Source of the DNA: Candidatus Eiseniibacteriota bacterium | GTDB taxonomy: Bacteria; Eisenbacteria; RBG-16-71-46 | NCBI GenBank assembly: GCA_031364845.1 | Contig: JANLWX010000216.1 | Coordinates: forward strand, 1-33,602 | DNA length: 33,602 bases | Direction: 5' to 3' | In this document: positions 1-33,602 of the stretch, piece by piece | Layout: each line of letters opens with the position of its first letter | How positions within the stretch are numbered: position 1 is the first letter of the stretch | Program-made: the position numbers and the translations under genes | The notes under the pieces: generated by a model | The model's input: the letters and a program-made list of their open reading frames with translations, nothing else | The model's database searches: none | What the model was told of the DNA's origin: nothing

Positions 1-14
1 TTCTTGCGCGCCAC
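1..14 (-). CDS. 5' end of an unknown gene running off the left edge (MARK...)
   Basis: GTG at 14 preceded by AAGGAGAGGGG RBS and a sigma70-like promoter at 44-72; only 4 codons visible. Confidence 0.5.
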
Positions 15-43
15 GGGTCCCCTCTCCTTGAAAGTGAGCGCGC

Positions 44-72
44 ACCTTACGAAGCGCCCTGCGGAGCGTCAA
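44..72 (-). promoter_or_regulatory. sigma70-like promoter TTGACG-N17-TAAGGT
   Basis: -35 at 72-67 and -10 at 49-44, upstream of an RBS and the GTG at 14. Confidence 0.55.
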
Positions 73-1090
73 GCTCCATCAGGTCCGCTTCGAGATCCTC
101 AGGAGCCACATCGAGGCCGTAGCGCCTGAGCTTCTTGAGCAGGCCCTGCCGCGAGAGCCCGAGCGTGCGCGCCGCGCGCGATTTGTTGCCGCGCGCGCGG
201 TCCAGCGCTTCGCGGAGCCGCCGTTCCTCGAGCGCACGCGTTTCGGCGTGCAGTCCGTGTGCTGCGCGCGCGTCGGCCGCGGTGACCCAGCGGTGCGGCC
301 AGTGCTCGAGCCCGACCTGCTCGCGCGCGCCCGCGACGCGCACGGCGTAGGCGCAGCCGTTCGCCAGCTCGCGCACGTTGCCCGGCCATGCGTGCCGCAG
401 CAGGCGCTCGCCCAGCTCGGGTGCCAACTGCGGAGGCTCGATCCGCAGCGTCGCCGCGGCGCGCGCCAGGAACGCACGCGCGAGCAGCACGACGTCGGTG
501 CCGCGTTCGCGCAGCGGAGGCAGCTCGATGCGCACCGCGTTCAGTCGGTAGTAGAGGTCCGCGCGGAACTCCCCGCGCCCGATGTGGTCCTCGAGCCGCC
601 GGTGGGTCGCCGAAACGATCCGCACGTCGATCTTCCGCACGCGGACATCGCCGACCCGGCGCGCCTCGCCCTCCTGCAGCACGCGCAGCAGCTTCATCTG
701 GAGCAAGGCACTCGCGTCGCCAATCTCGTCCAGGAACAACGTGCCGTGATCGGCGGACTCGAACAGCCCGCCGCGATCGGCGACCGCGCCCGTGAACGAT
801 CCCTTCGCATGCCCGAACAGTTCGCTCTCGATCAGACTGTCCGGGGTGGCGCCACAGTTATGGGCGACGAACGCGAGCCGCCGCCTCAGGCTCAGCTCGT
901 GGATCGCCTTCGCCACGAGTTCCTTGCCGGTTCCGGTTTCACCGAGGATCAAAACCGGCAGATCGCTCTCGGCGATGCGCGGCAGCGCGGCGCGCACTTC
1001 ACGCCACGGCGGCGACTCGCCGATCAGATCCGGTGCTCCGTACTCGTGCGTCTCGCGGGCGCGATCGAACATCAGGGTTCCGCTCTCCAT
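47..1090 (-). CDS. sigma54-dependent transcriptional activator (AAA+ and Fis-type HTH, no N-terminal sensor)
   Basis: Walker A GETGTGKE, ESELFGH-x-KGSFTGA, Walker B LFLDEIGD, FRADLYYRL, WPGNVREL, C-terminal HTH GNKSRAARTLGLSR; GGAGG RBS before ATG 1090. Confidence 0.92.
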   Translation of the reverse strand: MESGTLMFDRARETHEYGAPDLIGESPPWREVRAALPRIAESDLPVLILGETGTGKELVAKAIHELSLRRRLAFVAHNCGATPDSLIESELFGHAKGSFTGAVADRGGLFESADHGTLFLDEIGDASALLQMKLLRVLQEGEARRVGDVRVRKIDVRIVSATHRRLEDHIGRGEFRADLYYRLNAVRIELPPLRERGTDVVLLARAFLARAAATLRIEPPQLAPELGERLLRHAWPGNVRELANGCAYAVRVAGAREQVGLEHWPHRWVTAADARAAHGLHAETRALEERRLREALDRARGNKSRAARTLGLSRQGLLKKLRRYGLDVAPEDLEADLMELDAPQGAS

Positions 1091-1137
1091 CCCGACCTCC
1101 CTCATCCCTGCCACCCCGGGGAACCACGGACCCATCA

Positions 1138-2163
1138 CTACATCGTCCACTCCACACCACGCTCGCCGCCGGCGAGCACGCCGATCTCGTGCACGGTTTC
1201 TCCCGCGCCCTGCCATTCGCGCATCAGCGCGGCCGAATCTTCGGCGGCGCACACCACGACCATTCCGATCCCCATGTTGAAGCTCGCGCGCGCATCGTCG
1301 ATCGGAATCTCGCCGGCTGCCATCAGCCACCGCATGAGCGGTGGGACCTCCCACGACGAAGCACGCACGCGCGCACGCACACCGTCCGGCAGCACGCGTT
1401 CGAGGTTGCCGGCGATCCCGCCGCCGGTCACATGCGCGAGCGCGCGCAGCTTTCCCGCTGCCAGCGCCGGGAGCAGTGCCGCGCCGTACCACCGATGCGG
1501 CGCGAGCAGCGCATCGGCGAGCGAGACCGCGGAACCGGGCACCGCATCGGACAGCCGCAGGCCCGAGCGCGCGACCACGCGGCGCGCGAGCGAGAACCCG
1601 TTGGTGTGGAGTCCCGCGGCACCGAGACCCAGCAGCACGTCGCCCGAGCGCGCACCTTGGCCGTCGATCACGGCGTCCGGATCGACGCTGCCGATCATGC
1701 AGCCCGCGACATCGACCACGCCGGGGAGATAGGTGTCGGGCATCTCCGCCGTTTCCCCGCCGAGCAGCACGGCACCCACTTCACGGCATGCGCGCGCGAT
1801 CCCGCGCACGACCTCGGACACCACCTCGGTATCGAGCCGCGATTGCGCGACGTAGTCGAGGAACGCAAGCGGACGGGCGCCGTGGACCAGCAGATCGTTG
1901 GCGCCGTGATAGACGAGATCAGCGGCGGCGTCCGCGACACGGCCCGCTTCGAGCGCCACGTGCAGCTTGGTGCCGACGCCGTCCATGGTGGCCGCGACCA
2001 GACGCGGCGTACCCGCGCGCGACGCGGGAAACTCCATCACGCCCGCGAAGCCGTTCGGGATCGGCCGCACCGCCCTGGACCACGTCGAACGGACCGCTTC
2101 GCCGATGCCCTGCTTCAAGGCGTCGGACCGCGCGAGATCGACGCCGGCGTCGCGATAGCGCAT
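1138..2163 (-). CDS. purM: phosphoribosylformylglycinamidine cyclo-ligase
   Basis: YRDAGVD start, DGVGTK, PLAFLDY, GGETAEMP, GLHTNGFSL, HVTGGG, FNMGIGM; TGATG overlap with the upstream stop. Confidence 0.95.
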   Translation of the reverse strand: MRYRDAGVDLARSDALKQGIGEAVRSTWSRAVRPIPNGFAGVMEFPASRAGTPRLVAATMDGVGTKLHVALEAGRVADAAADLVYHGANDLLVHGARPLAFLDYVAQSRLDTEVVSEVVRGIARACREVGAVLLGGETAEMPDTYLPGVVDVAGCMIGSVDPDAVIDGQGARSGDVLLGLGAAGLHTNGFSLARRVVARSGLRLSDAVPGSAVSLADALLAPHRWYGAALLPALAAGKLRALAHVTGGGIAGNLERVLPDGVRARVRASSWEVPPLMRWLMAAGEIPIDDARASFNMGIGMVVVCAAEDSAALMREWQGAGETVHEIGVLAGGERGVEWTM

Positions 2164-3485
2164 CAGCGGTGGAGCCGCAGCGTACGGACGCGCAGATTGA
2201 GCAGGTCCTCGCTGCTCGGACTCGGAATCAGGGGAAAGCGCGCGGTTTCGTGGAGGCCCATTAGGCACGCCACGACACCGGCGTCGAACTGCGAACCGGA
2301 CCCGCGGCGCAATTCCGCGAGTGCGGCTTCGAGCGTCAGGGCGCGCCGGTAGGGCCGGTCCGACGTCATCGCGTCGAACGCGTCCGACACGTTCAAGATC
2401 CGCGCACCGAGCGGAACGTCGGCCGAGCGCAGTCCGAACGGATAACCTTGGCCGTCGGGCCGCTCGTGGTGCGAACGCACGATCTCCGAGGCGCGCCGCA
2501 GTGCCCTCACCTTCATCACGATTTCGGCACCCGCGGCGGGATGCGCGCGCAGCGTGCGCTGCTCCTCGTGCGACAGCGATCCCGGCTTCTGGAGGATGTA
2601 CTGGTGCTGCGGGCCGATCTTGCCCAGGTCGTGCACCAGTGCCGCGTACTCGATCTCCTCGACTTCGCGTTCGCGCAGTTTCATTCCCCGCGCAAGGCGC
2701 ACGGCGTACTCGGCGACGCGCACCGAGTGATGGCGCGTATAGGGATCGACCTCTTCCAGCACTTCGGTCAGCGCGCGCACGAAGTCTTTGAGGTCCGAGC
2801 GGATCTCGACGTAGAGCCGGAACGAATGGCGCGCGACCCAGAACGGCACCGCGAACAGCACGAGGCCCCACGGCCCGGCGCTGAAATAAGTCACCGTCGC
2901 GAGCACGCCGAGCGCGATGAACGACATGTGGTGGAAGATGCCGTGCTGGAAATTGCGCTCCCACACGCGCCACGGATCGGGCCCGTGGACGATGCCGACG
3001 ATGATGGAGGCGAGCGCGGAATTGACGAGGAAGTACGTGAGGCCCGCGACCACCAGCGGCACGATCTGCCCGGTGAACGAAAAGTTCGAGGGATCACCCC
3101 CCGCGAGGCGGTAGGCGTGGCCGGCGGCGAGGTCGGTGATCGCGACGATCGCCATGTTGTGGAACACGCGCACCGGCGGCTTGCGCAGCACCAGACCCTG
3201 CCCGATGCACAGGCTCAGCATGTCGAGCACCGCGGTCCACCACGGTCCGAGCACGATCAGGCACGGAAGGTCGACCACCGCACTGGCGGTCGCGTAGCCG
3301 CCGCCCGGAAGATCGACGGGCGTCAGCTCGTTCATGAGCATGAGCAGCAACGCGAGGATCAGCGCCGGCGCGTAAGGCAGCGGACCCGGCGACGTCATGA
3401 TCAACAACGCCGCCGCGAGAGAGATCGCGGCCGCGTAGTAGAGATGAAAGAGCCAGGGGCGGCGCTGAGACGGAGACTCAGTCAT
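2163..3485 (-). CDS. membrane-bound HD-GYP cyclic-dinucleotide phosphodiesterase with multi-TM N-terminal sensor (MASE-like)
   Basis: About 6-7 hydrophobic segments in the first ~225 aa, then HHSVRVA, HDLGKIG, HP, HHERPDGQGYP, DAFDAMTSDRPYR. Confidence 0.92.
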   Translation of the reverse strand: MTESPSQRRPWLFHLYYAAAISLAAALLIMTSPGPLPYAPALILALLLMLMNELTPVDLPGGGYATASAVVDLPCLIVLGPWWTAVLDMLSLCIGQGLVLRKPPVRVFHNMAIVAITDLAAGHAYRLAGGDPSNFSFTGQIVPLVVAGLTYFLVNSALASIIVGIVHGPDPWRVWERNFQHGIFHHMSFIALGVLATVTYFSAGPWGLVLFAVPFWVARHSFRLYVEIRSDLKDFVRALTEVLEEVDPYTRHHSVRVAEYAVRLARGMKLREREVEEIEYAALVHDLGKIGPQHQYILQKPGSLSHEEQRTLRAHPAAGAEIVMKVRALRRASEIVRSHHERPDGQGYPFGLRSADVPLGARILNVSDAFDAMTSDRPYRRALTLEAALAELRRGSGSQFDAGVVACLMGLHETARFPLIPSPSSEDLLNLRVRTLRLHR

Positions 3486-3529
3486 TCGGACACCATGAAG
3501 CGGGGCGGGTGAAGCTCGGGAAGAACCAG

Positions 3530-3756
3530 GAGGCCGACGTCTGATGGGAGGTGTACTACGTGTTCGTTACTGGAGCAACAACTGGCTTACCAGCCAGCCT
3601 TTCCAAAGAACTGGACCAGCACAACAATGAGTTCCACGAAACGCCTCCTGAGAAGTTTGAGGGAGGTGACGGTTGAACTGCGCGTCAGGTGGGACCGCTT
3701 CGCTGGTTCGCTTCGGAATTATCGCTTCGCTTCCTCCCTAGGAAGACGTCGGCCTC
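3530..3756 (-). repeat. long-range inverted repeat enclosing the peptide ORF
   Basis: GAGGCCGACGTCT (3530-3542) is the exact reverse complement of 3744-3756; pairing continues after an internal loop with GGGAGG 3546-3551 / CCTCCC 3733-3738. Confidence 0.75.
3587..3637 (-). CDS. small hydrophobic peptide, 16 aa, MELIVVLVQFFGKAGW (not in ORF track)
   Basis: AGGAGG at 3649-3644, 6-nt spacer, GTG start at 3637, TAA at 3589-3587; co-directional with both neighbours. Confidence 0.7.
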   Translation of the reverse strand: MELIVVLVQFFGKAGW

Positions 3757-4643
3757 AACACATATTCGGTGGGCTCACGCATCGGCAGCCCGCCGACAAT
3801 TCGATTCAAAGCAGAGAGCGTGGCGAGTACGACCGCCTCCTGGACATCCTCACCCACCGGGCAGCATCCCGCCAGACTTTTTTGCGTGCGGTGCGCCAGC
3901 AACTCGAGCGCCACCACCACGACATCGCCGCGCCCGGCACGCGTCACTTCGACGGCATCGAGGCTCAGCGCGAGTTGCTCGTCCAGGAATTCCTGCACCG
4001 TCGCGAGCGTCGCCTGAGCGATCAGCCGCAGCGCGCCGTCACGGGTGCCATAGCCTTCGGCGCTTGCGCTGCGCGGCATCCCCATCCAGTGCAATTCGAC
4101 TTCGGCGCGCGCGCGGCGGCCCGAAACGCGAAGATTCACGGAGCTGAAGCGGATGCGATCCGCGGCGTTCCCTGCGTCTTCGGACACGTGAGCTTCCCTC
4201 CCCGGCGAAATCGGCGCGGGCGGCGGAGGCGGCGTCACGGGCGGGTTCGCGGGAGCGTTACGCACCGGCCCGGGACTATTCGGCACGCCGGGATTGGAGC
4301 CCGTCGGCAGGTCGGGGACCTGCGAACGTTCATGGCCGCCTGCGGATCCGTTGGCGACGCGAGTGTCCGTGTGTGCAACGGCCTCGGGATCCTCGACCGC
4401 GGCTGCAAGATCACGCGTGAATGCCACGGAGACCACGCGATGGTCGATCGAACGGTCGAAGAAAGTCTGCAGTACGGTCTGGACGTCACGCACGATCTGT
4501 TTCGCCGTGCGGTGGGATCCGCTCGTGACGTGGATCTCGCGAATCTCGTCGTCCTCGGTGCGGATCCGCGCGCCATCCACACCGCGCAACTGACGGAGTT
4601 TCGCCTCGGCCAGTGCCGTCCAATTCTGGGGTGTCGTATCCAT
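3738..4643 (-). CDS. uncharacterised two-domain protein: N-terminal alpha/beta domain, Pro-rich linker, C-terminal domain resembling the LeuA allosteric/dimerisation fold
   Basis: IREIHV...RTAKQIVRDVQ...IDHRVVSVA, then PPVTPPPPPAP linker, then AEVEL...ASAEG and LAGCC...DVQEAVVLATLSALNR; GGAGG upstream of ATG 4643 (ATG 4694 is an alternative start); fold call is by resemblance only. Confidence 0.75.
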   Translation of the reverse strand: MDTTPQNWTALAEAKLRQLRGVDGARIRTEDDEIREIHVTSGSHRTAKQIVRDVQTVLQTFFDRSIDHRVVSVAFTRDLAAAVEDPEAVAHTDTRVANGSAGGHERSQVPDLPTGSNPGVPNSPGPVRNAPANPPVTPPPPPAPISPGREAHVSEDAGNAADRIRFSSVNLRVSGRRARAEVELHWMGMPRSASAEGYGTRDGALRLIAQATLATVQEFLDEQLALSLDAVEVTRAGRGDVVVVALELLAHRTQKSLAGCCPVGEDVQEAVVLATLSALNRIVGGLPMREPTEYVLRPTSS

Positions 4644-4711
4644 GAGATGTCGAGCCTCCGGGGGGTGAGGCATTGCGAGCTCTGACTTTAGCATAGGCTC
4701 ACACGCCTCGA

Positions 4712-5674
4712 CTAAGACTCGATCGCGGTCAGTACCGACGGATCGAGGTCGAAGTCCACCAGCCGATGGAGCACTTCCATGCGGCCCGCGATTTCCTCAC
4801 GCCCGGTCTCGACCAGCCGGGCCGGACTGAACCCTTCGATCGCGATCGACGCCATCACGGAACCCGCGACCAGAGCCTGCCGCATGGCGCCCGGATCCCT
4901 GCGCCCGCAGCGCGACAACCACCCGAGGAATCCACCCGCGAACGAATCCCCGGCCCCGGTCGGGTCGCTCAGCGAACCCACCGGGAAGGCAGGCGTGATG
5001 AAACGATCTTCACGGGACTGAAACAGGGCACCATGCTCGCCCTTCTTGATGATCACCGAGCGTGCGCCCTGCTCGAGCAGCCGGTCGGCGGCGCGGATCA
5101 ATTGCGTCTCCCCGGCCAGCGCGCGCGCCTCCTCTTCATTGAGCAGCGCGATGTCGACTTCGCGCAACACCTCGAGCACGCGGTCCGGCTTGCGCGCGAT
5201 CCAGTAGTTCATGGTGTCGGACAGCGTGAGCTGAGCGCCGCGCGTCTGACGGAGCACTTCGAGCTGCAGATCGGGATCGATGTTCGCGAGGAACACGAGC
5301 GGCGTCTTGCGGTGGGTCTCGTCGAGCTTGGGGTGGAACGCCGAGAACACGTTGAGCTGGGTCTCGAGCGTGTGCGCATGCCCCAATTCCACCGAATACT
5401 CGCCGCGCCAGCGGAACGTCCGCCCCGCGGCGGTCTCGAGCCCGCTCAGATCGATGCCGCGCGATTCGAACAGCTGGCGGTGCCCGTCGGGGAAGTCGTC
5501 CCCGACCACGGCGATCATGCGCACCGGCGCGAAGTGGCTCGCCGAGATCGAGAAGTAGGACGCCGAGCCGCCGAGCGCGTCGATCACTTCGCCGAACGGC
5601 GTGCGCACCGAATCGAGCGCCACCGAACCCACCACGAGAATCGGGGCGCGCTCCCCGGCCGCGGGCCGGCTCAC
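4712..5674 (-). CDS. PfkB/ribokinase-family sugar kinase
   Basis: VVGSVALD, LGGSASY, LNEEEA, IKKGEHG, DPTGAGDSFAGGF. Confidence 0.93.
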   Translation of the reverse strand: MSRPAAGERAPILVVGSVALDSVRTPFGEVIDALGGSASYFSISASHFAPVRMIAVVGDDFPDGHRQLFESRGIDLSGLETAAGRTFRWRGEYSVELGHAHTLETQLNVFSAFHPKLDETHRKTPLVFLANIDPDLQLEVLRQTRGAQLTLSDTMNYWIARKPDRVLEVLREVDIALLNEEEARALAGETQLIRAADRLLEQGARSVIIKKGEHGALFQSREDRFITPAFPVGSLSDPTGAGDSFAGGFLGWLSRCGRRDPGAMRQALVAGSVMASIAIEGFSPARLVETGREEIAGRMEVLHRLVDFDLDPSVLTAIES

Positions 5675-7392
5675 GCGGCCGGCTCCATCGCGCGTTCCAT
5701 GCGCTCCGGCGCCGACACACCCATCAGGGCGAGACCGTTGCGAACCACGATGCGTGTCGCGTCGACCAGCTGGAGCAAAGCGCGAGACAGTTCGACATCA
5801 TCGGTCACCACTCTGCAGTTGTGATAGAAGCGATGGAAACTCGCTGCGGCTTCCATCAGGTAGCTCGGAATCCGCTGGGGCTCGCGCGCGAATGCCGCGC
5901 CCCGCACCACTTCCGGGAACGTCGCGAGAGTGCGCACCAGCGCGATGGCCTCGGGTGCCAGCAGCTTCGTGAGATCGCCGCGTGCCGGCTCGAGCCCGCG
6001 CTCGGCGGCGAAGCGCAGCACCGAGCACACGCGCGCGTGCGCGTACTGCACGTAGAACGCGGGGTTCTCGTCGTTCTGCTGCTTCGCGAGATCCAGATCG
6101 AAATCGAGGTGCGCGCTGGTCCCGCGCAGCAGGAAGAAGAACTTGGCACAGTCGGCGCCGACGTCGTCCATCAGATCGCGCAGCGTGATGAATTCTCCGG
6201 CGCGCTTGCTCATCTTCACCGGCTGCCCCCCCGCCAGAAGATTCACCTGCTGGACGATCAGCACTTCGAGGAAATCGGGCTCGAGGCCGAGCGCCTGCAG
6301 TGCCGCATCGAGCGGCAGGATGTGTCCATGATGATCCGGTCCCCACAGATCGATCGCATGACGGAAGCCGCGGTTGCGCTTGTCGCGATGATAGGCGACA
6401 TCGGGCAGCAGATAGGTCGGGGATCCGTTGCCCTTGACGATCACGCGGTCCTTGTCGTCGCCGAAGCGGCTCGTGCGCAACCACGTCGCTTCGCTCGCGT
6501 CGGTAGTGTCGGCGCTCCGCTCGCCGCCCGAGGCGTCCACTTCGGGCTTGATCGCGCGATAGGTCATGCCGCGCGCCTCCAACTCGGCCAGCGACTTCGC
6601 GACATCGCCGCTCGCATGGACGCGCGACTCGCGGAACCACTGCGCGAACTCGGCGCCGTAGTCGGCGAGATCCTTGCGCTGCCACGCCAGCATCCGGTCG
6701 AGCGCGTGCTCGCGGAACCACGTGTTGTCCGAGCGGTCGAGCGCGGCGCGTGCTTCGGTCTTCGGCAACTCCGCGGCGACGTCGGCGATATAGGATCCCT
6801 GGTAGCCGTTGGCCGGAAGTTCGAGCGGAACTCCGATGCTCTCCGCGAACCGCGCGGCGACCGAGGCTCCCAGCAGATCCACCTGGTTGCCCGCATCGTT
6901 CACGTAGAATTCGCCCTCGGCGTCGTGCCCGGTCGCGCGCAACAGGCGCACCAGCGTCGCACCCACCGCGGCGGCGCGGGCGTTCACCACGTTGAGCGGA
7001 CCGGTGGGGTTGGCGCTCACGTACTCGACCTGGATCCGCAGACCCTGTGCGTGGTCGTGATGGCCGAACGCCTCGTTCTCGGCCGCGATCCGCGCGGGCA
7101 GACTCGCGACGAAACCGGGTGCGTAGCGGAAGTTGACGAAGCCCGGCCCTGCGACCTCGGCGGGACCGAACAGCGCGGGATCGTTCACACACGCCTCGGC
7201 GATCTTCTGCGCGAGCACGCGCGGCGGCTGCTTCAGCTCCTTCGCCAGCAGCATCGCGATGTTCGACGTCCAGTCGCCATGCGCGGGATCACGCGGGACC
7301 GCGAGCTCGATGCGCGCCGCGCGCTCCTCGCTCCACACCCCCAGCGTCTCGAGTGCCGCGGCCAGGCGGTCAGTCAGTTGCGTCCAGACCAA
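5671..7392 (-). CDS. argS: arginine--tRNA ligase
   Basis: HGDWTSNIAM, AGPGFVNF, VEYVSANPTGPL, EFYVNDAGNQ, DLWGPDHHGH, KMSKRAG, NPAFYVQYAHAR, GVSAPERM; TTG at 7392 follows GGAG (ATG 7410 is an alternative start). Confidence 0.95.
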   Translation of the reverse strand: MVWTQLTDRLAAALETLGVWSEERAARIELAVPRDPAHGDWTSNIAMLLAKELKQPPRVLAQKIAEACVNDPALFGPAEVAGPGFVNFRYAPGFVASLPARIAAENEAFGHHDHAQGLRIQVEYVSANPTGPLNVVNARAAAVGATLVRLLRATGHDAEGEFYVNDAGNQVDLLGASVAARFAESIGVPLELPANGYQGSYIADVAAELPKTEARAALDRSDNTWFREHALDRMLAWQRKDLADYGAEFAQWFRESRVHASGDVAKSLAELEARGMTYRAIKPEVDASGGERSADTTDASEATWLRTSRFGDDKDRVIVKGNGSPTYLLPDVAYHRDKRNRGFRHAIDLWGPDHHGHILPLDAALQALGLEPDFLEVLIVQQVNLLAGGQPVKMSKRAGEFITLRDLMDDVGADCAKFFFLLRGTSAHLDFDLDLAKQQNDENPAFYVQYAHARVCSVLRFAAERGLEPARGDLTKLLAPEAIALVRTLATFPEVVRGAAFAREPQRIPSYLMEAAASFHRFYHNCRVVTDDVELSRALLQLVDATRIVVRNGLALMGVSAPERMERAMEPAA

Positions 7393-7801
7393 GATCCACG
7401 CTCCGGGCATCGCCCCACAGGCGGTCCAGCATGTAGTACTCGCGCGTCTGCTCGTGGAACACGTGCACGACGATCTCGACATAGTCCAGCAGCACCCAGC
7501 GCCGTCCTTCGAGACCTTCGACGTGCCACGGGCGCGCGCCGCGCTCGCGCAACCGGTCCTCGACCGATTCCGCGATCGCCTTCACCTGCACTTCGCTCGA
7601 GCCGGAACAGATGAAGAAGTAATCGCACAGTCCGTTGTTCAATCCGCGCAGGTCGAGCGCCACCGGGTCGCGCGCCTTCTTCGCGATCGCGGCTTCGCCC
7701 GCGGCCTTCAACAGGTCGAGAGCGGACATCCGCGCGGCGGCTTTGGATCGGGGCATCGTGCGCGGATCGTCGGGACGGGGTTCGGGCGCGTGCGCGGTCA
7801 A
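7370..7801 (-). CDS. rsfS: ribosome silencing factor (Iojap family)
   Basis: KKARDPVALDL, DYFFICSGSS, QVKAIA, WVLLDY, VVHVF, REYYMLDRLWGDA; exact start uncertain. Confidence 0.92.
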   Translation of the reverse strand: MTAHAPEPRPDDPRTMPRSKAAARMSALDLLKAAGEAAIAKKARDPVALDLRGLNNGLCDYFFICSGSSEVQVKAIAESVEDRLRERGARPWHVEGLEGRRWVLLDYVEIVVHVFHEQTREYYMLDRLWGDARSVDLGLDATD

Positions 7802-8802
7802 CGGGTGCGACGCACGGCGTAGTCGATCGCGCGGTCGAGAGCGCGCCGGGTTTCACGAACGTCCGCGCCCGATCCGTTCCCCGACAACTCGCCGTTGGCG
7901 AACGTCCGGGCATGATCGGCGAGTTCGAGCGCGCGATTCTGCGCATACTCGAATCCGCCGGCACGCTCCATGATCTGTTTGAGTGCGGTCCACTGCCCGG
8001 GGGTCCAGCGCTTGCGTCCTGCCAGCGCCTTCAACTTCTTCCGGTCGGCGTCGGTCGCATTGCGCAGCGCGGCGATCAGCGGCAGCGTGATCTTGCCTTC
8101 GGCGAGATCGCTGCCGACCGGCTTGCCGGTCACTTCCGGATCGCCGTGATAGTCGAGCAGGTCATCGACGATCTGGAACGCGATGCCGATCGCCTCACCG
8201 AATCGACGGAACTGTTCGCGCGCTTTACGGTCACGGCCGCCGCCGTTCACCCCCGCGCCGATCTCGGCCGCAGCACCAATCAGCGAGCCGGTCTTCGAAC
8301 GCACCAGCTCTTCGTACTGCGCTTCGGTCACATTAAGATCGTTCGCGTGCTGGAACTCGAGCGCCTCGCCGCACGACATCTCGGCCACCACGCGCGCCAT
8401 CACTTCCATGGCGAGGCCGAGCTTGTGACGGACGAGCATCGCCATCGACTGGGCATAGAGGTAGTCACCCATGATGATCGCCATCTCGTCGGTCCACAGT
8501 CCGTTGACCGTGGGCCGTCCGCGGCGCAACGCGCTGCCGTCCACCGAGTCGTCGTGGATGAGTGCCGCCGCGTGGACCATCTCGATCACGGTCGCGCAGC
8601 GGATCGCGTCCTCGCCGAGGTGCCCGCGCAGTTTCGCGACCAGCAGCAGCAGCGTCGGGCGGTATTTCTTGCCGCGCGTCGCGAGCACGTGGCCCCCGAC
8701 CTGATTCATGATCGGAATCGGGGTGCGGAAGGATTCGCGCAATAGCGTCTGAACCTGCGCGAGCTCGCGCCGCACGGGTTTCTGGACTGCGATCATCGAC
8801 AT
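7798..8802 (-). CDS. polyprenyl diphosphate synthase
   Basis: GKKYRP, first Asp-rich motif LIHDDSVD...RRG, GDYL, KTG, second motif FQIVDDLLD, GKPVGSDL-EGKITLP. Confidence 0.93.
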   Translation of the reverse strand: MSMIAVQKPVRRELAQVQTLLRESFRTPIPIMNQVGGHVLATRGKKYRPTLLLLVAKLRGHLGEDAIRCATVIEMVHAAALIHDDSVDGSALRRGRPTVNGLWTDEMAIIMGDYLYAQSMAMLVRHKLGLAMEVMARVVAEMSCGEALEFQHANDLNVTEAQYEELVRSKTGSLIGAAAEIGAGVNGGGRDRKAREQFRRFGEAIGIAFQIVDDLLDYHGDPEVTGKPVGSDLAEGKITLPLIAALRNATDADRKKLKALAGRKRWTPGQWTALKQIMERAGGFEYAQNRALELADHARTFANGELSGNGSGADVRETRRALDRAIDYAVRRTR

Positions 8803-8857
8803 AAATCAGGGTTTCTCGGGCAGGAACGAAGGTGGCCGGTGAGCACGGAAGGCGCGG

Positions 8858-8887
8858 AGGATACGGGCCGCCCGCGAGGAGTGTCAA
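8858..8887 (-). promoter_or_regulatory. sigma70-like promoter TTGACA-N18-TATCCT upstream of the polyprenyl synthase
   Basis: Consensus -35 at 8887-8882 and TAnnnT -10 at 8863-8858. Confidence 0.6.
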
Positions 8888-10380
8888 GGACTCGGGGGCT
8901 CTTCGCCTGCATCGTTCAACCGTGGCGACGCGCGATCGCGAGCGCGTTCCTCGAGCTGCGCGAGCAGCAGGTCGCGCTGGTTACGAGTGGGGTCCTCGAG
9001 CACGTCTTCCAGCAACGCGTTCAGCACCTCTCCCACCTCGCGCCCGGGACCCAGGTTGAGCACCTGCATGACATCGTTGCCGTCGACTTCGAGGCCCGCG
9101 ACCTCGAGTGCATGCGACTCCTCGATCAACCGTTCGATGCGCGCGCGCATCGCTTCGAGGTCTGACGGGAAGCCGCGTTTGAGACCGTTGCCGACGTAGT
9201 CGGCGATCCGCAGATCGAACAGATCGGCGACCGCATCGATGCCGACCCGCTTGAGCCAGCGCCGCAGTGCGGCGTCGCTCCACTCCTCGCGGTAGCCGAA
9301 CATGTGCTCGCGCACCAGGTGAACGATCGCCACGCGCTCCTCGTGCGGATGCCGCAGGCGTTCGAGCACGCGATCGGCGATCGCGGCGCCCACGACTTCG
9401 TGCTGATAGAACGTCGCGTCGCCATTGCGGATCTCGCGCGTTGCGGGCTTGCCCAGATCGTGCAGCAGTGCCGCCCACCGCACGCGGGGCTTGTGCGCGG
9501 GTGCTGCATCGCACGTCTCGAGGCTGTGCACGTAGACATCATGGGCGTGATGGCGGTTCTGGAGCACGCCGTAACTTCCCGCGAGTTCGGGCAGCCACAG
9601 CGCGAGCAGGCCGGACTCGCGCAACAGTTCGATTCCCGCCGAGGGGCGTGGTGCGGCGAGCAGGCGGCGGAACTCCTGGCCGACGCGCTCCCATGCGATC
9701 AGCTTTGCACGATCGGCGACCGCGGCGAGTGCCGCGCGCGTCGCGGGTTCGACTTCCATCTCGAGCACCGCCGCCAGCCGCGCCACGCGCAGCGGACGCA
9801 GCGCGTCCTCGCGGAATCGCTCGACCGGATCACCGACCGCGCGCAGCACGCCGCGCGCGAGGTCGAGCGTTCCCGCATACGGATCGAGCATCACCGCACC
9901 CGCCGGATCCCACGCGATCGCGTTCACCGTGAGGTCGCGCCGCGCGAGATCCGCGAGCGGATCGCGCGTGAAGGTGACGTGATCCGGACGCCGCGCGTCG
10001 GCATAGGCGCCTTCGGTGCGGAAGGTCGTGCACTCGGCGCGCAGATCACTTTCGATGACGAGCACGGTGCCGTGGCGCAGCCCGATCGGTTCCACGCGCG
10101 CGAAGCGCCGCATGATTTCCGGCGGCTCGAGATCGGTGGCGATGTCGAGGATCGGATCACCGCGGCGCCCGAGAAGCACGTCGCGCACCGTGCCCCCGAC
10201 CAGATACGCCTGCCCGCCGCCCTCCTGAAGCCGCCCGATCATCGCCCGCGTGCCATCGGGCCACAGATGCCGCTCGAGCGCCTGGCGGGCCGCGCGCCCG
10301 ATCGCCTCGGGGTCGGGGCCGTTCCCGCCGCCGACAACCCGCTCACGTAGCGCCTTCCACCAGCCGATGACTTCCTTCAA
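8884..10380 (-). CDS. cca: class II tRNA nucleotidyltransferase (CCA-adding/polyA polymerase family) with HD domain
   Basis: YLVGGTVRD, HGTV, TTFRTEG-Y-D-RRP, DLARRDLTVNA, RFREDALR, ERVGQE, H...ALLHDLGKP, FYQHE; start codon uncertain (TTG 10380). Confidence 0.85.
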   Translation of the reverse strand: MKEVIGWWKALRERVVGGGNGPDPEAIGRAARQALERHLWPDGTRAMIGRLQEGGGQAYLVGGTVRDVLLGRRGDPILDIATDLEPPEIMRRFARVEPIGLRHGTVLVIESDLRAECTTFRTEGAYADARRPDHVTFTRDPLADLARRDLTVNAIAWDPAGAVMLDPYAGTLDLARGVLRAVGDPVERFREDALRPLRVARLAAVLEMEVEPATRAALAAVADRAKLIAWERVGQEFRRLLAAPRPSAGIELLRESGLLALWLPELAGSYGVLQNRHHAHDVYVHSLETCDAAPAHKPRVRWAALLHDLGKPATREIRNGDATFYQHEVVGAAIADRVLERLRHPHEERVAIVHLVREHMFGYREEWSDAALRRWLKRVGIDAVADLFDLRIADYVGNGLKRGFPSDLEAMRARIERLIEESHALEVAGLEVDGNDVMQVLNLGPGREVGEVLNALLEDVLEDPTRNQRDLLLAQLEERARDRASPRLNDAGEEPPSP

Positions 10381-10407
10381 ACCGTCGATCCCCGAAAGGA
10401 GCCTGCG

Positions 10408-10794
10408 ATGCCGATCACGAAACGCGTACTGATGCTCGTGCTGCTATCGAGCCTGGCTCTGGGGAGTTCCGCCCACGCCGCCGAACCCGAGGCAGCACCC
10501 GCAGCACCTGCAGCACCCGCGGCGCCCGCGTTCCCGGACCACGAAGCGCGGATATGGCAGATGGGCCTCACGCGCTCCGACCGGCTCCAGCATGCCACGT
10601 TTTCGCTCAGCGCCGGACTCATGATCGGGCTCACGGCCGAGGAACCGATCGCCGCCGCCGGAGGAGCGATGGCGTTCGGTCTCGCGAAGGAGTTCTGGGA
10701 CGCGCGCTCCGGCCGCTTCGATGTGCTCGATCTGGTCGCCGATGCGATCGGCGCCGCGGGCGCGTACGCCTCCACGGTCACCCTCACCCGCTGA
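10408..10794 (+). CDS. signal-peptide-bearing membrane protein, YfiM/DUF2279-like
   Basis: AAAGGAG RBS, signal peptide ending SAHA, Ala-Pro linker, DRLQH...GLAKEFWD...DLVADAIG pattern. Confidence 0.7.
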   Translation: MPITKRVLMLVLLSSLALGSSAHAAEPEAAPAAPAAPAAPAFPDHEARIWQMGLTRSDRLQHATFSLSAGLMIGLTAEEPIAAAGGAMAFGLAKEFWDARSGRFDVLDLVADAIGAAGAYASTVTLTR

Positions 10795-10809
10795 ACTCCG
10801 CGTTCCGCA

Positions 10810-11226
10810 TCACGGAACGCCGGGCTTGCCTCCGCCGCTCGAAGGCTCATCATTGTTGTTGCGTCCCGCGGCGTTCAAACCCGCGACCACGACCGCCGCG
10901 AGCGCACTGCCGCCGATCAGGCCGGTGCGATACCAGTCGACCCCGCGGCTCGAGAACTGATCGATGTCCTCGAGCGGCACGCGGTGCGAGGCGAACTCCT
11001 CGAACGCTCCTTCGACGTCGCGCCGGCGGAATCCAACCAGCGTGTCCGCTTCGACGCGGACGTGATCGAATTCGTAGACCAGTCCATCGCGCGTGTGCAC
11101 CCGCACATTCTTGCGTTCGGGCTGTGCGGCGTACTCGCTGCGGGGAATTTCCTTGAGCGCCGTGCAGCCGGTACCGGCGAGCCACAGGGCGCACACGGCC
11201 ACGCGCGCGACATCACGAGATCTCAT
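10810..11226 (-). CDS. putative lipoprotein with C-terminal hydrophobic helix
   Basis: GGAGG RBS, basic N-terminus, hydrophobic stretch and lipobox-like GTG-C; C-terminal TGLIGGSALAAVVVAGL. Confidence 0.7.
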   Translation of the reverse strand: MRSRDVARVAVCALWLAGTGCTALKEIPRSEYAAQPERKNVRVHTRDGLVYEFDHVRVEADTLVGFRRRDVEGAFEEFASHRVPLEDIDQFSSRGVDWYRTGLIGGSALAAVVVAGLNAAGRNNNDEPSSGGGKPGVP

Positions 11227-11319
11227 CAACGACGTTTCCTCCACCGGTCGGGGTGTGCGGACGGGCGGGTTCGCCGCATCCGGCCCGGACAGCTTAGCAG
11301 AAGGTGAAGGAACCTCGCG

Positions 11320-11658
11320 TCACGCCCAGTACAGAACGCGGCAGCAGAACTCGCACAACGTGAGCGCACCGGCCGCGTTCGGCATTCGCGACGTCGGCAG
11401 CGTGATGTGGCAGCCCTGGCACACGCGATCGCGGACCGCGACCAACCCGCGGCCGTAGCGCTGGTTCGAGCGCTCGTAATGGTAGAGCCAGCGGCGCTCG
11501 GCGGTTTCGAGACACGCCGCGCGCGCGCGCGTGAGCGGCGCCAGGCGCTCCATCGAAAGTCCGAGGCGCTTCATCCGCGCGCGGGCGCGCGCGTCGGTGA
11601 GTTCCGCCTCGATCAGATCGAGGTCGTGCAGCCGCAGCAGATCCACCGCTTCGTTCAT
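11320..11658 (-). CDS. short C4-type zinc-ribbon protein (DUF164-like)
   Basis: LLRLHDLD N-terminus, YER...GLVAV, CQGC and CEFC-RVLY; ATGA overlap with the EIIA gene. Confidence 0.8.
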   Translation of the reverse strand: MNEAVDLLRLHDLDLIEAELTDARARARMKRLGLSMERLAPLTRARAACLETAERRWLYHYERSNQRYGRGLVAVRDRVCQGCHITLPTSRMPNAAGALTLCEFCCRVLYWA

Positions 11659-12122
11659 GCCGTCACCTCCCGCAACACGAGTGCTCCGGCTTCGGCGGTC
11701 GCGGCGTCCAGGAGCCTTGCGCGATTCTTCTGGAGCCGCGCACACGTCACGGCACGCGCGACCCAGTCGAGGTGCGCCTCGATCGTGAACTCGCCCGGGG
11801 TGATGACCAGGAACACAAGCTGAACCGGAAGCGCGTCCTCCGCCTTCCAGTCGATGCCGCGGCGCGAACGCGCGACCAGCATGCGGGGTTCGATGACGGC
11901 GATCGAGCGCGCGTGGGGTACAGAGACCGCCTTGCCGATCGCGGTCGAACCGAGCCGTTCGCGCAGGCACAGGGTCTCGACCAGCAACTCGGCTTCGCGG
12001 ACCGCCCCCGCTTCCCGGGCGCGGGCGACCAACTCCTGGAAAACGGATTCCTTCCTGCGAGTTCTCAGGTCGGGAACGAAGAGCGAGGTGTCGAGAACCG
12101 AAGGGTCGAGCATCGTGGGCAT
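11655..12122 (-). CDS. PTS EIIA domain protein (PtsN/fructose-mannitol type)
   Basis: RERLGSTAIGKAVSVPHAR with the phosphorylatable His, GIDW-A-D-PVQLVFL; GGAGGGAG RBS. Confidence 0.9.
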   Translation of the reverse strand: MPTMLDPSVLDTSLFVPDLRTRRKESVFQELVARAREAGAVREAELLVETLCLRERLGSTAIGKAVSVPHARSIAVIEPRMLVARSRRGIDWKAEDALPVQLVFLVITPGEFTIEAHLDWVARAVTCARLQKNRARLLDAATAEAGALVLREVTA

Positions 12123-12206
12123 CGGGGCTCCCTCCGAAACCGGACACTACTCCAACCTCCGGGTGACTTCCATACCCGAGACGTCCGAGCCCTCGATCGG
12201 CGGAAG

Positions 12207-12776
12207 CTATCCCGGCGGCAGTGCGGCGCGCTCCGCGGCCCGGATCCGGCGCCGCTCCCACTCCCGGTGCACCCACCACGCGCCGGCGATTCCGATCAGC
12301 GCCCCGACCACGGCATCGGAGGTGAAGTGCCGGTTGAGGTAAATTCGGGAAGCCGCGATCAGGGTGGCCAATGCCCACAGCGCGGGGGCCGCCCGCCGCC
12401 AGTGGCGCGCGAGCACCGCCGCGATCGCGAAGGCATTGGCGGCGTGACTCGAAGGGAACGACGCATTCGAGCGTTTGTGCTCGCCGTCGGGGCGCGCGCG
12501 GTAGGTCAGACGCTTGAGACCTTCGACCGCGAGGTTGACCGGGATCAGCGTCACGACCGCGAGCCGGGCGGTCGCGACCCCGGGCGTGCCTTCGATCAGG
12601 CACATCGCGAGCAGCATGCCGGCCACCACGCCCCCCTTTCCGATGTCGGAAAGAAAGCGGGCGGGCTTCTGCAACTCGGGACGCCGCGCATCCTGCACCG
12701 CGCGCTGGGCGGCAAGGTCCAACTGCTCGAGCGGGCCCAGGAATGCGAGCACCAGCAGCAGCACGCGGATCGTCAT
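12207..12776 (-). CDS. PAP2-family phosphatase
   Basis: LKRLTYRARP, SFPSSH, SRIYLNRHFTSD motifs; ATGA overlap with batD. Confidence 0.9.
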   Translation of the reverse strand: MTIRVLLLVLAFLGPLEQLDLAAQRAVQDARRPELQKPARFLSDIGKGGVVAGMLLAMCLIEGTPGVATARLAVVTLIPVNLAVEGLKRLTYRARPDGEHKRSNASFPSSHAANAFAIAAVLARHWRRAAPALWALATLIAASRIYLNRHFTSDAVVGALIGIAGAWWVHREWERRRIRAAERAALPPG

Positions 12777-15136
12777 TCGAGTGACTCCACCCCGCGCACC
12801 ACGTCTGCCGGCAGCCAGCCGGACACGCCGCGGCCGACCCACACGATCTGGCGGCCGCCATCCTTGCCCCGCAGGCGGACCACGCGCCCCGGCTCGAGGT
12901 CGATGTCGCTGCCGCCGAGCCGCGTCTCGCGCATCACCACCGCCTCGCCGCTACGGGCGATGGCGAGCGACTGGACCGGCACCACGCACGCGCACGCCGC
13001 GAGCAAGACGGCGCACACGAGACTCGCCAGCCTCCGCGGCCACACGATGCCCGCGGCGAGTCCGAACATGGCGCCGAGCACTCCCCACTCGAGCCGCGTC
13101 ATCGGAATCGAGCGCAGCGGGCTGCCGCTCAGGCCGCCCGCTTCGCGCACGCGGGCCTTCGTCCAGCCGAGCGCGCGGTCGCGTCCGTCTTCGCGCTCGC
13201 CCCGCAGCACCCACAGTGCGGCGGGTGCGACGTCGTCGAATTCCAGCCGGCTCCACGCGAGCCGCGCTGCGAGGCCGGGCGCGCGCGCGCCGTCCTTCCA
13301 CAACGCGCGCCATCCGCGCTCCGCCGCGGCGATGTCGCCGGTGCGCGCGGCGCTCTCGGCGGCGGCGGCCCGCGTGCGACCTGCGTCCGGACCCGCATGC
13401 GGCGCGCCCCACCACGCACACGCTGCCGCCAGTGCCACGGCGGCGATGGCAGCGGCGGGCAACATCCAGCCCGGCCGCGCTCCGGCAACCGCGCCGCGCA
13501 GCGAATCGATCACGCCCGCGCGCACCGCTTCGGGATTGGCGTGGGCGCCTCCGTAGCGGACGGCGGTGATCTCCGAGCGCCACGCCGACACATCGACCCG
13601 GCGTGCTTCGAGCCAGACGCGGGCGCGTTCCGCTTCGGTCCACAGTGCGTCCCCGGCGGCACGACGCACGGCATCGATCAGTCGATCGCGCTCGGCGGCT
13701 TCAGCGCCCGCGCCCGATGGACGGCGCGCGATGCGCGCAAGCACAACCGCAAGACCGAGCAGCGCGCCCGCGCAAGCAATCCACCACGGCTGCGCCGGGC
13801 GCGCGAACGGATCGAGCGGCGCGCGGTTGAACGCCTGCGGAAACTGCGACGTGTGGCCGGCGGGCGACGACGCCGCGGGCCCGACTTCGAGCGTGAGCGG
13901 GGCGAGCGCCGAGGTGCGGTAGGCATGTGCCGCCGGATCGAACCAGCTGAAGGCCGGCGGATCGAGCGCGAGCTGGCCCAGCGAACGCGGCAGCACCGTC
14001 CAGCGAAACGCGCGGCGACCGGTGTTGACGGTGCCGCTCGCAGCGAAGCTGTCTTCGACCGTGCCTGCGAACACTTCGAATCCCTCGGGACGAAATTCCG
14101 GCGTGCGCAGCAGCGGCAGGTTGCCCGAGCCGCGCACATCGAGTCGCACCGTCAGCGGCTGATCCTGCGAGGTTCGCCTTCGGTCCACGCTCCATTGCAG
14201 GCTATAGGTTCCCACGGCTCCTCCGAAACCCGCGGGCGCACCTTCGGGCAGCGGACGCACGCGCACGCGCACCGGATTGCTGCGGATCTCCATCTGCCGC
14301 CGCGCGCCGCCACGGAACCATCCGAATGGGTCGAAGGCCTGTCCCCCAGTCTCCACCACCAGGATCGCCTCGGCGGAACCAACGGTCTGAACCCCCGACA
14401 CCAGCGGATAGAGCCGGGTGCGCGTCTCGGTCACCAGCACCCGCGAACCGCTCTGCGATCCGTAGTACGACTCGGGCTCGCTCGGACTCTCGCCCCAGAA
14501 ACCCGGGGTCGGTGGCGGCGAGTAGCGCGGGTCCTCCGCGAGGGGCTGGCGCTGGACCAGCCGCACACGCATCAACACCGGCTCGCCCACGTAGGGCTCG
14601 CGCGGCGTGACATCGACGATCAGACTCGCGGGTGCGGGGCCGGCGTTCGCGTCGTCGGCGAGACGCGGCGCGCCACCACTGCCGCCGGGCCCGCCCGCCC
14701 CACCGGCATCGGCGCGCAGTGTCAGCGGCGGATGCGTGAACACGTCGTTGCCGACTTTCACGCGAATCGGACCCACAGAGAAGTTGCCCGCCCGTCGCGG
14801 CGCGATCTCGTAGCGAAATGTGACTTCGGAAGAACTGCGTCCGTTGATCCACGAGAAACTCTGCGAGCGTCCGCTTGCGGCAATGTCGAGGTCGGCCGGA
14901 ATCTCGAACTCCGGCGACGACACGGATCCCGAGGCGCCGCGCACCGTCACCAGCAGCGACGTGGTGCTTCCGAGCGCCACCGCGCGCTGAGCGAGTTCCG
15001 CGACGATCTCGACGGCGGCGAACGCATTGCCCGCCGAGAGCATCAGCGCGAGCAGCGTAGTCCCTGCGAGCGCCGCGCGCGTTCCGGCGCACGCGCTTCG
15101 ACATCGCTCGGGCGCCGGGCGCCGGCTACCAGTCAC
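12773..15136 (-). CDS. batD: BatD-family protein with C-terminal BatE-like (TPR/SH3-like) extension
   Basis: Signal peptide, SQSFSWING, PYVGEPV, VRVRPLP...FGGAVG, VRGSGNL, FSWFDP...YRT, TM helices, terminal GWLP. Confidence 0.75.
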   Translation of the reverse strand: MTGSRRPAPERCRSACAGTRAALAGTTLLALMLSAGNAFAAVEIVAELAQRAVALGSTTSLLVTVRGASGSVSSPEFEIPADLDIAASGRSQSFSWINGRSSSEVTFRYEIAPRRAGNFSVGPIRVKVGNDVFTHPPLTLRADAGGAGGPGGSGGAPRLADDANAGPAPASLIVDVTPREPYVGEPVLMRVRLVQRQPLAEDPRYSPPPTPGFWGESPSEPESYYGSQSGSRVLVTETRTRLYPLVSGVQTVGSAEAILVVETGGQAFDPFGWFRGGARRQMEIRSNPVRVRVRPLPEGAPAGFGGAVGTYSLQWSVDRRRTSQDQPLTVRLDVRGSGNLPLLRTPEFRPEGFEVFAGTVEDSFAASGTVNTGRRAFRWTVLPRSLGQLALDPPAFSWFDPAAHAYRTSALAPLTLEVGPAASSPAGHTSQFPQAFNRAPLDPFARPAQPWWIACAGALLGLAVVLARIARRPSGAGAEAAERDRLIDAVRRAAGDALWTEAERARVWLEARRVDVSAWRSEITAVRYGGAHANPEAVRAGVIDSLRGAVAGARPGWMLPAAAIAAVALAAACAWWGAPHAGPDAGRTRAAAAESAARTGDIAAAERGWRALWKDGARAPGLAARLAWSRLEFDDVAPAALWVLRGEREDGRDRALGWTKARVREAGGLSGSPLRSIPMTRLEWGVLGAMFGLAAGIVWPRRLASLVCAVLLAACACVVPVQSLAIARSGEAVVMRETRLGGSDIDLEPGRVVRLRGKDGGRQIVWVGRGVSGWLPADVVRGVESLE

Positions 15137-16850
15137 GGCCGCGCCGTTCCTTCATCACGCGCACCTTGCGCTTGTTCTGCTGTTCCATACGCTGGAGTTC
15201 CTCGAGCGCATTCAGAATCTGATCGGCCTGCGCGCGTTCCATGCCCTGCTGGGGTCGCGGTTGCGGCTGCTCCCCTTCCTGCGGCTGCGGCGCGGCATTG
15301 GGATTGGGCTGCGGATTCTGAGGCTGTGGCTGCGACGGCTGCGGCGAGGGATTCGGCTTGGGCTCGGGCTGCTTCGGCTGCTGCTCGGGATTCTTCTGCT
15401 GTTCTTCCTGGCGGCGCTGCAGCACGACTTCGTAGTTGAACCGCGCGTCGGCATCCTTGGGATCGCGCTCGAGCGCGCGGCGCAACGCCTTCAACGCCGG
15501 ATCGTACTGATTCGCTTCGCCGAGCAGCGTGCCCTGGTTGTAACCAGCAACGCGTCCATTGCGATCATCGCGCGCCGCGAGGTCGTCGAGCTCTTGAATG
15601 CCTTCGGGTCCATGGCCCGCGAGCGCGCGGGCGGTGGCGCGGTTCACCTTCACCGCGGCGGCGGCCTTCGGATCCTTGAGGCGCAGCGTGTAGAGCGACT
15701 CGGCGGCCGCGTACTTTCCGGCTTTGAACGCGCGATCACCTTTCGCCCATGCGCTCTGTGCCTCGACGCGTGCGGCCGGCAGCACGAATGACAGGGCGAT
15801 CAGCGCCGCGACCGCGCGCGTTCCCGCCGCGGACGGAGGAGAGGATTCACGCGAGATGCGGCGGCGGCGGCCGAGTGCCTCGATCACGAGCAGCACGGCG
15901 GCGGCGAGTCCGAACCACATGAAGCGCGCGACCGGACGCTCGATCAGACGGTTGCCGCGCCCGGACGCCGCCACCGCGCCGAGTGAGGCGAGCAGGCGCG
16001 GCAGTTCGCCGCCGGGACGCGAGGCGGAGAAGTATCCGCCGCGGGTGCGCCGCGCGAGCTGCCGCAGCAACGCATCGTCGAGCCGGCTGCGCACCGCCGC
16101 ACCGTTTTCGTCGCGCTTGATGTCGGAGACGCGTCCGTGATCGTCCACCACGGGCACCACGTCACCGGCCGGAGTGCCGACGCCGATCGCGAACACGCGC
16201 ACGCCGCTGCGCACGGCATCTTCGACCGCGGCGGCGGCGCCCTGCTCCAGGTCTTCGCCATCGGTCCACAGCACGATCACCTGCTCGTCGCGCCTGCCGT
16301 TGGGCAGCAACCGCAATGCGGTGCGCAATCCCTTGCCGAGATCGGTGCCCGGTTCCGCGACCGCGAGGCTCGACAATCCTTCCACAGTGAGGCGCGCGGC
16401 GGCACGGTCGAGCGTCGGCGGGCACAGGCGGATCGCCTCGCCCGCGAACGCGACCACGCCGAAGCGGCTGCCGCCCAGCCGGTCGATCACGGCGAGCGCT
16501 TCGCGCCGCGCCTCGTCGAGCCGGCTCGGCGGCACGTCGCGCGCATCCATGCTCGCCGACACATCGACCACCAGCACGACATCCGACCCCGTCGATCCGC
16601 GCCGCACGACTTCGCGTCCCCACTCGGGCCGCGCCGCGCCCACGATCAGCAGTGCGGCCGCCCCGATCCGCAACAGCGCTCCCATCGCGCGCTGGCGCGG
16701 GCGCACCTGCGCCAGCAGCGCACCGTCGAGCCGCGTGCCGACCAGGCGGCCGAGTGCCGCGCGCCGGCGGCGCGCGGCGAGCCACTCGAGCAGCGCGAAC
16801 AGCGGCAGCGCCGCCAGCGCCCACAACCACCGCGGATCGCCGAAAGTCAT
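15126..16850 (-). CDS. VWA domain + TPR protein (BatB-BatC fusion)
   Basis: ARPEWG, MIDAS DVSASM, SRLDEA, GTDLG, TDGED; TPR YNQG...ALERDP-DADARFNYE; Q/P-rich linker; terminal DW. Confidence 0.85.
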   Translation of the reverse strand: MTFGDPRWLWALAALPLFALLEWLAARRRRAALGRLVGTRLDGALLAQVRPRQRAMGALLRIGAAALLIVGAARPEWGREVVRRGSTGSDVVLVVDVSASMDARDVPPSRLDEARREALAVIDRLGGSRFGVVAFAGEAIRLCPPTLDRAAARLTVEGLSSLAVAEPGTDLGKGLRTALRLLPNGRRDEQVIVLWTDGEDLEQGAAAAVEDAVRSGVRVFAIGVGTPAGDVVPVVDDHGRVSDIKRDENGAAVRSRLDDALLRQLARRTRGGYFSASRPGGELPRLLASLGAVAASGRGNRLIERPVARFMWFGLAAAVLLVIEALGRRRRISRESSPPSAAGTRAVAALIALSFVLPAARVEAQSAWAKGDRAFKAGKYAAAESLYTLRLKDPKAAAAVKVNRATARALAGHGPEGIQELDDLAARDDRNGRVAGYNQGTLLGEANQYDPALKALRRALERDPKDADARFNYEVVLQRRQEEQQKNPEQQPKQPEPKPNPSPQPSQPQPQNPQPNPNAAPQPQEGEQPQPRPQQGMERAQADQILNALEELQRMEQQNKRKVRVMKERRGRDW

Positions 16851-16878
16851 GCTCTCCTCCCGAAACCAACACGGTTCG

Positions 16879-17865
16879 TCATGGCAGCCGAAACGCCCAG
16901 GTCGTCGTGGCCAGTCCGTAGAAACCGAGCAGTGCGGCCGCCGCGATCAGCAGATAGGGACCGATGTCGTAGTACTCGCGATACTCGATCGATTTGATGG
17001 GTGCCCTCTCGAGCCGGTCTATCTCGCCGTAGATCGCCGCGAGTGCCGCGGGATCGACCGCGCGGAAGAAACGGCCGTTGGTGCGCTTGGCGATCTCGCG
17101 CAGCGAAGTTTCGTCGACGTCCATGCGCACCATCTCGGTGCGCCGGCCCAGCAGCGGATCGCCGACCGGAACCGGCACCACGCCGCCGCGGCCCGCGAGC
17201 ACGGTGTAGACCTTGACGCCGAGCGCCTTCGCGACATCGGCGGCGGTCAGTGGATCGACCGCGCCGCGGTTGCTCTGGCCATCGGTGAGCAGGATCACGA
17301 TCCGCGTCGGCGTCTTGCTCTCGCGCAGTCCCGCGACCGCGGTCGCGAGGCCCATGCCGACCGCGGTGCCATCTTCGGCGAGTCCGAAGTCGAGATTCGA
17401 AAGCAGCTCCTCGAGCGCATCATGGTCGAGCGTGAGCGGGCACTGGCTGAATGCGGTCCCGGCGAAGCCGACCAGGCCGATGCGATCGTGCGTGCGCTGG
17501 CGGACGAAGTCGAGCGCCGTGCGCTTGGCGACCTCGAGCCGGTTGTCGGGCTGGAAATCCTCGGCCGCCATGCTCGGCGAGATGTCGATCGCGAGCATGA
17601 TGTCGACACCCTGGGTTTCGACCTCGCTCTTGCGCACGCCTTCCTGCGGGCGCGCGACCGCGGCGAGGGCGAGGATCATCGCGAGCCACGGCAGCAGATC
17701 GAGTCCGCGCACCCCGAGCCCGGTGATTCCGCCGCGCACACCCGGGATTTTCGTTCGCACCCACAGCACCGCCGCGCGCCGGCGCCCCGAAGTGCGCGCC
17801 CACAGCACGAGCGCGGGCACGATCAAGAGCAGCAGCAGGAGCCACGGCTGTTCCCAGCGGGTCAT
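16879..17865 (-). CDS. batA: BatA-like VWA domain membrane protein
   Basis: ARPQ, GVDIMLAIDISPSM-AEDF-P-NRL, DRIGLVGF, PLTLDH, DGTAVGMGL, ILLTDG-SNRG; ATGA overlap. Confidence 0.9.
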   Translation of the reverse strand: MTRWEQPWLLLLLLIVPALVLWARTSGRRRAAVLWVRTKIPGVRGGITGLGVRGLDLLPWLAMILALAAVARPQEGVRKSEVETQGVDIMLAIDISPSMAAEDFQPDNRLEVAKRTALDFVRQRTHDRIGLVGFAGTAFSQCPLTLDHDALEELLSNLDFGLAEDGTAVGMGLATAVAGLRESKTPTRIVILLTDGQSNRGAVDPLTAADVAKALGVKVYTVLAGRGGVVPVPVGDPLLGRRTEMVRMDVDETSLREIAKRTNGRFFRAVDPAALAAIYGEIDRLERAPIKSIEYREYYDIGPYLLIAAAALLGFYGLATTTWAFRLP

Positions 17866-18815
17866 GCGGCCCTCCCCTGCGGCGTGTGACGGAACAATGC
17901 CTCGACAGTGTCCTCGAAGCGTGCCGACTCCTGAACCGACGATGCCGCCCGCGCGAACTTGAGCCGGTCCCACACGCGCAGCAGCATGTCGAGCTGCTGA
18001 ACTTCGTCGACGCCGAGCCGCGTGCGTCCGAGTGCGGCGACCAGTTCGGGCGTGGTGTGGCCGGGGCGCGGCACGTGCGTGGCGGCTTCCAGATAGCGGC
18101 GCAGAATCTGCGTGAGCTGGAACGCATGCGCCGAGTAGAGACCCTGCTCGGGCAGGCGCAATGCGCGCAGTGCTTCGAGTTCCGCCAGCGCGCGCGCCGC
18201 CGGATCGAGTGCCGCGGTGACCGGGACCGCAACCGGGCGGCGCCGGCGCGCGCGCAGCCAGCGGATGATCGCGATCACCGCGACCAGTCCGAGTGCGCTC
18301 AGAATCACCCAAGTCCACGGCACCCGTTCCCACCACGGAGCTGCAAGCGGTCCGCGTGCCGGCCGCAATTCGGCGTTGCTGTCGGAGGCGGCGAGCACCG
18401 TCCTGGCGAGGAGAATGACGACCGGCAGCCGGCGCTCGCCGGGCTGCGCGGGATCCTCGTAGCGCAGACCCGGAATCGAGTGCGCGCCGAGCGTGAACGC
18501 CTGCACCGGCACTTCGATCGTGAGCGTGTCCCACGCCGGTGACCCGGTGCCGCGTGACAGCTTCGGCTGCGGCGTTCCCCACGTGAGGTCCGCAATCGGC
18601 TCGGGCGGCAGCCAGCGCAGCGTCGGGCCGCTGCGGAACACGACCCGTCCCCGATAGACCGCGGCCTCGCCGATCGTGACGGTGCCGGGGCTCACGCCCG
18701 CGCGCACGCGCAGCGGCCGCGGGTCTCCCTGAGCATGGGCGACCGCCGTGGCGAGGCACAGCGCGGCAAGCGTCGCCATCAGGCGAGGCACCGCGTGACG
18801 CCCGGGCAACGTCAT
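17862..18815 (-). CDS. Bat-cluster membrane protein (signal peptide, beta domain, TM, helical C-terminus)
   Basis: Position between DUF58 and batA; VTIGE, LRRYLE, TTPEL, DRLKFAR. Confidence 0.75.
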   Translation of the reverse strand: MTLPGRHAVPRLMATLAALCLATAVAHAQGDPRPLRVRAGVSPGTVTIGEAAVYRGRVVFRSGPTLRWLPPEPIADLTWGTPQPKLSRGTGSPAWDTLTIEVPVQAFTLGAHSIPGLRYEDPAQPGERRLPVVILLARTVLAASDSNAELRPARGPLAAPWWERVPWTWVILSALGLVAVIAIIRWLRARRRRPVAVPVTAALDPAARALAELEALRALRLPEQGLYSAHAFQLTQILRRYLEAATHVPRPGHTTPELVAALGRTRLGVDEVQQLDMLLRVWDRLKFARAASSVQESARFEDTVEALFRHTPQGRAA

Positions 18816-18817
18816 CC

Positions 18818-19699
18818 TCACTTGACGCGCCTCCGTCCGCGCGCGCTGAAGTAGCGGATCAAAAGCGGCAGGTACGAACGGTCGGTGCGCACTTCGATCA
18901 CCGGACAACGCGCGAGGTTGAGCGCGCGCTCGGCGCGGGCGCGCACGTCGCGCGCAGCCTGCTGGTAACGCTCGCGCACCTTGCGGCTCGAGGTGTCGAC
19001 CAGCGTCCGCTCGCCAGTCTCGAGATCCTCGATCTCGACCCAGCCGACCGCCGGCAGCACTTCGTCGCGCGGATCGCGCAGGACGATCGCCGTCAGTTCG
19101 TGGCGGCGTCCGAGCACGCGCAGGCTGCGGCCGTCGATGTCGTCTTCGAAGTCCGAGATCCAGAACACGAGGCTTCTGCGGTGCGCGGTGCGCAGGATGA
19201 ACTGCGCCGCCTCATCGGGACGCCCGCGCGTGGTCTCGGGCGTGAACCCGATCACGTCGCGGAGCAGGCGCAGCAGATGCGTGCGGCCGCGCGCCGGGGG
19301 CACGAAATGTTCGACCTTCTCGCCGGACAGCACCAGCCCGACGCGGTCGTTGTTGCTGACGGCGGCGAATCCGAGCACCGCAACCAGCTCGGCCGCCAGA
19401 TCGCGCTTCTCGGCGCCGGCGGTGCCGAACCACATCGAGCGTGACACATCGACCACCAGCAGCACGCTCAGTTCGCGTTCCTCGACGAAGCGCTTCACGT
19501 AAGGTTCGCCGAGGCGCGCGGTGACGTTCCAGTCGATGTCGCGCACTTCGTCCCCGGGGAGGTAGGCGCGCACCTCTTCGAACTCGACGCCCCGTCCCTT
19601 GAAGACGCTCACCGACCGGCCGGCGAACAGATCCTCCACCAGGTGGCGGCTGCGGATCTCGAGCCGGCGCACCTTGCGCAGCAGTTCCGTGGTCTGCAT
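18818..19699 (-). CDS. DUF58 family protein
   Basis: FKGRGVEFEEVRAY-PGDEVRDIDWNVTAR, EEREL, DVSRSM, NDRVGL, ISDF. Confidence 0.92.
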   Translation of the reverse strand: MQTTELLRKVRRLEIRSRHLVEDLFAGRSVSVFKGRGVEFEEVRAYLPGDEVRDIDWNVTARLGEPYVKRFVEERELSVLLVVDVSRSMWFGTAGAEKRDLAAELVAVLGFAAVSNNDRVGLVLSGEKVEHFVPPARGRTHLLRLLRDVIGFTPETTRGRPDEAAQFILRTAHRRSLVFWISDFEDDIDGRSLRVLGRRHELTAIVLRDPRDEVLPAVGWVEIEDLETGERTLVDTSSRKVRERYQQAARDVRARAERALNLARCPVIEVRTDRSYLPLLIRYFSARGRRRVK

Positions 19700-20685
19700 C
19701 AGGGAACGCGCACCTGCTCCAGGATGCGCCGCGCGATCTCTTCCCCGTCGACGCCCTCCGCTTCGGCCTCGTACGAAACGTGGATGCGGTGGCGCAGCAC
19801 GTCGGGCGCGATGTTCTTCACGTCCTCGGGCAGCACGTACGCGCGCCCGGCGAGCAGTGCCAGCGCCTGCGCGCCTTTCGCGAGGAACAGCGTGGCGCGG
19901 GGGCTCGCTCCGAAGCTGAGCAGTGCCTCGATCTGAAGTCCGAACTCCGACGGCTTGCGTGTCGCCGTCACGATGTCCAACACGTACTCCTGGATCTTTT
20001 CGTCGACGTACACTCCGGCGAGTGCGGCGCGCGCTTCGAGCACTTCGTCGCGTGAAGCGCGCGGCTCGAGCGCCGGCAGTTCCGCGAGCCCGGCGCGGCG
20101 CAGGATCTCCTTCTCGTCATGGCGCTCGGGGTAGCCGACCTTCACCTTCAGCATGAAGCGATCGCTCTGCGCTTCGGGCAGCGGATATGTGCCTTCCTGC
20201 TCGACCGGATTCTGGGTCGCGAGCACGAGGAACGGCTCCTCGAGCGAGTGCGTCTCGTCGCCGAGCGTGACCTGCTTCTCCTGCATCGCTTCGAGCAAGG
20301 CCGACTGGACCTTGGCGGGAGCGCGGTTGATTTCGTCGGCCAGGACCAGGTTCGCGAACAGCGGGCCCTTCTTCGCGGAGAACGTTCCTTCGCGCGGGTT
20401 GTAGATCATGGTGCCGGTGAGATCCGCCGGCAGCAGATCGGGCGTGAACTGGATGCGGCGGAACTTGAGCGCGAGCGAGTCCGACAGGCTCTTGACCGCG
20501 AGCGTCTTCGCGAGGCCCGGCACGCCTTCGAGCAGCACGTGGCCGCCGGTCAAGAGCCCCACGAGCAATCGGTCCACCATGTGCTGCTGGCCCACCACCG
20601 CGCGGCCGACTTCGGTGCGCACACGGCCGAGGATCTCTCCCGCGCGCTCGATGCGGGCGGCGCCCTCCCGGGTTTCGACGGTCAT
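19699..20685 (-). CDS. moxR: MoxR-family AAA+ ATPase
   Basis: HVLLEGVPGLAKT, RIQFTPDLLPAD, LADEINRAPAKVQSALLEAM, ATQNP-EQEGTYPLPEAQ-DRF, GASPR; AGGAG RBS. Confidence 0.95.
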   Translation of the reverse strand: MTVETREGAARIERAGEILGRVRTEVGRAVVGQQHMVDRLLVGLLTGGHVLLEGVPGLAKTLAVKSLSDSLALKFRRIQFTPDLLPADLTGTMIYNPREGTFSAKKGPLFANLVLADEINRAPAKVQSALLEAMQEKQVTLGDETHSLEEPFLVLATQNPVEQEGTYPLPEAQSDRFMLKVKVGYPERHDEKEILRRAGLAELPALEPRASRDEVLEARAALAGVYVDEKIQEYVLDIVTATRKPSEFGLQIEALLSFGASPRATLFLAKGAQALALLAGRAYVLPEDVKNIAPDVLRHRIHVSYEAEAEGVDGEEIARRILEQVRVP

Positions 20686-20746
20686 TCCAGATCTCCTGCA
20701 GGGGTAAGAGGCCATCGAGCATCAACACGACAGCGATCGACGCGGC

Positions 20747-20775
20747 AGTATAGCCAAGCGATGGGACCCCACCAA
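20747..20775 (-). promoter_or_regulatory. possible sigma70 promoter TTGGTG-N17-TATACT for the moxR-bat cluster
   Basis: Good -10 (20752-20747), partial -35 (20775-20770). Confidence 0.4.
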
Positions 20776-20879
20776 TCCCGGGCGCACAGGGAATGGTCAA
20801 ACTCGACGCGCGTGGGAAAAACAGCGATCGCCGCGCGGCGTGGCCGGCGGCGACGGTGGTGCGTGAGGTGCGCGCGAAA

Positions 20880-21287
20880 TCAGGCGGCGCGCGAAAGCGG
20901 CATGTTCTCGGCCTGGTTTCCCTCGAGCTCAGTGCCGGCGTCGAGCCAGTTCCCGAGCAGCGACTGCGCGTCCACCAATTCGTGCGGAGCGGCGAGCGAT
21001 TCGATGCGGTCGAGCTGGCACAGCCGCCGCTCGACCTCGATCGAACGCTCGGCCGCCAGTGCGGGTTCGGCTCCCGACAGCACCTGCGCCATCAGTTGGT
21101 GCACGCGCACGCGCGCGATCGGCTCGACCGCCAGCTCGCGGCGATAACGACGCGCCGCCGCCTCGAACATCACCGCCGCGGTTTCGAAGCGTCCCTCGTG
21201 AAGCGCCTCCAGCCCCCACCGATGCAGTACGGCCCCGCGGGTCGCCAGGGCGAGCGCGCGGATCGCAAAGTACGAACGGTCAGGCAT
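20880..21287 (-). CDS. hypothetical helical protein (135 aa, TPR-like first half)
   Basis: GAGG RBS, natural-looking composition, fills the gap between glyA and moxR, has its own promoter. Confidence 0.65.
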   Translation of the reverse strand: MPDRSYFAIRALALATRGAVLHRWGLEALHEGRFETAAVMFEAAARRYRRELAVEPIARVRVHQLMAQVLSGAEPALAAERSIEVERRLCQLDRIESLAAPHELVDAQSLLGNWLDAGTELEGNQAENMPLSRAA

Positions 21288-21333
21288 GGTGGGTGCGATT
21301 CCTCGGACCGAAGTGGGTGGCCGCTGAAAGGCC

Positions 21334-21349
21334 TGCAGCTTCGGTGCCA
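21334..21349 (-). promoter_or_regulatory. sigma54 (-24/-12) promoter TGGCAC-CGAAG-CTGCA
   Basis: Matches TGGCAC-N5-TTGCW with one mismatch and exact GG-N10-GC spacing, intergenic, ~47 nt before ATG 21287. Confidence 0.7.
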
Positions 21350-21477
21350 CGCGAGGAATGGGGCGACCGCGCAAGTCGTTGCGGCGCCGAGCACATTTAG
21401 GGAGCTTTCACCCAACCATGGAAGACGCCGCGGGGACCCATGCAGCCTGCGCGGAATCGTCGCTCAGCGTGCACGAA

Positions 21478-21590
21478 TGGCGGGTCGCTGAGAAGCCCGA
21501 GTGCAAGGCGCGAGGGAAGAGACGAGCGAGACGTGTCCGCAGGACACTTCGCAGCGAGGAACGAACCGAGCAACGCAGCAATCGGGTTTC

Positions 21591-21604
<14 letters not shown>
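21478..21604. repeat. 127-bp palindromic element (MITE/REP-like) with 27-bp terminal inverted repeats
   Basis: 21478-21504 and 21578-21604 are complementary at 24/27 positions; inner hairpin GTGTCC-GCA-GGACAC at 21533-21547. Confidence 0.7.
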
Positions 21605-22861
<1,257 letters not shown>

Positions 22862-22865
<4 letters not shown>

Positions 22866-23332
22866 GGTCGCGCGCCGTGCGCGACTTCGTAGTCGTGGAT
22901 CTTGCGCAGACGCGACTCGTGCCGCCCGCCTTCGAAGGGTGTCTCGAGCCAGATGCGCAGCCACCGCGCGCATGCTTCGTGATCGGGGTTGGTGCGCCCG
23001 CCGAGGGCCAGCACATTGGAGTCGTTGTGCAGCCGCGTGAGGCGCGCAGTCTCGTCGCTGGTCACGACCGAGGCGCGGATTCCGGGCACCTTGTTGGCGA
23101 CGATGCTCTCGCCGATGCCGCTCCCGCCGAGCACGATGCCGCGCTCGGCTTCGCCGCGGCTCACCAGCTCGGCGGCCGGAAAACAGAAGTCGGGATAGTC
23201 GACCGGCGGCAACTCCGCGCCGGTACCGCAGTCGATGACCTCGTGCCCGAGCGATTCCAGCTCGCGCATCAGGCGCTGTTTGAGCCGAAAACCCGCGTGA
23301 TCGGTGCCGATCGCCACCCGCATGCGCGGCAT
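22862..23332 (-). CDS. rpiB: ribose-5-phosphate isomerase B
   Basis: [46 protein letters not shown]. Confidence 0.95.
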
Positions 23333-24294
23333 CAGGCGCGGCGCGCGGCCGGCCCGGAAGCGGCCGCCTGCGGAACGCGCGAGAGCCATTTATGCGTGTC
23401 GGGCGTGGTTCCGCGCACGATGCCGAAGTAGGCGTCCTGCAGAATCTTGGTGATCGGGCCGCGCACCCCGGCCCCGACGGGAATCTTGTCGACCGATGAG
23501 ATCGGCGACACTTCCACTGCAGTGCCCGCATAGAACAACTCGTCGGCCGCGTACAGCATCTCGCGCGGCATGACCTCTTCGCGCACCGAAATCCCAAGCT
23601 CCCGAGCGAGCGTCATGATGGTCGCGCGCGTGATGCCCGCGAGGATGCTGCTGTGAAGCGGCGGCGTCAGCAGTTCTCCCTTGAACACCGCGAACACGTT
23701 CTGGCCGCTGCCTTCGCTCACGTGTCCCTGGGTGTCGAGCGCGATCGCCTCTTCATAGCCGTCGAGCTTCGCCTCCATTTTCATGAGCTGCGAGTTCATG
23801 TAGTTTGCCGACGCCTTCGCCATCGCCGGCAGCGTGTTGGGCGCCATGCGCTGCCACGTGCTGACTTTGACCGCGACACCCTTCGTCAGGGCCTCCTCAC
23901 CGAGGTACTTGCCCCACGGGAACGCCGCGACCGCGATGTCGATCGGATTGCCGAACGGATTGACGCCGAGGTTTTCGTAGCCGCGATAGATCAGCGGACG
24001 GATGTAGCACTCGCGCAGGCCGTTCGTCGCGACGACTTCGAGGCACGCATCGCGAATCTGGTCACGCGTGATCGTGGTCTCGATCATGCGATAGATCTTC
24101 GCCGACAGCATCAGGCGGTCGATGTGTTCCTCGAGCCGGAAGATCGCGGGACCCTGTGCCGTGTCGTAGCAGCGGATACCTTCGAACACGCTCGAGCCGT
24201 AGTGCACGACGTGCGACAGGATATGGATCTTCGCGTCGTCCCACGCGACCCACTTGCCGTTCATCCAGATCGTGTCCGCCTTCTGAATCGCCAT
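23332..24294 (-). CDS. ilvE: branched-chain amino acid aminotransferase
   Basis: [62 protein letters not shown]. Confidence 0.95.
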
Positions 24295-24322
24295 CACGCA
24301 CCTCGTGGGTAGAGGAGTAGTT

Positions 24323-24805
24323 TCAACGGGAACGGCTGCGTAGCGTCTCGATGATGTGCGGTGCCACCCGCGTGACGTGCCGCTGGATGCGTCTCCAGCA
24401 CTCTTCATAGGCTTCGATGGAACCGCCGAACGGATCCTCGATCGCGAGCCCGGGTTCACCGGGCGGCGGCCACGCGCTCAGCAGATGACTCCGCGCGGGA
24501 TCGGCGCCGAGGCGGCGCACCGCATCGAGATGCACGCGCTCCATCACCAGCACCAGATCCGCGGCGCGTACGCGCTCGGCCGTGGCACCGCGCGAACGGT
24601 GCGAGCTGAGATCGACGCCGTCGCGTGCCGCGACCGCCACCGAATGAACACTCGCGGGCATCCCGTCGGCGGCTGCGATGCCCGCGGAAGACACCTGGAC
24701 GCGCGCCGCATCGGCTCCCAGCGCGGCGCACAGCGCGGCCTCGGCCAGCGGACTGCGGCACGTGTTGCCACTGCAAACGAACAGGACCTGCATCGCCGAC
24801 TCCAT
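24323..24805 (-). CDS. low-molecular-weight protein phosphatase (YwlE-like)
   Basis: P-loop VCSGNTCRS, SAG, ADLVLVME, EDPFGG. Confidence 0.9.
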   Translation of the reverse strand: MESAMQVLFVCSGNTCRSPLAEAALCAALGADAARVQVSSAGIAAADGMPASVHSVAVAARDGVDLSSHRSRGATAERVRAADLVLVMERVHLDAVRRLGADPARSHLLSAWPPPGEPGLAIEDPFGGSIEAYEECWRRIQRHVTRVAPHIIETLRSRSR

Positions 24806-24811
24806 CGAATC

Positions 24812-24841
24812 AGGATAGGGAGCGCCGTCTTGGCCCGTCAA
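24812..24841 (-). promoter_or_regulatory. sigma70-like promoter TTGACG-N18-TATCCT, 6 nt before ATG 24805
   Basis: -35 at 24841-24836, -10 at 24817-24812. Confidence 0.55.
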
Positions 24842-25491
24842 CCGGTGCGCTCGACGGTCAGATCCTCGTATTCGCCCAGATCGGCCACGACATCCACCGC
24901 TCCCCGGCGCAGCAGACGCGGTTTCCGGTCGCTCACATCCACCAAGGTCGAAGCCAGACCGCCGGTGCGCGGACCGCCGTCCAGCACCAGATCGATCTGG
25001 TTGCCGAAGATCCGGATGACTTCTTCTGCAGTCTCGGCCGGCTTCTGTCCCGACAGGTTGGCGCTGCTCGAAACCACCGGCCCTCCGATCACACCCAGCA
25101 ACCGCTGACACAGGTCGTCCTTCGGACACCGCAATGCCACCGTCCCCCCGGCTCCGCGCACGCGCGCGGGCACGATCATCGCCGCGTGGAAGATCAGCGA
25201 CAGCGGACCCGGCCAGTAGCGCTGGATCAGCCGCTCGGCGACCGGACTCACTTCGCTCGCGAGTCCGTACGCCTGACGCGGCTCGGGAATCAGCGAGATC
25301 ACGGCGAGCGACGGATCGCGCCGCTTGAGGCGCGCGACCATCATCACCGCCTCCACGTCGAACAGCGAGCAACCGAGCCCGTACAAAGTGTCGGTCGGAA
25401 ACGCGACGATGCCGCCGCGCAGCACCGTCTCGGCGGTCGCGCTCAGCACCCGTTGATCAGGATGATCGGCATCCCACTTCAGCAATTCCAC
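24838..25491 (-). CDS. tsaC: L-threonylcarbamoyladenylate synthase (TsaC/Sua5, YrdC domain only)
   Basis: GGIVAFPTDTLYGLG, LKRR, YWPGPLSL, VALRCP, SSANLSG, STLVD; GTG start directly after the purE stop. Confidence 0.92.
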   Translation of the reverse strand: MELLKWDADHPDQRVLSATAETVLRGGIVAFPTDTLYGLGCSLFDVEAVMMVARLKRRDPSLAVISLIPEPRQAYGLASEVSPVAERLIQRYWPGPLSLIFHAAMIVPARVRGAGGTVALRCPKDDLCQRLLGVIGGPVVSSSANLSGQKPAETAEEVIRIFGNQIDLVLDGGPRTGGLASTLVDVSDRKPRLLRRGAVDVVADLGEYEDLTVERTG

Positions 25492-25492
25492 G

Positions 25493-25972
25493 TCATTTCC
25501 TCCCTGCCTGTTGCGCTCGGTGCCGCTCGAGGCGGCGCGCCAGCGGCGCGTCTGCGAGTGCGAGGATGCGGACCGCGAGATGCGCGGCATTGCGCGCACC
25601 CCACACGCCCACTCCGAGCGTGCCGACCGGAACACCGGGCGGCATCTGAACCGTCGACAGCAATGCGTCGAATCCCATGAGCGGCGAAGACGCGAGCGGC
25701 ACGCCGAGCACCGGCAGTCCGCTGTGCGCGGCCATCGCGCCCGCGAGGTGGGCTGCTCCCCCCGCACCGGCGATGATCACGCGCAGCCCGCGGCGCTCCG
25801 CGGTGCGCGCCCAGCGCGCCGCCGCGTCCGGCGTGCGATGCGCCGAGCGCACCGCGATCTCGCTCGCGATTCCAAACCCGTCGAGCACCTTCGCCGCTTC
25901 CTCCATCACCGGCCGGTCAGACTCACTGCCCATTACGATCCCGACCTGCGGCTTCGCTGCGCGCTTCGCCAT
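25493..25972 (-). CDS. purE: N5-CAIR mutase
   Basis: IVMGSESD, SAHRTP, IAGAGGAAHLAG, PVLGVP, ALLSTVQMPPGVPV; AAGGAG RBS. Confidence 0.95.
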   Translation of the reverse strand: MAKRAAKPQVGIVMGSESDRPVMEEAAKVLDGFGIASEIAVRSAHRTPDAAARWARTAERRGLRVIIAGAGGAAHLAGAMAAHSGLPVLGVPLASSPLMGFDALLSTVQMPPGVPVGTLGVGVWGARNAAHLAVRILALADAPLARRLERHRAQQAGRK

Positions 25973-25984
25973 GCGTTGCTCTCC

Positions 25985-27307
25985 TTAGAGTCCTGAGGAC
26001 CGGGCGACTTCGTGGACCCGCGCGTCGCGGGTGCAGTTTGACGAAGGACCGCTACCGGTGCCGGCGATATCGCCGCGGCAGCGCCATCCGGCCCCGCCCA
26101 GAGTTTCGATTGCGGCATAGGCGCGCGTGCGCGCTTCGCCAAGCGTGCGATCATACGCCATCAGGCAGGCTCCGCGTCCTCCCCGAACCCGCCAACCGTT
26201 GCCCGCGGCTTCGAGTGCCGCGCCGAACACCGTGACGCCTTCCCGTGCTCCGGCCCGCTCGAGCCCCTCGATCACGGCGCCGCCGGAGCTGGGGCCCGGG
26301 TAGTCACCGTCGGCGATTGCGACCGCGACGGCGGCACCGTCGCGGCGACCGATGGGTGTGGGATCGAGCGCCCCGCGCGCCGCGCTCGTGAGCAGTGCCG
26401 CAAGATTGCCGGTGACCAGCGGCAGGATAACTTCGGCTTCAGGATCCCCGAAGCGGCTGTTGAACTCGATCACCCACGCGCCATCGGGCCCGAGCATCAG
26501 TCCGCAATAGAGTGTTCCGCGATAGGGCGTGCCGCGAGAAACCATCGTCTGCAGCACCGGCATGACGATCCGGGTGCGGATCACGTCCTCGAGTTCCGGT
26601 GTCAGCCCCGCGACCGGCGCGAACGCCCCCATGCCTCCGGTGTTGGGCCCACGGTCGCCGTCGAAAGCGCGCTTGTGATCGCGCGCAAACGGCAGCAGCA
26701 CCGCGCGCTCGCCGTCGCACACCGCCATCACCGACAGCTCCTCGCCCGCGAGGAATTCCTCGATCACGACTCGCGCTTCGGTGCCCGGCTCGCGCAGACA
26801 CTCGCGCGCGAACGCAAGCGCGGCGCCGAGGTCGGAGGTGACGAGCACCCCCTTGCCCGCGGCGAGGCCGTCGGCTTTCACGACATGCGGCGCTCCGAAC
26901 GTCGCGAGCGCGCGTTGGGCTTCGGAGGATGTCGTGCACACTGCGGCGCGCGCGGTCGGTACTGCCGCTTCGCGCATCAACTCCTTCGCGAACCACTTGC
27001 TCGATTCGAGGCGCGCGGCGGCGCGCGTGGGTCCGTAGACCGGGAGCCCCGCGGCGACGAGTGCGTCCGAAACGCCAGCCGCGAGCGGCGCCTCGGGGCC
27101 GATCACGACCAGGTCGATGCGCTCACGCCGCGCCAGCGCGGCGACGTCCGCGGGGTCCGTCTCCCGGACGGCAGTGCACGAAAACGCCGCCGCCGCGAAT
27201 GGATTGCCGGGAGCCAGTTGCACGGTGACGCCGGGGTCCTGAGACAGGCGCCAGGCCAGCGCGTGTTCGCGCGCGCCGGATCCGAGCACCAGGATGCGAG
27301 AGGTCAT
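25985..27307 (-). CDS. purD: phosphoribosylamine--glycine ligase
   Basis: LVLGSGAREHAL, IGPEAPL, LESSK-FAK, VKADGLAAGKGV, EEFLAGEE, DHKR, GPNTGGMG, EFNSRFGDPE. Confidence 0.95.
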   Translation of the reverse strand: MTSRILVLGSGAREHALAWRLSQDPGVTVQLAPGNPFAAAAFSCTAVRETDPADVAALARRERIDLVVIGPEAPLAAGVSDALVAAGLPVYGPTRAAARLESSKWFAKELMREAAVPTARAAVCTTSSEAQRALATFGAPHVVKADGLAAGKGVLVTSDLGAALAFARECLREPGTEARVVIEEFLAGEELSVMAVCDGERAVLLPFARDHKRAFDGDRGPNTGGMGAFAPVAGLTPELEDVIRTRIVMPVLQTMVSRGTPYRGTLYCGLMLGPDGAWVIEFNSRFGDPEAEVILPLVTGNLAALLTSAARGALDPTPIGRRDGAAVAVAIADGDYPGPSSGGAVIEGLERAGAREGVTVFGAALEAAGNGWRVRGGRGACLMAYDRTLGEARTRAYAAIETLGGAGWRCRGDIAGTGSGPSSNCTRDARVHEVARSSGL

Positions 27308-27313
27308 GAACGG

Positions 27314-27343
27314 ACTCTATCGAGGGCTTGGAGAAAGGGTCAA
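27314..27343 (-). promoter_or_regulatory. sigma70-like promoter TTGACC-N18-TAGAGT, 6 nt before the purD ATG
   Basis: -35 at 27343-27338, -10 at 27319-27314; no SD before ATG 27307. Confidence 0.55.
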
Positions 27344-27412
27344 GGACCGAGACGGATCGCGGCGACGAATCCCGCTGCGATCACGATCGCGCCGGGCCCG
27401 GGGCTCGCCGCT

Positions 27413-28864
27413 TCAAGACGGGCGTATTTGTTCGAGCGCCTCTAGCATCAATTCCTGCACGACCTGCGGCACCGCCTGGCCTGCGCTCTTCTTCATCACC
27501 TGCCCCACGAGAAAACCGAGCGTTGCCATCTTCCCGCCGTGAAACTGGCGCACGACGTCCGGATGTGCGGAGAGCACCTCATCGATCAGCGGCCGCAGCG
27601 TGTCGGCCGATCCCTGCACCGCGACACCGTGGCGTTCGAGCAGCGTCGCAATGTCGCCGTCTTCGTCCGGCATCCACGCGAACACCTGCTTCGCCATCGG
27701 GCCGGGCAGCGCGCGCGTGGCGACCTTCCCGAGGAACTCGGTCATTCGCGATACCGGAACGCGCTGCGTCCAATCGGTGAGCATCCAGTTGCGTTCGTTC
27801 AGCGCGCGCAGGACTTCGGTCATGATCCAGTTGCTCGCGAGTTTGGGCTCGGTTCCCGCGCACGCCTCGAAGTAGTCGGCGAGTTCGCGCTGCTCCATCA
27901 GCACCGCGGCATCGTACGCGGGCAGCGCGTACTGGGCGATCAGGCGCCGCTCGCGATCCCACGGCAGCTCCGGCAGCCGCGCGCGTGCGTCTGCGATCCA
28001 CTCCTCGCTCACGACCAGCACCGGAAGGTCGGGCTCGGGAAAATAGCGGTAGTCGTGCGCATGCTCCTTCGTGCGCATCACCGCGAGCCGGTCGTGATCG
28101 GCATCGTAGAGCAACGTCGACTGGACGATGCGTTCGCCGGCTTCGAGCAGGGCGCGCTGGCGTTCGATCTCCCGGGCGATGCCCTTCTCCACACCTTTGA
28201 TCGAATTCAGATTCTTCAGTTCGGTCTTCACGCCGAGCGTGCTCGCCCCCGCCGGGCGCAGGCTCACGTTCGCATCACAGCGCAGGTGGCCTTTCTCCAT
28301 GTCGGCGTCCGAGATTCCGATCCAGCGCACCAGCCGGCGCAGCTCGGTGAGGAACGCGCCGCATTCGTTCGGCGCGTGGAACACGGGCTCGGTCACGAGC
28401 TCCAGCAGCGGCACCCCGGCCCGGTTGAAGTCGACGCGCGACACGCGGCGATCGCCGTGGCGCTCGGGATGGAACGACTTGCCGGTATCCTCCTCGGCGT
28501 GAATGCGCGTGAGCGCGAAGGTGCGCGGCACGCCGTCGACGACGACGGGAACTGCGCCGTGTTCGCACAGCGGCTGGTCATACTGACTGATCTGGTAGTT
28601 CTTCGGCATGTCGGGATAGAAGTAGTTCTTGCGCGCGAACACACTGGTGCGCCGCAGTTCGCAGCCGAGCGCCATTCCGAGGCGCAGCGCCGCGTCGATC
28701 GCCGCGCGGTTCGTGCTCGGCAGCGCCCCCGGCAGGCCGAGACACACCGGGCACACGTTCGCGTTGGGTTCCGCGCCGAACTCCACCGGGCAACCGCAGA
28801 ACATCTTGGTGGCGGTGTTGAGTTGCATGTGGCACTCGAGGCCGATCACCGCTTGGTAGGCCAC
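27413..28864 (-). CDS. gatB: Asp/Glu-tRNA amidotransferase subunit B
   Basis: VIGLECH, TKMFCGC, CLGLPGALP, RKNYFYPD, HAEEDTGK, DFNRAGVPLLE, LRCDANVS, DYRYFPEPDL; GTG 28864 after GGAGG. Confidence 0.96.
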   Translation of the reverse strand: MAYQAVIGLECHMQLNTATKMFCGCPVEFGAEPNANVCPVCLGLPGALPSTNRAAIDAALRLGMALGCELRRTSVFARKNYFYPDMPKNYQISQYDQPLCEHGAVPVVVDGVPRTFALTRIHAEEDTGKSFHPERHGDRRVSRVDFNRAGVPLLELVTEPVFHAPNECGAFLTELRRLVRWIGISDADMEKGHLRCDANVSLRPAGASTLGVKTELKNLNSIKGVEKGIAREIERQRALLEAGERIVQSTLLYDADHDRLAVMRTKEHAHDYRYFPEPDLPVLVVSEEWIADARARLPELPWDRERRLIAQYALPAYDAAVLMEQRELADYFEACAGTEPKLASNWIMTEVLRALNERNWMLTDWTQRVPVSRMTEFLGKVATRALPGPMAKQVFAWMPDEDGDIATLLERHGVAVQGSADTLRPLIDEVLSAHPDVVRQFHGGKMATLGFLVGQVMKKSAGQAVPQVVQELMLEALEQIRPS

Positions 28865-30321
28865 GCCACCTCCGTCTCGTGCACGCGCCCGAGGCGCGCG
28901 ATGTCGCCGCGCACTTCGATCGCGCGCGCCGCGCGCAGCAGCGCGGGCTCGGCATCGGCGGGTCCCAGCAGCTGGACCGCGCGCGGCAGTCCGTTGGCCG
29001 CGGTCCCGACCGGGACGCTCAGTGCGGGGATTCCCGCCAGGTTGGCGCCGATCGTGAAGATGTCGCTCAGATACATCGCGAGCGGGTCGGAGGTCTTCTC
29101 GCCGATCGTGAACGGCAGCGTCGGCGTGGTCGGCATCAGGATCACATCGCACTGCTCGAATGCGGTGTCGTACTCGCGGCGAATGCGGGTGCGCGCGCGC
29201 TGGGCGGTGAGGTAGTACGCGTCGTAGTAGCCGGACGAGAGAGCGTACGTGCCGAGCAGAATGCGACGCTGCACTTCCGCTCCGAAGCCGTCACGGCGCG
29301 AGCGCGTGTAGAGCGCGAGCACGTCGTCGCTGCCCGGATGACGTACGCCATAGCGCACGCCGTCGAAGCGCGCGAGGTTCGAGCTCGCCTCGGCGGTGGC
29401 GACCAGGTAGTACGCGGCGACCGAGTACTCGCCCGGCAGGAATTCGATCGGCACGCGTTCGGCGCCCGCGCGCTCCAGCGCCGCCGCCGCAACCTCCAGG
29501 CCTTCGACGATCTCGTGATCGACGCCTTCCGCCCACAGTCGCGCGGGCCAACCGAAGCGCAGGCCGCGCACTCCGGAGTCGAAGTCGTGCACCGCGGGTG
29601 CAGAACTCGGGCGCGTGGTCGCGTCGAACGGATCGTGGCCCGCGAGTGTTTCGTACATCAGCGCCACATCCCCCGCGTGTCGCGCAAAGATGCCGACCTG
29701 ATCGAGCGAGGAACCGAAAGCCACCAGTCCGTAGCGCGAGAACCGGCCATAGGTCGGCTTCAATCCGTATACGCCACAGAACGCGGCGGGCTGGCGCACC
29801 GAGCCGCCGGTGTCGGATCCGAGTGCGACCGGGCACAGGCCATAGGCGACAGCGGCGGCGGGACCGCCGCTCGAACCGCCGGGCACGCGCGTGAGATCGT
29901 GAGGATTGAAGGTCGGACCGTAGCAGCTGTGTTCGGTCGACGATCCCATCGCGAACTCGTCCATGTTGCCTTTGCCCACGATTACCGCACCCGCTTCACG
30001 CAGCCGGCGGATCACGGTCGCGTCATAGGGCGAGCGGTAGCCCGCGAGAATCTTCGAAGCGCACGTGGTCGGATAGTCGGTGGTACACAGGTTGTCCTTG
30101 ACCAGCACGGGCACTCCGCGCAGCCGGCCGGCAGGAGCCTTGAACGCACCGCGCCGGCGCGCGGCAGGGTCGGCATGAACGACCGCGTGCACGCCGGCTT
30201 CCCACGCCGCCGCGGGACCGGTCCAGCCGGATTCGACCGCGTCGTCGATCGCCACTCCGCCCGCGACCCGCTGCGCGAGCGCGGTGGCGGACAGCCGCCA
30301 CAGTTCCTGCGTCGTACTCAC
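28846..30321 (-). CDS. gatA: Asp/Glu-tRNA amidotransferase subunit A
   Basis: VKDN, NMDEFAMGSS, PGGSSGG, GSDTGGSVRQPA, SSNLARFDGVRYG, RRILLGT. Confidence 0.96.
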   Translation of the reverse strand: MSTTQELWRLSATALAQRVAGGVAIDDAVESGWTGPAAAWEAGVHAVVHADPAARRRGAFKAPAGRLRGVPVLVKDNLCTTDYPTTCASKILAGYRSPYDATVIRRLREAGAVIVGKGNMDEFAMGSSTEHSCYGPTFNPHDLTRVPGGSSGGPAAAVAYGLCPVALGSDTGGSVRQPAAFCGVYGLKPTYGRFSRYGLVAFGSSLDQVGIFARHAGDVALMYETLAGHDPFDATTRPSSAPAVHDFDSGVRGLRFGWPARLWAEGVDHEIVEGLEVAAAALERAGAERVPIEFLPGEYSVAAYYLVATAEASSNLARFDGVRYGVRHPGSDDVLALYTRSRRDGFGAEVQRRILLGTYALSSGYYDAYYLTAQRARTRIRREYDTAFEQCDVILMPTTPTLPFTIGEKTSDPLAMYLSDIFTIGANLAGIPALSVPVGTAANGLPRAVQLLGPADAEPALLRAARAIEVRGDIARLGRVHETEVAWPTKR

Positions 30322-30611
30322 GGGTTCACGTTCTCGACGACCGGCGGGATCAGGAAGAATGGTCCGTCTCGTTCTGGTGCGGCCGCGAGTGCGGCCTCGG
30401 TCCCAAGCGTGCGACCGTCGCGGACATCCTCACGCAACGGCGCACCGTCCGGTGCGACGCTCATCGGTTCGCAGCCGGTGAGATCGAGTTGTCCGAGCGT
30501 TTCCACGAACGCCAGCACCGCGGACAGTTCCTGCGCGACCCGTTCGAGGCGTTCCTCGGGAACCTCGAGGCGCGCGAGTGCCGCGATGTTCCGCACGTCG
30601 TCGAGCTTCAT
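30318..30611 (-). CDS. gatC: Asp/Glu-tRNA amidotransferase subunit C
   Basis: VRNIAALARL, LREDV, AP...FFLIP-V; directly upstream of gatA. Confidence 0.92.
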   Translation of the reverse strand: MKLDDVRNIAALARLEVPEERLERVAQELSAVLAFVETLGQLDLTGCEPMSVAPDGAPLREDVRDGRTLGTEAALAAAPERDGPFFLIPPVVENVNP

Positions 30612-32851
30612 TCGGTGCCCTCACCGGTGAGAAAGCGCGCGAGCACCTTCTTGATCATGGTGCCGAAGCGCACGGTGTACTTGACGTCGTCACCGGCCTC
30701 CTCGGCCTCGACGACGACGCCGTGGCCGAACTGCTGATGGTGCACGCGCTGTCCCACCCGGCGGTTCGCGCGGGCCGCGGCCGACAGTCGCAGCGGAGTT
30801 CCAGGCGTGACGACGTCGTCGTCCCACGGCGAGTCCTCGGAGGCGCTCGATGGCGCGCGTTCGCGCGGCGCGCGATTCGAATCGCCGGTGTCGCGCGGGC
30901 GGCTGCTGTTCCAGGACGAGGTGCGCGAATCCGTGAAGCGACGCCGGTCCTCGCGCACCAGCAGCGACTTCGGAATCTCGTCGACGAAACGCGACACCTG
31001 TCCCCCGCGCGCGCCGTCGAAACGCCGCCGGTACGCGGCCGCACACAGGAGCACTTCGTCCCGTGCCCGCGTGAGCGCGACGTAGAACAACCGGCGTTCC
31101 TCTTCGAGCTGATCGGAGCGTTCGAGCGATGATGCATGCGGAAACAGTCCTTCTTCGAGGCCGATGATCGCGACCGACCGGAATTCGAGGCCCTTGGCGT
31201 TGTGACCGGTGAGCATCAGCACGCGGTCACCTTTCTGGCCGGCACGATCGGCGTCGGTGACGAGTGCGGCTTCGCCGAGGAACTCGGTCACGGTGTTCGA
31301 ACCTTCGCCGGTGAAGGTCGCGGCGGCGACCAGCAGTTCCTCGACGTTCGCGAGCCGGTCCGCGGCGTCCTCTTCGGTGGCGAGGTACTCCAGATAGGCC
31401 GTGCTCTCGAGCACGCGCGCGAACACGCGATCGACCGGTACCTCGAGCATGGTGCCGATCTCATCGAGCAGCGCGAGGAAGGCCGAAGCACCGCGCCGCG
31501 CCGCGGGCGCGATCGACTGCTCCGCGACCAGTTCGCGCAGTGCGGCCGGGGCGCGCAAGCCGCTCGCCGCCATGCGCTGCTCAACGGTGGCGCGCACAAC
31601 GGCTCCCAGGCCGCGGCGCGGCGTGTTCCAGATGCGCCAGAACGCCGCCGAGTCGGCCGGGTTCGCCGCCACTCGCAGATACGCAATCAGGTCCTTTACT
31701 TCGCGGCGCTGATAGAACGACACACCGCCCACGATCTCGTACGGAACCAGCGCGTGGCGCAGCTCGGTTTCCATGGCGCGCGACTGGGCGTTGGTGCGGT
31801 AGAGCACCGCGCAATCCGCGAGCGTCCCCCCTTCGCGCACGCGTGCCGTGATGAACTCGCGCACGCGGCGCGCCTCGTCGACCTCGTCGGCCGCGAGCAC
31901 GAAGCGCAACGGCGAACCCGCCTCGCGGTCGCTCCACAGATTCTTGCCCTTGCGCGCGCGGTTGTTCCCGATCACGGCGTTGGCCGCGTCCAGGATGTTG
32001 TTGGTCGAACGGTAGTTCTGCTCGAGCCGTACGGTCGACGCACCCTCGAAGGTGGTCTCGAAGTCGAGCACGTTCGAGAGGTCCGCCCCGCGCCAGCCAT
32101 AGATCGACTGGTCGTCGTCGCCCACCACAAACACGGTTCCGGTGTCGCCGGCGAGCGCCTGGATCAGGCGGAACTGCGCGTGATTCGTATCCTGGTACTC
32201 ATCGACCAGCACGTTCTGAAAACGGTCACGGTAACGCGAGCCGACTTCGGGGTGATTGCGAAACAGCCGGACGGTCTCGGCGATCAGGTCGTCGAAGTCC
32301 ATCGCACCGCTGCGGCGCAACTCGTCGGTGTAGCGCACGAAGATCTCGGCGATGCGGCTATCTTGACGTGAGTACGCGGTGCGCGCGAAATCCTCGGGCG
32401 TGACGAGCGCGTTCTTCGCCTCGCTGATGGAGGCGAGCACGGCGCCGATCTTGAACGAGCCCTCGGGCCACGCCAACTCGCGCGCGAGATCGCGGATCAG
32501 ACCTTCCTGATCCTCGCGATCGTAGATCGCGAACGACGACGGCAGCCCGAGGGTGCGGGCTTCGCGGCGCAGGATGCGGACCGCGGTCGCGTGGAACGTG
32601 CCCACCCACAGGCGGCTCTCCACCGCGCCGACGATGCCGGCGATGCGCTCGCGCATCTCGCGCGCCGCTCGATTCGTGAACGTGAACGCGAGAATCGACT
32701 CAGGCGGCGCACCGTTTGCGAGCAGCCACGCCACCCGTGCCGTGAGCACGCGGGTCTTGCCGCTGCCGGCACCCGCGATCACGAGAATCGCTCTGCCGGG
32801 GTGCTCCACGGCGGTGCGCTGATCGGGATTGAGCGTGTCGAGCAGCGCCAT
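30608..32851 (-). CDS. pcrA: UvrD/PcrA SF1 DNA helicase
   Basis: LNPDQ, AGAGSGKT, TFTNRAAREM, VDEYQDTN, VGDDDQSIYGWRGA, LEQNYRS, HNAKGLEF, EEERRLFYVALTRA, C-terminal Tudor-like domain; ATG 32890 is an alternative start. Confidence 0.96.
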   Translation of the reverse strand: MALLDTLNPDQRTAVEHPGRAILVIAGAGSGKTRVLTARVAWLLANGAPPESILAFTFTNRAAREMRERIAGIVGAVESRLWVGTFHATAVRILRREARTLGLPSSFAIYDREDQEGLIRDLARELAWPEGSFKIGAVLASISEAKNALVTPEDFARTAYSRQDSRIAEIFVRYTDELRRSGAMDFDDLIAETVRLFRNHPEVGSRYRDRFQNVLVDEYQDTNHAQFRLIQALAGDTGTVFVVGDDDQSIYGWRGADLSNVLDFETTFEGASTVRLEQNYRSTNNILDAANAVIGNNRARKGKNLWSDREAGSPLRFVLAADEVDEARRVREFITARVREGGTLADCAVLYRTNAQSRAMETELRHALVPYEIVGGVSFYQRREVKDLIAYLRVAANPADSAAFWRIWNTPRRGLGAVVRATVEQRMAASGLRAPAALRELVAEQSIAPAARRGASAFLALLDEIGTMLEVPVDRVFARVLESTAYLEYLATEEDAADRLANVEELLVAAATFTGEGSNTVTEFLGEAALVTDADRAGQKGDRVLMLTGHNAKGLEFRSVAIIGLEEGLFPHASSLERSDQLEEERRLFYVALTRARDEVLLCAAAYRRRFDGARGGQVSRFVDEIPKSLLVREDRRRFTDSRTSSWNSSRPRDTGDSNRAPRERAPSSASEDSPWDDDVVTPGTPLRLSAAARANRRVGQRVHHQQFGHGVVVEAEEAGDDVKYTVRFGTMIKKVLARFLTGEGTE

Positions 32852-32899
32852 GATGGCCTCGGGTTCGGCGCTTGGAGATGAAATGGGCATGGAGTTCGC

Positions 32900-32928
32900 A
32901 ATCTAGCGGAAGGTGGAGGATTGGTCTA
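32900..32928 (-). promoter_or_regulatory. sigma70-like promoter TAGACC-N17-TAGATT upstream of pcrA
   Basis: -35 at 32928-32923, -10 at 32905-32900. Confidence 0.5.
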
Positions 32929-33434
32929 TGGGTGTGGGGGGACGAATCGTGGGAAGGCACTGAAAGACCCTGATAGAGAGAATGTGTGTGACGGTTACAT
33001 TTGCAATGATCGCGCGACGGCTGAAAGGCTGCTCATAGAGAACGTCTTGTCGGTCGCGGGCGGCGGATCGATCGCGAGGCGCGACAACGATCGTCAGTGG
33101 GCGGCTCATCCGTCGGCGGCGCGGGCCGGTCGTGTCCGATCCAACGAATGAGGGCGCTCATGAATTGAGAATCATGACGTACCGATCAAATTGTGCTTGA
33201 CGCCTTGCGTGGAATCGATCGGAGAGAACTCCGGGATCGGTCCGCAGGCGTTGACGTGCGGCGCATGCTTCGAGCTGTTCGCGTCTGCACAGGCATGTCG
33301 CCTTGCATTTGCGTCTCGCCTCGATTCGATCTCACTCGCTGAAACCCCGAGCGCCGGAAATCCTCATGATATGAATACGTACGTCATTCATCGCCCCCGC
33401 GATCGACTGCGTTGTCTGCATGCGCGGAGGAGTC

Positions 33435-33602
33435 ATGAATCCGTACACCGCTTCCCATCTTGCCGATCACGACCTCAAGTACGGTCTCACCGCATACGTC
33501 GGCAAGGACTCGCGAACCACCGCCCATCTCCTGGGCCACATTGCCGAGTTCGATGTGCGCCGGCTGTTCGCGCGGGAGGCACATCCCTCGATGCACTCGT
33601 AC
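33435..33602 (+). CDS. N-terminus of a DUF222/HNH-endonuclease-associated-like protein (truncated by window edge; not in ORF track)
   Basis: GGAGGAG RBS; MNPYTASHLADHDLKYGLTAYVGKDSRTTAHLLGHIAEFDVRRLFAREAHPSMHSY resembles the 'TTAxLLxHIAExDxRRL...xSMxxY' N-terminus I recall for this family. Confidence 0.65.
   Translation, partial: MNPYTASHLADHDLKYGLTAYVGKDSRTTAHLLGHIAEFDVRRLFAREAHPSMHSY

Follow-up and report, generated by a model that had tools for sequence, protein, structure and literature searches.

Peptide pheromone systems such as Phr/Rap, SHP/Rgg, ComS/ComR, AgrD/AgrC and ComX/ComP rely on a short, hydrophobic precursor that bears a motif at its C-terminus and on a linked receptor gene, and in the MgrB-PhoQ and SafA-PhoQ pairs a tiny hydrophobic protein acts on a membrane sensor, possibly within a feedback loop. 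The micropeptide gene analysed here is likened to the latter pairs by description and not by sequence, its product being shorter than MgrB or SafA, equipped with a tail unit that can be repeated, and having as its proposed target the sensor of a c-di-GMP phosphodiesterase. With the pheromones it shares a variability of the tail among close kin, as met in Desulfosporosinus-like loci, whereas the putative receptor is an S-component-fold sensor on a c-di-GMP enzyme and a conserved RNA surrounds the ORF. In contrast to the RRNPP, Agr and ComX systems, the linked gene encodes a MASE9-like HD-GYP protein, and no TPR regulator, AgrC/ComP-type receptor or processing or export gene was found among the genes scanned.

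MASE9 is an orphan sensor that occurs from Thermotoga to Streptomyces, and the MASE9-HD-GYP proteins TM1467 of T. maritima and HdgA/HdgB of S. venezuelae are likewise membrane sensors fused to HD-GYP. Ligand binding within the membrane has been proposed for MASE9 in the preprint that gave the domain its name, the main text of which names no ligand in the sections covered here and does not contain the terms 'peptide' or 'small protein' (bioRxiv 10.1101/2021.11.05.467447). An HdgA mutant displayed no developmental phenotype, possibly for want of an activating signal, and the activating signals of MASE9-HD-GYP proteins were suggested to be missing under the conditions tested (PMC6205966). In the portions of these two papers covered, neither a small ORF nor an RNA element is mentioned. 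The reuse of a transporter substrate-binding fold as a membrane receptor has likewise been described for the 5TMR histidine kinases, in a paper whose main text, as far as covered, contains neither 'MASE9' nor 'HD-GYP' and no genome-encoded peptide ligand (PMC11109136). Small membrane-associated proteins connected with c-di-GMP as well as with a structured RNA are likewise described from C. difficile; in the covered part of that report the RNA is a known c-di-GMP riboswitch (PMC13724677), whereas the RNA presented below matches no Rfam family and the proposed partner is a sensor-phosphodiesterase. No description of the present cassette was found in the open-licence PMC and bioRxiv literature, and the micropeptide is classed here as a putative form of peptide-to-membrane-sensor signalling that belongs to no described family.

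In the window, that is the whole stretch of 33,602 nucleotides that was analysed, the micropeptide gene is located in a 250-nt gap between the stop of an uncharacterised upstream gene (3738) and the start of an HD-GYP gene (3485), the cassette being embedded among the same-strand housekeeping genes argS, pfkB and purM. The first-pass annotation had drawn attention to a 16-aa ORF with an AGGAGG-N6-GTG arrangement without assigning a strand; this arrangement was confirmed on the minus strand, where the Shine-Dalgarno sequence AGGAGG (3649-3644; GGAGGTG in most relatives) is followed, after 6 nt, by a GTG start codon (3637-3635), the sequence MELIVVLVQFFGKAGW and a TAA stop codon (3589-3587), so that the ortholog-conserved ORF of 16 codons occupies positions 3587..3637. 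The low G+C content that had been reported for the ORF also holds, at 25 of 51 nt, the two flanking genes having fractions of 0.67 and 0.66 and the intergenic region one of 0.57. Taken alone, a Shine-Dalgarno sequence followed by such an ORF is modestly rare and unremarkable: AGGAGG, a start codon and an ORF of 8-40 codons were matched 101 times genome-wide (some matches being counted twice), and four of the 101 attained a mean hydropathy of at least 1. The micropeptide stands above chance because it is conserved in orthologs. The hairpin CTGGCT-GGTA-AGCCAG, which had been described with the stop codon beginning in its loop, is real in this genome (3582..3597, minus strand) and weakly conserved. 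A stop hairpin of -5 kcal/mol or lower was predicted in 28 of 65 orthologs, against 24.8±2.4 when downstream segments were exchanged between loci, 19.8±3.1 upon shuffling and 13-16 with more distant segments, and the hairpin was dismissed as a conserved element since it fails to exceed the exchange control.

Each of the 30 loci retrieved for the top-scoring HD-GYP matches (41 genomes) has a small ORF at the same place. A pool of 68 non-redundant ortholog loci was then defined by the upstream gene followed by either the HD-GYP gene or the RNA element; excluded from it were duplicates, a contig that breaks off within the ORF and loci in which the upstream gene leads straight into purM. The ORF is present in 67 of the 68, 65 by pattern and two (L029 and L045) by eye, and by both approaches it is absent only at L076. 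The orthologs start with GTG (33), ATG (30) or TTG (2) and stop with TAA (36), TAG (25) or TGA (4). The synonymous bias which had been put forward as a check on the small ORF was indeed found, with pS 0.47 versus pN 0.15 for the final five codons in 35 orthologs and pS 0.50 versus pN 0.26 over twelve codons. By these comparisons the ORF is under coding selection, synonymous change being approximately threefold more frequent than non-synonymous change, and, judged by its conservation, the micropeptide is a real gene.

The orthologs range from 8 to 50 residues and mostly terminate in G-[KR]-x-G-W. In family f3 a DGKxGW-type unit, and in family f12 a GGHxWW-type unit, is repeated two or three times, and because of this repetition the tail is considered to be what selection acts on. 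Within the micropeptide's own family the N-terminus is acidic and not basic, and the tail is almost invariant, unlike a pherotype. The shortest version, MKMGKAGW (L004:1252-1457), is found with the RNA element and the neighbouring genes intact, and another relative possesses a version of 12 residues; it is hardly conceivable that these two versions are themselves targeted to the membrane or exported. One database protein (P0117) consists of the upstream protein continuing into the micropeptide sequence, and is probably a frameshifted gene call.

The first-pass annotation overlooked a far larger RNA structure that surrounds the ORF. On the minus strand, the 5' strand of a 12-bp stem, P1, lies inside the codons (LRPTS) with which the upstream gene ends (3745..3756) and its 3' strand lies at 3530..3541, thereby closing a loop of approximately 200 nt that contains the ORF. 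The stem is extended by P1b, formed by GGGAGG (3733..3738), which begins in the upstream stop codon, and CCTCCC (3546..3551), and is followed by a pyrimidine-rich tail (3520..3529) that has four T in eight positions here and is U-rich across the family. Within the loop, two AGCG(A/G)AGCG motifs (3723..3731 and 3696..3704), the first of which forms invariant columns in alignment A1, are predicted to form G-C pairs with each other around a purine-rich internal loop, and an anti-Shine-Dalgarno segment (3685..3692) is complementary to 3651-3644. In 23 aligned loci, 97.8% of the P1 cells are paired and five pairs have changed on both sides, a score that was reached by none of 500 shuffles, and slid controls pair at 30-45%. 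G-T pairs are frequent in P1, and for this reason it is interpreted as RNA rather than as a DNA repeat, a DNA inverted repeat (inversion or MITE) being disfavoured. RNAalifold recovered P1, P1b and the stem of the two near-invariant motifs, and detected no covariation among the pairs of the latter stem. A reading of the twin motif as a DNA direct-repeat operator is likewise disfavoured, as its spacing varies from 15 to 29 nt without helical phasing. Across 65 loci the anti-Shine-Dalgarno duplex amounts to -12.6 kcal/mol for cognate partners versus -11.0±0.26 kcal/mol for swapped ones, by which measure the helix predicted to cover the micropeptide Shine-Dalgarno is co-adapted. A search with the core motif located P1 in 57 of 65 own-phylum loci and found none in the other eight, nor in 31 of 62 other-phylum loci, many of which carry a different long stem. 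The 8-mer after P1 contains on average 4.0 T versus 1.05, with at least five T in 22 of the 57 loci.

The layout of P1 and U-rich tail resembles a terminator, but the loop is approximately 200 nt and a scan for a sigma70 promoter and a standard terminator found neither; a search of Rfam over 3400-3850 yielded no match at E<=1. Two RNA runs from two studies contain near-identical contigs which are confined to the element, spanning 3533-3738, 3610-3736 (twice, once with nine differences) and 3562-3639 at a depth of 3-4, the first three of them ending within the 5' strand of P1b, at 3736-3738. These contigs, which lack strand and true ends, give a weak hint of a discrete RNA of approximately 200 nt, and the uncovered flanks around them carry no evidential weight. 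No joints or loose ends indicative of a circular or spliced RNA were seen on the element in the two runs, a form that contigs cannot rule out. At four loci in which the element no longer adjoins the upstream gene (L075, L080, L185 and L188), a promoter-like segment containing TTGAC was noted by eye ahead of the element.

The gene downstream of the element (2163..3485, minus strand) is predicted to encode a c-di-GMP-degrading membrane enzyme composed of a MASE9-like membrane domain and an HD-GYP domain. The latter matches HD_5 at 125.9 bits (cutoff 27.2), and all five motifs of the HD-GYP set (HD, HHE, GYP, RPYR) are present and intact. The sensor part matches MASE9 (PF20972) at 15.6 bits (E 0.016), that is below the gathering cutoff of 24.3 bits, and 39 of 46 orthologs match this Pfam family at E<=0.1 (best 4.9e-10); it is termed MASE9-like. 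A model of the sensor domain of a relative (37% identical to that of the window, pLDDT 94) superimposes on TmRibU with Z 15.7 and an rmsd of 3.0 Å over 160 residues, and the 15 highest-ranking structural matches of the model are to S-components or BtuM (Z 15.7-9.1), with which Foldseek agrees (E 2e-3); a ligand-binding ECF S-component fold is accordingly predicted by the model. Two acidic positions are conserved in the membrane part, E53 (D/E in 43 of 46) and D72 (42 of 46), and these could serve as pairing partners of the tail K/R. A complex prediction for the 30-residue peptide of a relative with its own sensor domain returned a score of 0.02 and a mark of 0.32, values that are weighed neither in favour of an interaction nor in disfavour of it. 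The genome of the window, G000, contains two further MASE9-like genes (L101, G000:C70:38069-38596; L102, G000:C215:16125-16601), one for a likely histidine kinase and one for a stand-alone membrane protein; no peptide gene adjoins them, and their products are possible extra receptors.

The upstream gene (3738..4643, minus strand), the start of which was placed at the second ATG (4643) where the ORF finder gives 4694, encodes an uncharacterised protein with a small N-terminal alpha/beta domain and a C-terminal domain for which the model predicts a LeuA regulatory fold. The C-terminal domain also matches, more weakly, double-stranded-RNA-binding domains, and the N-terminal domain yields middling matches (CzcD C-terminal, BolA/KH-like; Z 6-8.4). 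The family comprises 2773 representatives at E<=0.001, and in alignment A7 the N-terminal domain has a Glu, a His, an Arg-Asp and a Ser that never vary and the C-terminal domain is rich in conserved Arg, which suggests metal, catalytic or RNA-binding roles.

The distribution of the three components was compared over the same 151 own-phylum genomes, employing one query for the upstream protein, a profile for the sensor and a DNA pattern of Shine-Dalgarno plus tail for the peptide. The pattern gives some false matches (a backwards control matches 9 of the 151 genomes) and overlooks true cases, namely the window and families f3, f7 and f12. In family f13 the LeuA-like protein, the MASE9-like sensor and the peptide pattern were found in 10, 10 and 8 of 10 genomes, respectively; in family f10 they were found in 0 (one query), 32 and 24 of 32; and in family f15 in 12, 0 and 0 of 12, where the last figure means 'not found with this pattern', because the pattern is known to overlook true cases. 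In all eight f10 genomes examined, pfkB is followed by the HD-GYP gene with neither element nor peptide between them, and free-standing peptide genes occur in f9, f10, f11 and f13. At 14 free-standing loci, no MASE9-like or LeuA-like gene was present in the 7-16 kb fetched, and six of the 14 hold two or three peptide copies; the window genome has a single one. In the single-contig genome G076 the free-standing peptide gene is 1.7 Mb away from the two sensor genes listed. The paired twin motif is absent from the free-standing loci, single 9-mers being seen at 2 of 13 ORFs. Sites conforming to the sigma54-type consensus precede 9 of the 14 free-standing loci and all eight of the f10 HD-GYP genes, against a background of 27 in 1306 windows (2%).

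The element is also retained in rearranged loci: in G083 and f18 the element, parted from the upstream gene, remains beside the HD-GYP gene, the G038 copy lies ahead of a gene for a MASE9-like histidine kinase instead of the HD-GYP gene, and G066 has retained the peptide with just a MASE9-like kinase at a distance of 9 kb. A simple co-loss of peptide and HD-GYP gene from the locus would be too narrow an explanation, as f13 and f11 retain the peptide elsewhere. On these comparisons the micropeptide appears to track the sensor and not the neighbouring genes; since kin are not independent this co-occurrence rests on few lineage events, yet all of them agree in direction. At L218-L221 (f10), tandem peptide genes follow a histidine kinase, which has a dCache domain in three of four cases, with lon on the other side in three of four.

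Distant members of the upstream family were assessed through the best 80 of 579 genome loci, which belong to Bacillota, Actinomycetota and Sumerlaeota. Ten of these were too short for scoring; the remaining 70 had 450 nt or more of downstream flank, and among them 60 carry both sensor and peptide, six neither, two the sensor only and two the peptide only. Their peptides consist of a basic N-terminus, a hydrophobic stretch, GG and a tail of 4-8 residues that contains an aromatic residue in 59 of 62 cases, a basic residue in 52 and Trp in 40. The AGCG(A/G)AGCG motif is met again in these loci, as is a long enclosing stem. Across 11 Desulfosporosinus-like loci, identity is 87% in the leader and 31% in the last four residues. 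Many Bacillota and Actinomycetota (L104, L106, L107, L109, L112 and others) have a tandem MASE9-HD-GYP pair after one peptide gene, similar to hdgA-hdgB.

We consider it somewhat more probable than its contrary that the micropeptide acts in trans, via its tail, as an input of MASE9-type membrane sensors and that its dose is set by the RNA or by a sigma54 promoter. This is favoured over a leader peptide or a toxin because the peptide follows the sensor and persists unlinked, often duplicated, behind sigma54-type promoters. Among the roles that the first-pass annotation had listed, those of signalling peptide and membrane micropeptide regulator are thereby supported, through the genome-wide co-occurrence with the MASE9-like sensor and the distant free-standing, often duplicated genes. 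The hydrophobic part would bring the peptide to the membrane, where the G-[KR]-x-G-W tail, either still tethered or clipped off, would bind the predicted S-component pocket and alter c-di-GMP breakdown by the attached HD-GYP domain in a direction that we can only infer; translation and processing of the micropeptide, its binding to the sensor and the sign of the effect are all part of this proposal. Control of the dose probably lies with the enclosing RNA: P1 and the U-rich tail would end or delimit the peptide mRNA of approximately 200 nt and limit read-through into the sensor gene, the anti-Shine-Dalgarno helix would gate peptide translation, and in lineages that have lost the RNA sigma54-type promoters would take over this control. 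With less confidence, and rather tentatively, a broader statement can be made, namely that an undescribed and widespread form of peptide signalling exists in which the micropeptide of a folded mini-mRNA of approximately 200 nt releases or presents a short aromatic/basic tail as the ligand of MASE9, an S-component receptor of transporter origin. If true, a peptide signal encoded in the genome would feed directly into c-di-GMP hydrolysis and into histidine kinases in several phyla, with species-specific tails in some genera. It would also mean that c-di-GMP turnover receives input from a peptide, that the S-component fold has a further, new use and that there is a new kind of structured RNA in which a micro-gene is packaged. 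A cognate peptide, 4-25 residues long, is synthesisable and directly testable on the enzyme, and cultured Bacillota carry the cassette.

Alternatively, and in our estimation this is unlikely though worth serious attention, the micropeptide may be a trans-acting product of the same regulon that binds another target, such as a different membrane protein or an envelope structure, or that serves as a processed RiPP-like product, and would track MASE9 since both belong to one signalling circuit. What precedes the free-standing copies is a GAF-sigma54 activator, a kinase or a dCache histidine kinase and not a MASE9 gene, and the tandem copies and multi-core forms suggest a high output. A leader with two to three tail units, as in f3 and f12, resembles a RiPP precursor. 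Against this stand the position of the peptide gene directly before a MASE9 gene in many phyla (among the best 80 of 579 loci), the element that precedes a different MASE9 protein in G038, and the absence of a clustered modifying enzyme: none was found among the ORFs flanking the free-standing copies, and a scan of 24 window ORFs (four of them without a family) revealed no exporter, protease or modifying enzyme.

A role as a cis-acting leader peptide, in which ribosome pausing on the last codons, in response to tryptophan or another ligand, would decide between termination at P1 and transcription of the HD-GYP gene, is regarded as improbable. It would account for the placement of the ORF within a stem-loop that resembles a terminator and is followed by a U-rich tail, for the stop codon lying 2-20 nt from the P1 3' strand in many loci, for the conservation of Trp and Trp-Trp codons in the own phylum, and for the 8-residue version that retains the tail alone. 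Attenuator leader peptides, however, act only in cis, whereas homologous genes with the same tail occur here free-standing and duplicated, far from MASE9-like genes and with no paired motif nearby; in addition, residues often come after the Trp, 22 of the 62 other-phylum tails have no Trp, and the stop codon in the window is 44 nt from P1. The earlier suggestion of a leader controlling the HD-GYP gene is consequently weakened by the co-occurrence and the free-standing copies, while that part of it survives by which the surrounding RNA may tune read-through.

That the micropeptide would be a ligand of the upstream LeuA-regulatory-fold protein is very improbable: the two genes adjoin in most loci and this fold binds amino acids, but f10 keeps the peptide where the upstream family was not found with the one query, and f15 keeps the upstream protein where no peptide was found with the pattern. 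Least credible of all is the Ibs-like type I toxin that had also been listed at first pass, the silencing of which would be due to RNA folding or to an antisense RNA. The small size, hydrophobicity and helix-covered Shine-Dalgarno would speak for it; against it stand the class-wide vertical conservation at a housekeeping locus, the existence of very short (8-residue), hydrophilic and acidic multi-core variants with a polar tail as the conserved feature, the single copy in the genome and the lack of an Rfam match.

Some further features of the window and its genome were noted alongside the preferred reading of a trans-acting sensor input. A gene for a sigma54-dependent activator (AAA+ and HTH) with no recognised sensor domain follows purM (47-1492, minus strand), and a sigma54-like site (3899-3913, minus strand) lies in the upstream gene approximately 276 nt before the micropeptide start; the latter is probably due to chance because it is present in only 1 of 65 orthologs. 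Genes for a MoxR AAA ATPase, a DUF58 protein, two VWA proteins and BatD (12773-20715, minus strand) constitute an ordinary Bat-type cluster. A polyprenyl synthetase gene is located at 7798-8802, for which a putative ComQ-like role was considered. Finally, a Shine-Dalgarno-led ORF of 21 codons, MQAYSPTAKERAMKMREVLLE, is found in identical form five times in genome G000 (contigs C28, C55, C80, C95 and C168) and is probably part of a repeated mobile element.
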